Below, in pieces: positions 1-64,000 of a stretch of DNA of 64,000 bases. The notes beneath the pieces were generated by a model. That model saw only the letters and a list, made by a program, of their open reading frames with translations. It searched no databases and was not told the DNA's origin. Source of the stretch: Fibrobacteria bacterium (GTDB lineage Bacteria; Fibrobacterota; Fibrobacteria; UBA11236). A program made the position numbers and the translations under genes. How positions within the stretch are numbered: the first letter of the stretch is position 1; every line of letters begins with the position of its first letter. The DNA is taken from positions 1 to 64,000 of the forward strand of contig JBGTHM010000023.1 of assembly GCA_041746255.1 (NCBI GenBank), written 5' to 3'.

Positions 1-139
1 CTGGATTGAGAAGGACGAAAACCGGTCACTTTGAACCGGATTTTCACCCTCGGGTCAATCGTCCGAACCGGTCATCTTGAACCGGATCGGCCGGTCACTT
101 TGAATCGGATTAGCCGGTCACCATGAACCGGATTTTGCA
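1..139. mobile_element. Terminus of a probable IS21-family insertion sequence (rest lies outside the window)
   Basis: Four ~20-bp direct repeats (RCCGGTCAYYWTGAAYCGGA) at 21, 67, 90 and 113 with 23-bp periodicity, ending in ...GATTTTGCA-3' at 139. Multiple subterminal repeats plus a terminal CA are typical of IS21 ends. Kelch similarity stops exactly here. Confidence 0.75.
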
Positions 140-662
140 GCAGTGTGGGCATGTTGGAAAGCACTTCCCAAGAGTCGGTAGCTGGGGCATAGCGCTCGAT
201 AGGTCGCATATTCTGGCCCCCGAAAATATAGATATGGTCTTTATAAGCGACCGCCGTCCCATCGCTCCGCATCAGTGAACCGGATTTTTTTTGTTCCCAT
301 GTGTCCGTGGCAGGCGTGTATTCGTAAGTTTCCCCTTTGAAGATATAGAGCTTCCCGTCGAAACTTTCCACCATGTGATGGTGCATGTTTTTGGGCATGT
401 TCCTCAGCGTTTTCCATTTGTCCGTGGCCGGGTCATAGGCGGCAAAGTGGTAAAGTCCTCCGAAGCCGCCGGGGAAATAAATGAGGCCATCGATAACAAC
501 GGCCCTGCTTTCGGAACGGGCCGAGGGCGCGGGAGCCGCTTCTTTCCAGGTATCCGGCTGAGAGAAAACCGGCATGGCCACCATGGCTCCGAAAAAAAGG
601 ATCGAAGAGTAACCGGGAATCCGATCCGGTTGGAATGATTTTACCAGATCTGGTAAGGTCAT
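140..662 (-). pseudogene. Secreted Kelch-repeat protein truncated by the IS end (ORF reads through to a stop at 72)
   Basis: Signal-like N-terminus and Kelch blades (IYFPGG..YDPATDKW, IYIFGG..YAPATDSWEVLSNMPT). Only ~3 blades precede the switch into IS sequence. Confidence 0.75.
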
Positions 663-831
663 GGATTCTCCCGAAATGAATTCGGACTGTGAGTGACAGG
701 GTAGAATATACTTCGAAATGATCTTGTCTACCGATGGTTTCGTCGTTTCGCAGTGCCTCCCTTGCGACTTTCCGGGGAGGATGGCCCCGTTTGAAGCGAA
801 AGCGTTTTATATACGAGAAAGCGATTCCTAT

Positions 832-2400
832 CTATTCGATCATGTTCAGTTTTTTCGCCTCCTCAATTTGCGCTTCGGTTCGCACCGGCTTGAATTTTCC
901 AAAGAGCTTTCCGGTAATCTTCTTATAGGTTTTCGTCTGACTGAATATTGTCAACACAATTACGATGATTAGGATTAGGGAAACCGGTCGTGTGAAAATG
1001 GGCAGGAAATCGCCCTGATTAACCATCAGGAAGCGCCGGAGGTTTTCGTCCGCCATGGGGCCCAGGATCACGCCAATGACAAGAGGCGCTACGGGATATT
1101 TCATTTCCGTCAGGAAATAGGAGATGATGCCCACGGGAATCATAAGGTAGAGATTGAAAATTTTGGCGCCTAACGCATAAGAGCCGATTACGCAAAGAAT
1201 AGCCACAATGGGCATGAGCAAAGTTTGAGGCATTTTCAAAACTTTGATTACCTGTTTCGCCAGTAACATACCGATTACCCACATGGCAAGGGCCGATAAC
1301 AGCAAAATGGCCGCCATCTCGGTGATAAAAAGCGGGTTTTCGATTATCAGCATGGGGCCCGGTTGCACGCCATGCAGCAACAACGCGCCCAAAAGCATGG
1401 CCGCCGGGGGACTGCCGGGAATACCGAGGCTGAGCAGAACAATCATGGCCCCGCCGATACAGGCTTTATTGGAGGTTTCGGCGCAGATTATTCCTTCCAT
1501 GGAGCCATGCCCGTATTCCTCGGGATGCTTGCTCATGTTTTTACCCGTTCCATAGGCAACCCAGCCGGCGATATCTTCCCCGATTCCCGGAACTGCGCCT
1601 ATACCGGTTCCTATGATGGCACTGCGTAAAACGGTAATCTTGTTACGGAGGAGATCCTTGAAGCCGGGCAACATTTTCTTCATTTCCACGAAGTTTTTGA
1701 ATTGCGTCTTTTCCTTGAGGACTTGGATGATTTGCGGAATTCCGAACGCGCCAATCAGTACCGGCACGATATCGAGACCCCCATCCAATTCGGGTATTCC
1801 CAGGGTAAAACGGGGATAAGTTTGCAAGGCATCCCGGCCGATTAGCGCCATCCATAGACCGATGAACCCCGCTATCCACCCTTTGATTACGAGGTCCGAA
1901 CTGGTCAGCGTGCCGCTTATAATGATGCCGAACAACGCCAGCAGGAAAAACTCCGCCGAAGTGAATTGCAAGGCCATTTTGGCTATCAAAGGGGTAAGGG
2001 TAATGACGAAAAGCAGACCGATAATCGTACCTACCGCACTGGTGGTGGTCACCAAGCCCAACACTTTGCCCGCCAGCCCTTTTTTGGCCAGGGGGTAACC
2101 ATCCATGGCCAAGGCCGCGGAGGCGGCCGTACCGGGAATATTAAGCAGTACCGCCGAATAGGAGCCTCCATAGACAGCTCCCACATACATGGCCATCAGG
2201 GCTATCATGGCGGTACTTTGATTGACGCCATAAGTGAGCGTTGTCAACAGGGCGACGCCCAGAGTCGCGGTAAGTCCAGGCATGGCGCCGAAAAGAATCC
2301 CCAGGAAAGTAGCTCCTGCGAGAATAGTAACGTTCAGGGGACTGGATAGCAGCTGAATCGTGACGGAAAAAAAATTGGCGAATGCGGTGGTGATTTCCAT
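832..2400 (-). CDS. tctA: Tripartite tricarboxylate transporter, large permease TctA
   Basis: GAMPGL, YGGSYSAVLLNIPGT and LGIPGSPPAA motifs; 522-aa polytopic membrane protein. Confidence 0.93.
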   Translation of the reverse strand: MEITTAFANFFSVTIQLLSSPLNVTILAGATFLGILFGAMPGLTATLGVALLTTLTYGVNQSTAMIALMAMYVGAVYGGSYSAVLLNIPGTAASAALAMDGYPLAKKGLAGKVLGLVTTTSAVGTIIGLLFVITLTPLIAKMALQFTSAEFFLLALFGIIISGTLTSSDLVIKGWIAGFIGLWMALIGRDALQTYPRFTLGIPELDGGLDIVPVLIGAFGIPQIIQVLKEKTQFKNFVEMKKMLPGFKDLLRNKITVLRSAIIGTGIGAVPGIGEDIAGWVAYGTGKNMSKHPEEYGHGSMEGIICAETSNKACIGGAMIVLLSLGIPGSPPAAMLLGALLLHGVQPGPMLIIENPLFITEMAAILLLSALAMWVIGMLLAKQVIKVLKMPQTLLMPIVAILCVIGSYALGAKIFNLYLMIPVGIISYFLTEMKYPVAPLVIGVILGPMADENLRRFLMVNQGDFLPIFTRPVSLILIIVIVLTIFSQTKTYKKITGKLFGKFKPVRTEAQIEEAKKLNMIE

Positions 2401-2417
2401 AGGATTGCCCCGGCTGC

Positions 2418-3164
2418 CTATCCTTTCTTTATGGCGAAGTAAATGTCCGACAAAAGATCCACTACCGCGCCTTCTTTCGGAAGAGGCACCAGCAGCATGA
2501 ACCGGAAGCTGAATGTCAGCAGCAGGGGAACGAGAAGGGAAATCGTGAGGGCGATTTTATAACGGCGGACATTTTCTTTATTGCCGCGGACGAGTACGAA
2601 AGCGTAAATCAGCATACCGGCGATAAACAAACCCACGATGCCATCCACGAAATAGAACATCTCATCGAGTTTTCGGTGCAAATTGAAAAGGAAAAGCAAC
2701 ATGAAAAAAACCGCCCCGATTTGGTAGAAAAGGGAGATTTTTTTGAATACAGGGTAATCATCGAAGTAAAAAATGGCCGTCAGGTAAAAGAGAAACATCG
2801 CCGAGCAGAGATAGAAGTCCGTTGTGGGCAGGTAGATGTATACATAGGAACTGAGCGACAGAATGATTACAAGAAACTTGAGGTTTCGTTCGGTAGTCAA
2901 ATTTAAAGTGCGCTTCAGGGTTTCCAGCGACCCTTTGGCGCCCCCCGCCCTCAAAGCGATAACGAAAAGAATCGCGGATAGGATAATGATTCCGGCGCTG
3001 ACAATTAACGGCATCAATGCCGGGGAGACATACCAGGCATTGGCAACGCCGCCGTAGGTGTCCGTCATAGGCATGCCTAGCGCTTGGGAAAGCACCCAAA
3101 TCCCGAAAACGAAAAGTACGGCGCTCCAAATGACATCGTAACGACGCAATTCTTCTTTATCCAT
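2418..3164 (-). CDS. TctB-like membrane subunit, unusually long
   Basis: Lies between tctA and tctC; hydrophobic; C-terminal F..LLVPLP.G TctB-like motif. Confidence 0.75.
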   Translation of the reverse strand: MDKEELRRYDVIWSAVLFVFGIWVLSQALGMPMTDTYGGVANAWYVSPALMPLIVSAGIIILSAILFVIALRAGGAKGSLETLKRTLNLTTERNLKFLVIILSLSSYVYIYLPTTDFYLCSAMFLFYLTAIFYFDDYPVFKKISLFYQIGAVFFMLLFLFNLHRKLDEMFYFVDGIVGLFIAGMLIYAFVLVRGNKENVRRYKIALTISLLVPLLLTFSFRFMLLVPLPKEGAVVDLLSDIYFAIKKG

Positions 3165-3200
3165 GCTTCCGAACCTTAAATAAAAATGCCCAGATCCCGA

Positions 3201-4211
3201 TTATTCGGGTTTGGGAATACCCAGAGCTTCCGGGCTCACCTTGGTGATTCCCAACTCATGCATGGTCCAGGAAAAGAGGGATTCCAGTCTGTCGAAATTG
3301 TCGGCAGCCTCTTTACCCGTGGCCCCGGAAAGTACGTAATAATTGTCCTTAGCGAATTGTTGGACGGGTTCGGAGGCCATGGCCTGTTTGAATGCATCGT
3401 TCAGTTTGGCTTTGACATCGTCGGGAGTTTCTTTCCCAATGGCGAAACCGATGGCCTGTGAAATCGGCAAATACTCAGCCAATTCGGGAAAGGCGTCGAA
3501 ACCGCTGACAATGGTAGTCGTGTCGATGGTGAAGGCATCGGGCTCCAGCACTGCCAGGGGGCGCAAAAGACCGCCGCGAATGAGCTGCGCCTGTTCGGCT
3601 ACGGATGTGACTACGACGGTGACCTCCCCCGTGAGGGCGGCATTTTGGGCTGGGGCGCTTCCCGGATAGGGTATGAAATTGAATTGGGCATTGGTGCCTT
3701 TTTCAAGTGCCATGAGATTGATGTGGTGGATGGATCCGGATCCGCCTCCGGCGGCTTTGATTCCTTTCGGATTTTTTTTGGCGGCCTCAATCAACTCGGT
3801 CAAAGTGGTATAAGGAGAACCGGGCGTAACGGAAACCACATCCGGAGAACTTCCGACGATAAAGTAATCCCAGACATTCATTCTTTTGTCCCAGCCCCCT
3901 TGGACCCCTGCCGTTACGCAGGATTCGGAAAGCCCCACCAAGGTATAACCGTCATGAGGGGCCTTGTATCCTTCCATCATGCCGAGCGAACCCGCCACGC
4001 CACCGGTTTTGTTGATGACATTGATGTTGTATCCCAAAACCTTCGCCATCTCGGACATGATGACCCGGTTACAAATATCGGTTCCGCCCCCGGCGCCCCA
4101 AACCACCACGGCGGTAATATCCCTTTCCGGATATTCAGACGTTCTTTCCCGGCACCCGGTAATGGTCGAAATGAGTGAAAAAGCCACCAAAAGCGTAATG
4201 GTTCTGATCAC
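3201..4211 (-). CDS. tctC: TTT substrate-binding lipoprotein TctC (Bug family)
   Basis: Lipobox ITGC; YPERDIT.VV.WGAGGGTD, NKTGG..G, DGYTL and IPYPGS motifs. Confidence 0.92.
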   Translation of the reverse strand: MIRTITLLVAFSLISTITGCRERTSEYPERDITAVVVWGAGGGTDICNRVIMSEMAKVLGYNINVINKTGGVAGSLGMMEGYKAPHDGYTLVGLSESCVTAGVQGGWDKRMNVWDYFIVGSSPDVVSVTPGSPYTTLTELIEAAKKNPKGIKAAGGGSGSIHHINLMALEKGTNAQFNFIPYPGSAPAQNAALTGEVTVVVTSVAEQAQLIRGGLLRPLAVLEPDAFTIDTTTIVSGFDAFPELAEYLPISQAIGFAIGKETPDDVKAKLNDAFKQAMASEPVQQFAKDNYYVLSGATGKEAADNFDRLESLFSWTMHELGITKVSPEALGIPKPE

Positions 4212-4502
4212 TTTGATATCTCCAGTTCTCTAAAGGAATTTTCGGTGCAATACAAGTCGCTTACGAAGGAAAAATCCGCCCCGGCGAAATTGAATCCTGC
4301 AAAAATTAGAATAATTGTCTCTACCCTTCTCTCGATTCCTGCTTGCGCATAATAAGTCAGGAATCAATCCGTTCTCCCTTGGAAACATTTCCCTGCCGAT
4401 TTTGGGCCGCCATGCGGAATTCCTCCCTCCCGGTCGAGCCTTATACGCACGAATTTTATAATTTCTGCGGATATTCCGGACATTCTCTCGGAAGGAGACT
4501 TC

Positions 4503-6371
4503 ATGTCGACCCAACTCCCCAAAAAGGGCATTGCCCCTGCATTCATACTGACCACCGCCCTAAGCGCCCTGTTTTTCACAGCGTGTGGCGGCGGTGAATC
4601 CTCTTCCCGCTCCGGCTCCGGCGGGACTCCCTGGGATCCTTCCGTGCCCGTAGTCGTAGATTCCCTGGGAGATTTCGACCCCATCGCCAACCCGGAGGCC
4701 GTGCCCGGCGGCACCTATACCACCTGGGGCGGGCAATTCCCTAAGTCGCTGAACCGATGGCTCGACTACAATTCCTTTTCCAGCCAGGTCATGAGCCTCC
4801 TTTTCGAACCGCTGGTCGAACTCCATTCCACCGAAAACGAACCGGTGGGGGTATTGGCCGACACCTGGGAGATTTCCGAGGATAAAACCACTTTCACCTT
4901 CCATCTCGATCCCAGGGCGAAGTGGAGCGACGGCAAGCCGGTGACCGCGCATGACGTGCAATTCTATTACGACGTGATGATGAATCCGCAAAACCTGACC
5001 TCGCTTTTCCGCGTAGGCCTATCACGCTTCGACCGGCCGGAAGTGATGGACGATGCCACCTTGCGCATTCGCGCCAACGAGGCGCATTGGTCCAACTTCT
5101 GGGAAGCGGCCGGATTGGTGGCTTTTCCCAAGCATATTTGGGAAAAAGTCGATTTCAACACGCAGAACTTCGAATTTCCCGTGGTTTCGGGCCCGTACCG
5201 CATCGGCGACGTTCGCAGAGGGCGTTCCATCACCCTCGATCGCCGCGGCGAATGGTGGGGCCGTTCCAAGCGCTATAATCAGCACAAATTCAACTTCGCC
5301 AATATCCGTTACCGGTTCATGGAGGATCGGGTCAAGGCATTGGAGGCCTTTAAAAAAGGTGATTTCGATGCCTATCCGGTTTATACGGCCTCCATCTGGG
5401 CCGAACAAACCCACTTCGATCAAGTGCAAAAAGGTTATGTCGCCAGGATGCGCATTTTCAACAAAGAGCCCATCGGCTTCCAGGGCTTCGCCCTCAACCT
5501 GAGGCGGCCGATATTCCAGGACCACCGGGTGAGAATGGCGCTGGCGCATTTGCTCAATCGCGAGGTGATGAACGAAAAGCTCATGTATAATCAGTACTTT
5601 TTGCTTAACTCCTATTATCCCGATCTCTATCCCGACAACCTTAATCCCGCCGTAGAACCGGTTGCCTACAATCCGGTGCGGGCGCGAGAACTGCTCAAAG
5701 AGGCCGGCTGGAGCGTCGGCTCCAGCGGCATACTGGCCAAAGACGGACAAAGATTCGAAATCGCCATTCCCACCACCAGCACCGATTTGCGCCACCTCAA
5801 CGTCTTTGTCGAAGACTTGAAGAGCGTGGGAATCACCGCCCGCGTGGACCAGCTCTCGCAATCGGCCGTGCGCAAGCGGCTTGACCACCATGATTTCGAC
5901 ATGTACTGGATGGCCTGGGGTGCGGGCCGCCTGCGCGATCCGGAGCCCAGCTGGCATTCGCGCACTTCCATGGAAATTGCCACCAACAATATTCCCGGTG
6001 TCAACGACAAGGTTATCGACAGCCTGGTTGAGGCCCAGAAAACCGAAATGGATTTGGACCGGCGCAACGCGATACTCAAACAAATCGACACGCGCCTCAA
6101 CGGCATTTTGCCTTATATACTGCTGTGGCAATCCGATAATACCCGCCTGCTTTTCTGGAATAAATTCGGTACACCCCGTTTCGTACTCGACAAATTCAAT
6201 CGCGAAGATATGATCCCGGTATATTGGTGGTTCGACGCGGAAAAAGAGAAAAAATTGCAAGACGCCATGAAAAGCGGACGCCCATTGGATCCGCGCATTG
6301 AAGACGTCCACTATAGTGAAGATGCTTTGGCCGAAGATGAACCTACTCAAGGCGGTCCCACCGGCACGTGA
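4503..6371 (+). CDS. Peptide ABC transporter solute-binding lipoprotein (SBP family 5, YejA-like)
   Basis: Lipobox FTAC; AKWSDGKPVTAHDV, SGPYRI and FQDHRVRMAL motifs. Confidence 0.92.
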   Translation: MSTQLPKKGIAPAFILTTALSALFFTACGGGESSSRSGSGGTPWDPSVPVVVDSLGDFDPIANPEAVPGGTYTTWGGQFPKSLNRWLDYNSFSSQVMSLLFEPLVELHSTENEPVGVLADTWEISEDKTTFTFHLDPRAKWSDGKPVTAHDVQFYYDVMMNPQNLTSLFRVGLSRFDRPEVMDDATLRIRANEAHWSNFWEAAGLVAFPKHIWEKVDFNTQNFEFPVVSGPYRIGDVRRGRSITLDRRGEWWGRSKRYNQHKFNFANIRYRFMEDRVKALEAFKKGDFDAYPVYTASIWAEQTHFDQVQKGYVARMRIFNKEPIGFQGFALNLRRPIFQDHRVRMALAHLLNREVMNEKLMYNQYFLLNSYYPDLYPDNLNPAVEPVAYNPVRARELLKEAGWSVGSSGILAKDGQRFEIAIPTTSTDLRHLNVFVEDLKSVGITARVDQLSQSAVRKRLDHHDFDMYWMAWGAGRLRDPEPSWHSRTSMEIATNNIPGVNDKVIDSLVEAQKTEMDLDRRNAILKQIDTRLNGILPYILLWQSDNTRLLFWNKFGTPRFVLDKFNREDMIPVYWWFDAEKEKKLQDAMKSGRPLDPRIEDVHYSEDALAEDEPTQGGPTGT

Positions 6372-7381
6372 AAGCCTATATTATAAGACGGCTTTTGCTG
6401 ATGATTCCCACCCTGCTGGGAATCTCGCTGCTCGTCTTCACCCTAATCCAATTCGTTCCCGGCGGTCCGGTTGAGGAGCTTATCGCCAATATGCGGCAAG
6501 CCGGCTCCGACCGTGGAGCCGACGCCAGCCGGTCGATAACGGAGCGGGAAATCGAAAACATCAAGGCCTATTACGGCTTCGACAAACCGGCGCATGTGCG
6601 TTATTTCGAATGGCTGGGAAACGTGGCACGACTCGATTTGGGGAAATCCTATACCTATGAACAGCCGGTGTGGGACGTCATCATCAGCAAAATGCCGATA
6701 TCCCTCTTTTTCGGATTCACTTCTTTTTTCCTATCCTACTTGATCTGCATCCCGTTGGGCATGGCCAAGGCGATGCGCCATAACAGCCTGTTCGACACTA
6801 TTTCCTCGGCGATAATCTTCACGGGGTATGTGATACCCGGCTATGCGCTGGGCATTCTCCTTATCGTCTTTTTGGGGGGAGGGAGTTATCTCGATCTCTT
6901 TCCGATATCGGGAATCGTCTCGGACGATTTCGAGGACTTGTCGGCTGCGGGTAAAACCCTCGATTTTCTCCACCATATGGTGTTGCCGCTCTTCTGCTAC
7001 ATGATCAGCGAGTTCGCCTTTTTGACCATGCTGATGAAGAACAGCTTGCTGGAAGAGCTGACCAAGGATTACATGCGCACCGCCCTGGTCAAAGGCTCTT
7101 CCTTCAAAGCCGCCGTCAGGCGCCATGCCCTGCGAAACGCCCTCATCCCCATCGCCACCCGCGCCAGCGAAATCTTCACCATCATGTTCGCCGGCGCCGT
7201 GCTGATTGAACGCGTGTTCGACATCGACGGCATGGGGCTCCTATTCTACAATGCCACCGTGAACCGCGATTATAACGTGGTGATGGGCATCATCCTCCTC
7301 TCCAGCATCATGGCTTTGATAGGCCGCCTCTTTTCCGACCTCCTGTACGTATGGGTCGACCCCCGGATTCGGCTGCAATGA
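6368..7381 (+). CDS. Peptide ABC transporter permease (YejB/OppB-like)
   Basis: YIIRRLLLMIPTLLGI, PGGPVE, YGFDKP, EAA loop (YMRTALVKG...HALRNAL), DPRI end; overlaps the upstream stop. Confidence 0.93.
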   Translation: MKAYIIRRLLLMIPTLLGISLLVFTLIQFVPGGPVEELIANMRQAGSDRGADASRSITEREIENIKAYYGFDKPAHVRYFEWLGNVARLDLGKSYTYEQPVWDVIISKMPISLFFGFTSFFLSYLICIPLGMAKAMRHNSLFDTISSAIIFTGYVIPGYALGILLIVFLGGGSYLDLFPISGIVSDDFEDLSAAGKTLDFLHHMVLPLFCYMISEFAFLTMLMKNSLLEELTKDYMRTALVKGSSFKAAVRRHALRNALIPIATRASEIFTIMFAGAVLIERVFDIDGMGLLFYNATVNRDYNVVMGIILLSSIMALIGRLFSDLLYVWVDPRIRLQ

Positions 7382-8424
7382 GATCGGGCGCTCCCTTCTT
7401 TTCCGAATTGACGCGCGAACGCTGGCGTAAGTTCAAGACCATGCGCCGCGCTTACTATTCTTTTCTGATTTTGGGAGGAGCCTTCATCCTCTCCTTATTC
7501 AGCCAGTTCATCGCCAACGATAAACCGCTTTTTTTGCACTACGAAGGAAAAAGCCACTTTCCCATTCTGAAGTTCTATTCCGACGAAACTTTCGGTGGGA
7601 TTTTTCGCACCGAAGCGGATTATGTCAAACTACGGCACGATCCCGAATTTCGCGCCAATGGCTTCATGTTGCTTCCACCCATTCCCCATTCTCCCGTCAA
7701 ACCCCATCTCGATTTACCCGGAACGCCTCCCCATGCGCCTTCAACTTTGCATTGGCTGGGCACCGACAATATCGGCCGCGACATCTTAGCGCGCCTCATC
7801 TACGGATTTCGCACCTCCATGCTGTTCGCGCTTTTGTTGGCGCTGTGCGCCGCCGTGCTGGGAATCATCATCGGCGGCATGCAAGGCTTTCGAGGCGGCA
7901 AAACCGATATCATCACCCAGCGGCTGGTGGAAATTTGGAGCGCGCTTCCTTTTCTCTACGTGGTTATTCTGCTCGGATCCATCTACGGAAGCAGCTTCTG
8001 GCTGCTTTTATTCGCCATGGCGATATTCGGATGGATAGGCATGTCCTATTACGTGCGCGCCGAATTCCTCAAGTTGAAAACCTTGAATTATGTGCGAGTG
8101 GCGCGCGCACTGGGGTTGGGCCCCGTGCGCATCTTTTCGCAGGAAATCCTCCCCAACGCTTTGACCCCGGTCATCACCTTGCTGCCCTTCATCATCATTT
8201 CCGGCATCTCGGCCCTGACCGCCCTGGATTTTCTCGGCTTCGGCCTGCCGCCGCCAGCGCCCTCGTGGGGCGAAATGCTGAGCCAGGGATTGAATAATCT
8301 GCACGCGCCGTGGATAGCCATTTCCACCGTATCGGCCCTGTTTCTCACTTTGCTGCTGGCGACTTTCGTAGGCGAAGGCATTCGGGAGGCCTTCGATCCC
8401 AAATCAAGCTATCGGGTCGAGTAG
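7378..8424 (+). CDS. Peptide ABC transporter permease (YejE/OppC-like)
   Basis: IANDKPL, HWLGTDNIGRDILARLIYGFR, LDFLGFG, GEGIREAFDP; ATGA coupling favours a start at 7378. Confidence 0.93.
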   Translation: MRSGAPFFSELTRERWRKFKTMRRAYYSFLILGGAFILSLFSQFIANDKPLFLHYEGKSHFPILKFYSDETFGGIFRTEADYVKLRHDPEFRANGFMLLPPIPHSPVKPHLDLPGTPPHAPSTLHWLGTDNIGRDILARLIYGFRTSMLFALLLALCAAVLGIIIGGMQGFRGGKTDIITQRLVEIWSALPFLYVVILLGSIYGSSFWLLLFAMAIFGWIGMSYYVRAEFLKLKTLNYVRVARALGLGPVRIFSQEILPNALTPVITLLPFIIISGISALTALDFLGFGLPPPAPSWGEMLSQGLNNLHAPWIAISTVSALFLTLLLATFVGEGIREAFDPKSSYRVE

Positions 8425-8442
8425 GAAGCTAAGGTAGGCACT

Positions 8443-10446
8443 CTAAGATTTGGATGGAAACGGGGTGTCGTTCAACACCGATGCGACCGCATGCAGGATC
8501 TGCTTCGGAGTGAAGGGTTTCTGGAGGAAATTCGCCCCGTCATCCAGGACGCCGTAATGCACGATGGCGTTATCGGTATAGCCGGAAATATATAGGACTT
8601 TCAAGCGCGAAATGCGGCCTTCCAGGTATTCCGCAAGCTTCCGCCCATTCATTCCGGGCATCACCACATCCGTAATGAGGATATCGATAGGCGCGCGCAG
8701 GCTATCCACGGTTTGCATGGCTTGTGATCCGTTGCGGCAATCAAAAACTTCGTAGCCGGCATTCTCCAATACCCTGCGGGCGAAATTCCGGACGGTATCC
8801 TCGTCTTCCACCAACAAAACGGTTTTCCGAACCGGACCTCCCGCTTGTGAATGCGAATCCTCCTTGTCGGCTGCGTCCGGCGCCGCCCCATCAACCGTGG
8901 AAAGCATCGGAAAGTATATCTTGAAAGTGGTACCGCTTCCTAATTCGCTATAGGCCCAAATGCTCCCGCCGCTTTGCTTGACGGCTCCGTAAACGCTCGA
9001 AAGCCCCAACCCCGTTCCCTTGCCCACGCCCTTCGTAGTGAAAAAAGGTTCGAAAATCCGCGCCTTGACTTCGGGGCTCATCCCCATTCCCGTATCGCTA
9101 ACCGCCAGCATGACATGCGGACCCGGCGAAGAGTCGAAATGGGTGCTGACATAATTTTTATCCAGCACCTTGTTGACCGTTTCAATGGTCAGTTGGCCTC
9201 CGTTGGGCATGGCATCCCGGGCGTTGAGCACCAGGTTGACGATAATCTGTTCCACCTGAGCCGGATCCGCTTTAACCTTGCCCAACCGGGGATCCAGCAT
9301 GGTAACGATCTCGATATGTTCGCCGATTAACCGTTTAAACATATTGCCCAACTCGGCCACCAAAGCATTCAGGTCAATCACCTTGGGCATGAGCATTTGC
9401 TTGCGGCTGAAAGCCAGCAACTGGGACGTCAATCTCGCCGCCCGTTCTCCCGAAGCGCGGATTTCTTGCAGCATTTCCCGAAGGGGGGTGTCGATTGCCA
9501 CTTCTTCCAGCGCCAACTCGGAGTATCCGTTAATGGCTGTCAGTAGGTTGTTGAAGTCATGAGCCACTCCGCCAGCCAGCTTGCCTATGGCTTCCATCTT
9601 TTGCGCATGCACCAATTCGGCCTCCAAACGTTTGCGGCCGGAGATGTCCCGTATGATGACGGACTTTCCGATTTCGGCACCGTGCTCATCCGACATGTCT
9701 CCTACTGTCATCTCGCCGGGAAAGGAGGAACCATCGCTTTTCAGGAAATACACCTCCTTGCCGCCTTCTTGCGATATTCCTTGTGCAAGGATTCGCTCCA
9801 GCTCCCCCCGCTCGGATTCCGGAAGCAAATCGCGAAAAAGCATTCCTACCGCTTCTTTCTCGGGAATGCCGAAAAGGGCTTCCGCTCCTTTGTTCCAGGT
9901 GACTACCGTGGACACCTTGTTGAGGGATAGAATGGCATCGCTGGCTTGGCTGAGAATGCTCGTCAGATAATGGTCGGAGAGAAGCAGCTTACGATAATGG
10001 TTCCGATCTTCATCCGGTCGGGTGGAAAGCCGGGTATTCATGCGATCAAGAGAGGTGCGTAATCGACTCCTACGGGAAAACAACCGACGGCAATCCTCCA
10101 GAAGCCGAAGATGGGATTCCAAATCGCCTGGTGGTGCAATCCAATAAGTGCCTACCATGGAAATCCAGGACAAGTCCAACTTAAGCGCCTCGGCCGCCTT
10201 GCCTTCGGCCAGAAAAATAATGGGACAATCATGAAGCAGTTTGTGCGCCTGACGCGCAAGTTTCACGGTATTGCCGTTTTCCTCTCCGATGAATACGGCA
10301 ATGGGTCCGTCTTTGCCGAGGCTGGAAGGCAATGTCGCCTGCAGATCACCGGGAAGACAGGTTATGGGCTGGAAACCGGCACCCCTATAGACATCTTCAT
10401 CCTTCAATCCGCAACGGGTCACCCAAATAAAATCGTTCGCACTCAA
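8443..10446 (-). CDS. Soluble hybrid sensor kinase (degenerate N-terminal domain, PAS, HisKA, HATPase, REC)
   Basis: PAS (WNKGAEALFG...RDIS), H-box AHDFNNLL, NLVLNARDAM, DTGMG, FEPFFTTK, GTGLGL; C-terminal receiver (VEDE, TDVVMP, KPF). Confidence 0.95.
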   Translation of the reverse strand: MSANDFIWVTRCGLKDEDVYRGAGFQPITCLPGDLQATLPSSLGKDGPIAVFIGEENGNTVKLARQAHKLLHDCPIIFLAEGKAAEALKLDLSWISMVGTYWIAPPGDLESHLRLLEDCRRLFSRRSRLRTSLDRMNTRLSTRPDEDRNHYRKLLLSDHYLTSILSQASDAILSLNKVSTVVTWNKGAEALFGIPEKEAVGMLFRDLLPESERGELERILAQGISQEGGKEVYFLKSDGSSFPGEMTVGDMSDEHGAEIGKSVIIRDISGRKRLEAELVHAQKMEAIGKLAGGVAHDFNNLLTAINGYSELALEEVAIDTPLREMLQEIRASGERAARLTSQLLAFSRKQMLMPKVIDLNALVAELGNMFKRLIGEHIEIVTMLDPRLGKVKADPAQVEQIIVNLVLNARDAMPNGGQLTIETVNKVLDKNYVSTHFDSSPGPHVMLAVSDTGMGMSPEVKARIFEPFFTTKGVGKGTGLGLSSVYGAVKQSGGSIWAYSELGSGTTFKIYFPMLSTVDGAAPDAADKEDSHSQAGGPVRKTVLLVEDEDTVRNFARRVLENAGYEVFDCRNGSQAMQTVDSLRAPIDILITDVVMPGMNGRKLAEYLEGRISRLKVLYISGYTDNAIVHYGVLDDGANFLQKPFTPKQILHAVASVLNDTPFPSKS

Positions 10447-10455
10447 AAGCTTTTC

Positions 10456-11601
10456 CTATAGGATGGGCAAGCCCAACAAGTTCCTGCCCAGCCAAACCTT
10501 GAGCATTTGGGTGGTGGGCGCCATCACGTGGCTGGCCCGCGCATCGCGAAGCAGACGGGCCAGTCGCGAATTCGCAGCATAGGCCCGCCCTCCACATAGG
10601 GTCATGGCTTCATTGGCTACATCCACCACCATTTCCGCCACATCGGCCTTGGCCCCAAAAAGCATGGAAATGGCTTTGGGATCTCCCCTGTCGCCCATGC
10701 GCGCAGCCTCATGCACAAGTTGGCGCGTCCGCTCCACTTTGATCCATAGCTCCGCCACCTGGGATTGCAATAGGGTCATATCCGCCAAGGCCTCGCCGGT
10801 ATGTGAATGACGCCGCTCCCGCAAAGTCTGCAAGGATATGTCCAGACACGATTGGGCAATCCCCAAATAGGTTCCGGACATGGCCATGATAAAATAGGGA
10901 GCGACAATCTCGAAGACGTACCAGATTTGGTCGCCTTCCTCGCCCAAGAGGTTCTGCACCGGGACCTTTGCCTCATGGAGTCGCAGGTCGCGGGAGGCAT
11001 TTCCGTGCATGCCCAATCCCTGCCAAGGTTCGCCCCAATTCATTCCGGAGGTACCGGCCTCCACGACCAGGCAGATGAATTCCCCGATTTCGTTGGTCTT
11101 ATCCGCCATTTTGCCGGAAAGCACATACGAATCGGCAAAACCGCCGCTGGTTACGAAGGATTTAGTCCCCTCCATACTGAAAAAATCCTTTTCCCTCTCG
11201 AGAATCGCTTCGGGCATATAGAAATTCGCGCCGGACCCGCTCTCCGACAAGCCCAGGCTGGTGACATGCCTTCCCTCCGCGATGGGCTTGAGGAAGTATT
11301 CCTCGTGGTGTGGAGTAGCCTTGGCGACTATCACTGCCGTCCCCACGCAATGCATTCCGTAACACATGCTAGTCGAGGAACATACCCTGCCCAACGCTTC
11401 GGTCACCAGGCTCAGAGCGAGCAAGCCCTGCTCAAGGCCACCCAACCTGCGTGGAACATGCAACCCCAGTAAACCGGATTCACCTAAAGCTTGTAATTGT
11501 TCCTTCGGCCATAGCCTTTCCGTGTCCACCCTTTCGGCAAGCGACGCGAATTTTTCCCGGGCCAAGTCCTCGGCTAGAACTTGCAATTGATGGGGGGTCA
11601 T
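10456..11601 (-). CDS. Acyl-CoA dehydrogenase-fold flavoprotein (atypical)
   Basis: LSESGSGA, GTKSFVTSG, LGMHGN, AK..VAE, GGRAY and LLRDA motifs. Confidence 0.9.
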   Translation of the reverse strand: MTPHQLQVLAEDLAREKFASLAERVDTERLWPKEQLQALGESGLLGLHVPRRLGGLEQGLLALSLVTEALGRVCSSTSMCYGMHCVGTAVIVAKATPHHEEYFLKPIAEGRHVTSLGLSESGSGANFYMPEAILEREKDFFSMEGTKSFVTSGGFADSYVLSGKMADKTNEIGEFICLVVEAGTSGMNWGEPWQGLGMHGNASRDLRLHEAKVPVQNLLGEEGDQIWYVFEIVAPYFIMAMSGTYLGIAQSCLDISLQTLRERRHSHTGEALADMTLLQSQVAELWIKVERTRQLVHEAARMGDRGDPKAISMLFGAKADVAEMVVDVANEAMTLCGGRAYAANSRLARLLRDARASHVMAPTTQMLKVWLGRNLLGLPIL

Positions 11602-11785
11602 CGATAAGTTCTCCGTCTTTTTCGAATACTAAAAGAAGATACATTGGCTCGAGAGGGCGGGAAAAGGTAATAAATTCGGACGCGGCTGGTCGGTAAACGC
11701 AGCACGAAGCCACGAATGCGGAAGTCCCTGTCGCTGAGGCTTTTCCCGGGGACGCGATGGGCACGGGATTTGTACTTTATCCGAT

Positions 11786-12805
11786 GTGAATACCCCCATT
11801 TCCAAGGGTCAGCCCATTCTTAAAGTCGAGGACCTTTCCATCGGCTTCGAAGGACCGGACGGACTTATTCCCATTACCGAAGGCGTCTCCTTCGAAATCT
11901 ACCCCGGCGAAATGTTCGGCCTGGTCGGCGAATCGGGATGTGGGAAATCGGTCACCTGCCTCAGTCTCCTTAAGCTTTTGCCCTCCCCGGGGGGACGCGT
12001 CATCTCCGGCCGCATTTGCTACAAGGGTCGCGAAATCCTTTCGCTCTCCCCGCAAGAACTCCGAACCTTACGCGGCTGCGAGATGAGCATGATTTTCCAG
12101 GAACCCGGCGCCGCCTTGAACCCGCTGATGACGGTCGAGCGCCAGATGTTCGAGTGTTTTCAATTCCACCGCTATCCCGGCAACCCGCAGCAACGCTCGC
12201 GCGACCTGTTGGCGCGCACGGGCATAGCCGATCCCGACCGGGTGCTTAAAGCCTATCCCCACCAATTATCGGGAGGCATGTTGCAACGCGTTATGATTGG
12301 CATGGCGCTGCTGCTGAACCCCGGTTTTCTCATCGCCGACGAGCCCACCACCGCGCTGGATGTGACCGTGCAAGCGCAAATCATGGAGCTTATCCGCGAA
12401 TTGCAAGACGAATTCCAAACCGCCATCTTGCTTATCACCCACAATCTCAATTTGATAGCCCAATACGCGGACCGACTCGCCGTCATGTACGCCGGTCGCA
12501 TCGTGGAACAGGCTCCAGTTCCCTCCTTTCTGGAAAACCCCCGTCACCCTTATTCGCAGGGCCTTCTGGGAGCCCTGCCCCGGCTGGAGGCGCATCGCAA
12601 CCAGCCGCGCCCCATCCCCGGCCATGTGCCGCGGCCCCGCGATTTCGCCGCCGGTTGCCGTTTCGCGGACAGGTGTCCGGAAGTGATGGACAAATGCTCA
12701 CGCAAACCCGAATTCTATCCCATCGGCGAAAAGCATAGCGCCGCTTGCTTCCTCTACGAAACCCATTCCGCCGCCGGAAAAACTTCGGGAACTTTACAGC
12801 CATGA
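11786..12805 (+). CDS. oppD: Oligopeptide ABC transporter ATP-binding protein (OppD/DppD)
   Basis: Walker A GESGCGKS, YPHQLSGGM, ADEPTTALD, HPYSQ, Cys-rich tail. Confidence 0.92.
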   Translation: MNTPISKGQPILKVEDLSIGFEGPDGLIPITEGVSFEIYPGEMFGLVGESGCGKSVTCLSLLKLLPSPGGRVISGRICYKGREILSLSPQELRTLRGCEMSMIFQEPGAALNPLMTVERQMFECFQFHRYPGNPQQRSRDLLARTGIADPDRVLKAYPHQLSGGMLQRVMIGMALLLNPGFLIADEPTTALDVTVQAQIMELIRELQDEFQTAILLITHNLNLIAQYADRLAVMYAGRIVEQAPVPSFLENPRHPYSQGLLGALPRLEAHRNQPRPIPGHVPRPRDFAAGCRFADRCPEVMDKCSRKPEFYPIGEKHSAACFLYETHSAAGKTSGTLQP

Positions 12806-13803
12806 TATCTGCAACGGAAACCCGAAAATCTGAGGCGGTAGGCGAAGTCATCTTGGAAGCCCGGGATTTGAAAACCCATTTCCCGGTGACGGGCGGCGTA
12901 TTCCATAAAGTCATGGCGCATATAAAAGCCGTGAACGGCGTCGATATCACCCTGCATTCCGGCGAAATCGTTTCCGTAGTGGGTGAATCCGGTTGCGGTA
13001 AAAGTACTTTGGGTTACTCGCTGCTGGGCTTGGTCCCGCCGACTTCGGGTACGCTTAAGCTCATGGGCCGCGAAATAGACATCCATAAGCCAAGCTCATG
13101 GAAAACCTATCGTCGCGACTTTCAAATCATTTTTCAGGATCCCTACACCTCGCTCAATCCCCGCCATACCATTTTCGAAATCCTGGCAGAACCCATGTTC
13201 GTCCATCGCATTTGCACCCGCGCGGAGGCCCGCGAAAAAGTGGCGTCTCTGCTGGAGCGGGTGGGTTTACAGCCTGAGGACATGCATAAATTTCCCCATG
13301 CCTTTTCGGGCGGTCAGCGCCAACGCCTGGGAATCGCCCGCGCCATCAGTCTCAAGCCCAAAGTTATCATATGCGACGAGGTGGTGGCCTCCCTCGACGT
13401 GTCGGTGCAGGCGCAAATCATTCAATTATTGCTCGACCTCAAGCAAGACCTTGGGCTTTCGCTGCTTTTCATCTCGCATGATCTTTCGCTGGTGCGCAAT
13501 ATCAGCGATAGCGTGCATGTCATGTACCTGGGCCGCATCATGGAATCCGCCACCGCCGACGATTTGTTCCATGCGCCCCGCCACCCCTATACCCGGGCTT
13601 TACTCGACTCCATCCCGACCCTGGATCGCAAAAAGCGCCCCAAGCTCCTTCTGGGCGAAGTCCCCTCTCCCGTCAATCTCCCCCAAGGCTGCCCATTCCA
13701 AAGCCGTTGCCCGCATGTGCAGGACCGCTGTCGGGACATCGTACCCGAATTGGAAATCGTGGGAAATTCCCGCGCAGCCTGTTATTTTCCCTTGCAGGGG
13801 TAA
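12802..13803 (+). CDS. oppF: Oligopeptide ABC transporter ATP-binding protein (OppF/DppF)
   Basis: GESGCGKST, FSGGQRQR, CDE, HPYTRAL, GCPFQSRC; ATGA overlap with oppD. Confidence 0.92.
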   Translation: MISATETRKSEAVGEVILEARDLKTHFPVTGGVFHKVMAHIKAVNGVDITLHSGEIVSVVGESGCGKSTLGYSLLGLVPPTSGTLKLMGREIDIHKPSSWKTYRRDFQIIFQDPYTSLNPRHTIFEILAEPMFVHRICTRAEAREKVASLLERVGLQPEDMHKFPHAFSGGQRQRLGIARAISLKPKVIICDEVVASLDVSVQAQIIQLLLDLKQDLGLSLLFISHDLSLVRNISDSVHVMYLGRIMESATADDLFHAPRHPYTRALLDSIPTLDRKKRPKLLLGEVPSPVNLPQGCPFQSRCPHVQDRCRDIVPELEIVGNSRAACYFPLQG

Positions 13804-13866
13804 CACCGCCTCATTTCGGTCCGCCGTGCCGTAGATTTCCGGCGGAGAAAGTCGAATCACCCGATC

Positions 13867-14190
13867 ATGATATTCGGAAACGCGCTGCCTTACATTCTGC
13901 TCATGACCTTATTGGGCATTTTGTTCGGTATGTGGAAGGGCCGCGCTTTCGTGGGCGCTTTGCTCGGGCTGTTTCTGGGGCCGGTGGGGTTGCTTATCCT
14001 GGCCTTCATTCCACCCGCCAAGCGCGTCGCGCCGGGCACAGGCTCGACCGGGGCTGACCCCTTCGGAGGAGCAGGCTTCGGAGCCGCAGCCCGTTGCCCT
14101 AAATGCAATAATCCCGTAAATCGTGGAGATAAAGTCTGCCCCAATTGCGGCAATCTATTAATCGATGTCCGTTATCGCGTGGAAGAGTAA
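13867..14190 (+). CDS. Small membrane protein with C-terminal zinc ribbon
   Basis: Two hydrophobic helices (GLFLGPVGL) followed by CPKC..CPNCG. Confidence 0.8.
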   Translation: MIFGNALPYILLMTLLGILFGMWKGRAFVGALLGLFLGPVGLLILAFIPPAKRVAPGTGSTGADPFGGAGFGAAARCPKCNNPVNRGDKVCPNCGNLLIDVRYRVEE

Positions 14191-14201
14191 AATCAGCGGA
14201 A

Positions 14202-14224
14202 GGCGGTCGGATAAACCGACCGCC
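14202..14224. terminator. Probable bidirectional terminator hairpin between convergent genes
   Basis: GGCGGTCGG-ATAAA-CCGACCGCC, perfect 9-bp stem. Confidence 0.6.
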
Positions 14225-14238
14225 ATTTGCCTATACGA

Positions 14239-15072
14239 TTAAGCTGCTGAGGGAGTTTGCAGCCATTGACGCACGGTTTCGCGGATGAATACGCCGTCCT
14301 TCAAAGTCACGCCGTCGGGATCTTCCACCGACTCTTCGCACTCGTCTTCGAAAACCACCCAGCCCTTGTAGCGGGTATCGACCATGTCGCGAATAAGGGT
14401 TTCGAAATCGATGATTCCCTCGCCCATTTGCGCCCATTCCCCTTTGTCGTCCATATCCTTGAAGTGGAAATGGTTGACCAGATCGCGGTATTCGCGAACC
14501 AAGGCCACCGGGTCCATGTCGCCTTTGGCGATATGGCCGACGTCAGGAGTCCAACCCATTACCTTCGCGTCGAGCTGGGGCAACAGTTTGTCGTAATCCT
14601 CGCGGGTGCGCCAAACCGATCCATCCGGTGAATTGGGATGGTAGGAGCAAATCAAACCCTTGTCAGCGGCCCGACGGGCAACGGTATTGATGTTCTTCAT
14701 CAGGTTACGTTGGCGTTCGTCCAGATTGCTGCGGTCCTTGCCCGGCATTTGCACCAGCATGAACAAAACATCTTTACCCGCGTCGCAAGCCAATTGGATC
14801 AGCCGATCCGCCTCTTGACGCTCGGCTTCGGTTTCTTCGGGATTGAGCCAGTCGCAAACCAAGGTCAAGCTGGAGAGCTCGAGTTTTTCCTTGGCCATGC
14901 ATTCGCGCAATAAGCCGGCATCCCAGTATTTTCCCAATTGCAGATTGATGGGTTCGAGAGCCTCGAAACCGGACTGGGCCGCAATCTTGGCCATATGATC
15001 GATTTTTCCCATATACTTGTCGCCGCATTGGATCCAGGCATAGGTTTGGCAGCCGAAGCGTATGTTATTCAT
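14239..15072 (-). CDS. Sugar phosphate isomerase/epimerase TIM barrel (IolE/xylose isomerase-like)
   Basis: YHPN, PDVGH, HFHFKD, GEGIIDF and VFEDE metal-binding pattern. Confidence 0.88.
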   Translation of the reverse strand: MNNIRFGCQTYAWIQCGDKYMGKIDHMAKIAAQSGFEALEPINLQLGKYWDAGLLRECMAKEKLELSSLTLVCDWLNPEETEAERQEADRLIQLACDAGKDVLFMLVQMPGKDRSNLDERQRNLMKNINTVARRAADKGLICSYHPNSPDGSVWRTREDYDKLLPQLDAKVMGWTPDVGHIAKGDMDPVALVREYRDLVNHFHFKDMDDKGEWAQMGEGIIDFETLIRDMVDTRYKGWVVFEDECEESVEDPDGVTLKDGVFIRETVRQWLQTPSAA

Positions 15073-15085
15073 CAGGACTCCTTTT

Positions 15086-15883
15086 TCAGTGGCTTAGCAG
15101 CCATTCAGTGGTTTCACGGTTAAAACGCTCAAGATCTTCCCAGTGGTGGGTGTGGCCCCAACCCTCGAAGGTCAGCAGCTTCGAATCCTTGATGCCCTTG
15201 TTCAATTCCAAAGCATTGGCATAGGGAACGAAGAAATCCGCGGTACCCGCGGTGATCAAGGTGGGCTGGGTGATTTTACCCAGGTCTTTGGAACTGTCGT
15301 GGGAAATACAGGCCGCGGCTTGCCCGGTAAAACCCTGCTGGGTTTGCATGTATTCGTAGCCCAGGGCATCTTTGCGCCCCTGTTGGAAAGCTTCGCGATT
15401 GCGGTTGTAATGGTCGGGAGTGAAAATGATGAGATGCAGCAATTGCAGAAATTCGTCGAAGGCCATGGAGGCGCGCGCCTTGACGAGAACGTCGAAGACA
15501 TCGCCGGCATGGTTGTCCAACTTGGCCCAGGTGGCCGCCAGAATTTGGCTTTTAACCTTGGTCGGGTGGCGCAAAGCCAGTTGTTGCGCAATGACCCCTC
15601 CCATGGAAAGCCCGACTACGCGAGCTTGCTTGAGTCCGACTTCATCCATCAAACCGGCTATGTCGTCGGCCATCATGGCGGAAGTGTAAGGTCCTTTGGG
15701 GGCATCGGAGCGTCCTACCCCGCGGTTATCGAGCAGATAACAGGTGAAATGTTTTTCCCAGGCTTTGGCATGGTCTTCCCAAACCGGCCCGTCGGCGGAA
15801 AGCCCCATGATGAGGATGAGCGGCTCGCCCTGGCCGCGGGTTTGATAATGCAGACGAATTCCGGAAACTTCGGCAAAAGGCAT
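15086..15883 (-). CDS. Alpha/beta hydrolase
   Basis: DNRGVGRS, nucleophile elbow GLSMGG, GTADFF Asp, GH near the C-terminus. Confidence 0.92.
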   Translation of the reverse strand: MPFAEVSGIRLHYQTRGQGEPLILIMGLSADGPVWEDHAKAWEKHFTCYLLDNRGVGRSDAPKGPYTSAMMADDIAGLMDEVGLKQARVVGLSMGGVIAQQLALRHPTKVKSQILAATWAKLDNHAGDVFDVLVKARASMAFDEFLQLLHLIIFTPDHYNRNREAFQQGRKDALGYEYMQTQQGFTGQAAACISHDSSKDLGKITQPTLITAGTADFFVPYANALELNKGIKDSKLLTFEGWGHTHHWEDLERFNRETTEWLLSH

Positions 15884-16037
15884 GGTAGACTCCTCCGGTT
15901 TGATGGCCGTTACAATGCGAGACTCTGAAAAAATACCCTGGGAAGCATAAGGATATTGGGACTATTTCGGCATGTTTAGGAGGGTGGTGCGCATGGGTTT
16001 CGGAATGTGGGAGACAGGGTCCATCTCCAGGTGTTTT

Positions 16038-16847
16038 TCAAGGGGCCAGCACTGCGGCATGGTGGCGCATTCCACCCGATCCCGAGGGTCCTTGCGCTCC
16101 CTGAAAGTGACGGCGGCGAAATTCGCTGGGAGTAACGCCCATACGTTTTATGAATTGTTTGGAAAAGTAGCTCTGATCGCAAAAACCCGTGGATTCCGCA
16201 ATCCACGAAACCGATTTTCGCGTTTGTATCAGGGATTTACAGGCCTCGTTCACGCGAACTTTGAGAATGAATTGCATGGGCGTTTCTTGGAAAATGCTTT
16301 TGAAGCGCCGCTCGAATTGACTCATGGAAAGCGCGGCCATATGCGCCAACTGGTCCACGTCAATGCTCTTGGCATAATTTTTATGGATGTAGGTGATGAC
16401 CTCGGAGAACTCCATGTATGCGGGGGCCGGCACGGGGGCGCGATCCAGATGCTGGGTAATACCGGCCACGCCGACCACGGTCTTATCCCGGCCGTAAATC
16501 GGCACTTTGTTGGTGGAATACCAGCGGATGGTACCGTCTTCGCAGGCTATCGGCTCTATTCGGTGCACGATACGCTCGCCGGTATTCATGACCTCAAGGT
16601 CGTCCTTGCGAAAGCGTTCGGCGATGTATTTGGGAAAAAAGTCGAAATCGGTGCGACCGACGATTTCATGGGGATGGCTGCAACCGCAAATGAGCGCCAC
16701 CGATTGGTTCCCCATGACAAACCGGCCTTGTTGGTCTTTGACGAAAAAAGACATATTTGGAAGATTTTCAAAGAGCAAGTCGAGACCGCCAAGTGGGTCT
16801 AGGCCATTGAGAAAGTCCCGCTGGAAATTTTCGAAATTCTCCACCAT
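16038..16847 (-). CDS. AraC-family regulator with N-terminal PAS domain
   Basis: PAS_4 (FFVKDQQGRF...GRTDFDFF) plus AraC HTH (GFCDQSYFSKQF...TPSEFR); start trimmed to the ATG at 16847. Confidence 0.92.
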   Translation of the reverse strand: MVENFENFQRDFLNGLDPLGGLDLLFENLPNMSFFVKDQQGRFVMGNQSVALICGCSHPHEIVGRTDFDFFPKYIAERFRKDDLEVMNTGERIVHRIEPIACEDGTIRWYSTNKVPIYGRDKTVVGVAGITQHLDRAPVPAPAYMEFSEVITYIHKNYAKSIDVDQLAHMAALSMSQFERRFKSIFQETPMQFILKVRVNEACKSLIQTRKSVSWIAESTGFCDQSYFSKQFIKRMGVTPSEFRRRHFQGAQGPSGSGGMRHHAAVLAP

Positions 16848-17087
16848 GATTTGCTGAAAAGATACCAATAATACCCTAATTCGCACAAGACAGGTGAGGC
16901 ACGGGGCCCTATCTTTACAGGTACCATTGAACCGCCGTCCAAAACCGGCGTAAAAGAGGGTTTTCAACTTTGGCCAGACGCATTTTCATCGGATCCTGGG
17001 CCTACACAATCGGGCCTTTAGCCTCACACCCGGTTGATTTTGATACCCTCAACACAAGAAATTCGCACCGGAAGCCAAGGTAAAGAC

Positions 17088-17864
17088 ATGACCATTGAAC
17101 GGTCCCTGGAAGGGCGTAATGCATTGGTGACCGGAGCGGCCGCAGGTATCGGCTTGGCCTTGTGCCAAGCCCTTGCAGCGCGAGGCGCTTATGTGGTCGG
17201 CGCCGATCGCAATCCGGAAATCGAAACCATACTGACCTCCCAAGGCGTGACCGGGGGACGTGGCGCCATTTGCGATGTTCGGAACGAAGAACAGGTGGCC
17301 GAGGCCGTCGCTCTCGCCGCGCGGGATGACCGGTTGGACATCTTGATTTGCAATGCCGGTATCTTCCCATTGGGAGCCCACATCGAAAAGCTTGCCGATG
17401 CGGATTGGGACTTGAGCCTGGCCGTCAACCTTACCGGTACCATGCGCTTCATGCGCAGGGCCATTCCCTTGTTGCGCAAAGGCAAACAACCCCAAATCGT
17501 GGTGATCGGCTCCCGCAACGTCAAGGCTCCGGGTCCCGGAGCCGCCGCTTATTCGGCCGCCAAGGCGGGTTTGACCCAATTGGCCCGCGTGGCCGCGCTG
17601 GAGTTGGCCCCCGACGGAATCAGAGTCAACGTGGTCCACCCCGACGCGGTATTCGACACCGCCCTATGGACAGCCGCCGCTTTGGAGCGATCGGCTGAGC
17701 GCTACGGGATGAGCGTCGAAGAATACAAACGCCGCAACCTGATGAAAACCATTATCGGCGCCAGCGATGTAGCCGATGCCGTCTGCGCCCTGCTCGGTCC
17801 GGCTTTCGCGAAAACCACGGGGGCGCAAATCCCCGTCGACGGCGGAAACGACCGGGTGATTTGA
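17088..17864 (+). CDS. SDR oxidoreductase resembling the SDR half of bifunctional aldolase/SDR (RhaAD-type) proteins
   Basis: TGAAAGIG, NAG, YSAAK, VNVVHPDAVFDT, VDGGN. Confidence 0.88.
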   Translation: MTIERSLEGRNALVTGAAAGIGLALCQALAARGAYVVGADRNPEIETILTSQGVTGGRGAICDVRNEEQVAEAVALAARDDRLDILICNAGIFPLGAHIEKLADADWDLSLAVNLTGTMRFMRRAIPLLRKGKQPQIVVIGSRNVKAPGPGAAAYSAAKAGLTQLARVAALELAPDGIRVNVVHPDAVFDTALWTAAALERSAERYGMSVEEYKRRNLMKTIIGASDVADAVCALLGPAFAKTTGAQIPVDGGNDRVI

Positions 17865-17895
17865 ACCCTTTGTCCCAGTATCACAAGGAGGAATC

Positions 17896-18927
17896 ATGCA
17901 CGATACCCATTCCGAAACCCTGTTGAAGCGCCCCAAGAAGGTGCTGAACGATCCGAAAAAAGCCATGGCGGAAATGCTGGAAGGGCTCATCCTGGCCAGC
18001 GACGGCAAAACCAAAAAAGTGGAAGGCGCCGACGCGCTCGTACGCAGCGCAATTCCCGACGGTAAGGTCGCCTTGCTGGTGGGCGGCGGCAGCGGACACG
18101 AGCCCCTTTTCCACGGATTCGTGGGCGAGAACATGGCGGATGGCGCGGCTTGCGGCAACATTTTCGCCGCTCCTCCTCCCGATGTCATTCTCGCGGCGAC
18201 CAAAGCCGTGAATCGCGGCGCGGGCGTACTTTATCTTTACGGCAACTATGCCGGTGACAATATGAATTTCGATATCGCGGCCGAATTGGCCGAGGCCGAA
18301 GGCATCCGGGTCGAAACCGTCCGCATTTGGGACGATGTGGCTTCGGCTCCGCCGGAGCGTTGCGAAGATAGGCGCGGAATCGCCGGCGACCTGTACGTGA
18401 TCAAGGCCGTGGGAGGCGCAGCCGCCAAGCTGAAAACCCTCGACGAAGTGGTAGCCGTGGCCAAGAAAGCCCGGGACAATGTCCGCTCCATGGGCGTGGC
18501 GCTGGCAGCGGGTAGCATACCCGAAACCGGCGAACCCACTTTCGTGCTTCCCGAAGATGAAATCGAAATCGGCATGGGCGTGCATGGCGAACCCGGTATC
18601 TTGCGGCAGAAGCTTGTGCCTGCGGATCAACTGACGACGCAAATGCTCGACCGTATCCTGGCCGATTTGCCTTTCAAAAAGGGTGACAGCGTGGCCTTGC
18701 TCGTCAACAGCCTGGGCGCAACCACCCAAATGGAATGTCTTATCGTCAATCGCCAGGTTCGCCGCTTGCTCGCCGAGCGGGGCATCTCCGTGCATTGCAC
18801 CGACGTAGGCGCATACGTGACCTGCCAGGAAATGGCGGGCTTCTCGCTTTCGCTCATGCGTCTGGATGATGAACTTAAAGAATATTTGAACCTTCCCGCC
18901 GATTCGGTGGGATACCGTAAGAGGTGA
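17896..18927 (+). CDS. dhaK: Dihydroxyacetone kinase-family subunit K
   Basis: GGGSGHEP, NYAGD.MNF, DDVAS, RRGIAG, GMGVHGEPG. Confidence 0.93.
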   Translation: MHDTHSETLLKRPKKVLNDPKKAMAEMLEGLILASDGKTKKVEGADALVRSAIPDGKVALLVGGGSGHEPLFHGFVGENMADGAACGNIFAAPPPDVILAATKAVNRGAGVLYLYGNYAGDNMNFDIAAELAEAEGIRVETVRIWDDVASAPPERCEDRRGIAGDLYVIKAVGGAAAKLKTLDEVVAVAKKARDNVRSMGVALAAGSIPETGEPTFVLPEDEIEIGMGVHGEPGILRQKLVPADQLTTQMLDRILADLPFKKGDSVALLVNSLGATTQMECLIVNRQVRRLLAERGISVHCTDVGAYVTCQEMAGFSLSLMRLDDELKEYLNLPADSVGYRKR

Positions 18928-19577
18928 GTATGGAAAATTGGGATGCACGTGGCGCAGCGGCTTTATTGGTCGCCGCCAGCGAGGCGGTTACCGCCGCACA
19001 GGATCTCTTGACCAAGGCCGATCAGGCAATTGGGGATGGCGATCATGGAATCGGCATGTCGCGCGGTTGCGAAGCGGTGCGCAATAAATTGTCCGCCGAA
19101 CCTCCCGCCACCCCGGGCGCCGCTTTTTCCGCTGCGGGCATCGCCATGATGATGAGCGTCGGCGGCAGCTCCGGAGCTATTTTCGGCACGCTTTTCTCGG
19201 CCATGGGAAAACGCCTGGGCGACGCGCCCTTGCTTACCGCATCCCTTTGGGCGGACGCTATCGCCGATGGCATGGCGGCCGTGCAAAAACGGGGCGGAGC
19301 CAAGGTCGGCGACAAAACCCTGATTGACGCCTTGGCCCCCGCCGTCGAAGCCGCGCGCGAACACGCCGGTGAAGACTTCGACCGGGCTCTCGCGCTCACC
19401 GCCGAAGCCGCCGTTGCCGGAGCGGAAAAAACCAAGGCTCTCGTGGCCACTTTGGGTCGCGCCAAAACCTTGGGTGAACGTTGTATCGGGCATGTCGATC
19501 CCGGCGCCCTATCTCTGTCCATCTGGCTGACGGGCATGGCGAAAGCCGCCGCGAGCAGCCCATCCAACGCAACCTAA
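18924..19577 (+). CDS. dhaL: Dihydroxyacetone kinase-family subunit L
   Basis: IGDGDHG, GGSSGAIFG, GDKTLIDAL, GRA, DPGA. Confidence 0.93.
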   Translation: MSMENWDARGAAALLVAASEAVTAAQDLLTKADQAIGDGDHGIGMSRGCEAVRNKLSAEPPATPGAAFSAAGIAMMMSVGGSSGAIFGTLFSAMGKRLGDAPLLTASLWADAIADGMAAVQKRGGAKVGDKTLIDALAPAVEAAREHAGEDFDRALALTAEAAVAGAEKTKALVATLGRAKTLGERCIGHVDPGALSLSIWLTGMAKAAASSPSNAT

Positions 19578-19608
19578 AAGAGAGCGAAGACGCGCTTCGC
19601 GTCATCGT

Positions 19609-19643
19609 ATCGGGTAACGCCCCCGTTACCCGATTTTTTTTTT
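19609..19643 (+). terminator. Rho-independent terminator after dhaL
   Basis: ATCGGGTAACG-CCCC-CGTTACCCGAT, 11-bp stem followed by a long T tract. Confidence 0.85.
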
Positions 19644-19971
19644 ACGACACAAACTTCGACCCATTCCCTATTTCCAAAATGAACCTGCCCTACATGGCCT
19701 CCAGGGAGGCCGCTTTCTAAAACCCCATTGAGATGGCCCAAGTACCTCGGATGACTGCTCCATTCGATTAAAAAGCTCCGAATACAGTTAATATTCGCGG
19801 GTTTCCCCAATTATCTCAATACGATTAGCCAGCGATTCACGAGCCTAGTCGCCAAAATTGAGGCAACGGGAAAATTAGTCCGCACTAGATTCAGGAAACC
19901 TTGCAAGAGACGGAAGATTCACGTCCTCCTTTCAGGGCAAGCGCGAGTGAATTGAATTCAGGGAGCGGTAT

Positions 19972-21666
19972 ATGTTACGACGAATGAGGTTGCTGACGCT
20001 TTTAATCGCCTTATTAATCGGGACTGTCTACGCGCAGGTGACCTACCCGGGCTGCAGTAACCTATCTCCGTCCAACTTCAAGCTTGTCAAGATATTGAGT
20101 CACAAGGCCTACAATCTTCTTCACCTTCCCGACGGCAAGTTTCTGTTCACCTCAGGACATTACGGCGAAGGTCCTATTTTCTTGCATGATACCAAGGCGG
20201 GAAAAACCACTCAGATTCCGAATTCCAATGCCGAGTGGCATGGCTTCGGGTTTTCTCCGGATTTCGCCACCACGGGGTGGATGTATTTTTTCGAGTCGCC
20301 CAATAAAGAGACCATGCGGATTTTTCGGCAGACTTACAACCAGAGTACCAATACGCTGAGCGCCAAAAAGTTGCTCATGGAGTGGGCCGGCATCAAGGGA
20401 GCCGATCATTGCGGAGGCGGCTTCGCCATTGATAAGAACGGGAATGTCATCGTCGCCGCCGGCGACAATTCCTTGCATACCGACATGTGGGGTTCGGTCA
20501 ACGAATCGAGTGAGAAACTCAATTCGTTGCGTACGGCGGCCAATACGAATAGTCTCATGGGTAAGGTCGTGCGCATCAAACCCATTCCCTTTCCCGATAA
20601 CCAGTCCCCGGCTCCGGGAGTGGGCAGCACTTATGAAATACCTCCCGGCAATTTGGCGGACGCTTATAAAGTCTCCATGCAATGGTCGGCGGAGGATTTA
20701 AAAAAAATCCGTCCCGAGATTTATACCATGGGACACCGCAATCCCTGGACGCTTTCTTATGATCCCGTTTCGAATTGGATTCTGGAAGGTGAAGTGGGCA
20801 ACCAAGCGCGCGGTGACGACGCCAAAAAAGGCTCCGTGGGAGGCGACGAATTCAATTTGATCAAATCGGCCGGGAATTTCGGTTGGCCGATGTTCGTGGG
20901 AGCGAACCGTCGGAATAACTTTTATGACTACTCCGGAAATAAAATGGGACCCTGGTTCGAAGTCGACGCGCCTAGAAATACATCCAAGTTCAATACCGGG
21001 GTGCAATTGCTGCCCCCTCCGAAACCCGCGCTGTTTTTCCATACCAAAAAAAGCCAGCTCTATCTCATTCAAAAAGGTGATACCGTTCACTACAACGATG
21101 ACTCCCTATGGGATCCGACACCCGCCAACAACCAGCAAGCCTGCGTGGCCGGTCCGAGGTATCATTATCGCACCGACGCCACCGACAAGGCCCGTCTGCC
21201 TCCGCACCTACATGGCGCCTGGCTAATTTCGGACTATTATTTGCAGACCATCAAAGCCCTTCGATTCGATGGAACCGGAGACAATATCGAGGCGGTCCTT
21301 CCCGTAGTCGGGGGGCCGGCCAGCATCACGCAGCTGTCGCTGGATCACCAGGGCGTTCTCTATGTGGCAACAGAAAACCAGGGCTTATCCCGGGTGGAAT
21401 ACACGGGAACCTGCCATCCCGAAATATTGTCCATCGCGTCCCCTAATAGAACCGGAAATGCCTATGCCCCCGGTTCTCAGCTTATGACCGCGAAGCATTT
21501 TCAGCATTGGCGGGCATCCAACACTATATCCGAGGTGAAAATCCGTGACTTGCAAGGAAAGCTATTGCTTCACAAACAAGTCGCTCCCGGTGAGGCCGCT
21601 CTCCAGGATTTCTCGGCCCGTCATCAGGGGTTGTTTCTGGTGGAAACCTTTTCGAAAGCGAAATAA
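19972..21666 (+). CDS. Secreted glucose/sorbosone dehydrogenase-like (PQQ-type) beta-propeller with C-terminal sorting-like domain
   Basis: Signal peptide; HCGGG, GDN, SLMGKVVRI, MGHRNPW, GNFGWP; tail IRDLQGK...GLFLV. Confidence 0.85.
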   Translation: MLRRMRLLTLLIALLIGTVYAQVTYPGCSNLSPSNFKLVKILSHKAYNLLHLPDGKFLFTSGHYGEGPIFLHDTKAGKTTQIPNSNAEWHGFGFSPDFATTGWMYFFESPNKETMRIFRQTYNQSTNTLSAKKLLMEWAGIKGADHCGGGFAIDKNGNVIVAAGDNSLHTDMWGSVNESSEKLNSLRTAANTNSLMGKVVRIKPIPFPDNQSPAPGVGSTYEIPPGNLADAYKVSMQWSAEDLKKIRPEIYTMGHRNPWTLSYDPVSNWILEGEVGNQARGDDAKKGSVGGDEFNLIKSAGNFGWPMFVGANRRNNFYDYSGNKMGPWFEVDAPRNTSKFNTGVQLLPPPKPALFFHTKKSQLYLIQKGDTVHYNDDSLWDPTPANNQQACVAGPRYHYRTDATDKARLPPHLHGAWLISDYYLQTIKALRFDGTGDNIEAVLPVVGGPASITQLSLDHQGVLYVATENQGLSRVEYTGTCHPEILSIASPNRTGNAYAPGSQLMTAKHFQHWRASNTISEVKIRDLQGKLLLHKQVAPGEAALQDFSARHQGLFLVETFSKAK

Positions 21667-21669
21667 AGC

Positions 21670-23091
21670 ATGCAATTTAAGCGACCTCCTTATCTTAAGG
21701 GTTTTTTAATCGCCGGATCCATGGCCCTGGGGCTTGGCGGCATGAATGCAAACGCCCAGGGTAATAAAATCACTTTCGAAAGAATCAACCTTACCAAAGA
21801 AAACGTCGGTGAGGGGGTTACCGTAGCCGACTTCGATAAAGACGGGCATGTGGACGTGGCCGCGGGTCCCTATTTGTGGAAAGGGCCCGGCTTCACCCAG
21901 AAAATCAAGTATTCCAGCGCCGGGCGTCATTACATGAACATTCGGGCGGTTGACGTCAATAATGACGGGTGGTTGGATATTCCCTACCAGGAAGCATTGA
22001 AAGACGGCTTCTGGTTGGAAAACCCCGGTGCGGGCAAACAGGACGGCATTTGGCAGAAAAGAACCTTCCCCACCATGGGCGGAGAGACGGCCCAGTTCTG
22101 GCCGCTTTTCACGGATAAAGCCGATGTATTGCTTTGCCTCTACATGCCCAATGGAACTTCGGGCCCGCTTTCGTGGAGCCGCTACGAAGAAAGCCAGAAA
22201 AAATGGGTTTATCGCATCATCTCTTCCAAACAATATCCCCGCAATAGTCACGGTTTGGGAATGGGAGACATCAACGGTGACGGAAGAAACGACATATTGG
22301 CTCCCGATGGCTGGTATGAGCAACCCGCAAGCCTGACGGGCGATCCCTTATGGAAGTTCCACCCATTCGGACAGAATTTCAACCCCTATTCCCGCGACCC
22401 CGAAATCCAAGGGGCTCATATGCATGTCGATGATTTGACCGGGAACGGAAAGGCCGATTTCGTCGCGTCCCTCAACGGTCATGGCTGGGGCCTATCCTGG
22501 TTTGAACAAATAGAGACCGCGGGAAAAATCTCCTTCAAGCAGCATATGATCATGGGTAACAGGGCCGAGGCCGGCAAATACGGGATGGCCTTTTCCCAGG
22601 CTCATTCTTTGGAGTTTGCCGACATCAACGGCGACGGATTGAAGGATATCGTTTCGGGAAAACGCTATTTGGCCCATGTCAATGGCAGCGATCCTGAAGG
22701 CGGCGCCGACTCGGAAGCGGTGCTCTATTGGTTCGAGCAAAAGCGTACCGCGTCCGGAACGGTTTTCATTCCCCATCTCATCAGCAATGACGCGGGCTCG
22801 GGTTGCAGTCTCGAATTGGTGGATTTGGATAAGGACGGCAATCTGGATATAATCGTCAGTTCGAAAAAAGGCGCGAATATCTTTTTGACACGGGGAGTTG
22901 CTCCCAGAGTCGGTATTCTGCCCGCGAAAAGGAATCGTCTCGCCTCGCAAGGGTGGAATTCCCATGTCAATAATCACTTGCTTGGCCAAGGCGACGGCAC
23001 AAACTACCTCAACGTTCTGGGAGCGCGGAAGAATGGCTCAGAACGCCCCTATACCCTATTCATTATCCAACCCAGCCAAGCCAAAAATTGA
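21670..23091 (+). CDS. Secreted FG-GAP/VCBS repeat protein
   Basis: Signal peptide; repeated D-x-[DN]-x-DG-x-x-D motifs. Confidence 0.88.
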   Translation: MQFKRPPYLKGFLIAGSMALGLGGMNANAQGNKITFERINLTKENVGEGVTVADFDKDGHVDVAAGPYLWKGPGFTQKIKYSSAGRHYMNIRAVDVNNDGWLDIPYQEALKDGFWLENPGAGKQDGIWQKRTFPTMGGETAQFWPLFTDKADVLLCLYMPNGTSGPLSWSRYEESQKKWVYRIISSKQYPRNSHGLGMGDINGDGRNDILAPDGWYEQPASLTGDPLWKFHPFGQNFNPYSRDPEIQGAHMHVDDLTGNGKADFVASLNGHGWGLSWFEQIETAGKISFKQHMIMGNRAEAGKYGMAFSQAHSLEFADINGDGLKDIVSGKRYLAHVNGSDPEGGADSEAVLYWFEQKRTASGTVFIPHLISNDAGSGCSLELVDLDKDGNLDIIVSSKKGANIFLTRGVAPRVGILPAKRNRLASQGWNSHVNNHLLGQGDGTNYLNVLGARKNGSERPYTLFIIQPSQAKN

Positions 23092-23196
23092 GGGGAAGGC
23101 CCTTGACCGCTTACCCAAGGGTCCGCCGCCTTCTCACCGCTGAGAAAACGGTCCGACTCCACCCAGATACTCAAATTGCTAGATTTTCGGCGGACT

Positions 23197-23877
23197 ATGC
23201 AGCCGAAAATCCTGATTGTTGAAGACGAGGCCGACTTACGCGAGCTGCTCCTCTATAATCTGGAAAATGAAGGTTACCGGGTGGAGGCCGCCCGAACCGG
23301 CCTGGAGGGAATAGCCCTGGCAGAAACCTTCCGCCCCGACTTGGTTCTGCTGGACCTGATGCTGCCGGATATCGCAGGTGAAGAGGTGTGCCGCCGCATG
23401 AGAAACAACGCCGCGTTCCACAACACCGCCATTCTCATGCTCACCGCCAAAGCCGCCGAAACGGATAGAATATTGGGCTTCCGGCGCGGCGCCGACGATT
23501 ATGTCACCAAACCATTTTCCACCAAGGAATTGCTGGAACGCATCAAAGCCATCCTCCGACGCACCAAAGGCGAAAGCAACCTTTTCCGCCTCCGCGATTT
23601 GCAGCTCGACTTTGATAGACATCAAACCCGCATCCACAATCGCCCCATTAATCTTACCTCCCAAGAAATGGCCCTATTCGCTTACCTGGTGCAAATGCGG
23701 GGCAAAGTGGTCACACGCGACCGGTTGCTGGAAGAAGTATGGGGTCACGGCGCGGATGTCGATTCCCGGGCCATCGATGCCAGTATCAAACGGCTGCGCG
23801 CCAAACTGGAAGACTATCGGGACATTATTGAAACCGTCAAAGGTGTGGGCTATAAACTCAATACGGAAATGGATTAA
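23197..23877 (+). CDS. OmpR/PhoB-family response regulator (no adjacent kinase)
   Basis: VEDE, LDLMLP, GADDYVTKPF, winged helix with ETVKGVGY. Confidence 0.95.
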   Translation: MQPKILIVEDEADLRELLLYNLENEGYRVEAARTGLEGIALAETFRPDLVLLDLMLPDIAGEEVCRRMRNNAAFHNTAILMLTAKAAETDRILGFRRGADDYVTKPFSTKELLERIKAILRRTKGESNLFRLRDLQLDFDRHQTRIHNRPINLTSQEMALFAYLVQMRGKVVTRDRLLEEVWGHGADVDSRAIDASIKRLRAKLEDYRDIIETVKGVGYKLNTEMD

Positions 23878-23880
23878 ACC

Positions 23881-24603
23881 ATGCTTCCCAACACTCCGAC
23901 CTATCTCCATATCCTGTTTCTGCTGCTCGTTTTGTGTACGGCCGCTTATGTGATTATCGGTTTGCGCAGCGTCGAAACCAGAATGCCCAATGGCCTGCGC
24001 AATAGCACCTATCCCCTGACCATCGCAGCCCTCTTGATAGCTTGGCTGGCCGTAACCGGGTATTTGGCGTGGAGCGGTTTTATCGCCCGCTTCGACACCC
24101 TCCCGCCCCGCTTCGCCATCGGCCCTTTGGGCGGGTCCTTGGCACTCTTATATGTGATTTTTTCACGCAATGTCGGCAAAAGGTTGGACGTCATGCCCCC
24201 GGCTTGGCTCGTCAATCTCCAAACCATGCGAGTAGGGGTGGAGTTGACTTTTTTCGGCCTGTTCGTAGCAGGAGTGGGGCCCCGGCTCATGACTTTCGAA
24301 GGACGGAATTTCGACATCCTAATCGGGTTGACCGCGCCGGTGGCAGCCTATTTCGGATTTCGAGGAACTCGTTGGCGAATAGGCACAATGCTATTGTGGA
24401 ATTTGGCTGGAATTATGATTCTCTCTTTTACCATCGGCCATGGAATTTTCTCGGCGCCCACCGCATTCCAAAGGATTTCCACCGACCCACCCAATATTTT
24501 CATGGGTTATTTTCCTTATTTCTGGGTTCCCGCCTTCTTGGCACCACTGGCGCTTATCTTGCACGCGGCCTCGATTCGCCAACTTCTGCGCAAGTCCCGT
24601 TGA
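23881..24603 (+). CDS. Conserved-looking polytopic membrane protein of unknown function
   Basis: ~7 hydrophobic segments; Q..RV.VE, NFDILIG and FPYFWVP motifs; starts 3 nt after the regulator stop. Confidence 0.75.
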   Translation: MLPNTPTYLHILFLLLVLCTAAYVIIGLRSVETRMPNGLRNSTYPLTIAALLIAWLAVTGYLAWSGFIARFDTLPPRFAIGPLGGSLALLYVIFSRNVGKRLDVMPPAWLVNLQTMRVGVELTFFGLFVAGVGPRLMTFEGRNFDILIGLTAPVAAYFGFRGTRWRIGTMLLWNLAGIMILSFTIGHGIFSAPTAFQRISTDPPNIFMGYFPYFWVPAFLAPLALILHAASIRQLLRKSR

Positions 24604-24661
24604 AAGGCGACCATCCCCCCATTTTATACTTTTCCTAACAGCAAGCATAAAGGAGCGATAA

Positions 24662-25084
24662 ATGGCGGATTCTCAGGCCCTGGCGACCAGCCTTGATTCC
24701 CTAAAGTCGGCTTTGGAGAAGGCTAATGCCTTGAAGAGTCTCGGTAAAGAATCCCAATCGATCGAGCAAAGAATGCTGGTCGCAGAACTCATCGAAAAGC
24801 TGTTGGAAACCAAAGAGAAAATTCTTCAGGCAAAAGAAGAACTGCTATCGATACCGGCGGGAAGCGGAGCCGAGGCGGCGCAAGCATCCATTGAGTTCGA
24901 CGGCCTTATCTACTGGAAAGTGCTTCCCACCGGAAAAAAAGAAGGTCCGTTCTGCCAAAGATGCCAGGATTTGGAGCAACGCTGGATTCGGCTCCAGGAA
25001 GAAAGCCAGACGCAAGACTTCGGCACCACGCTGAGGAAGTTCTATTCCTGTAAAGTCTGTAAAACCACTTATGATGTCAGGTAG
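24662..25084 (+). CDS. Hypothetical coiled-coil protein with zinc-ribbon-like C-terminus
   Basis: Good RBS (AAGGAG); GPFCQRC...CKVC. Confidence 0.7.
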   Translation: MADSQALATSLDSLKSALEKANALKSLGKESQSIEQRMLVAELIEKLLETKEKILQAKEELLSIPAGSGAEAAQASIEFDGLIYWKVLPTGKKEGPFCQRCQDLEQRWIRLQEESQTQDFGTTLRKFYSCKVCKTTYDVR

Positions 25085-25093
25085 GTAGCAGCC

Positions 25094-26374
25094 TTACCTA
25101 AACCGACCCAACCAGCGGCCATTCCAATCACGCACATCGAGCATTAATCGCTGCGGCTCCAAAGGCGGCTTGCTTTCACGACTTAGTGAGGCTGTGGTGC
25201 CGACTGGGAATTCATCCGCGCCGATATCATAGGCGTTACCCATGGGCCGCTTCTCTCCGTCCCAGTCCCCGCTTACCAGAGCCAAGGTCGAGCCTTTGTC
25301 TATGGCGTCATGGGCTTCGGGCAGGAGATGCAGATTTCCGGCGGCGGGATCGTGGAAATAGCCGGACAAGGCTGCGAAAAGGTTCGTCTGGGATTTTACC
25401 TCCGCTCCCGCCTCGAGGCGTCCACGCACCAGGTTGTTGATAAGTTCGCAATTCTTAACGGGCGCTATGAAGCGGATGCCCCGTCCCGCTTGCTCCTGAC
25501 GCCAGACGGTATTGTTATAAATCTTCACGCCCTCGGACCAGGCGATTTCGATTCCCGCGTCGGGACCCGCCACGATGAAATTATTCCGGCATACGGCATT
25601 GGTGACATGCACGCTGGCTCCATTGGTCGAGGAGGAAGGATTTCCGAAAGCGATGCCACGGTCGCATCCGATAATAAGGTTGTTCTCCACTACGATATTT
25701 TTGGAATCCACCCAGATGAAAATCGCGGCCCTGCCGCCGCCGCTTCTCCCTTTGACGTTCCGGAAAACGTTGCCGCTGAAGGTCCAGTCTTCCAAGGACA
25801 TCAGGTCGATGGCGGAAATATAGTTTCCACCACTATTCCAATCCGCGGGCGGGATTTTGGTGTTTTCAAAATAACAGGAATGCACCGATCCCGTGTGGGC
25901 CTTTTCCAAGGCGTCGGTAGCCGTGCCTTTGATGTGACGCGTACCGATATTCCGGAAATGGCAACTGACGATATTGACATTTTTCGGTTTGTCTCCCGCA
26001 TTGATTTTAATGCCGTACCCATGGGTTTCCTCGAAAGTCAGGGAAGAAACGGTGAAGTTTTCGCTAGGTCCTATCCAAAGAAGGTCTTGGTTGCTGCCGG
26101 TTGTTGCGAAACCATTTCCCCGGAGGATAGCCTTTTGGGGATCACCGGAGGCGCCCATCAAGGTCAGGTTCTTTTTGTCCTCGACCCAAAGGAAGCGTTC
26201 CAGATGATAGGTTCCGTCGGCCACTAAAATGGTGTCACCCGATAGCGCTGAATTTACCGCCGTTTGCAAGGCCCCGGCCGTGGAAACCGGCACACGACGC
26301 GCGGAGACGCCAACCACGCAAACCGTCAGAATAACCGGAACGAATTTTTCAAAATGGGAAGTGAAAATCGCCAT
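25094..26374 (-). CDS. Secreted right-handed parallel beta-helix protein
   Basis: Signal peptide; GDTILVADGTY, VENNLI, IYNNT; AIDKG..DWDG..R...YDIGADE tail. Confidence 0.82.
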   Translation of the reverse strand: MAIFTSHFEKFVPVILTVCVVGVSARRVPVSTAGALQTAVNSALSGDTILVADGTYHLERFLWVEDKKNLTLMGASGDPQKAILRGNGFATTGSNQDLLWIGPSENFTVSSLTFEETHGYGIKINAGDKPKNVNIVSCHFRNIGTRHIKGTATDALEKAHTGSVHSCYFENTKIPPADWNSGGNYISAIDLMSLEDWTFSGNVFRNVKGRSGGGRAAIFIWVDSKNIVVENNLIIGCDRGIAFGNPSSSTNGASVHVTNAVCRNNFIVAGPDAGIEIAWSEGVKIYNNTVWRQEQAGRGIRFIAPVKNCELINNLVRGRLEAGAEVKSQTNLFAALSGYFHDPAAGNLHLLPEAHDAIDKGSTLALVSGDWDGEKRPMGNAYDIGADEFPVGTTASLSRESKPPLEPQRLMLDVRDWNGRWLGRFR

Positions 26375-26539
26375 ACAGCATATTTCCTATTTTCAAAAAT
26401 TTCAGGGATCGTTAATATAGGCTCGCCGTTCCAAAAGCGCTGCGCCTTGGAAAAATTTCCCGGCAAAACCGGCAAAATCGGGATTTCCTAGGTAAATTAT
26501 TCCGGAATAGCGGCATCCCGTAGGAGTCCAGGAGAAATT

Positions 26540-27391
26540 TTGATTCAAATCCAAATGCAGGAAAAAGCGGGCTTGCGTGTCCGCTTGTCGGAAATTATTG
26601 AGAACTCACGCGTACAGTCCGGCATACTCATTCTCATTCTCATTAACGCAGTCACACTGGGATTGGAAACATCGTCCACGGTGATGTCGCACGTGGGCGG
26701 CTTTCTCCACGTCTTGGATAAGGCCATTCTATCCGTTTTTGTGCTGGAAATCGTCGTTCGGCTTTATGTCCATCGATGGGCCTTTTTCCGCGATCCCTGG
26801 AGCCTATTTGATTTCATAGTGGTGGGAATCGCGCTTTTTCCCGCCACGGGGCCCTTCTCGGTGCTGCGCGCTCTGCGGGTGTTAAGAGTCTTGCGCGTGC
26901 TTACGATCGTGCCTTCGATGCGGCGCGTCGTGGGAGCATTGATGTCGGCCATTCCCGGACTTATTTCCATTGCGCTGGTCTTGATTTTGGTATTTTACGT
27001 TTCCGCGGTCATTGCCACCAAATTGTTCGGCCAGGCCTTTCCCGCTTGGTTCGGCGATCTCGGGCTGTCCCTTTTTACCCTGTTCCAAATCATGACGCTC
27101 GAAAGCTGGTCCATGGGAATCGTACGCCCGGTTATGAACCTCTATCCATTCGCTTGGATATTTTTCGTTCCCTTCATTCTCATCGTAACCATGACCATGC
27201 TCAACCTTTTCATCGCCGTAATCGTCAACGCCATGCACTCGTATACCGAGGGAGAACACCAAGGTACCCGGGCGGTAGTAGACCAAGCCCGCGAACATAT
27301 CGAATCGGATCTCCATGCCGAAATGCGCGCGTTACGCAATGAAATTGCGGCTTTGAAGGAAGTTTTCCGGAATAACGGCGAACGTCCGTAA
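26540..27391 (+). CDS. Bacterial voltage-gated sodium channel (BacNav, Ion_trans family)
   Basis: S4 LRALRVLRVLRVL, selectivity filter TLESWSM, S6 NLFIAVIV, C-terminal coiled coil. Confidence 0.92.
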   Translation: MIQIQMQEKAGLRVRLSEIIENSRVQSGILILILINAVTLGLETSSTVMSHVGGFLHVLDKAILSVFVLEIVVRLYVHRWAFFRDPWSLFDFIVVGIALFPATGPFSVLRALRVLRVLRVLTIVPSMRRVVGALMSAIPGLISIALVLILVFYVSAVIATKLFGQAFPAWFGDLGLSLFTLFQIMTLESWSMGIVRPVMNLYPFAWIFFVPFILIVTMTMLNLFIAVIVNAMHSYTEGEHQGTRAVVDQAREHIESDLHAEMRALRNEIAALKEVFRNNGERP

Positions 27392-27457
27392 GACCCGTTC
27401 AAGCCTGCGGAATTGCATACGACCCCCTTCCCAGACGGCGGGGGCCGAGAGGAATGC

Positions 27458-28369
27458 TTAATTTTTCTTGTCGTCTTTCTTCTTGTCCTTTTTACCGTCT
27501 TTTTCCCATCCGGCTACGGTATTGTCGAGGATGGCGACAAAAGCCTCATCACCATCCTTTACAGCGGCTTCGCGAGCCAGCTTGGCTGATTTTTTCGCAT
27601 CCTTGAATTTCTTCTCATCAGCGAGCATTTCCGCTTTAGCCCAAAGATTGGCGCGAATCGGTTTGACCTTGATGGATTTGTCCACCCATTCCATCGCCTG
27701 CTTGCGGTCTACGTTATGAGCCCAGTAAAAGCGGGCCGCACCCAGGGGAGCGTAAGGGTCGTCGGCTTTGGCATTGGGTAGACCGGCTTTGATTTTGGCC
27801 TTGGCGGTTTCCACCACCTCAACGACCAGGTTAAGGTCGGCCTTGCGTTTTTCCCAATGGGCATAAAAGGTTGCGCTGCTGTCGTTCAAATCCTCGAAAC
27901 CGAATTCCAACCGCTCTTTATGCGGCGCTTCGCTGGGCTTCACCTTAACCCGCAGAGCGTCTTTATCCTCCTTGTAGGAATACGATCCCCAGGCTTCGGC
28001 TTCGCTGTTGAAAATGAAGGTCCATTCCGCTTCCGTGGGAAGAATATGCAGGGAGTACTTTCCTTTGGGCAGGTTTTGGCCATTCACTTTCACGTCCGTG
28101 TTGAATTCTACCGTGGTGGCTTCATTCGCACCCGCACGCCAGACTTTTCCATAGGGAACGAGTCCACCCCAGATGACACGTTCATTTACGGCGGGACGAC
28201 TGTAGGTTACGGTAGCTTGAGTGTAACCGAAGGTCTGGGAAACGGCGGCCTTGGGGCTGGACCGAGGTAATTCCACGGCGGGCTGAGCGAAGGCCATGCC
28301 GGCTATGGCGAGGGAAACGATACCGGTTTTCCATAAACCGGAAAAAGGGGTGATAAATGGATTCTTCAT
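27458..28369 (-). CDS. DUF2911 domain secreted protein
   Basis: PRSSP.A.VSQ, YSRP, LVPYGKVWRAGANEAT; GGAGGA RBS before the ATG at 28369. Confidence 0.88.
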   Translation of the reverse strand: MKNPFITPFSGLWKTGIVSLAIAGMAFAQPAVELPRSSPKAAVSQTFGYTQATVTYSRPAVNERVIWGGLVPYGKVWRAGANEATTVEFNTDVKVNGQNLPKGKYSLHILPTEAEWTFIFNSEAEAWGSYSYKEDKDALRVKVKPSEAPHKERLEFGFEDLNDSSATFYAHWEKRKADLNLVVEVVETAKAKIKAGLPNAKADDPYAPLGAARFYWAHNVDRKQAMEWVDKSIKVKPIRANLWAKAEMLADEKKFKDAKKSAKLAREAAVKDGDEAFVAILDNTVAGWEKDGKKDKKKDDKKN

Positions 28370-28449
28370 GAATTCCTCCTGAGTTGAGTGATTGTCGATT
28401 CTTAAAAACATGGGGTGTAAAATAAACCTAGTGATTTTTCCCGGTATGT

Positions 28450-30144
28450 TCACGCCACCATCGGATTTCTGCGCAACGTTTTTACGGCCATGGCAAAAAG
28501 GACCGTACCGACGGTACCTATCAAGTTGTACCAGAGAAAGGCGATTTCGGTGGTATTGTACAACACCACCACCAGCGATTCCGAAAGTAGGGCTCCAACG
28601 AAGGCGGAAGTGCCATCCATACGGCGCGCATAAAAGGCCAGCACGAAAATACCCAGAATCGTGCCGTAAAACAACGAACCGATTATATTAACCGCCTCGA
28701 TAAGCGAACCCATGCGCGCGGCGATTTGCGCGGAAAAAACCGCATATACCCCCCAGGCCAGCGTAAAAAAGCGCGACATCGCCAGGTAATGTTTGTCGGT
28801 TCCGTCCTTACGGAAGAGCCGCTTATACACATCCACGAGAGTAGTGGAAGAAAGCGCCGCCAATTCCGCCGCAATCGAAGACATGGCCGCCGCGAAAATC
28901 ATGGCCAATACGATACCCAACACCCCTGCCGGCAGATATTTCGTCACGAAAGACAGGAAAATATAATTGGTGTCGCTTTCGCTCATGCCCGGATCGTGAT
29001 CGCGTATCACTCCTACGGCTTCGGTGCGCACGCCATCGATGGAATCGCGCAATGCGCGTACCCGGCTTTGATGAAGGGATGTTTCGACTTCATTTCCATT
29101 GCGAATCGAATGCAACATGGCCTGGGTAGTCTCGCGTTTTTCCAGAAAAAGGTTTTGGTGGCGGCTTTCCAAAGCCTGAAAAGTTTCGCTTGCTTCCGAA
29201 TTTTTAACGGAAGTGACCGCGGCATTATTGAAAAAAACCGGGGGAGCGGTGAATTGGTAGAAAACGAATACCATTACCCCTACGAAAAGAATGAAGAATT
29301 GCATAGGAATTTTGATAAGGCCGTTGAACAACAGGCCGATCCGGCTTTCTCCCACCGAACGGCCTCCCAGATAGCGCTGGACCTGGCTTTGGTCGGTGCC
29401 GAAATAGGATAGGGATAAGAACAGTCCGCCCAGAATACCGGTCCATACGGTATAGCGGTTGTTCAAATCGAATTTCAAATCGATGGCATCGAGATGCCCC
29501 GCCTTTCCCGCCACATGCATGGCGTCCACAAAGGAAATATCTCCCGGCAGCAAGCGAAGGATGACGATGAACGCGATGAACATGCCCCCCATGGCAATGA
29601 GCAATTGCTGGGATTGGGTTTGACTGACGGCTTTGGATCCTCCGAGAAAGGTATAGAGAATAACCAAAACCCCCATGATGAGAGTCGTGGAATGCACGCT
29701 CCATCCCATAATCACCGAGAGTATCAATGCGGGCGCATATAGGGTAAAACCGGCGGCTAAACCCCTTTGCATGAGAAAAAGGCTTCCCGTCAAAATCCGG
29801 GTTTTAAGGTCGAGCCTTTTTTCCAGAAATTCATACGCGGTGAAAACCTTGAGCCGGTGGTAAAGCGGGACCAGGGTCATGCATAAAATCACCATGGCGA
29901 TGGGAAGTCCGAAATAAATCTGTACGAATCCCAGCCCATCGACATAACCTTGTCCCGGCGTGGACAAAAACGTGATGGCGCTGGCCTGGGTGGCCATCAC
30001 CGAAAAGGCCACGATATACCAGCGCGACTGGTTATCGGCCAGGATGTAGCCTTTTAAATCTTTTTGCCCGCGGCCCTTCGACAACCCGTACACGACGATA
30101 AAGACGAGCGAGCCTACGAGTATGCACCAATCCAGGATGCTCAT
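28450..30144 (-). CDS. Sodium:solute symporter (SLC5)
   Basis: SVMATQASAITFLSTPG, YFGTDQSQVQRY, AAAMSS; ATGA-coupled start at 30144. Confidence 0.92.
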   Translation of the reverse strand: MSILDWCILVGSLVFIVVYGLSKGRGQKDLKGYILADNQSRWYIVAFSVMATQASAITFLSTPGQGYVDGLGFVQIYFGLPIAMVILCMTLVPLYHRLKVFTAYEFLEKRLDLKTRILTGSLFLMQRGLAAGFTLYAPALILSVIMGWSVHSTTLIMGVLVILYTFLGGSKAVSQTQSQQLLIAMGGMFIAFIVILRLLPGDISFVDAMHVAGKAGHLDAIDLKFDLNNRYTVWTGILGGLFLSLSYFGTDQSQVQRYLGGRSVGESRIGLLFNGLIKIPMQFFILFVGVMVFVFYQFTAPPVFFNNAAVTSVKNSEASETFQALESRHQNLFLEKRETTQAMLHSIRNGNEVETSLHQSRVRALRDSIDGVRTEAVGVIRDHDPGMSESDTNYIFLSFVTKYLPAGVLGIVLAMIFAAAMSSIAAELAALSSTTLVDVYKRLFRKDGTDKHYLAMSRFFTLAWGVYAVFSAQIAARMGSLIEAVNIIGSLFYGTILGIFVLAFYARRMDGTSAFVGALLSESLVVVLYNTTEIAFLWYNLIGTVGTVLFAMAVKTLRRNPMVA

Positions 30145-30311
30145 GCGAAATAAACCTGGATTCCGTAGAAGAGTAGAATGAGGGCGATTAAGGTAATCAG
30201 GACGACGGCATAAAAGACTTTCCAACTGGAAATGAAAGGGGGCAACCCTCCCGCCTCGATACGCGCTTCTTCGGGAGTTTGTGCATCGTCTTCCACTTTA
30301 CCATCCGTCAT
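30141..30311 (-). CDS. 56-aa single-TM micro-protein (missing from the ORF track)
   Basis: MTDGKVEDDAQTPEEARIEAGGLPPFISSWKVFYAVVLITLIALILLFYGIQVYFA; ATGA overlaps with both neighbours. Confidence 0.85.
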   Translation of the reverse strand: MTDGKVEDDAQTPEEARIEAGGLPPFISSWKVFYAVVLITLIALILLFYGIQVYFA

Positions 30312-32830
30312 TTTGGCTTTTTCTCCGTGGGATTTTTAGCCTCCGGTTCCAGTTGGGCGGAAAGTAAATTAGCGAAGAGGCGATAGGCGCCCGGAACCGC
30401 TGCCGGTAATTGCCGGAAGAAGGATAGGCCGGTATACACATAGGCTCCTTGGCCGTGCCGTGCGAAAAGCAGCATCCCTTCCTGCGGATCCTCCCCCGGA
30501 TCATTGCCCCGTAACAAAGGTTGATAAGCCTTGTCCCATGTTTCTGCGAAATACAAACCGCGCTCCTGCACCCAACCGTCAAAATCCTTGGGGGTAATCC
30601 GGTTGGGCTGGGTGAAAAAGGGATGGCTGGGATCAAGAATTTCCAGCGGAGCTTCTTCCACCGTGATTCGGCCTCTTCCCAATTTGAAAGGATACGGACC
30701 CTGGTCTTCGGTCAACAGGGACATGCTCACGTTATACTGCACAATGAAACGCCCGCCTTGCGCTACGTAGTCCATCACCCGCTTGCGTCGCGCGACCAGG
30801 TCATTGCGTACGTTGAAGGCGCGTATGCCCGCCACGATGGCATCGAAGCGCGTGAGGTCGCCGTCGAGATCGGCGCTTGCGAGCAAGGTCACCCGATAGC
30901 CCAGTTGCCTTAGGTTTTCCGGTACCGCATCACCCGCCCCCATGAGGTAACCGATATGTTCCCCTCCGGTTTTGATGTCCGCCTTCACCCAGTCCGCTTC
31001 GGCGGGGAAAAACAGGGTTTGCTTGGGAATGTGGTCATAAGCCACTTCGACCCGGCTGCGACCGACGGTCTTTCCGCCGATTATCAGTTCCGCCTTGGCC
31101 GTAATACGCGTTTCCCCTTTAGGAGGCGTCACGGAGAAAACAAACGGCTTTTGTTCGCCCTTTTCCGTCATCGTGAAATCGTGATAAGCGGGAGCAGTTT
31201 TCCAGTCCTTGGGTAAGTTAAGCCGTAGCCGCCCTTTCACTCCTTCGGAAAGTGCGGTGACCGTCATCGCCACCTCACGCGCGCCTTCCCCCGAAAAAAG
31301 GGAAATCCCTTCGACGAAGTTGACCACCGCCGGAGGTGAAATGAGGAAAGGCTCATAAACCTCGCCATGGACCTTGTCGAGATAAACATATTCCACCGGG
31401 GTTTGTCCCCGAATCCGGATGTTTCCTTGCCGTAAAACCCACTCCACGCTCAGAGCAGGTGGGTCTTGGGGCATACCGATATTTTCGGCCTTATCAATAC
31501 GATACCTTTCCGACTGGGGCTCCTGCCGCAACCATTGAGGATGGGTGGGCTCCGCGTTTTTCGGAATGCGCACAGGCGCCGTCAGTTCATAAGGCTTATT
31601 TTTTTCCAAGGAGACATTGAGCAAAGTATCCCTGGCCTGGCCCTTTCCTCCGGATTGCGGAGCAGGCAAGGTGACCTTCTCCAGCGTCCACCCCGACAGG
31701 GCTCGCGCCACGGCGGTGAACTTCAGGGAGAAACTATCTCCCGCAGCGATCGAAGGCGCATCCGCGGCCGCCTGCACCCAAAGACCCAGCATGGCAGCGA
31801 TGATCTTTTCGGTTTCGTCCAGCTTGAGCCGCGACCAATGGCTTGCGGGTAGGGCGGAAAGCCGATGATGGATTTTAAGGACCTGCGGAAGCGACTTTTC
31901 CGGATGGTTGAAATCATAAGAAGCCACCACGGAATCGACCAGCGCGGGAATGCCTTGGGAGACCGCAACCCGGCTCCATCCCACATCCACATCCGCGAAC
32001 AAATCGCCCGCAACGCTGTCACCCGCGAGGTACTGGAACTTTTCCTCCGCCATTCCCCGCAAAGGGATGGTTCCGAAACCTTGACTCTTATGGCTGTTAC
32101 GGCTCTCGGCCGCGATTTCGGTATAGGATTTCCCCAGCAGTGGGTTGAAAATACCCGCATCGACACCTCCTAACAAAGACGCCGAATCCTCCCGTTCCTC
32201 TGGACGCCAGGCGTTCCAATACACCCGGCGCGCCTGCCAAGGCTTAAGCTCCCGTATTTGTTCCGGAAACCGGGTGGAATCCCCCGCCGCTGCCCAAGCC
32301 TCCATCGCCAATTGAGCGGATGCGAGATGATGGCCATGTCCTCCTATGGTTGGCGTAAAACGCGTAACGATTACGTCCGGTTGAAATTTCCGGATGATTC
32401 GGACTATGTCCGCGAGCGTCTCCTCATGTCCCCACTTTTCCAGGCTTTCTTCGGATGACTTGGAATAACCGAAATCGATGGCCCGCGTGAAGAATTGTTC
32501 CGCCCCGTCGATTTCCCTTGCGAGCAAAAGCTCCTGGGTGCGTATGACTCCCAGCAGGGGGCCCAATTCCGGACCAATCAGATTTTGACCGCCCTCGCCG
32601 CGGTTGAGCGAGAGGTATCCCGTCCGCAGCAGCCTTTCGCTCGCCAAATAGGATAACAACCGAGTGTTTTCGTCGTCGGGATGGGCGGCCACATAAAGCA
32701 CCGTTCCCAATACGTTGAGCTTGCGCAGCGCAAGATGGATTTCACCGGAGGTAAGCGCGCGCGAGGGTTCGGCAAAGGTGTTGGGGATACTGAAAAGCAG
32801 ACACAAAAGCGCGGTTCTAACAAAGGGCAT
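30308..32830 (-). CDS. Secreted PIG-L/LmbE-family deacetylase with Ig-like and C-terminal glutamine-amidotransferase-like domains
   Basis: AAHPDDE, RGEGGQN, DFGYSKS, GHGHH; signal peptide from the ATG at 32830. Confidence 0.9.
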   Translation of the reverse strand: MPFVRTALLCLLFSIPNTFAEPSRALTSGEIHLALRKLNVLGTVLYVAAHPDDENTRLLSYLASERLLRTGYLSLNRGEGGQNLIGPELGPLLGVIRTQELLLAREIDGAEQFFTRAIDFGYSKSSEESLEKWGHEETLADIVRIIRKFQPDVIVTRFTPTIGGHGHHLASAQLAMEAWAAAGDSTRFPEQIRELKPWQARRVYWNAWRPEEREDSASLLGGVDAGIFNPLLGKSYTEIAAESRNSHKSQGFGTIPLRGMAEEKFQYLAGDSVAGDLFADVDVGWSRVAVSQGIPALVDSVVASYDFNHPEKSLPQVLKIHHRLSALPASHWSRLKLDETEKIIAAMLGLWVQAAADAPSIAAGDSFSLKFTAVARALSGWTLEKVTLPAPQSGGKGQARDTLLNVSLEKNKPYELTAPVRIPKNAEPTHPQWLRQEPQSERYRIDKAENIGMPQDPPALSVEWVLRQGNIRIRGQTPVEYVYLDKVHGEVYEPFLISPPAVVNFVEGISLFSGEGAREVAMTVTALSEGVKGRLRLNLPKDWKTAPAYHDFTMTEKGEQKPFVFSVTPPKGETRITAKAELIIGGKTVGRSRVEVAYDHIPKQTLFFPAEADWVKADIKTGGEHIGYLMGAGDAVPENLRQLGYRVTLLASADLDGDLTRFDAIVAGIRAFNVRNDLVARRKRVMDYVAQGGRFIVQYNVSMSLLTEDQGPYPFKLGRGRITVEEAPLEILDPSHPFFTQPNRITPKDFDGWVQERGLYFAETWDKAYQPLLRGNDPGEDPQEGMLLFARHGQGAYVYTGLSFFRQLPAAVPGAYRLFANLLSAQLEPEAKNPTEKKPK

Positions 32831-33005
32831 GACGGTACCTTGCCTGGAGGTTTGGGATGCCTCCGAATATAACAAGGATCCGATACGGGACAATCTTGAG
32901 CCCGGAATGGGATAGGCCGTATTCCATCAGGAAATCCGCTGATTCCGTGCTTTAAAACGAAATCAGAATAGCCGCTTCCGATCAGACAGGCGCTATCTTC
33001 GCCGG

Positions 33006-34745
33006 CTAGCGCACCAGTTCCCAATCCACCAGGGTCGGCGTCACCACCCTAGGAGTGCCCGGCGGCATATTGGCCATATTTGTATACATGGGATCGAACG
33101 CGATGTCGCGATCAGGAGGCCTGAATACCACCCCATTCGCGGCGTCCTTCTCGACATGTTTCGAGCCGAACAGGCTGGTATGCGACCCGGTTCTCCGATG
33201 CTTAATTTTTATCAAATCTTCCATGTACTGGGTGAAATTGAGGGGGCCTATTACATGACCGCTCGGACCACGCGGGGCTCCGACTGTCAGGCAGGCATTC
33301 AAATGGAAGGTAACCCCTCCGGCGACATTGAATACGCTGGACCCGTAGGCTTCGCCTAGTTCGTCATGTTCCGCTGGGGTGTAGTGGTTTGACAGGTGCG
33401 TCAAATGGTCGGCCATGATGGCGGCGGGAAAATAGCCCATGCCTCCTTCAGGGAGGGCATAACCGGCGGTGGTATTATAGTCCCCCAGCACAAAAATGCG
33501 GTTGTTGCTGACAATGGTCAGCGGCCGGAGCAAAGCGCCGCCGTTATACAATAAAAATCCCCCTGCCTGCGCATTCCCCTGAACCGGATCCTGAAAATCA
33601 TCGTACAGGTAGATGATAGAGTCGGAAGCGCTTCGGGCCTGGAGCCGAGCCATATCAACGGGAATGGGATGGATCAAGCGATTGTTGGCCAGGTCATTGA
33701 TGGTCACCCGTAGTATCCCTTTCATCAACCAGCCTGCGGGTACTGTCGGCTGGGCTAAGGTATTCGCATGGGGAGCGGGAATCGCGAGATTCTCCGTTCC
33801 ATTCAGCCAAATGCCGTCCTTATAAATGAGGCTTGCGCGCCAAGCGAGCTTGCGAACTTTCATGCGTTCATCGTCAACGTCAGGGTTGCGCCATTCTATC
33901 AGAGAGCGGGCGCCGTCCGGCCCATCGACCGGCACGCTCAACTTCTGCACCGGTCCGCAACCGTTGCCTTCCTCGCCGTAGGCCACGCGATGATTCTCCC
34001 GGAAGTCCTCCCAGTCGGAGACTATGGTTTTGAGCTCCCGGAAGGTGTCGTCCGGACCTGTGACGGGATTGGCGAAATCGGGACCCGATCCGTTCAGAAG
34101 GGCGAAATGATTGGAGCCATGGTTGCGCTGGCTGATCAGAACGAGTCCGACCGCGGTGACCCAGTCGTGTAAATTCATGTTTTTTGCGGGTCTCATCGTG
34201 ATGTTGTCATTGGAATGCATTTTCCCCCGAATGAACATATCCGGTCCCGGAGCAAGGCCCAAAGGGCCATCCCAAAAAAGTGCGAACTGATACAGGGGCA
34301 GTTCCCCCAAGCTCACATTCTCTTCCAATACGCTTCTCTGCGTACCGCCCTCACCGCACGAACTTTTCATCCCCACCAGGGTTTTGTAGTAGCTGAGGTC
34401 ATAACAGCCTTTCTCCATCACGCTTCCCTTGGCGATGATTTCCACCTCGCACGGCACCGGCGGGCGGTCCTCACCCAGAGAACACTCGACATTCGAGGTC
34501 TTGGAAACCACCGTTCCGCCCTTTTCCAGCGTTAGAGCGGCGCGGTTCACTTCAACAGCCAGGATGCCTTCGTTGCACATTCGCGTCTGCAGATAATCCA
34601 TTTCGGCGCCGGCCACCTGCATGGCCACCTTGGAGCGCTTCATCATCGTCATGCCCAGCATAAGGATTCCGATCAATACAACTGGAACCAAAAGGAGTAT
34701 GTATCCCTTTTGAGGATTCGTCGAGTGGGGGGTTGGGGTATTCAT
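33006..34745 (-). CDS. PilX/GspK-like minor pilin with a large globular domain
   Basis: QKG|YILLLV prepilin-like N-terminus without Glu5; YQFALF, GKMHSN and PPGTP motifs; start trimmed to 34745. Confidence 0.65.
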   Translation of the reverse strand: MNTPTPHSTNPQKGYILLLVPVVLIGILMLGMTMMKRSKVAMQVAGAEMDYLQTRMCNEGILAVEVNRAALTLEKGGTVVSKTSNVECSLGEDRPPVPCEVEIIAKGSVMEKGCYDLSYYKTLVGMKSSCGEGGTQRSVLEENVSLGELPLYQFALFWDGPLGLAPGPDMFIRGKMHSNDNITMRPAKNMNLHDWVTAVGLVLISQRNHGSNHFALLNGSGPDFANPVTGPDDTFRELKTIVSDWEDFRENHRVAYGEEGNGCGPVQKLSVPVDGPDGARSLIEWRNPDVDDERMKVRKLAWRASLIYKDGIWLNGTENLAIPAPHANTLAQPTVPAGWLMKGILRVTINDLANNRLIHPIPVDMARLQARSASDSIIYLYDDFQDPVQGNAQAGGFLLYNGGALLRPLTIVSNNRIFVLGDYNTTAGYALPEGGMGYFPAAIMADHLTHLSNHYTPAEHDELGEAYGSSVFNVAGGVTFHLNACLTVGAPRGPSGHVIGPLNFTQYMEDLIKIKHRRTGSHTSLFGSKHVEKDAANGVVFRPPDRDIAFDPMYTNMANMPPGTPRVVTPTLVDWELVR

Positions 34746-34967
34746 TTTATTTAATGAGGCAGTTCCTTCTCTCGCTCTCCCTTCATTGTACCTATCGGCG
34801 ACGTTTCCAGAGTATATCGGGATAGGCCTTGGGGTTACCCTGAATTGGGGTAATTGGGCTTGGAGTCCCACAAGACCCATCTTGGACAAGATTACCTTCG
34901 AAGAAGCGGCCTCCCTATGGCTTAAATGCATAGTCCTGCATGTAGGGCTTTTTGTTAATTTTAGGCG

Positions 34968-35747
34968 GTGACCAAATTCCTGTCCCTGCTTTTCCTCGCC
35001 TTCATGGCCCTGTCCAGCACTTTGCTTTTCGTAGGAGCCATGGGCATCTGGATTTCCACCTTCTGGTGGGACAAACGCCTCGCGCTATTGCACCGCTTCT
35101 CCTGCTTCTGGGCCTCGCTTTATTCCTGGATCATGCCCGCTTGGCCGCTCACCATCGAGGGCAGGGAGAATATCCGCAAGGACGCTGTTTATGTGATGGT
35201 CTCCAACCACCAGTCGCTGCTCGACATCCTCATGTATTTCCGGCTGTTCGCGCATTTCAAATGGGTATCGAAGGCGGAAATCTTCAAAATCCCTTTGGTG
35301 GGCTGGAACATGTATTTGAATGGATATATCGGCATTCGCCGGGGCGACAAACGCAGCGGCGTGCAGATGATGGAGACCTGCCGCAAAACGCTCAGCCAGG
35401 GCAGCTCGGTTTTCATGTTCCCCGAGGGTACCCGCTCCCATGACGGCATGGTCGCTCCCTTCAAAGCCGGAGCCTTCCGCATCGCGCAAAAGGCCAAGGT
35501 GCCCATTCTGCCCATGGTCATCAGCGGCACTACTCATGCCCTGCCCAAGAAAAGCCTGGGATTCCACGGCAGGCATCCCATCCACATCAAGGTATTGCCC
35601 GAGTTACCCTATGAGACGTTCGCGGAAAAACCCCTGGAGGAATTGACCCGGGAAATACACGCCCTCATCGCCGGGGAATTGCAGGCGCTGGAATCGCATG
35701 CCCGTTTCCGTCCTATCCCTAACCCCACTCCCGAAGGACCGAGGTAA
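34968..35747 (+). CDS. plsC: 1-acyl-sn-glycerol-3-phosphate (lysophospholipid) acyltransferase
   Basis: SNHQSLLD, FPEGTRS, FKAGAF. Confidence 0.9.
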   Translation: MTKFLSLLFLAFMALSSTLLFVGAMGIWISTFWWDKRLALLHRFSCFWASLYSWIMPAWPLTIEGRENIRKDAVYVMVSNHQSLLDILMYFRLFAHFKWVSKAEIFKIPLVGWNMYLNGYIGIRRGDKRSGVQMMETCRKTLSQGSSVFMFPEGTRSHDGMVAPFKAGAFRIAQKAKVPILPMVISGTTHALPKKSLGFHGRHPIHIKVLPELPYETFAEKPLEELTREIHALIAGELQALESHARFRPIPNPTPEGPR

Positions 35748-35752
35748 ACACC

Positions 35753-36550
35753 ATGGCGGATGAATCCACAGCGAGACTGGCCGTACTCATAGACGGGGAC
35801 AATGCCCAGCCCGATGCATTCGAATACTTGCTGCAGGAAATAGCCAAATTCGGCGAAGCCACCGTGAAACGCATCTATGGCGATTTCACCTCGCCGCAAA
35901 GCACGAAATGGAAGGCCATCCTCAATCGATTCGCCATCAAACCCGTGCAACAATTCGCCTATACCAAAGGGAAGAACGCCACCGACAGCACTCTCATCAT
36001 CGACGCCATGGACCTTATGTATACCCGACGTTTCGACGGCTTTTGTCTGGTGTCCAGCGACAGCGATTTTACCGGCATCGCCACCCGTATTCGCGAAGAA
36101 GGCTATATGGTCTATGGATACGGGCGCAAGACCACCCCGGATGCGTTCAAGAACGCTTGCCACCGTTTCATCATCACCGAGTTGCTGATTCCCAAGCCGG
36201 AAGGCCGTAAGCGATCCGTTCGCAAGCCTCGCTCCGAAGCTCCCAAACCGGGACGCCCCGGCATGAAAAGTTCGCCCGAAGCCGCTGAAGCGGAAAAAAG
36301 CAGCGAGCTGCCTATCGACTTCATGTTGCAGGCGCTGGAAGAATCGGCGGACGATAACGGCTGGGCCAATCTCGGCACCTTCGGGCGTTACCTCAATAAA
36401 TTACGGTCCGATTTCGACTCGCGCCAATTCGGATACGCCAAGTTGAGCGATTTGGTGCGCGACCGCAACGACATGTTCGAGATCCAGGAGCGCAAGAAAC
36501 AACCTACCGATTCGCCGACCCTTTATATCAAGGCGAAAATCGAGGAGTGA
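35753..36550 (+). CDS. NYN (LabA/DUF88) domain protein with C-terminal OST-HTH/LOTUS domain
   Basis: LIDGDN, RIYGD, GKNATD, SSDSDF; FDSRQFGYAKLSDL. Confidence 0.92.
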   Translation: MADESTARLAVLIDGDNAQPDAFEYLLQEIAKFGEATVKRIYGDFTSPQSTKWKAILNRFAIKPVQQFAYTKGKNATDSTLIIDAMDLMYTRRFDGFCLVSSDSDFTGIATRIREEGYMVYGYGRKTTPDAFKNACHRFIITELLIPKPEGRKRSVRKPRSEAPKPGRPGMKSSPEAAEAEKSSELPIDFMLQALEESADDNGWANLGTFGRYLNKLRSDFDSRQFGYAKLSDLVRDRNDMFEIQERKKQPTDSPTLYIKAKIEE

Positions 36551-38123
36551 AAAAATAAGGAGTGTGCTTGCCGCCCGCTTCCCTGCCCTGGACGTCGTAG
36601 CCCTGGCTGAGCCCGCCTGCTTCTATTCCCCGCACGCCTTTCGGTTCGGATTTAAGCGCGGTGACGGGATTCGCGCGGACATCGATAACCACCCTGCGAA
36701 AATCGAAAAGGTTCACGATTTCATTCCGGTCTCTCACCTCCAGAATGATGTGGATTTGCTTGTTCAAGGCATCATTGGGCACGGTAAAGCGCGCTTTACT
36801 CGTCCCGGCGTTTTGCAAAGTCACTGTTCCCGCATAGCTGCCGGCCTCGGGGTAGTAAAACCAGCGGTAATCCAATGCATCGCCATCGGGATCGCGGGAA
36901 GCGAAGGCATCCATTTCCATAACCTGTCCCGGCGCTTTTTGCACCATTACGAAAGCATCGGTGGTATCGCCCTTAACGGCGGCGATGGGGTTGTGGTTGG
37001 CCTCTCCGAATTCCTTTACGCACCAGTCCATGCGCGCCTTGAATTCGTTGGTATGCGATTCGCGCCAACGCCATATGGCCGCTAATTCGTCGTTCTGATA
37101 ATTGGTTGTACCCTCATAGGTGGGCACATTAGAGACCCAACTATCGGCGGCTTCGGTATACATGGCATAGGGAAAATACTGCGTTTCATCCTTACTGACT
37201 TGAGTGGTGTAGCTCGGGGCATTCTGCGTCTTTAGCGTGCGGAAGCGGCCGCCCCAACCGCCCCAGTGTAGCTTATCGGGATTGTACAAACCATGATTCA
37301 CCAAGCCTATCCAAGTGGAAGTGCCGCCCCCTTCCATGGGCTCAAGTTTACCGAGCATGATGCGTTGGGGATAGAGCGCGCCGAGCGGGCCGTGATTTTT
37401 GCGGATATGCGTTTCCACCCAGGTTTGTTCGTCCGGAAGGGTGACCTTGGGTCCGAGAAACTTCCTATGCGCGCCCATAAAGGCGAATACCTGCTTGGTG
37501 CTGCGATACCAAGGAAAGTCCGGATATTGATTGGCGAACCAGGCGCCCGCCGGGTCCTGTCCGGCATCGTCATAGACCCGGATTTTATTCAGGAAAGCCT
37601 TTACTTCTTCTTGAGTATGGTTGCGGCGGTAATCCAAAATGGCCTGGGCCAAGGTATTAGAACCACAATTAATAGCGATATGCACGGGACGCGGATCGTC
37701 TTTTTCCACGGCAGCGATTATCAAGTCGGAACCGGTAGTGGATTTGCCGTCGCCCACCGCCTCCATGCCGTATCCATCGGGCCCGGCGCCGATCACCGAG
37801 AGCAAATACTCTTCCGTCGGCCAACCCGAAGCATGTTTGAGCAGATTCGGTCGCACCTTGCCGTAGGCCTGGACCCTTTCGCGAATGAGGTCGGCGCGCG
37901 GCCCCTTTTTCAACCAGACTCCGGTGGAGGCGATAAGCCCCTCGATATCCACTTCGTTGGCATACATCAGGAGGCGAACCAGGGTCTGGGAGTCGTCCGG
38001 TTCATTGCTCATGTCGGTGAAGACGATGAGCCGGTGCTTATTCGGAGCGGACAGGCTCGGTCCTATGCCAAGGAGCAAAACGACCGGGAGGAAGAGGGCG
38101 ATGAGGGAAGATATGCGTGTCAT
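36528..38123 (-). CDS. Secreted DUF1593 (nucleoside hydrolase-like) protein
   Basis: TDMSNEPDDSQTLVRLL.YAN, GGWGGRF, ARMDWC, ANHNP, SRDPDGD. Confidence 0.88.
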   Translation of the reverse strand: MTRISSLIALFLPVVLLLGIGPSLSAPNKHRLIVFTDMSNEPDDSQTLVRLLMYANEVDIEGLIASTGVWLKKGPRADLIRERVQAYGKVRPNLLKHASGWPTEEYLLSVIGAGPDGYGMEAVGDGKSTTGSDLIIAAVEKDDPRPVHIAINCGSNTLAQAILDYRRNHTQEEVKAFLNKIRVYDDAGQDPAGAWFANQYPDFPWYRSTKQVFAFMGAHRKFLGPKVTLPDEQTWVETHIRKNHGPLGALYPQRIMLGKLEPMEGGGTSTWIGLVNHGLYNPDKLHWGGWGGRFRTLKTQNAPSYTTQVSKDETQYFPYAMYTEAADSWVSNVPTYEGTTNYQNDELAAIWRWRESHTNEFKARMDWCVKEFGEANHNPIAAVKGDTTDAFVMVQKAPGQVMEMDAFASRDPDGDALDYRWFYYPEAGSYAGTVTLQNAGTSKARFTVPNDALNKQIHIILEVRDRNEIVNLFDFRRVVIDVRANPVTALKSEPKGVRGIEAGGLSQGYDVQGREAGGKHTPYFFTPRFSP

Positions 38124-38267
38124 AGCCTTCAAATTTATCGTACTTAGAATAAATTGCCATTCCGTATCCCCGTGAACTTAGACCTTTTCGTACCCGCAAG
38201 GGTACATATTGGGTCTTGGCGGAGCCACCGATGCGGCAAGGGCTATTCATTTTGCTAATATTCGGCG

Positions 38268-40085
38268 GTGCAAGGAATCCCCCTATACCGCTCCCGTGAA
38301 GAAACTTTTTCCCAACACGAAGAGGACGAGCGTCGACGGGCGCTCATTACCGGCAATATCCGCCTAGCCGTCTTCGTCCTGACCCTGGCCGGCTTTCTCG
38401 CATTCCTGTATCACGAATGGATTATCGCGGCCGTAGGGTTCCTGCTGCTAGGCACCGGCTTTTTCATCCATCTCATTCTCCGACACGGTCGCATTCTTCT
38501 ACGCCGCGATCGCGCCGCCCGCCTGCGGGCCATCAATGCCGACGCCGCCGAAAGATTGGCCGGTAAGTGGACGCACTTTTCCCCTGATGGCAGCGAGTAC
38601 CGGGACGAGAAGCATACCTATGCTTCGGATATCGACATTTTCGGACCGGCCTCGCTGTTCCAATGGGTATGCGTAGCTCGCACGCGATTGGGTCGTCTGC
38701 TGCTACGCGACATGCTCGCCTCCACGCCTCCCGCCCCCCATGTCATCCTGGAAAATCAGGAATGCATCCGCGATCTCGCTCCCCGCTTGGAATGGCGGCA
38801 ACGTTTCGAATGCGCCGGACGCCTCATACCCCGCAAGGGAGATCATCCCGAAGAGTTGCTTGAATTCGCCGAGAGCGACGCCACTTTTTATCCGAAACGA
38901 TTCGCGCAAGCCATGCGTTATATCCCGCTTGTCACCTTTCCTGCCGGCCTTTACCTGCTCTTTGTATTCGGTACTTACGGTCCCCTGGTATTGATATTGT
39001 TGCTGCATGTTTTGATAGGCTCGCTCATCTTTCGCCGCAACGAAAAGCTGATGGACGCCATCAGCCGACAGAGGGACAACTTCGCCAGCTACATCGAACT
39101 CATCAGCTTGGTGGAGGAGGAGGAATTCACCGCTGCGCATCTCAGCGGGCTGCGCGGGCGATACCTTAACCCGCAGGGGGAATCCGCTTCATCCGCTATT
39201 CGCAATTTGCGCAGTATCGCCGACTTTCTCGACGCGCGCCATGGCCCGGTGGTGCATCTCCTGGCTAACGGGCTCTGCCTATGGGACTTGCAAGGCCTGC
39301 TCCGGTTCCAAGCCTGGAGAGGGCGAAACGGCAAACAGGTGCGCGCCTGGCTGGAAGGTCTGGCGCGTCTGGAAGCGCTGTCGGGATTCGCCGGAGCGTA
39401 TTACGACCATTCTAATTGGTGTTTTCCCGTGCTTTCGGAAGGCGAGCCGCTTATCGACTCCAAGGGCATGGGCCATCCCCTCATCCTTGAGGAGGCGCGG
39501 GTGGATAACGACTTGTCGCTGGAAAAAAAGGGCGAAGTTCTCATCATCACCGGATCCAATATGTCGGGCAAGAGTACTTTGTTGCGCACCATTGGCATCA
39601 ATCTGGTTCTCGCCTACGCGGGCGCTCCCGTTTGCGCGTCCTCTTTCCGCGCAGGGCTCTTCGAATTGCACTCGGCCATGCGCATCAAAGACGATTTGGA
39701 AAACCACGTGTCCACCTTCTACGCGGAATTGTTGCGCATCAAAGGCGTGCTGGAATCGGCGCAGGCGGGTCGGCCGGTTTTCTTTTTGCTCGATGAAATC
39801 TTCCGCGGCACCAACTCCCACGACCGGCATGTCGGCGCCCGCACGGTATTGCGGCAGCTGAGCCGCTTGGGCGCTTCCGGTTTGGTCTCCACTCATGACC
39901 TGGAGTTGGGGGATTTGGAAAAGGAGTCGCCGGAAGTGTTCCGGAATTTCCATTTCCGCGAGCATTATGAGGGTGACCAAATCCGTTTCGACTTCCGCTT
40001 GCGGCCCGGGATTTCCCAAACCACCAATGCCTCGCATTTGATGCGCATGGTGGGCATTGAAATTCCCGATTCCCAGATTCCCTAA
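38268..40085 (+). CDS. Membrane-anchored MutS-domain-V ATPase
   Basis: N-terminal TM helices; HP, TGSNMSGKST, STFYAEL, LDEIFRGTN, STHD; no mismatch-binding domain I. Confidence 0.9.
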   Translation: MQGIPLYRSREETFSQHEEDERRRALITGNIRLAVFVLTLAGFLAFLYHEWIIAAVGFLLLGTGFFIHLILRHGRILLRRDRAARLRAINADAAERLAGKWTHFSPDGSEYRDEKHTYASDIDIFGPASLFQWVCVARTRLGRLLLRDMLASTPPAPHVILENQECIRDLAPRLEWRQRFECAGRLIPRKGDHPEELLEFAESDATFYPKRFAQAMRYIPLVTFPAGLYLLFVFGTYGPLVLILLLHVLIGSLIFRRNEKLMDAISRQRDNFASYIELISLVEEEEFTAAHLSGLRGRYLNPQGESASSAIRNLRSIADFLDARHGPVVHLLANGLCLWDLQGLLRFQAWRGRNGKQVRAWLEGLARLEALSGFAGAYYDHSNWCFPVLSEGEPLIDSKGMGHPLILEEARVDNDLSLEKKGEVLIITGSNMSGKSTLLRTIGINLVLAYAGAPVCASSFRAGLFELHSAMRIKDDLENHVSTFYAELLRIKGVLESAQAGRPVFFLLDEIFRGTNSHDRHVGARTVLRQLSRLGASGLVSTHDLELGDLEKESPEVFRNFHFREHYEGDQIRFDFRLRPGISQTTNASHLMRMVGIEIPDSQIP

Positions 40086-40198
40086 CGCGATACTACCCCT
40101 TTTTTCGGGTTGGGTCGTAGCTTAGATTGCCCTATTTGCCAAACACTTGCCATCCGAACAGGTGTTTTTCCATAGGGTTTTTCAGAGTAGATGCTGAT

Positions 40199-41278
40199 TC
40201 AGCGAATTTTCCGTCCGTCCGAGCCGAAATAGTTGATGCCACAATACGAAGTTAGGGCAAGTTTGTTGCCGTAGTTCCATATCATACCCGTCTTCGGTTT
40301 ACGGAGTTTGCCTTCCTGCCTCGGTGGTCGCAAAGAAGCAGGTGACAAGGTTAATTCCAGCAAAAGACCCTTTTTTCCAATGAGCCAGATTAAACCCGGT
40401 TCAACCCGATGTAACTTACCAAGAGGACGGATTTCTACTTCCATCTCCAAAGGGCCAGTCCAGAGCGTGTCGACTTCCCCCTCACCAGACACTGCCAGGA
40501 TTAAATGCTGCTGGATGGCCAGGAGCCGGTCCGGGCCATCCATAACGACATCCAGAATCGGCCTCCCAATCAGCAAGGGCTGAGGCTGGAGACTTTCGTG
40601 TATTCTCCAAATGCCGCCATAATACAAAGATGCGAAAACGCCTTGCTCCGGAGCTATGAAATCCTGGGAAGTGATGAAATTGCCGTCGGGTGCATCCGCC
40701 CGGACGCTCCAGGTGCGCCCACCGTCTGTTGTTTTCAGTAGATTCACATTAGCAGCCACATAGGCTGTATTCTCGGAAGCAAACCGAATCTGCCCGTAAT
40801 AAGCGTTTTGATCAGCGAGGAAATTAGGACTACCAATCGACCAAGTCAGTCCACCATCCGCAGTATAAAAGAGCAGGGAATCCGAAGAAATAATCCCCGT
40901 GAATTTTCCATGGAAGGCCACATGTTTAAAACGGATACCTGGATAGGAATACGCTGTGGCCCAGGTACCCCCTCCATCGTTGGTACGGAACAACCCGCGC
41001 TCTGATAAGATAAAGCCATTGCTTTCATCAAGGAACCAGACGTCGGAGAAAGAGGAGTCCGGGTCGACCTTAAGGTTTTCCCAGGTTTTCCCCTCATCTT
41101 GAGTCCTCAGAATGAAATTCCCTGAACCTACGGCGAAACCAACGCGTTTTGTAGGGAAATGGATAGCGGCTAGGTCAAAGTGCGTCCTGGAATCAACCAC
41201 CCGGATAGAGTAATCAGCATGCACCGGCAAAAGTGGAAGCCATGCAGCAAATAAAACGGTTTGAAATAATTTCATCAT
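40199..41278 (-). CDS. Secreted YCF48/BNR-repeat beta-propeller protein
   Basis: Repeated T-x-D-G-G-x-T-W Asp-boxes; signal peptide. Confidence 0.85.
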   Translation of the reverse strand: MMKLFQTVLFAAWLPLLPVHADYSIRVVDSRTHFDLAAIHFPTKRVGFAVGSGNFILRTQDEGKTWENLKVDPDSSFSDVWFLDESNGFILSERGLFRTNDGGGTWATAYSYPGIRFKHVAFHGKFTGIISSDSLLFYTADGGLTWSIGSPNFLADQNAYYGQIRFASENTAYVAANVNLLKTTDGGRTWSVRADAPDGNFITSQDFIAPEQGVFASLYYGGIWRIHESLQPQPLLIGRPILDVVMDGPDRLLAIQQHLILAVSGEGEVDTLWTGPLEMEVEIRPLGKLHRVEPGLIWLIGKKGLLLELTLSPASLRPPRQEGKLRKPKTGMIWNYGNKLALTSYCGINYFGSDGRKIR

Positions 41279-41329
41279 ATTACGCCCTTTTACCACTAGT
41301 GCCGCCGATTCTTGCTTCACATACGCCGA

Positions 41330-42706
41330 CTAGAGCAATGCCAGTTTGCTAATCTGCCGCTTGTCCCCAATAGTGAGTATGAAATAATGGATGCCGGGCG
41401 GGATGCCTCGACGATCGAACTCAATTAAATTCATGCCGGTATTTCTTAATGCGAAATTCTTATTGGATTTTAGCACCTTTCCATGCATGTCCACGATTTT
41501 ATAATGGACGAAATCCTTCATGTCGCGAACTTGGAATTCCATCCTTACCATGGGATCCGTCGGTATCGAAAGAACCTTGGCAAGAGGTGATCCAGAACCA
41601 TCGAAAAATTCAGTCATATCATCCATAGAAGGAGCGTCAACTATTCCATCATGCGCCGCAATCTTTGCCAAGAGTGTACCACCGCACCTAGGGTTACCGG
41701 TGGGGTCCGAAACAGCCCTCATCTCCCCATTGCTTACAAAACCGGGATTGAAGACGATTTCTCGACGAGAGTTGAAAGTTGCATTGCCTCCAGCAGGCAC
41801 AGTCATGTTCGCTACTTCAATCCGCCCCGGATAGATGAAGCAATCGGGAGCGGAGGTAGGCGTGAATTTGCGCCCCGTGCCAACGACGTACCCCCCCCCA
41901 AGCTTCGCTACTCCATTCCGGGCATAGAAGACACCCAAATCCCTTTCAGACCTTAAAATCGAGTTCGGGAGAATGGTGACCGCACCCCGGCTGGCCGAGT
42001 TATATGGAGAAAAACCATATATGCTTTGTTGATAGGTTGTACCGGACGGAAATCCGTTTTGGATCATCCAATCATCGAAAACCTTGTCTACGAAGATGTG
42101 GTGCATCCAAAATGCTGGATCCCTTGGGGATTGTCTAGTTACCATGTCACCGCCTATCCAAACATGGGCTCCGTTGTGGAGATCCGTCATCTCGACGCGG
42201 GAGTGAGACATGGTCTGGTAATTCACCTCATTCAAAGCCGCGTCCACGAGTGCATTCGTCACAGGGAGAGTACCGGACATGACCCTCTCACGACCAGGAG
42301 TTAACCATTGGGTCAGGCTCGGGTTACCTAGAAAATCTGCATTGAACATGGTTGATGACTTTGTCTGATTGGCGGGGTTGGTCTCATCCCAATACGGTAT
42401 ACCTGAAATGCCGCATGTTTGCACATGCTCTTCAATAAGCTTGGATGCGATTCGGTGCCAGGGCATGAATTGGTCCCTTGCCCACTGAGATTGATGATGG
42501 ATTTGGCCGAACCCTGCATCATGCATCAGATAAAGTTGGGTATGGGGCGTGCTGCTCGTGGCATTACAACTTGCGTAAGCCGACGCGAAGAACTGTCTGT
42601 CTGCCGTGGACATTTCACTCACTGGATATCGAATACTCTGGGCATGAAGCGAGACTGCCCCAACGCATAATCCGGAGAGCATGGCAATCGTAAAATTATT
42701 TTTCAT
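41330..42706 (-). CDS. Secreted tyrosinase-family dicopper protein with T9SS-like C-terminal domain
   Basis: CuA (H...H...FMPWHR), YWD, CuB (HNGAHVWIGGDM...SPRDPAFWMHH); tail IVDMHGK...PGIHYF. Confidence 0.9.
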   Translation of the reverse strand: MKNNFTIAMLSGLCVGAVSLHAQSIRYPVSEMSTADRQFFASAYASCNATSSTPHTQLYLMHDAGFGQIHHQSQWARDQFMPWHRIASKLIEEHVQTCGISGIPYWDETNPANQTKSSTMFNADFLGNPSLTQWLTPGRERVMSGTLPVTNALVDAALNEVNYQTMSHSRVEMTDLHNGAHVWIGGDMVTRQSPRDPAFWMHHIFVDKVFDDWMIQNGFPSGTTYQQSIYGFSPYNSASRGAVTILPNSILRSERDLGVFYARNGVAKLGGGYVVGTGRKFTPTSAPDCFIYPGRIEVANMTVPAGGNATFNSRREIVFNPGFVSNGEMRAVSDPTGNPRCGGTLLAKIAAHDGIVDAPSMDDMTEFFDGSGSPLAKVLSIPTDPMVRMEFQVRDMKDFVHYKIVDMHGKVLKSNKNFALRNTGMNLIEFDRRGIPPGIHYFILTIGDKRQISKLALL

Positions 42707-42745
42707 GGACTACTCCTTTGGTGGTGCTCAATGCAGGACAACTCA

Positions 42746-43717
42746 TCATTTTACCTTGGTTATTAGGGTTTTCAGCTCCGCATTCTGAGCTGCCAAGGCA
42801 ACAATCTTGGATTCCTGGTCGATGAGGTACAGAGTGAGTTCTTCGATTTTTTCCAGAAGCTTGACTTGCATTTCCCCGACGTCGACGCCGGTTTTAGCCA
42901 CCTCATCAGCCTTCGGAATGCCAGGAAGGTGCCCTTCTTTCTCAATGAAAGCCTTAACATTATCAAGGGGCCTGAGCTCATAATCTTTCTGGAAAACATA
43001 ATCTGCCCAACCCGAGGTTGTGACAATTAGGGACTTTGCTGTGACGGTACCGTTAACTGCTAATCTGCTTTGAGGATTTATGGTTCCGATACCTACAAAT
43101 CCGTTACTCTGGATAGTGAGGTACCCCCCGTTCCAGCTGGTATTATCGTTGGAAGAGCGGAGATCACCCTGACCAATGATGAACTTCGAACCATTGTGGG
43201 TATTTCCAATATTCCACCAAGACCCGTTCCCACTGGGGAGGATAGTGGCTACACCAGGAAGACCCGCAGCAGGACCAAACATTACCTGACCGCCCCGAAC
43301 ATCCAACTTAGTAAGAGGGGAAGCGTTTCCAATACCCACCATCCCATTCGATTGAATAGTTAAAAGTGCAGAATTCCAACTGGTATTGTCGTTGGCCGCG
43401 CGCTGGTCACCATGTGTGATCATGAATTTCGTGCCGTTGTGTGTGTTTCCTAAATTCCACCAAGCCCCGTTTCCACTGGGACGAATAGTGGCTACACCGG
43501 GAAGACCCGCAGCAGGACCAAACATTGCCTGGCCGCCCCGAACATCCAGCTTAACCAATGGAGCAGCAATGCCGATGCCGACTCTGTCTCCGCTATTCGT
43601 CGTATAAGTGGCTCCTGAAGTCCCGTTCCGGGTCCACTGGGCGGAGACAGAAGATGCGAGGATGGCGATACCCATGGTAGCCGACGAGACTATTTTGAAC
43701 ACCTTGTTGCTTGACAT
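42746..43717 (-). CDS. Secreted tail-fibre-like protein of the FCB type
   Basis: Signal peptide; VGIG...P..KL.V.G repeats; WADYVF..Y.L..L....FI...HLPGIP...KLLEKIEELTLY coiled-coil end. Confidence 0.8.
   Translation of the reverse strand: MSSNKVFKIVSSATMGIAILASSVSAQWTRNGTSGATYTTNSGDRVGIGIAAPLVKLDVRGGQAMFGPAAGLPGVATIRPSGNGAWWNLGNTHNGTKFMITHGDQRAANDNTSWNSALLTIQSNGMVGIGNASPLTKLDVRGGQVMFGPAAGLPGVATILPSGNGSWWNIGNTHNGSKFIIGQGDLRSSNDNTSWNGGYLTIQSNGFVGIGTINPQSRLAVNGTVTAKSLIVTTSGWADYVFQKDYELRPLDNVKAFIEKEGHLPGIPKADEVAKTGVDVGEMQVKLLEKIEELTLYLIDQESKIVALAAQNAELKTLITKVK
43100..43583 (-). repeat. Intragenic tandem duplication, two units with 243-bp (81-aa) period
   Basis: GCTACACC(A/G)GGAAGACCCGCAGCAGGACCAAACATT recurs at 43248 and 43491. 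Confidence 0.9.
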
Positions 43718-44508
43718 ACGTTTCCTTTGTTTTTGGTCGGTTTGCATTAGCAACTGGGGGGTATTCCATATGCTAACCCGTCCGAAAATTACGCCAGGCT
43801 AAATCAGTTGTCAAGCATCAATTTTTGTGGTACATGGAGGAAAAATGAGTCTAAAGGGAAATATTTTCCGGGAACTTAACCTCGTCAAAAGTTGGGTGGC
43901 CTTAGCTTTAGAAAAACCGTGACTATGATTAATAAGTTCTAGCATATAAACCGGCATGTTTATTACCGCGAAGTTTCCGGAAAAAAATGTTCCCCAATCG
44001 CGTTTTCATCCTGCCTTGAGTTATTCGGTTAATCCGGCCACCAAATTGTGAAGCCTTTCGGCAGTCAGTACAGTTAAACAACATCCCGACCTTCTATTGG
44101 AGGTCACCAGCGGTTTTCGAATTTTAGATGTCGAAATCGATTCGATTCTCGTTTCCGAGATCGGATGAACGGATGCATGTCCACCCCAGCGAATCTCAAA
44201 TTGAACGACCAAACTTTACCGTGGTAGCCACAATTTATAGGTAGACCGCCCCCGAATTGAAGCAACCGCCTTCGCAAAGTGAGGACTTAGCTGAAAGTTA
44301 AAAGGTCCCCAACTCAATTCTCTTGCCTCTACTTTGCTGGGCTTTTTTGATGCCTCTTTACAGATTGTTTCGAAGCAGAGAAACTAGTTGAGTTGGGATG
44401 TGCCAAATAGGCATACCTTTTTAGGGTCAAAATGACTTGATCAAGGCGGTAATTCGCTGAAAAACGGGGTTTTTTAGGCATAGGGTACAATTTCCCGGAT
44501 TTCTTAAC

Positions 44509-44555
44509 TTGACATCCCGCACTACCATTGGATAAATTAAGACTGAATCTCAATT
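44509..44555 (+). promoter_or_regulatory. Sigma70-like promoter of exbBD-tonB with an overlapping Fur-like box
   Basis: TTGACA(44509)-18 nt-TAAATT(44533); palindrome AATTAAGACTGAATCTCAATT at 44535-44555. Confidence 0.8.
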
Positions 44556-44560
44556 TAGCC

Positions 44561-44600
44561 TTATCCTCCTTCGCGACCTACAGTTCGCGAAGGAGGATAA
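44561..44600. repeat. Perfect 16-bp inverted repeat in the exbB leader
   Basis: TTATCCTCCTTCGCGA-CCTACAGT-TCGCGAAGGAGGATAA. Confidence 0.9.
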
Positions 44601-44613
44601 TCGCGAGGAACCC

Positions 44614-45270
44614 ATGCGTGACGGCCTTGTAACATCCACCCTACCCCTGCTGCAAGCGGTAGAAACCGGCTTGTTGGCCCTACTGGTCTTGCTGGGCGTT
44701 ATGGTAGTGGGGATTTTTATTTGGCGTTCGTTGGCCATCAGCCTGGCCGCGGGCCGCCCCGAAGCCTGGTTGGAAAAAGTGGCCGGCGATTTAACCGGGG
44801 AAATGACCGCGCTCTCCAAATCGGGTGTTGAGGGTGAACAGTCGGTACGCTCGGTCCCCGGTCGTATGGTCAATACAGGAATTAAAAATGCGCATCTTTG
44901 CCCCGAGGCCTTGGAAAAACTTTTAGAAGCCCAGGAACTGCGCGAGCGCAAAACTTTGGAAACCGGCGTCTCCTTTCTGGGGACGGTGGGATCCAACGCC
45001 CCCTTTATCGGACTGACCGGCACGGTCATCGGAATCCTCGTCGCCTTTCAGCAAATGGCGGGCTCCGGCGGGCGCGGCGGACCCGAAGTGATGTCGGCCA
45101 TCTCCGGAGCTCTGATTGCCACCGCCGCAGGGCTTATCGTGGCCATCCCGGCGGTGGTTTTTTACAACATCCTGAAAGCCCGCATCAAAGCGACGCTCGA
45201 AAGCGCGCGGGAAATCCGCATCCTACTGGTAGCCCGTAGCTTGCAAGCCACGGTGAGAGAAGAATTCTGA
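44614..45270 (+). CDS. exbB: MotA/TolQ/ExbB proton channel
   Basis: LGTVGSNAPFIGLTGTV.GI, ALIATAAGL.VAIPA. Confidence 0.9.
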   Translation: MRDGLVTSTLPLLQAVETGLLALLVLLGVMVVGIFIWRSLAISLAAGRPEAWLEKVAGDLTGEMTALSKSGVEGEQSVRSVPGRMVNTGIKNAHLCPEALEKLLEAQELRERKTLETGVSFLGTVGSNAPFIGLTGTVIGILVAFQQMAGSGGRGGPEVMSAISGALIATAAGLIVAIPAVVFYNILKARIKATLESAREIRILLVARSLQATVREEF

Positions 45271-45271
45271 C

Positions 45272-45682
45272 ATGGCCGCCACCGACAATTTAGAATCCGA
45301 AGACGGCATAACCGGGATCAACATCACCCCGCTGGTGGATATTTTTCTCGTGCTGCTTATTCTGGTCATGATCACCAGCACCATGCTCGATCACCGACAA
45401 ATCGACGTCAATATTCCCACTGCCGCGCAAGCCGGCACCGAAGCGCCCAAAGCCTCGGGCCTGGTTATGGATTTGGAACGGCGGCTTTATCTGGATGGCG
45501 AAGCTCTCGACTCGCTTTCCATTCTGTATCGTCTCGGAGAATCGGTAAGACGGGATTCCAGTCATCAGGTTATGATTTCCGCCGACGCGGCGCTGGTATA
45601 CCAGGATGTGATTAACCTCCTCGATTTGGTAAAGTCCGCGGGAATCGCCCAATACGCTCTGAAGGTTGTGCGGCAGCCATGA
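45272..45682 (+). CDS. exbD: ExbD/TolR
   Basis: INITPLVDIFLVLLI, ISAD. Confidence 0.9.
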   Translation: MAATDNLESEDGITGINITPLVDIFLVLLILVMITSTMLDHRQIDVNIPTAAQAGTEAPKASGLVMDLERRLYLDGEALDSLSILYRLGESVRRDSSHQVMISADAALVYQDVINLLDLVKSAGIAQYALKVVRQP

Positions 45683-46476
45683 TTAAGGATATGGCAAAGG
45701 GAATCCGGAAGCGCACTCGGCCCTTGCCCCGAGGCCTTCGCTGCGTCAGCCCCGACATCTTTCGGACGCTGCAATTCTCCCCTGCTTCCTTTTCGGTTTC
45801 GGGCCCATCCCGGAAATACCGCGCGGCGGTCTTTCTCCTTGCCGCCACCGGTTCAGCCATTCTGGGGTGGGCCTTCTCCCTTGACAAGCAGCTGGAAACG
45901 ACGACTGCGGAGAAAGCCGATATCGTAGTCTTCACCGAAGAAATCGCGCTTCCCGAGCCCCCTCCTCCGCCGCCACCTCCTCCCATGCCGCCTCCACCAC
46001 CCCGGACGCCGCCTCCCGATCCCATCCAACCTCCCGAGCCTGAAATTGTTGCGGCGGAAGAGCCGACTCCCGTTTTCGGGATTCAGGAAGAAGCATTGAG
46101 CGAAGCGGGAAACATGGCGGTTGCCACCGGTAATACCTTGATGATGCAAGCCGACAGCTTGGTGCAAGCGGCTCCCCCCCCCTTACCCGCCGCTCCGCTT
46201 TTCTCCGAGCGTCCCCCGCGTATGCTGAAGGGCGTCTCTCCCGAATATCCCCGCCGCGCATTGAATTTTGGTCTGGAAGCGACGGTGATCGCTCTCATCA
46301 CCATCGATAATACCGGCAGGGTAACCCAGGTGGAAATCGAGAAAAGCGGCGGCCGCGATTTCGACCGCAACGTGGAAAAGGCCGCGCGCCGAGCCTTGTT
46401 CGAGCCCCCCGTGAAAGAAGGCAAGCCCATGGCGGCGACCTTCCGGCAGCCTTATGAATTCAAGCTCGAGGGCTGA
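45679..46476 (+). CDS. tonB: Energy transducer TonB
   Basis: TM anchor, poly-Pro linker, C-terminal PEYP..A...G.E..V domain. Confidence 0.9.
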   Translation: MIKDMAKGIRKRTRPLPRGLRCVSPDIFRTLQFSPASFSVSGPSRKYRAAVFLLAATGSAILGWAFSLDKQLETTTAEKADIVVFTEEIALPEPPPPPPPPPMPPPPPRTPPPDPIQPPEPEIVAAEEPTPVFGIQEEALSEAGNMAVATGNTLMMQADSLVQAAPPPLPAAPLFSERPPRMLKGVSPEYPRRALNFGLEATVIALITIDNTGRVTQVEIEKSGGRDFDRNVEKAARRALFEPPVKEGKPMAATFRQPYEFKLEG

Positions 46477-46799
46477 AATTTGTCCGGTTGTGGCTGAACT
46501 CCGCGTTTTTCGGGATAAACCCGCCTGAATTCCCCCTTATACAATCCAACTTTTCCGCGCGCCCCGTTAAGCTTGGCGAACCGGAAATTCAATCGCAAAT
46601 TCCTTCCACATGGGACGAGGCTCGGAGGTACATTAGTGATCTGTGGTACAGATTTGCAGATGTTTTGAGCCAAACCTTAAAACAACGATGAACAGCGGAT
46701 TTTTTTGGTCCTTGTATAACATGAGGCTCAATTACGCTGGCGCTGCGACGTCCACTTTTAGATTGTCGTTGTTTTAATTCCAGAAAAAAGGAGAAAGCC

Positions 46800-47225
46800 A
46801 TGAAAAAACTCGCTGCAATACTCACTACCGCTCTGGCTTTGGTTGCCTGTGAATCCGGAACTTCGACCGATTTAGGACAACCGGAGAAAATAGTCATCGA
46901 ATTCCAAGAAGCGTCTCCATCTTTGGTTGTAAGCCTAGATACAACTGGGCAATATTCAACCGTGCGCCATACAAAAGGGGACGGAATGAGAGTTATCGTT
47001 TGCCAGGACTTTGCAAATATTGATTCGGATTATTTTCAGCAGCTTCGAACCTTAATTCAGAATGAAGACGAAAAATCGAATGCCATTGCCGTACTTTTTG
47101 ACAGAACCGGAAAGAAAGTCAACTCCGCCAAGATCAAAATAGAGGCCGGCGATGACTCCAAATCCTTGAATAAAATTTTCGCATGTCCGCTTCCTAATTC
47201 GGTTCCGAGAATATATCGAAAATAA
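46800..47225 (+). CDS. Hypothetical lipoprotein
   Basis: AAGGAG RBS, lipobox LVAC; AT-rich codon usage. Confidence 0.75.
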   Translation: MKKLAAILTTALALVACESGTSTDLGQPEKIVIEFQEASPSLVVSLDTTGQYSTVRHTKGDGMRVIVCQDFANIDSDYFQQLRTLIQNEDEKSNAIAVLFDRTGKKVNSAKIKIEAGDDSKSLNKIFACPLPNSVPRIYRK

Positions 47226-47414
47226 AAAGGAATAGAACAGAAGAGCATCATCTCCTAAACAAGTCAATCCACTTCGCACTACCACGATCGTTGTAAGTGA
47301 TATTACCTTGAAGTGTCGTCCATCGAAACACTCGATTCCTCCGGAAAATCAAGCTGGATTTCGAGCGATGAGAGAGGCAATGGAATTACCTGACCATTAC
47401 GCGCACAGGTTAAA

Positions 47415-47894
47415 ATGGTAAAAATCGTACTCATTATTGCAATTTCAGTCGTTTCTGCAGCGGCCGAGATCAGAGTATATGGCTTTGCCTCTGTTGGAGA
47501 GGCTCCATTCCAACCCAGCTATGATATGGGAGGTTCGGGTCCCTTGCCGCAATTTGGGGTAGACATGGAATTTGGCGCCACATACCTTTCTCCATATTCA
47601 AAATTCAGCATTGGAAAATACAATCATGGATTAATGATTGAAAAATATCTTGGAATACAAATTGGCTTACCCGTATTCCAAATAAAGCCATCCATTACCT
47701 TTGGAGTGGGGGTACAATCATTTAATCGAAAACGGTTCACGCAAGGAAACGAGTACACGCTTATTCGTGAAACCCATACTCCATTTGGATTTGGGGCGAG
47801 AATGGATGTGATGGGGAAATTATATGGAGAGTGGGACTGGAGAATTAATGGGTATCCATGGTGGAAAATCGAGATAGGTTATCGATTATTTTAA
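47415..47894 (+). CDS. Hypothetical small outer-membrane beta-barrel protein
   Basis: Signal peptide, amphipathic strands, C-terminal EIGYRLF. Confidence 0.7.
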   Translation: MVKIVLIIAISVVSAAAEIRVYGFASVGEAPFQPSYDMGGSGPLPQFGVDMEFGATYLSPYSKFSIGKYNHGLMIEKYLGIQIGLPVFQIKPSITFGVGVQSFNRKRFTQGNEYTLIRETHTPFGFGARMDVMGKLYGEWDWRINGYPWWKIEIGYRLF

Positions 47895-48279
47895 ACTATG
47901 GATTTAATACCATGTATTGAAATAGGAGGAAATTTTATAGGTGTAAAAATATTTTTTATGCCGATAGTATAATAGCCGCCACCACAAAAATGTTCAAGAC
48001 CTTACTAGATAAGCTGCCTATATAAGAACCGTTCGAGAGCAGCTTCATATGCGGAAAGCCTTGTAATAATTGAGGGATCGCTTTGCGGAGTTGCCCTTTT
48101 CGTGGGCGGAACCATTTGGCATTTCAGACGTTTATCCAATGCAGCGGATGCCCACAACGCCAAGTACCGGAAAGCTCGTATTCAATCACCCCATCCCACA
48201 TCACAGCCTCACCTACACTGGATGCGAAAAACAGGGCCATGGGAGTGCGATTTGCGTTGCAATATTGAATATGCATCAA

Positions 48280-50037
48280 TCACCTATGGAAAAAGACCTG
48301 CTTGGCCGCCACCCCGCCATCCTTATAATAGAGTGCTAAAACTTGGATACCCGGCAGGATGTCCCCCTTCGCGACATTCACGATGCGGGAAGTACCGAGT
48401 TGGTATTTCCGGGCAATTTTTCCATTAGCATTGAAAACCACCAGTTCGGAGAACTTCCCTTCCGGCAATTCCAAGGCATAACGGTTCGGCAGGCTCGTAA
48501 TCCCTATCCGGGAGTTGAAGCCTTTCTGCATAGCCCCTTGTAGAGCCGTTGGAAAAGCACGAGTCTCCTCGGAAATTTGGTTCAATGTGTACCAGGCCTG
48601 TCCCGTCCAGATCGGCTGGTTTTTCTGGGATAGAATATCCCGGTGGAATTGAAAATCCACCACGCGGCCCTCGAGCAAACCATCAACGGCCAAGTGGACA
48701 AAGGTCCGGGAAGCATCGACGGTTATCGCCTTTACGGACAGCGGGACATTATCAATTTTGGGTCCGCCATATTCTTTGGTGGGTACGTACCGCCAATGCC
48801 GCAGACGGTAATGGTCCGGGTCCTCGGCGGAGGGACCTACGGGCTGGGTGAATTTCAGGGTGAATCCGTCGGCCCGCGAAAGTATTTCCTTCACCTCGAA
48901 AGCGGTTTCTCCGGTGAATCTGGCAACCTGCATGCCGTAGAACTTGCCATTCGCATTCCAGGAATTGATTCGACTCCCCAGACCGCCGAAGAGAATATCG
49001 CCGTTGTCATCTTGCAGAAGGCGATGTACGCCGCATGTCAGACCGCCGGTAAAGTGGAACAATGCGCCCTGGTATTCCCCTTTCACCTTATCCAAGGAAA
49101 CCCGGTTGACGAAACTCTGGACATTGTCGCCAATCAGGAACTGTCCCGCATAGGGGCCTTTAGACAGCAACATGGGTTGGGTGGGGGATTTGGATGCTTC
49201 CGTATGAGGCATCCACACCGCCGGCGGGGACTCTACCAGGGCAGGATCGCCCGTTTCCACCGGTTGCAATCCAAAAAACCGTTTATTCGTGACATGGATC
49301 AACTTACTGGAGGGTAGCCAGGCTCCCTGGTTATCCGTGACGAAAAGCGAGCCGTCCGGACCCCACCCAAGACCATCGGGAGTGCGAAGGCCGGAAATCA
49401 GATATTCGATGGACTTATTCGAGACATTGATTTTGACCACGGTACCGCGCTCCTTCATTATCGGGTAGCTGGGAAACCCATGAGCCACGGTTCCGGAAGG
49501 GAGAGCCACGTAGAAGAAGCCATCCCGGTACTTCAGATCAGTGGAATAATGGTTATAGGTATAGGAATCTTCCCGATGGGGAAACTCGACCACCGTTTCA
49601 ATCGCTTCGGCGACTCCGTCCTTGTTCGCATCCACCATTTTGACCAAAGCGTATTTCATGGCGACATAGACTTCGCCATCGACAACTTTCACTCCCAATG
49701 GTTCCCTCAAAGTCCCTTGGTAATATTTCTTCAGGGTAGTTTTGGATTTGTCCCGGGACTTTACTCCCTCCATCATCCAAATTTCTCCGGAGGGTTTCGC
49801 GGGAGGATTCCAAATCCAGTGAGTGATTACGATCTTATCGTCGGTGACCCAATCCCACGCTCCCACTGTAACCGCCAGGTTGGCCGGCGCAATGTCGATC
49901 AACTCGATTCCGGGATTTTGGGCTTTTACTCTAGCCACATGACCAAAGGCTTCGGGTGCGGCCCAGGCCTTTTGCCCCAGAGCGCTATTGACGGAAACGA
50001 TGCCGACGGATAGGATGAAAAGCAACTGTTTCTTCAT
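48280..50037 (-). CDS. Secreted dehydrogenase-like beta-propeller protein (PVC/FCB type) with C-terminal sorting-like domain
   Basis: Signal peptide; EPLG, DANKDGVA, SGLRTPDG, TDNQGAW, YGGPK, AWYTLN. Confidence 0.78.
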   Translation of the reverse strand: MKKQLLFILSVGIVSVNSALGQKAWAAPEAFGHVARVKAQNPGIELIDIAPANLAVTVGAWDWVTDDKIVITHWIWNPPAKPSGEIWMMEGVKSRDKSKTTLKKYYQGTLREPLGVKVVDGEVYVAMKYALVKMVDANKDGVAEAIETVVEFPHREDSYTYNHYSTDLKYRDGFFYVALPSGTVAHGFPSYPIMKERGTVVKINVSNKSIEYLISGLRTPDGLGWGPDGSLFVTDNQGAWLPSSKLIHVTNKRFFGLQPVETGDPALVESPPAVWMPHTEASKSPTQPMLLSKGPYAGQFLIGDNVQSFVNRVSLDKVKGEYQGALFHFTGGLTCGVHRLLQDDNGDILFGGLGSRINSWNANGKFYGMQVARFTGETAFEVKEILSRADGFTLKFTQPVGPSAEDPDHYRLRHWRYVPTKEYGGPKIDNVPLSVKAITVDASRTFVHLAVDGLLEGRVVDFQFHRDILSQKNQPIWTGQAWYTLNQISEETRAFPTALQGAMQKGFNSRIGITSLPNRYALELPEGKFSELVVFNANGKIARKYQLGTSRIVNVAKGDILPGIQVLALYYKDGGVAAKQVFFHR

Positions 50038-50252
50038 TTCCGCTCCCCGGGATTGGCAGTACGCAAAAGCCTTTTATTATGTTTCAAACCACCGAATTCG
50101 GCACTACTGGTAGCTTAAAGATAATCCTTTTTGCTCGGAAATCAGTCCATTTCATGCCCCAACTGAAGCGAGAACCGGCTAAACCTCCTGCCCTTTTATT
50201 GCTACCAAAGGAACTGTAGCACAGTCGTAATTCAACCTACGGGAGCCCATCC

Positions 50253-51545
50253 ATGAGGAAATCCATGTCACGAACCGCCGCAGAGGCCACCTTGGCCCTT
50301 GGCCTTACCCTTTCCGCGGTTGGCGCCCAACAAACCCCCTTCGGTATCAACGGACCCCTCAAGGTTTGCGGCACCCAACTCTGCAACCAATATGGCCACC
50401 CCATTCAGCTCCGGGGCATCAGCACCCATGGTCTGCAATGGTATCCCTGGGGCGACTGCCTCAAGGAGGAGTCGATGCAATCGTTGGCCACGGATTGGGG
50501 CGCCGACGTCGTGAGGGTGGCCATGTATATGCAGGAAGACGGGTGGACCACCGACAAACCCAAATATACCGCCATGGTCGATCAAGTGATCGAGTCCGCC
50601 ACGGCCAAAGGGATGTACGTCATCATTGATTTCCACCAGCTTTCGCCCGGCGACCCCAACGGCAATTACGACAATGCGGTGGAGTACTTCAATATCATGG
50701 CCGCCAAACACGGTTCCAAAGGAAATATCCTGTACGAGATTTGCAATGAACCCAACGGGGTGAATTGGTCGTCCATCAAACAATACGCGGATAAAATCAT
50801 CCCGGTCATACGTAAGCTCGACGCCAAGAGTCCCATTATCGTCGGTACCATGGGCTGGTCATCGCTGGGTATTTCAGGCCAGGGACCCTGGACGGACATA
50901 GTGGCTAACCCCGTTTCAGATCCGAACGCCATGTACACTTTCCATTTTTACGCCAAAAGTCATGGTGATAATTACCGCAATACGGTGCGAGCAGCTTCGG
51001 AAAAATTGCCTATTTTCGTCACCGAGTTCGGCACCCAGGAATACACCGGCGACGGTCCCAACGATTTCGGCAGCTCGCAGGCGTGGCTCGACCTGTTAGC
51101 CGAAAAGAAAATCTCCTGGGTGGTCTGGAATTTCTCCGATGATTTCCGATCCAGCGGCTTACTCAACGAAAATGTCTGCCCGAACGGTCCCTGGACGGGC
51201 GGCGCGCTGAAGGAGTCGGGCTCCTGGATACAGGCGCGCATGAAAACGCCGGACAATTTTCCCGCTTCGTTAAAACGCGGACAATTTCGGCAGGGATCCG
51301 CTCCCCCCTTCGCCATGGCCAACAGCCTGAACGTGACTATGCTTCCGGGAGCGATCCAAATTGACGTCAATCTCTCCGGCGCTTATTCGGTAGAGATACG
51401 CGCCTTATCCGGACGGAGAGTCGCCCATACCAAAGGCAAGGGCCCCCGCAGCTTCACTTTGGAACAGGGTGGAATCGTTCCGGGTACCCATGTCGTCGAA
51501 GTTCGCCAAGGGAAAAAAGAACCTCCACTTGCGATGGTATTCTAA
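50253..51545 (+). CDS. GH5 endoglucanase (cellulase, GH5_2-like) with C-terminal sorting-like domain
   Basis: QLRGISTHG, YVIIDFH, acid/base NEP, HFY, nucleophile VTEFG. Confidence 0.93.
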   Translation: MRKSMSRTAAEATLALGLTLSAVGAQQTPFGINGPLKVCGTQLCNQYGHPIQLRGISTHGLQWYPWGDCLKEESMQSLATDWGADVVRVAMYMQEDGWTTDKPKYTAMVDQVIESATAKGMYVIIDFHQLSPGDPNGNYDNAVEYFNIMAAKHGSKGNILYEICNEPNGVNWSSIKQYADKIIPVIRKLDAKSPIIVGTMGWSSLGISGQGPWTDIVANPVSDPNAMYTFHFYAKSHGDNYRNTVRAASEKLPIFVTEFGTQEYTGDGPNDFGSSQAWLDLLAEKKISWVVWNFSDDFRSSGLLNENVCPNGPWTGGALKESGSWIQARMKTPDNFPASLKRGQFRQGSAPPFAMANSLNVTMLPGAIQIDVNLSGAYSVEIRALSGRRVAHTKGKGPRSFTLEQGGIVPGTHVVEVRQGKKEPPLAMVF

Positions 51546-51622
51546 AGTTGTAACGTGTAAAATATTCTGCGGAGTACCGCATTGCACGTTTTACCGCCGA
51601 ATCCATTGGCAAGGATCACTAC

Positions 51623-51973
51623 ATGAACCCGATAGTCCCTACCGTCTCGCTATTGGTATTAAGTAATATTTTCATGACCTTCGCATGGTACGCCCACCTG
51701 AAAGAATTGAACCACAAGGCGTGGATAATCGCCGCCTTGGTCAGTTGGGGGATTGCCCTGTTCGAATATCTCCTGCAAGTACCCGCGAACCGCATCGGCT
51801 ATACCGTGCTTTCGGTGGGACAGCTGAAAATCCTTCAGGAAGTCATCACCTTGAGCGTCTTCGTTCCGTTTTCCATCTGGTATCTTAAGGAGCCTCTGAA
51901 ACTGGACTACCTCTGGGCGGGGATTTGCCTGGTGGGGGCGGTTTTTTTCATGTTCCGGGGAAGATTCGCTTAA
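51623..51973 (+). CDS. DMT family (DUF486-type) small membrane protein
   Basis: SNIFMTFAWYAHLK, SWGIALFEY, VPANRIG, LKILQEVITL. Confidence 0.9.
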   Translation: MNPIVPTVSLLVLSNIFMTFAWYAHLKELNHKAWIIAALVSWGIALFEYLLQVPANRIGYTVLSVGQLKILQEVITLSVFVPFSIWYLKEPLKLDYLWAGICLVGAVFFMFRGRFA

Positions 51974-52005
51974 ATTCACCGAAAAATTTCTTCCAAATTC
52001 ACCCC

Positions 52006-52052
52006 TTGCCAAATATTTCCTCGCTTATCTAAATTGAGACTCATTCTCATAT
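52006..52052 (+). promoter_or_regulatory. Promoter with an overlapping Fur-like box
   Basis: TTGCCA(52006)-18 nt-TAAATT(52030); AATTGAGACTCATTCTCATAT at 52032-52052. Confidence 0.78.
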
Positions 52053-52091
52053 TAGGGCTTCCCAGAAGAAACCCAGGAAGAAGGAGTATCG

Positions 52092-52454
52092 ATGCAATCC
52101 GAAAAATTCCCAGAGGGAAAGGACGGCTTCCTCTACGAAATGGGACCAGGTAAGATTTTCTATTGCGCCTGCTCCGAAAGGGTAGTCCTGGAATATAAGG
52201 AACACTTTCTGGTTTTTCGAAAACCCATGTTCCGATATTTTCTGCAGGACTTCGGTAAAGTGTTGCGGTGCCCGGCGCTGCGGCAATGCCTTTCCCAATC
52301 CGGAAGCCTGGAAGTGCAAGGGTATAACGGCCGCATCTCCCTATCGGTAAATCTTTCGGAAGCGACCGAACTTTTCAAACTCTTGGATACGACTGCGCTT
52401 TATCTGGAGGCCCACTCGCCTGCGGGCCAACCATTTCACTCGGGAACCAATTGA
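52092..52454 (+). CDS. Small Cys-containing hypothetical protein leading the iron-uptake operon (possibly DUF6686-like)
   Basis: AAGGAG RBS; YCAC motif; lies between two Fur-like boxes. Confidence 0.7.
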   Translation: MQSEKFPEGKDGFLYEMGPGKIFYCACSERVVLEYKEHFLVFRKPMFRYFLQDFGKVLRCPALRQCLSQSGSLEVQGYNGRISLSVNLSEATELFKLLDTTALYLEAHSPAGQPFHSGTN

Positions 52455-52469
52455 GACTGAGTCTTATTT
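52449..52469. promoter_or_regulatory. Fur-like box upstream of the TonB-dependent receptor
   Basis: AATTGAGACTGAGTCTTATTT. Confidence 0.78.
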
Positions 52470-52524
52470 TTATTTAAATACAAATACCCTATCTTTACTC
52501 TTTCCATTAACTCAGGAGACATCC

Positions 52525-54654
52525 ATGTCATCGCCTTTATTAAAAAACCTTTTCCTTTCAGGCCTGATATCCTGTTCAATAAGTGCGGCCGCCTCGGAAA
52601 TTACCGCTGCCACCGAGCCGATGCCCACCGATTCCCTCCATCTCAACGATAGTTCGTCTCCAGCGACGGTAGAGCTGCGAAAAGTCGAAGTGGTAGGCCG
52701 CGAAAGGCGTTCCTATAAAAGCGACTATTCCTATGGCGCCACCAAAATGCCCATGGCTTCTAAGGACATCCCCCAGTCCATTTCAACGGTGACCAAGGAA
52801 CTAATCCAGGAACAGGGCGCATTGCGCATACACGACATCGCCAACAATGTCGCCGGCGTCAACGTATTCTCCACCTACGACGACATCGTCCTACGCGGAT
52901 TCCGGAGTTGGGGAATGGGCCTCATCAATGGACAGAAAGTTCCAGGTGGCTGGTATCCGCCCACCTTGCGTGGCATTGAGCGCGTAGAGGTGGTTAAAGG
53001 TCCGGCCTCGGCCCTTTTCTCCAATGTGGTTCCCGGTGGCGTAGTCAATTATGTCACCAAAAAACCCCTGGCCGCGCCCTATCGTGAAGTGAATGTGGCT
53101 ACCGGAAGCTGGAACGCCTACCGGGCCGCCACCGATTTTTCCGGTCCGCTGAATGAAGAGAAGTCGGTGCTTTACCGGCTCAACCTGGGCTATGAAAATG
53201 CCGAGTCTTTTCGCAGCCAGCGTTTTGATCGCACGCTATTCGTTTCACCCAGTTTCACGGTACTTCCCGACGAAGCGACCCTGCTCAATGCCGAAATCAC
53301 CTGGACTCGACATCTCTCCGTTTTGGATAGAGGCATGCCGTCCACCGAAAACGCGAAATTCCCGGATATGCCCATCGGACTTTCCGTAAGCCAACCCGGC
53401 GATTTTATCAATAGCGACAGACTTTGGTTCAATATTTCCGGTTCGCGCAGCTTGGGCGATGTTTCGCTTAACGCCAGCTATCTGGGCTCACGCCTCGATG
53501 GTCACCAACAGGAACATGGCTTGAACGAATACATCACCAACGATTCCGTCTCCCTTTATTTCAACGATCGTCTACAAGGAGGAACCAGCCACGGTCTCAG
53601 CCTGTATGCCGACTATTCCGTCACAACAGGTCCCATCCGTCACAATCTCCTGCTTGGCTTCGACATGAACATGCAACAGGATTATTCCACCGAGATCTAT
53701 AACTGGGACAGTGTCGGCACTTTCAGCCTGCGCAACCCGACGTATTCGCGGCGTCCGATCTGGAATTATGAATTATCCGAAAACCCCCTGGGCCAATGGG
53801 ATGCCGTCACCCGCTCCTACGCCGGATATGTGCAGGACCTGTTGGAATGGGATCCCTTCAAATTGCTCATCAGTTTGCGGCAGGAATGGTATTCCCAGAA
53901 GCCGGTCAACGAAAGCTATCCAGAGGCCGTCACTCCGGCTTTCATTCCCCGGGTGGGCCTCACCTATGCGGCCATAGACGATATCAACCTGTACGCGACT
54001 TATGCTACCGGATTTCAACCCGCGGAAGGCTGGTTGCAGAATCCTCAATATGGCGGTCCCTTCGAAACGCCCGAAACCAGCGAAATGGCGGAAGCCGGAA
54101 TCAAAAGTGAATGGCTTAATAAACGCTTGCTGACCACTCTGGCTGTTTACCAGATTGAAAAAAACGATGTGGTGACTTGGGCTAATGATTCGGATAATCC
54201 CGACCTTTACCGGCAAGTAGGCCAAATTCGTTCGCGGGGATTCGAAGCGGAAATGACAGGCAAGATTCTTCCCCAATGGGACATCTCCTGGAATTACGCT
54301 TTCAACGATGCGGAAATCACGGAGGATACCGACCCTGAAAATGTCGGCAAACCCTTCGAAAACGCACCCCGCCACGCTACCGGCCTGTGGACGAATTACC
54401 GTCTCCCGTTCGGCGTAGGAATGGGCGTCGGGTATGAATACGTCGGCGAACGTTATACTTTCCGGGACGGCTTCATGCTGCCCGAATATGGAGTCTGGAA
54501 CGCTTCCCTAAGCTACCGGTCCGGCCCCTACACTATCGGCGGCAAGCTCAACAATGTGCTTGACGAAAACCATTGGACGGGCGGATATTATCCCGGCCGT
54601 ACCTTCCCGGGCGCGCCGCGCAATTGGCTGGCGCAAATGAGTTACAACTTCTAA
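52525..54654 (+). CDS. TonB-dependent siderophore receptor
   Basis: TonB-box-like VEVVG, ATKM..DIPQSIS, IERVEVVKGPASAL, GAPRN...YNF end. Confidence 0.95.
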   Translation: MSSPLLKNLFLSGLISCSISAAASEITAATEPMPTDSLHLNDSSSPATVELRKVEVVGRERRSYKSDYSYGATKMPMASKDIPQSISTVTKELIQEQGALRIHDIANNVAGVNVFSTYDDIVLRGFRSWGMGLINGQKVPGGWYPPTLRGIERVEVVKGPASALFSNVVPGGVVNYVTKKPLAAPYREVNVATGSWNAYRAATDFSGPLNEEKSVLYRLNLGYENAESFRSQRFDRTLFVSPSFTVLPDEATLLNAEITWTRHLSVLDRGMPSTENAKFPDMPIGLSVSQPGDFINSDRLWFNISGSRSLGDVSLNASYLGSRLDGHQQEHGLNEYITNDSVSLYFNDRLQGGTSHGLSLYADYSVTTGPIRHNLLLGFDMNMQQDYSTEIYNWDSVGTFSLRNPTYSRRPIWNYELSENPLGQWDAVTRSYAGYVQDLLEWDPFKLLISLRQEWYSQKPVNESYPEAVTPAFIPRVGLTYAAIDDINLYATYATGFQPAEGWLQNPQYGGPFETPETSEMAEAGIKSEWLNKRLLTTLAVYQIEKNDVVTWANDSDNPDLYRQVGQIRSRGFEAEMTGKILPQWDISWNYAFNDAEITEDTDPENVGKPFENAPRHATGLWTNYRLPFGVGMGVGYEYVGERYTFRDGFMLPEYGVWNASLSYRSGPYTIGGKLNNVLDENHWTGGYYPGRTFPGAPRNWLAQMSYNF

Positions 54655-54656
54655 TC

Positions 54657-55871
54657 ATGCTTAAGCTCAAACGTTTTATCGGCCCTCTGCATTTATGGGT
54701 AGGCCTCGCTTCCGGGGCTTTCGTCTTCATCATTTCGCTGGCGGCCGCTCTCTTCGTATTCGAAAAGGAACTTACGGACCTTTTCCATCGCGGTACGGTT
54801 TTCATTGAGCCGTCGGAAGCGCCTCCCCTACCCCTGGCGGAACTTTTCGCCATCGCCCAGGCCGCCGTTCCCGACGAACCCGTGCACTCGGTGGATTGGG
54901 AAGGGGGCAGCCGGGCCTACATGTTCACCACCTGGAAACTTAGCGACAAGTGGGGATGGACGTTCTGGTCGGAATACGATCATTGGAAGCATATCTACGT
55001 GAACCCGCATACGGGAAAAGTCCAGGGTATAGTGAATCAATTATATAACCCTATTTATCTGTTCCGGATGCTCCACCAGCAATTATTGCTTCGCTATGAA
55101 ATCGGCCACCATATCGTGGCCGTATCCACATTCCTGTTTTTCGGAATGATTCTATCGGGGCTGGTGCTTTGGTGGCCCCGTAATAAAGCGGCATTGAAAC
55201 AGGGCCTTCTCATCAAAACCAAATCCGGAAACCGGCGGCTCAATTATGATCTACATCGGGTGGGCGGCCTTTACGCCTACCTTTTCGTCCTCTTGCTGGG
55301 GGCTACGGGTCTGGTCTGGTCTTATAAGTGGTGGACCAACGGAATTTACCGGTTGTTGGGACAGGACCCGGCCACCGTGTTCGAAAACTCCAAGCCCCCA
55401 CCCCTGCCGTCGGCGGAAGGAGAAATTCACAACCCGCTCGACCTTGCCTGGTTGGATATGCAAACCCGCCGACCCGACTGGAACCATCTTTCCTTGAGCC
55501 TGCCGGGCGCCTGGGGAGGCGATGACAAAGACTTATACGCGTACCTGCGCTTTGACGGTAGCAATTCGGGTTGGGATACCTGGGATGAATACCGTTATCA
55601 CCCCCAGACGGGTGAGGCTTATCACCAATTCGTGCATGAGGAAAAATCGATCGGAGAAAAGTGGCGCAATTCCAATTACGCCATTCATGTGGGTAGCATC
55701 TACGGTTGGCCTTCCAAAATCCTGGCCTTTTGCGTTTCGCTGTTCGCGGCCAGTTTGCCGGTGACTGGGTTTCTCATCTGGAGGGGCCGGAGCAAGAGGC
55801 GCGGGAATGCCCGGGCACAAAGCCCCAGGACAGCCTTTCAGGCGCTAACTACTGCCCGAAAATCTGTGTAA
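54657..55871 (+). CDS. PepSY-associated TM helix protein (probable ferric-siderophore reductase)
   Basis: LHLWVGL, YVNPHTGKV, LH, SGLVLWWP, YDLHRVGG, IHVG. Confidence 0.92.
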   Translation: MLKLKRFIGPLHLWVGLASGAFVFIISLAAALFVFEKELTDLFHRGTVFIEPSEAPPLPLAELFAIAQAAVPDEPVHSVDWEGGSRAYMFTTWKLSDKWGWTFWSEYDHWKHIYVNPHTGKVQGIVNQLYNPIYLFRMLHQQLLLRYEIGHHIVAVSTFLFFGMILSGLVLWWPRNKAALKQGLLIKTKSGNRRLNYDLHRVGGLYAYLFVLLLGATGLVWSYKWWTNGIYRLLGQDPATVFENSKPPPLPSAEGEIHNPLDLAWLDMQTRRPDWNHLSLSLPGAWGGDDKDLYAYLRFDGSNSGWDTWDEYRYHPQTGEAYHQFVHEEKSIGEKWRNSNYAIHVGSIYGWPSKILAFCVSLFAASLPVTGFLIWRGRSKRRGNARAQSPRTAFQALTTARKSV

Positions 55872-55916
55872 TTTTATATCTTGACTGGATATTTACACAA
55901 TTATATGCTTAATAAA
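55865..55916 (+). promoter_or_regulatory. Sigma70 promoter, probably leaderless, with an inverted repeat around the -35
   Basis: TTGACT(55881)-17 nt-TATGCT(55904); ATG at 55916; no SD. Confidence 0.65.
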
Positions 55917-57079
55917 TGCTAAAAAGGGCCATATCGGAAAAATGCCTGGCTCTTGCCGCCCAATTTCCCGTTCTGACGCTGACAGGGCCGCGTCAGTCGG
56001 GTAAGACCACACTGGCTAAGGCACTGTTTCCCTCCAAGCCGTACGCCAACCTAGAGGACCCTGATACTCGAGACTTTGCTCTGGAAGACCCAAAGGGCTT
56101 TCTGGCGCAATTTCCCGATGGGGCCATCATCGATGAAATCCAGCGGGCTCCAGATATTCCCTCTTATTTGCAAGGCTTGGTGGACAAAGATTCCCGGGCC
56201 GGGCGATTCTTGATTACCGGCAGCCAGCAATTCGAGGTAATCAATACCATAAACCAATCGCTGGCGGGAAGAACCGGAGTTCTCAAGCTTCTCCCGCTCT
56301 CTTTGGCCGAACTTCGGAAAGCCGGAGAATTGCCGGAAATCAATCAGTTGCTGCTGCAAGGGTTTTACCCGCGCCTGCACCGGGATGGAATCGATCCACC
56401 GGATTTCTACGCAAGTTATTTCGAAACCTATGTGCAGCGAGATTTGCGACAGCTCACGCAAATTGCGAATCTTCACGCCTTTGAAAAGTTCACCCGTCTG
56501 CTCGCCGGACGAATTGGTCAGTTACTCAATCTATCTTCCTTGGCGAGCGATGTCGGCATAGCCCATGGGACAGCGACACATTGGCTTTCCATTCTCGAAG
56601 CCAGTTATATCGTTTTCCTGCTGCCGCCACTCCACGCCAACCTGGGTAAGCGACTGATCAAAAGTCCCAAAGCCTATTTCTATGATACGGGACTGGCCGC
56701 CTACCTCATGGGAATGGAATCGGAAGCGCAGATGAACACCCATCCCCTGAAAGGTTCATTGTTCGAAAATATGATTGTCCTGGATTTTCTGAAGGAGAGA
56801 TTTAATCGCGGTCGGCGCTCCAATCTGTTCTTCTATCGCGACAGTCATGGAAATGAAGTCGATCTAATTCTCCAAGGCCCTCCGGAACCGATGCCAGTGG
56901 AAATCAAGCTTGGCGAAACGCCTCATGGAGAATTTCTGAAGGGCATTCGACAGTTCCGGGATGCGCTGGACAAACCCGACCTCCCTGGCAAAGTGGTTTA
57001 CGGCGGCAATTCGCGCATCGCAAGGGAGCAAGTGGATTATATCCCTTGGAAGGACTTGCCGGTTTTGCTTTCGGAATAA
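55916..57079 (+). CDS. AAA_14 ATPase with DUF4143 domain
   Basis: GPRQSGKTT, DEIQR, ITGS, KSPK.YFYDTGL, LFEN, EVD...VEIK. Confidence 0.93.
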   Translation: MLKRAISEKCLALAAQFPVLTLTGPRQSGKTTLAKALFPSKPYANLEDPDTRDFALEDPKGFLAQFPDGAIIDEIQRAPDIPSYLQGLVDKDSRAGRFLITGSQQFEVINTINQSLAGRTGVLKLLPLSLAELRKAGELPEINQLLLQGFYPRLHRDGIDPPDFYASYFETYVQRDLRQLTQIANLHAFEKFTRLLAGRIGQLLNLSSLASDVGIAHGTATHWLSILEASYIVFLLPPLHANLGKRLIKSPKAYFYDTGLAAYLMGMESEAQMNTHPLKGSLFENMIVLDFLKERFNRGRRSNLFFYRDSHGNEVDLILQGPPEPMPVEIKLGETPHGEFLKGIRQFRDALDKPDLPGKVVYGGNSRIAREQVDYIPWKDLPVLLSE

Positions 57080-57121
57080 GGAGAATCCAGTCGAATTACC
57101 CCTTAATTCCCCCGGTTTATT

Positions 57122-59077
57122 CTAATTGGGAATGATATCGATTATCACCGAGCGGTTATAAAAGCGTTCCTCGGGAAAATTATTGTCGAAGGGGGCGTAC
57201 GCGGTATTTTCGCCGAACCCGAAGGTTTCGAAAGTGATCCCTTGTTTTCCGGTTTTTGCCAGCCCATTTTCAATGATACCCCGAGTATCCCGCACCCTTT
57301 CTTCGGACAGGTTACGATTGAATTCCTCTTCGCCGATGATATCGGTATAACCGTGGATAACCACGATGCTATTATCGGAAATAAGAGGAATGACCGATTC
57401 GGTCAGGAAGGTTGCATAGCTGTCTTTGGACTGTGATTTTCCGAAATCAAACAAAACACTGAAACGAATCGCCTCCTTAACGGCATCGACTCTCCGCACC
57501 AGACGTACTGAACGTTCCTTTTTCACGACCTTTCCATTCTGGTCTCGGGCTACCATGACCACCTTATAGTCGCCCTCATTGCGGTTGCCAAGGATGGTAT
57601 TCCCCGAAATGCTCTCACGGCTGCGGGTATACGGACCGAAGTGTTGGATAGCACCCGCTTCGTCGGTGATTTCCAAAGACCAGGATGTCAAAATATCGTT
57701 ATCATCCGTCACCTTGAACAAGACATGGCTATCGAGGGGATCCTCAACATCCGCGATGATTTGCACGGGCTTCAGTCCATAATGGCTTTCTCCTCCGACC
57801 TGAACCATCATTTCCGAAGAGTTGCTTTCGATTTCGACCCGGTTGTTGCCGGCTTGCAGAAGCTCGAGATCCTTGGTGCCGCCGGGCATTCCCGAGGGAA
57901 TCAGGGGCTTATCGCGTCCTTGGGTATTGATTCTCGATGCTTCGATTCCGAATACATCTACCAGGTATTTCTTAACTGTTTCCGCCCTTGCCTTGCCGTG
58001 TTCAGCGCCATTCTCCGAAGTTCCGCTCAAGGATATGGAGGTCGCGGGGTTTCTCTTCATGCGATCGCCAACGGTATTGAGGATATTGTAATACACGGTC
58101 ATTTGCCGAAGCGAACGGCCGGTATTGTTTTTAGGCGTTACTTCCTGCAATTGTTCTTCCTCGAAGCTATCAGCCTCCGCTTTGGAAAGCATCACGTATC
58201 GATTGGAAATATCATTCGAGCCTTCGTCGAAGAACACATAATTTCGGAGTGGGAAGGTTTCCCTTACCCGGCGTTTGACGACAACGGCCTTGGGAGCCCT
58301 GACCGAGAACTGGACTCCGGATTCCGTAACTTCGGTTTCTTCACGAGGAATGACTTTTCCGGTTCCGAACTTGAGCGTCGCGCCCATACGCAAAGTCGAA
58401 ACCGCCCAGGATTCGATCGAACGAGGTTGCTGACCCCAGTAGGGCTGGTAGGAGATGAAGGGCGAAAGATCCACTTGAATCTTGTTATTCGGAGCCGCGA
58501 GAGGGATATCGTATCCCATTCCAAGCTGTCCCGAGAATACCACTCCTCGCATATCGGTGAACTCACCATTGACATCGGATTGATATTCCTGGGTATATTC
58601 GAAACTTTTCTCACGGTCCCTCGAGGTCTTGGGAATATTAGGCGACCACTTGAAGCCGATTCGGGGACCGGCGAACATATAGAAGCGGCCCGCGAAAGGA
58701 GCCACCCGCAAGCTGGGCTCCAGAGTGAAATAACTGAGAGTGGTCGACAAGGTCGCCACCTCGCCGCAAGGGCAGATAACATCGTCGAACCTTCCGCCGC
58801 GACCGTCATAACCCGATTCGACCATTACGCCCCAAATCGAATCGTGACGGTACTCCAGATGCGGAGCCAAATAAAGACCGGCTCCGAATCCCTTGTGAAA
58901 GGGAACCGGTGTCGTCAAACTCGGGTTCAGCTGCTGAAGCGTACCGCTATAATAATTGAGATTGGCTGCTGCCGACGCGCCGAACCACCAGGTCGGCTGT
59001 GCCCTTTCGACCTCTTCGGCGCTGGGTGCGGCTTGGAAACCGAACAAGATTAATGCTGTGGCAATGACTCGATACAT
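57122..59077 (-). CDS. OmpA-family protein (N-terminal beta-barrel, two OmpA-like C-terminal domains)
   Basis: Signal peptide after an AAGGGG RBS; RAETVKKYL...NNRVEI and FDFGKS...GYTDIIG...LSEER...NRSV. Confidence 0.88.
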   Translation of the reverse strand: MYRVIATALILFGFQAAPSAEEVERAQPTWWFGASAAANLNYYSGTLQQLNPSLTTPVPFHKGFGAGLYLAPHLEYRHDSIWGVMVESGYDGRGGRFDDVICPCGEVATLSTTLSYFTLEPSLRVAPFAGRFYMFAGPRIGFKWSPNIPKTSRDREKSFEYTQEYQSDVNGEFTDMRGVVFSGQLGMGYDIPLAAPNNKIQVDLSPFISYQPYWGQQPRSIESWAVSTLRMGATLKFGTGKVIPREETEVTESGVQFSVRAPKAVVVKRRVRETFPLRNYVFFDEGSNDISNRYVMLSKAEADSFEEEQLQEVTPKNNTGRSLRQMTVYYNILNTVGDRMKRNPATSISLSGTSENGAEHGKARAETVKKYLVDVFGIEASRINTQGRDKPLIPSGMPGGTKDLELLQAGNNRVEIESNSSEMMVQVGGESHYGLKPVQIIADVEDPLDSHVLFKVTDDNDILTSWSLEITDEAGAIQHFGPYTRSRESISGNTILGNRNEGDYKVVMVARDQNGKVVKKERSVRLVRRVDAVKEAIRFSVLFDFGKSQSKDSYATFLTESVIPLISDNSIVVIHGYTDIIGEEEFNRNLSEERVRDTRGIIENGLAKTGKQGITFETFGFGENTAYAPFDNNFPEERFYNRSVIIDIIPN

Positions 59078-59151
59078 GCGTATCCCCTTATTGGACTTAT
59101 GCGAGGTAAAAGTGTTTTTCATAAAATTGCTTCCGATATTCATAGGGCGCC

Positions 59152-61863
59152 TCAAGGTGTAGGCACGTTGATAATGGTGTTAACCAAGGTCACCGAAGCG
59201 GTCAGACTCATAGCCCGACCATCAAGTGTGGTTATCGCGTTGTTGCCGACCGTGGAAAAGGACACACCCGAATGAGCGATAATGGTTCCCACCATGTTGC
59301 CGCCACCGGCTCCGTTGATGGTTGCCGATCCGCTGCCGCCGGTACCGACCACCCAGAAGACGTTTTTCGCCTGGGCGCCATTGATGAGGTTTACGCTCCG
59401 GGCTCCCAATGGACCCTCCGCGCCGACGGTGAGAGAGCTCGGTATTTGAAAGACGAAACGAGCATTGGGGTTGCCTTTGGCGTCGAGAGTGAGATCGACC
59501 AAGGTGATTTTAAAGGTGCCTCCGGCAGCGGTGTAGGTGCCGGGTTCAAGGGTGAGTCCGCCCAATTCGCCCGCCAGCGGGTCCGGTCCGGGAGGGAGGC
59601 CTTTAAGAAAGTTGAAGGCCGTAGTGGCATCGGCGAGAGCGTCGGTCGCAACCTTGCCCGGAACCGATCCGGCGGGAGCAGTACCCGTATAGATGGTGTC
59701 GCGCACTTCACCGATATTCAAGGGCGTTTCGGTGAAAACATTGTTAGGTGGTAGCGTTGCATCGTGGAATCCGGTTATCAAAGTGGACGATCCCGTAGTT
59801 CCAATGCTTCCATTTACTTTGGTCAATATACCCTGGTTGGTGATACCGGCGCCGCTGCCGATGGTTCCGAAGCGCTCTGCCGTTCTTAGGTTCACCGTAC
59901 TGAAAACCGAGGCGTCGACCGTAAAGCTCCAGGTGGAGGAAAAGGCGCTCGTGCCTGCGCTATTCTTCGCCCGGACGCGCCAGAAATAGGTCTCCCCTTC
60001 GGTCAAGCCGGTCAGCTGGGTTGATTCCCCCGTTATGGTCGAATCGTTGTGGATCAAGGTGGAAAACGCATCGCTAACAGCAACCTGCAGGTGATAAGTA
60101 TCCGCTCCAGTCGCTTCGTTCCAGCTTAAATCAGGGTTCTTCGCGACATCGTCCGCCGAATCGGCTGGGGCATCAAGAATGGGGGCCTGAGGGGCGACCA
60201 CAGCCGCCACGGTGAATTGCCGAACGACCGAATAGGCGCTTGTGCCGCCGATATATTTCGCGTTTACGCGCCAGAAGTAGGTCTTTCCGACGACTAGGCC
60301 GGTCAGGGATTGATTGGTTGCGGTGAGGGTGGAATCTTCGAATACCCGGTCGGCAAACGCGGCTGTCGTATCGACTTGAAGGCGATAAGTGGCTGCTCCG
60401 ACGACGGCGTTCCAATCAAGGGTGGGAGTAACCGAGATATTACCTGCGGAATCGGCAGGGGAAACCAGAACGGGCGCCTTTAGGACGGCAAGCGACAAGA
60501 CCGTAAAGCGCCTGGTCGGCGAGTAGCTGCTCGTGCCGCCGATGTTCTTCGCATTGACGCGCCAGTAATAGGTGGTTCCGACATTCAATCCGGGAACCTC
60601 TCTGGAAGTGGTCGTCAGGGTTGAGTCGTCGAAAACGGTACTCGCGAAAACCGAGCTGGTATCGACCTGTAAGCGATAGGTAGCCGCTCTATCCGAGGCG
60701 TTCCAATCGAGTTCGGAAATGCTTGTGACATTTATTGCGGCATCGGCGGGGGTCTCCAAAGTCGGAGACGGCGGGCTGGCGATGACGGTCGTGAAGGTTC
60801 GCGTGGAATAAGAGCTGGAACCGGCGGCATTCGAAGCATTCACTCGCCAATAGTAGGTGGTACCGGAGGAGAGTCCGATTATCGTCCGCGACGTGCCGAC
60901 GGCGGCGGAATCATAAAATAGGATGCCGGAAAAATTGGAGTTCGTGCTGATTTGGAGTCGGTAAGTTTCCGCACTTGCCGAAGCGAGCCAGCTCATGTTC
61001 AAGGTTGTCGGCTGATTGGCGGAACCGGCCAGTGGCGCAACGAGACTAGGGGATGCGGGTGTGTTGATTACGGTAAAACGCCATACGTCCGAGTAGGCGC
61101 CGGAAGTCCCCGAGTTTTTCGAATTTACGCGCCAGTAATAGGAGGTTCCGGCCGTCAAGCCGCTGAGCTGGTGCGAAGTGTTGGTAAGCGTCGAATCGTC
61201 AAATACCGTGCTGACAAAGCCGGGGCTTTGGGAAACCTGCAGGCGGTATGTGTCGGCGCCCGGAACGGAATTCCAGACCAAAGTAGGATTGAAGGCCAGG
61301 CCGGTGGCCCCTTGGGCAGGAGATACGAGGGTGGGCGTTTCGGGCGCGATGGTCGTGAAGGTCCATACATAGTCGGCCTCGAGGGGAGTACCTACGTGGT
61401 CCCGGACGCCGGTGGTAATTTTTCCGGTATAGGTGCGATCGGAGGCCAGGCCTCCTTCCACCATGAAAAATGCGGTAGTATCGGAATACGATACGATGCC
61501 AGGTATAGTGTCGTTGCCCTGTAGCAGGATGAAGGTGCGGGAATTAATTGACGACGGCCTCATGGGAGTGCTGAAGGTTGCCGAGATAACCTTTACCGAT
61601 GTCATGCCGGCCGCCATGGCCGCGGCGGTTTTGCTTAAAGGCTCATTCGCTCCGCCATCGGAAGGGGATGTGCTGATTACGGTAGGCGGAATGCAGACAG
61701 TGACGATGCCGACGTCCTCTCGCGCACAACCGATAAGCAGGGGCAGGGAAAAGAGGGTTGCCGTGATTACCGCTTTCAGGGATCGAGGGATCGGGAGCGG
61801 ATTCAGGTGGATTTTGGGAAATCGCGTCGTTACTAGCGCCGATTCATTTTGAAAATTCTGCAT
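59152..61863 (-). CDS. Ice-binding-family (DUF3494) lipoprotein adhesin with one Ig-like and five FN3-like repeats
   Basis: Lipobox LIGC; ATFSTPM..YVWTFTT; five YRLQV...TY[YF]WRV repeats; LGGLTLEPGTY, LTLDAKGNPNARFVFQ, LINGAQAKNVFW. Confidence 0.92.
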   Translation of the reverse strand: MQNFQNESALVTTRFPKIHLNPLPIPRSLKAVITATLFSLPLLIGCAREDVGIVTVCIPPTVISTSPSDGGANEPLSKTAAAMAAGMTSVKVISATFSTPMRPSSINSRTFILLQGNDTIPGIVSYSDTTAFFMVEGGLASDRTYTGKITTGVRDHVGTPLEADYVWTFTTIAPETPTLVSPAQGATGLAFNPTLVWNSVPGADTYRLQVSQSPGFVSTVFDDSTLTNTSHQLSGLTAGTSYYWRVNSKNSGTSGAYSDVWRFTVINTPASPSLVAPLAGSANQPTTLNMSWLASASAETYRLQISTNSNFSGILFYDSAAVGTSRTIIGLSSGTTYYWRVNASNAAGSSSYSTRTFTTVIASPPSPTLETPADAAINVTSISELDWNASDRAATYRLQVDTSSVFASTVFDDSTLTTTSREVPGLNVGTTYYWRVNAKNIGGTSSYSPTRRFTVLSLAVLKAPVLVSPADSAGNISVTPTLDWNAVVGAATYRLQVDTTAAFADRVFEDSTLTATNQSLTGLVVGKTYFWRVNAKYIGGTSAYSVVRQFTVAAVVAPQAPILDAPADSADDVAKNPDLSWNEATGADTYHLQVAVSDAFSTLIHNDSTITGESTQLTGLTEGETYFWRVRAKNSAGTSAFSSTWSFTVDASVFSTVNLRTAERFGTIGSGAGITNQGILTKVNGSIGTTGSSTLITGFHDATLPPNNVFTETPLNIGEVRDTIYTGTAPAGSVPGKVATDALADATTAFNFLKGLPPGPDPLAGELGGLTLEPGTYTAAGGTFKITLVDLTLDAKGNPNARFVFQIPSSLTVGAEGPLGARSVNLINGAQAKNVFWVVGTGGSGSATINGAGGGNMVGTIIAHSGVSFSTVGNNAITTLDGRAMSLTASVTLVNTIINVPTP

Positions 61864-62002
61864 AGGGCCTTCCGGTTGAGTGCGAGAAGAGTACCTTCAA
61901 CCGCGGCCTGGACGTATCGTGCTTTGGATTGATTTAAGGATTAATCCCTTAGCCGGAAGGTGACATGCCTCCAGTAAACCGCTAGGGTTCGAAGGTCAGG
62001 TA

Positions 62003-62857
62003 TCAATCGACCGACCCCAGTTTACGCTTCGCTTGATGGTACTGCCGGTCGATAATCCATCTGAGCAGCCAGGGGAAAAACCGGCTGATTCTCCAAAGCA
62101 TTCCCGCCTCTCCCGGCATGATGGCTAGCCGCTTTTTCAAAATACCCTCTACGAAGATTTCGGCGACCTTATTGGCTTTTAATGGCTTCATGCTTTCCGC
62201 CATCAGCGTGCATTCTTTTGGCTTAGTCCTATTCTCAGTCTCATAGCCCGGTGTTTCGGTGTCCGGGGGGTAAAGGACCGAAAAAGTGACATTGCACGGT
62301 TTCAACTCGTGGCGGAGAGCTTCGGTTAACCCTACTATTGCATATTTGGCCGGCGCATACGCTGCATACCCCATGATTCCGAAGAAGCCCATGATGGAGG
62401 AAACATTGGCGATATGCCCTTTTCGCGCAGCTTTGAAATGCGGTAATAGGATCAGGGTGGGAACCAATTGTCCGAAGTAATTTGTTTCCATGCTATTCCG
62501 GAAATCATTCAGTGTCAGGTTTTGGATGTATTGTGGGTAGGCGTAACCTACCAGATTTATCAAGAAATCGGGAGTGCCTTTTCTGGCTATGAATTCGTTC
62601 AAAGCCGGCTTCATCCGATCCATATCGGTAGCGTCACATTTTATTAACTCCACAAATTGGGTGTCCCAACGCAGTAGCCCTCGTATTTCGAAGACGGCCG
62701 ATTCCAAGGATTCCAAACCTCTTCCGATAACGCAAACGCTGCCGCCCAGCAAAACGATTTCCTTAGCGGTTTCTCTACCAATACCTTTGGACCCTCCGCA
62801 AACGACGGCTACCTTGTTTCTGAAGGGTTGCCTTTTCACCAGATTTTGATTTGCCAT
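62003..62857 (-). CDS. SDR oxidoreductase, 3-ketodihydrosphingosine reductase-like
   Basis: GGSKGIG, YAPAK, YPPDTETPGYETENRTKP. Confidence 0.82.
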   Translation of the reverse strand: MANQNLVKRQPFRNKVAVVCGGSKGIGRETAKEIVLLGGSVCVIGRGLESLESAVFEIRGLLRWDTQFVELIKCDATDMDRMKPALNEFIARKGTPDFLINLVGYAYPQYIQNLTLNDFRNSMETNYFGQLVPTLILLPHFKAARKGHIANVSSIMGFFGIMGYAAYAPAKYAIVGLTEALRHELKPCNVTFSVLYPPDTETPGYETENRTKPKECTLMAESMKPLKANKVAEIFVEGILKKRLAIMPGEAGMLWRISRFFPWLLRWIIDRQYHQAKRKLGSVD

Positions 62858-63153
62858 GACTGCCCTTCGAATGAGTTGATAAATGAGTAATAAAGGAAGG
62901 GTTGATCCGGTAGGATCAAATCCCGGCTAAACGGAAGGGATAGGCCTTGTTGGATGCGGTGCTTTTCAACTGACGCATCGGCAACAACGACGCCCATGGA
63001 AAGGATTTTTCACTGATATTCGAAACGGACGGTCAAGCCGAATACGAAGCACGAAGGGCGGTCGAATCGATTCGGGTCAGAGGGGGCGATTCGATCCGGA
63101 TGGATACCGCGAATAGGTGAAAATCCCTTCGAATCAAGCTATATTCAGCATCC

Positions 63154-63624
63154 ATGCCGTCTTCCAAAACGCTATCCAAGCCTGCTCCCAAAATTACCCC
63201 CAATCCCCAAAGCTTGCAACTGGGACAAAGGAAAACCCAGCAGCGCGACGCCATTCACCACATCATCATTTCCGCCGCGGGACCGTTGACGGTCAATCAG
63301 ATTCACGAAATGTCTCAGCGCGAAATGAAACCCAGAAGCGTCGGCATCGCCACGGTGTACCGCACACTCAACTTGTTGCTGGAAAAAAAGCTTATCCGGG
63401 CGGTGGTGCTACCCAGCGGTGAAACGCGCTATGAGGGCAGCCACCTGGACGTCCATCACCACCATTTTCAGTGTCGGAAGTGCGGTAATGTTTACGATTT
63501 GGACCATTGCCCCGTCCACATACCCGCAAACACCGTCATCGCCGGTGGTTTTAAGGTCGAAGGGCATGAATTGACGCTTTATGGCCTGTGCGGCCCCTGC
63601 CAGCGCCTAAAGCGCAGTAAATAA
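63154..63624 (+). CDS. Fur-family transcriptional regulator
   Basis: TQQR, GIATVYRTL, HHHHFQCRKCG, YGLCGPC. Confidence 0.93.
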   Translation: MPSSKTLSKPAPKITPNPQSLQLGQRKTQQRDAIHHIIISAAGPLTVNQIHEMSQREMKPRSVGIATVYRTLNLLLEKKLIRAVVLPSGETRYEGSHLDVHHHHFQCRKCGNVYDLDHCPVHIPANTVIAGGFKVEGHELTLYGLCGPCQRLKRSK

Positions 63625-64000
63625 ACTCCGCAAAACCAGCTTACCGAAATCGCGGTAATTCGAATTTAAATACGTATTCGGTTCGATCGAACGGATTTTT
63701 TAGCCGCATTGACGCCGATTTTAATGGACGCCTTTTTGGATTGGTTGAACGGCGAGACCAAAACAGACGCAGTATTAAAAGTGGTTCCTGATGTATCTCC
63801 CAGAAAACATTTTCTTTGACAAAGAGGTCTACACCCCGTAAATACCCCGTACCCAAGCATGTTATTCTTCCGTCCCGGAATTAATTTCTTAAAGAATGTG
63901 CTTATAGTCCTACAACCGTGATTTTAACGGGCCTGGTGAAGGTTATTCTTCACCAAAAATCGGGCCTTATCAAAAAAGAGGCATTATGAATCCAATTTTA

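Follow-up and report, generated by a model that had tools for sequence, protein, structure and literature searches.

We identified, in the 64,000-nucleotide stretch of DNA analysed here (the window; Fibrobacteria bacterium contig JBGTHM010000023.1), a gene for an acyl-CoA dehydrogenase (ACAD)-fold flavoprotein followed directly by a gene for a soluble hybrid histidine kinase. We interpret the pair as a mobile sensor cassette of two genes in which the flavoprotein provides the input. The pairing recurs across bacteria and is not due to chance, and it is very probable that the two proteins form a functional signalling unit into which the ACAD-fold protein feeds.

The ACAD-fold gene (10456..11601, minus strand) encodes 381 aa, with flavin binding predicted, and carries the signature RDARAxHVM[AS]PTT without a catalytic carboxylate. 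The kinase gene (8443..10446, minus strand; 667 aa, TTG start) lies directly downstream on the same strand. Read directly from the sequence, the spacer (10447..10455, minus strand) measures 9 nt between the ACAD stop codon TAG (10458-10456) and the kinase TTG (10446-10444), so that both open reading frames and their stop and start coordinates confirm the separation given in the original prediction. An AGGA at 10457-10454 overlaps the ACAD stop 7 nt ahead of the TTG, a position that suggests translational coupling of the two genes. The surrounding ABC-transporter operon is unrelated and lies on the opposite strand; the slot that the pair occupies within it carries different cargo in relatives. 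None of the 13 open reading frames scanned between positions 832 and 16802 is a β-oxidation or ETF gene, in line with the absence of such neighbours noted before.

A search of GTDB species genomes returned 445 relatives of the ACAD-fold protein, and neighbourhoods were taken from the best 80 of these. The taxa named in the titles of the 80 loci are mostly aerobic-looking. Seventy-five loci, from about ten phyla, were usable in that they extend at least 450 bp beyond the ACAD stop, and in all 75 a same-strand open reading frame follows directly. Its start lies between -40 and +22 nt from the ACAD stop in 71 of the 75. Pfam signalling domains (PAS, kinase, GGDEF or GAF) were found in 70 of the downstream genes, and the full set of 75 divides into 57 histidine kinases (2 of the HWE type), 6 GGDEF proteins, 3 GGDEF-EAL proteins, 4 with PAS/GAF only and 5 without a family. 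The partners thus share a constant N-terminal domain and usually a PAS domain, while the output varies; no PAS was detected in the Nitrosospira-type and Pontibacter partners at Pfam thresholds of E≤1e-5 and 1e-6. Only the ACAD and its partner are conserved across the 80 neighbourhoods, with no third gene. Mapped on the ACAD tree, the output has switched type at least five times, and well-supported branches force four of these switches. Because the outputs include GGDEF and EAL domains, the ACAD is linked to the N-terminal pseudo-receiver-PAS module and not to hybrid kinases as such. An output that varies behind a constant N-terminal module also places the association on the input side.

Co-occurrence was assessed by searching for the N-terminal domain and the ACAD in each of 151 genomes sampled evenly from one bacterial family. 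Both were found in the same 7 genomes, adjacent on one strand in all 7, and the remaining 144 yielded no match for either; one of the positive genomes (G262) is unpublished, and leaving it out gives 6 of 150. When 151 genomes were sampled evenly from an order, only the centre genome was returned. In four of four genomes, the profile of the N-terminal domain gave a single strong match, adjoining the ACAD. The original prediction had named a lack of linkage between the homologs and this kinase type as grounds for abandoning it, and the outcome went the other way, with a downstream gene at every usable locus, a signalling protein at 70 of them and exact co-occurrence in the family sample. No fused ACAD-sensor protein was seen among proteins of 668-2000 aa, which is weak evidence.

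The kinase has the complete set of hybrid histidine kinase features, with Pfam domains above their cut-offs. All on the minus strand, a pseudo-receiver (residues ~1-106; 10129..10446) is followed by a long helical linker with the conserved motif R..LRTTL.RAN (residues ~107-162; 9961..10128), a PAS domain (residues 163-273; 9628..9960), HisKA, with its His in AHDFNN, and HATPase_c (residues 288-514; 8905..9585), and a canonical C-terminal receiver with its Asp in ITDVVMP (residues 543-654; 8485..8820). The predicted order of helical linker and PAS is borne out by the long helix of the AlphaFold2 model together with the Pfam match, and the predicted lack of transmembrane segments by a maximum 19-residue Kyte-Doolittle hydropathy of 0.97. 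Among PDB entries, the kinase core of CckA (5idj) matches best. The protein is not itself a CckA, as it scores 412.7 bits with NF046020 (cut-off 1000) and matches the C-terminal part of that model only.

AlphaFold2 models show kinase residues ~3-105 as a (βα)5 fold followed by the long helix (pLDDT 88 and 85). Foldseek with the 283-residue model returned PAS matches only (FixL best, 26% identity). When the N-terminal domain was folded alone, its neighbours were mostly receiver domains (RssB, WspR, PhoB and NtrX), with weak E values of 8e-4 to 1.5e-2. On the basis of these models and matches, residues 1-106 adopt a CheY-like fold. They lack the conserved phospho-acceptor Asp and acidic pocket of a REC domain, and no conserved acidic column or phospho-acceptor Asp is present in 69-70 aligned N-terminal domains. 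The original description of a receiver-like domain devoid of acidic-pocket residues therefore holds. Pfam assigned no family to residues 1-160 even at E≤10, giving sub-threshold noise only, and neither PF00072 nor any other Pfam family matched at E≤10 in the eight N-terminal domains scanned. In the ESM Atlas, the domain reached 0.89 and 0.88 with unnamed clusters and 0.86 with a Response_reg cluster, all below the 0.9 level taken as a lead.

The ACAD-fold protein passes the Pfam cut-offs for the N-terminal, middle and C-terminal ACAD domains (PF02771, PF02770 and PF00441) and has 99 ACAD matches in the PDB, establishing the three-domain fold. In alignments with PDB entries 8i4p and 7w0j, its HVMAPTT takes the place of IYEGT, with the catalytic Glu of the MCAD/SCAD-type position, just ahead of the final helix, replaced by A361, as had been proposed. 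The second ACAD of the same genome aligns likewise, its IIEGTT facing VMAPTT. The best PDB match is 7P98 (Ch1DH; E 1.5e-44), an enzyme in which, according to PMC9293079, Glu is missing at both classical positions and D91 serves as the replacement base. N241, given there as the IVD/LCAD-type base position, which comes behind the initial helix of the C domain, corresponds to Y236 of the window protein, which upholds the by-eye reading that no Glu occupies this site, and the third known base position, D91, corresponds to V86. Among 200 family sequences, position 361 is Ser in 106, Ala in 92 and Thr and Gly in one each, position 236 is Tyr in 159, Phe in 40 and Ile in one, and position 86 is invariably Val; Glu or Asp never occurs, so that the three known base sites lack a carboxylate in all 200 members. 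The family also replaces the canonical GSD motif with G-x-H/N.

Two further residues were considered and set aside. E231 as a displaced base is countered by its alignment with Q236 of 7P98, outside the chamber residues listed in PMC9293079, and by its variability (Q in 9 and H in 1 of the 200 sequences). P362 had been a candidate for removing the thioester hydrogen-bond donor; in 7P98, the donor is the NH of T363, which aligns with A361 and not with P362.

The flavin-site residues of the fold are conserved (T151, S119-E120, F149 and R263), and these motifs are suggestive of FAD binding. Also invariant are H84, H112, H358, C74, C80 and C85, which could support real chemistry. Oxidase and monooxygenase chemistry needs no carboxylate base, and the missing base alone does not therefore make the protein inactive. 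The genome of the window, estimated from markers to be 100% complete, has two ACAD genes in total, that of the window and one other, and five heme-copper oxidase matches. It has no match for the ETF partner expected of a normal acyl-CoA dehydrogenase (PF01012, 0 matches), while the same search matches 10 of 14 control genomes. As judged from sequence, with every known proton-abstracting base lost, the protein is not an acyl-CoA α,β-dehydrogenase; the three base positions, the changed GSD motif, the missing ETF match and the single other ACAD agree with the earlier view that it is no normal dehydrogenase.

Comparison with named families left the protein unassigned. The closest is Rv1679/FadE16 (NF049984), the best NCBIfam match, which aligns over nearly its full length (20-380 against 14-370 of 371); the score of 256 bits lies under the cut-off of 600, placing the protein outside that family. 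Scores with DszC/SfnB/HsaA-type ACAD-fold flavin monooxygenases were 67-99 bits, against cut-offs of 430-850, and no conserved flavin reductase partner was found in the 80 neighbourhoods. Ch1DH shares the three-domain fold, the conserved flavin-site residues and the loss of both classical Glu residues. It differs in having D91, whereas the window family has an invariant V86 (200 of 200), a changed GSD motif and, in the window's genome, no ETF match.

Our proposed mechanism is as follows. The two genes would constitute one sensory cassette, inherited and transferred together. Within it, the ACAD-fold protein would act as the input subunit, having kept the residues of its flavin site and lost its bases, and its flavin pocket, predicted to be apolar and Met-rich (M/L79, M83, V86, T151, Y/F236, M360 and S/A361), may respond to redox state, to O2 or to a small ligand. 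The state of the pocket would pass by direct contact to the pseudo-receiver, helical linker and PAS module of the partner, where a change in linker geometry could switch whichever output domain comes next. In the window this output, a CckA-like HisKA/HATPase core with a C-terminal receiver, would feed a phosphorelay encoded elsewhere. We infer that the proteins are in contact, what the signal is and which way information passes. We give an about even chance to a mechanism in which the ACAD input subunit docks directly on the N-terminal module of its partner; complex prediction with the ACAD-fold protein, kinase residues 3-285 and FAD gave a score of 0.01, with the mark at 0.32, which counts neither for nor against such docking. 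With slightly less than even confidence, we propose that the HVM[AS]PTT-family ACAD-fold flavoproteins form a new class of sensors that stand alone in the cytoplasm, comparable to H-NOX and NosP. In a flavin pocket without a base they would sense redox state, O2 or a small apolar ligand, and by docking on a dedicated pseudo-receiver they would govern histidine kinases and c-di-GMP enzymes across about ten phyla.

The strongest competitor, which we hold to be possible yet rather unlikely, is an enzyme-receptor pair akin to RpfF-RpfR or RsbQ-RsbP. The ACAD-like protein would then be an active flavoenzyme (an oxidase, an oxygenase or an unusual His/Cys dehydrogenase) that makes or destroys the ligand of the adjacent PAS domain, with the pseudo-receiver docking on the enzyme and perhaps regulating it. 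The layout resembles that of RpfR, where PMC6361424 describes an N-terminal enzyme-interaction domain, then PAS, then output, and a PAS domain is present in nearly all partners; such a constant PAS beside an enzyme-family protein is just as compatible with a ligand that the enzyme produces. Catalysis could fall to the invariant His, Cys and Met residues close to the pocket helix, with M83, H84 and C85 flanking the position of D91 of 7P98, and the aerobic-looking taxa together with the five heme-copper oxidase matches would suit O2-dependent flavin chemistry. However, no known base is found among the residues mapped into the reaction chamber, the 80 neighbourhoods contain no conserved gene that would provide a substrate, a CoA ligase or a flavin reductase, and no candidate ligand presents itself. 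The partners of the Nitrosospira type and of Pontibacter, in which PAS went undetected at the thresholds given, also count against this reading.

In an improbable alternative, the ACAD-like protein would serve metabolism or detoxification as a flavoenzyme and would simply share a transcript with a dedicated regulator, which would sense through its own PAS domain, making the flavoprotein cargo or target instead of input. Regulators are often encoded beside the enzymes under their control, and the operon structure with its 9-nt gap is compatible with this arrangement. Against it, the output ranges over kinase, GGDEF, GGDEF-EAL and GAF-kinase types behind the constant N-terminal module, c-di-GMP enzymes do not act as gene-specific regulators, the N-terminal domain has no strong match away from the ACAD in the genomes searched for both, and the 80 neighbourhoods conserve no further pathway genes. 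Adjacency in the window as a meaningless product of chance insertion might be argued from the position of the pair, which runs counter to the unrelated ABC-transporter operon enclosing it and occupies a slot that takes varied cargo. This reading is practically refuted by the counts, which are 75 of 75 loci in about ten phyla and 7 of 7 against 0 of 144 in the even family sample, and we give it hardly any credence.

The preferred reading, with the flavoprotein as input, suggests that the pair belongs to the accessory-sensor-plus-transducer kind, as a two-protein sensor undescribed in the literature searched; that search, which left most subscription journals outside its scope, found no description of an ACAD-sensor pair. 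In H-NOX/HnoK and NosP/NahK, a small cytoplasmic protein with a cofactor reportedly has its gene next to that of a soluble histidine kinase or c-di-GMP enzyme and controls this partner through contact; they resemble the present pair in setting a stand-alone sensor beside partners of variable output. They are said to differ in using heme to sense NO, in contrast to the ACAD fold with presumed FAD here, and the dedicated pseudo-receiver on the partner is a further difference. In Bacillus subtilis, RsbQ, an α/β hydrolase, is said to be co-transcribed with RsbP, a PP2C phosphatase with a PAS domain, and to be needed for RsbP activation. The original prediction drew on this pair, and the analogy is fair, an enzyme-family protein being co-transcribed with a PAS signalling protein in both, although RsbQ-RsbP reportedly has neither pseudo-receiver nor flavin. 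RpfF-RpfR, the BDSF synthase and receptor of Burkholderia and Cronobacter, is closer in layout. There, an acyl-thioester-family enzyme, RpfF, is encoded beside a cytoplasmic receptor with the same domain order, an enzyme-interaction domain (1-95), PAS (118-224) and then output, as given in PMC6361424. RpfF has a crotonase fold and not an ACAD fold, the FI domain of RpfR is profilin-like where the N-terminal domain here is receiver-like, rpfF and rpfR are convergent whereas the present genes are co-directional with a 9-nt gap, and the output of RpfR is fixed as GGDEF-EAL whereas it is variable here. With neither a crotonase synthase nor a profilin-like FI domain, the window pair is an analogue of RpfF-RpfR in layout only.

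For most cytoplasmic PAS kinases and c-di-GMP enzymes, to our knowledge, no signal has been described, and a partner protein with a probable flavin, present in 445 species-level genomes, offers a defined and testable input. Should the flavoprotein prove to be a sensor, a fold of fatty-acid-oxidation enzymes would be added to the few known accessory sensor proteins and provide an example of a catalytically disabled enzyme recruited into signalling. The combination of constant input and swappable output would also make the cassette a candidate component in the engineering of redox or ligand switches.

With regard to mobility, a genome of the same genus (G001) holds a 49%-identical pair in a different gene context. 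A plasmid collection gave one match, on a 1.18-Mb replicon, from which it follows that the cassette is not typically plasmid-borne. The N-terminal domain itself, a putative new docking-domain family, comprises about 400 sequence clusters and lies at the protein N-terminus in 150 of the 150 best matches. Among 75 metagenomic proteins that contain it, 71 have PAS_4, 63 HATPase_c, 34 REC, 12 GAF, 4 GGDEF and 2 EAL.

The acyl-CoA dehydrogenase (ACAD)-like protein (381 aa; 10456-11601, minus strand) and a 667-aa hybrid histidine kinase (8443-10446, minus strand) are encoded by consecutive ORFs. As originally predicted, the two genes are 9 nt apart, counted between the TAG stop of the ACAD gene (10458-10456) and the TTG start of the kinase gene (10446-10444). 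The sequence also shows an AGGA that overlaps the ACAD stop and precedes the TTG by 7 nt, an arrangement typical of translationally coupled genes. Domain and family matches assign the flanking genes on both sides to a single ABC transporter of the Opp/Yej type on the opposite strand: a binding protein (4503-6371), permeases (6368-8424) and ATPases (11786-13803), all plus strand. The ACAD-kinase pair therefore splits this operon, separating the permease genes from the ATPase genes. Upstream of the ABC transporter is an operon for a TctC-TctB-TctA tripartite tricarboxylate transporter (832-4211, minus strand), and a xylose-isomerase-like TIM-barrel gene and an alpha/beta hydrolase gene (14239-15883, minus strand), with no visible link to the pair, are found downstream of the ATPase genes.

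Pfam places a PAS domain at kinase residues 163-273, HisKA at 288-350, HATPase_c at 394-514 and a canonical receiver at 543-654. Residues 1-160 are not annotated by Pfam, and no family was matched in any of eight such N-terminal domains scanned (E ≤ 10). The kinase is soluble, since its 19-residue hydropathy peaks at 0.97, in agreement with the predicted lack of transmembrane segments. AlphaFold2 models were obtained from an alignment of 51 partners (residues 3-285; pLDDT 88) and from 69 N-terminal parts alone (pLDDT 85, pTM 0.75). Both contain five beta-alpha units, after which a helix of approximately 60 residues leads into PAS. A Foldseek comparison of the N-terminal domain with the PDB retrieved mostly receiver domains, including RssB, WspR (PA3702), NtrX, PhoB, FleQ and LvrB, all as weak matches (E 8e-4 to 1.5e-2, 10-22% identity). 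The conserved columns in the partner alignments are P48, A64-R65, F78, L87-R88, A95-P96, G99 and W102, with no conserved acidic residue at the phospho-acceptor positions, and the helical linker carries a conserved R..LRTTL.RAN motif. The models thus identify the N-terminal domain as a putative pseudo-receiver; the predicted order of a receiver-like domain devoid of an acidic pocket, a helical linker and PAS is recovered in full.

Scanning a single genome for each GTDB species identified 445 ACAD relatives in approximately 185,600 species, and the cassette is therefore rare. The closest 80 loci of the 445 were kept, and at 75 of them the sequence continues for at least 450 bp past the end of the ACAD gene. 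Every one of these 75 has an ORF on the same strand after the ACAD, starting in 71 cases between -40 and +22 nt from the ACAD stop (partner starts being heuristic). The start codon of the partner frame lies exactly 40 nt before the stop at 21 loci; this is probably an in-frame start within the conserved 3' end of the ACAD gene, the alternative being a real 40-nt overlap of the two genes. According to Pfam, 57 of the 75 partners are histidine kinases, most of them hybrid, with GAF present in five and two of the HWE type, six are GGDEF proteins and three are GGDEF-EAL proteins. Another four are PAS- or GAF-only; two of them run into a contig end, and another is probably frameshifted. The five partners without a Pfam family are cut by a contig end (L039, L049), were taken in the wrong frame at loci where tblastn detects kinase similarity (L040, L074), or are split between frames (L024). 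The first Pfam domain of the partners, usually PAS, starts at around residue 150-210, after an unannotated domain. The neighbourhood survey proposed with the original prediction thus finds the closest ACAD homologs linked to sensor genes. Kinase similarity is split between frames at L024 (8092-10592) and L001 (1702-3598), and the N-terminal domain of the partner in genome G234 (C64:32868-33353) is interrupted by an in-frame TAA; these broken-looking genes could reflect either decay or faulty assembly.

All-against-all clustering of the 3071 ORFs from the 80 loci revealed no third conserved partner gene: conservation was confined to the ACAD, at 80 loci, and the sensor, at 74, and the remaining large clusters are antisense shadows of the pair. 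When searched with a profile built for the N-terminal domain, four of four genomes each gave one strong match, beside the ACAD, and one of them gave two further weak matches. We evenly sampled 151 genomes of the bacterial family around G031, the holder of the Massilia locus L003. Domain and ACAD were present in the same 7 genomes, adjacent on one strand in each, and neither was matched in the other 144; these are counts without a test, as related genomes are not independent, and become 6/150 without the unpublished genome G262. An even sample at the order level was positive in 1 of 151 genomes, the centre genome itself. Among 1.84 billion representative proteins, the profile matched 400 at E ≤ 1e-10 and 761 at E ≤ 0.001, with the domain at the N-terminus in all 150 of the best matches listed. 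A sample of 75 of these 150, each at least 400 aa long, contained PAS_4 in 71, HATPase_c in 63, REC in 34, GAF in 12, GGDEF in 4 and EAL in 2.

On a maximum-likelihood tree built quickly from 67 ACADs (14 loci lacking an assigned output were left out), the output class changes at least five times, with four changes forced by well-supported branches. Nitrospirota kinases and gammaproteobacterial GGDEF partners are grouped at 97% support, and the tree crosses taxonomy, placing Pontibacter with Thiodiazotropha. Among 31 relatives of the window's genome (G000), the ACAD occurs only in G000 itself and in G001, of the same genus. The G001 copy is 49% identical and followed by a PAS kinase, and this pair is flanked by genes for a DeaD helicase and a CitMHS transporter. 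The permease-ATPase slot is closed in G003; in G001 it is occupied by an M23 peptidase gene, and in G002, G004 and G007 by VWA-domain genes. This variable content makes the slot a recurrent insertion site and, together with the different context of the G001 pair, identifies the ACAD-kinase pair in the window as an insertion moved as a unit.

The ACAD-like protein matches all three ACAD Pfam domains above their cut-offs. It belongs to a well-defined family with members 55-67% identical to it and a C-terminal RDARAxHVM[AS]PTT signature; the protein search returned 2835 proteins at E ≤ 0.001, other ACAD families being expected among them, and the best 120 were listed. Members carry automatic database names, among them 'isovaleryl-CoA dehydrogenase' and 'AidB-like'. 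Among curated families, Rv1679/FadE16 comes closest, but the window protein scores 256 bits where the cut-off is 600, and is not a member. The papers found to name Rv1679 are omics studies.

HMMER alignments with 8i4p and 7w0j confirm that A361 occupies the place of the catalytic Glu of MCAD/SCAD-type enzymes (HVMAPTT versus IYEGT). For Ch1DH (PDB 7P98), PMC9293079 reports N241 and T363 at the two classical Glu positions, catalysis by a third kind of base, D91, and a reaction chamber lined by L84, I87, A88, D91, T157, N241, Q248, Y362 and T363. These positions were transferred by hand counting in a sequence alignment to 7P98, the alignment numbering being that of the paper. The corresponding residues of the window protein are M79, G82, M83, V86, T151, Y236, T244, M360 and A361, none of them a carboxylate. 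The alternative IVD/LCAD position, likewise predicted to lack Glu, is thus Y236 (N241 in 7P98). Across 200 family sequences (the 120 best listed proteins and 80 translated from GTDB loci), position 236 is Y in 159, F in 40 and I in 1, and position 361 is S in 106, A in 92, T in 1 and G in 1; V86 is present in all 200, and M83, T151 and M360 are invariant. E231, the one conserved acid of the region, was ruled out as a base: it aligns to Q236 of 7P98, which does not line the chamber, and 15 of the 200 sequences have Q, D or H instead. The canonical G-S-D motif reads G-A-N in the window protein and G-x-H (175/200) or G-x-N (20/200) in the family. Conservation of T151, S119-E120 and R263, flavin-binding residues of other ACADs, suggests that the protein binds FAD. 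The sequence also has a family-specific His/Cys set of C74, C80 and C85 (nearly invariant), H84 and H112 (invariant) and H358 (199/200), along with M83 and M360. Of these, M83, H84 and C85 should be near the active site, as they align to the broken helix on which D91 of 7P98 is found; the set could bind metal or do chemistry.

G000 is estimated to be 100% complete (130 contigs). A search for ETF (PF01012) yielded no match in it and was positive in 10 of 14 control genomes. G000 has two ACAD genes in all and five matches to heme-copper oxidase (COX1), and is thus an aerobe with almost no ACAD-dependent metabolism and no ETF found to take ACAD electrons. The second ACAD, a 667-aa ACAD9/VLCAD-like protein on contig C94 (6769-8772; 1770-3773 of the fetched stretch L084), has IIEGTT in place of HVMAPTT, with its Glu intact. 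A TubZ-like tubulin/FtsZ-family gene (L084 91-1389) adjoins it. The lack of a carboxylate in the mapped chamber, with key positions followed through 200 sequences, and the lack of an ETF match support the original prediction that the window flavoprotein is not a normal dehydrogenase, as judged from its sequence.

Because the partner keeps its N-terminal module while the output is swapped, the ACAD-like protein very probably acts on the input side, as a sensing or signal-converting subunit. We prefer direct control of the partner, with a confidence that is evenly balanced. In this scheme, a flavin pocket that has no base and a lining of Met, Val, Thr and Tyr would signal redox state, O2 or the presence of a small apolar ligand. 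The ACAD-like protein would dock on the pseudo-receiver, and the long linker would pass the change on to PAS and output. Receiver-stalk proteins such as WspR work in a similar manner. A less probable, though credible, alternative to direct control is that the flavoprotein makes or removes a molecule bound by PAS, with the N-terminal domain holding or regulating the enzyme, exactly as RpfR does with RpfF (PMC6361424). It is unlikely that the ACAD is simply a co-transcribed metabolic enzyme, a role that fits the variable outputs poorly, and chance adjacency of ACAD and kinase, the least plausible explanation by far, is excluded by the linkage counts.

H-NOX, NosP and RsbQ are accessory sensor proteins found beside soluble kinases or c-di-GMP enzymes. 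The window system differs from these and from RpfF in having an ACAD fold and a pseudo-receiver as constant partner domain, neither of which, to our knowledge, occurs in that role among the four. RpfF is a further accessory protein of this kind, according to PMC6361424. A full-text literature search, with most subscription journals and supplements outside its scope, found no description of the ACAD-sensor pair. The term 'acyl-CoA dehydrogenase' is absent from the searchable text of a 2025 review of flavin redox switches (PMC12540587), as are 'acyl-CoA', 'flavoprotein' and 'dehydrogenase' from that of a 2023 PAS-domain survey (PMC10468136).
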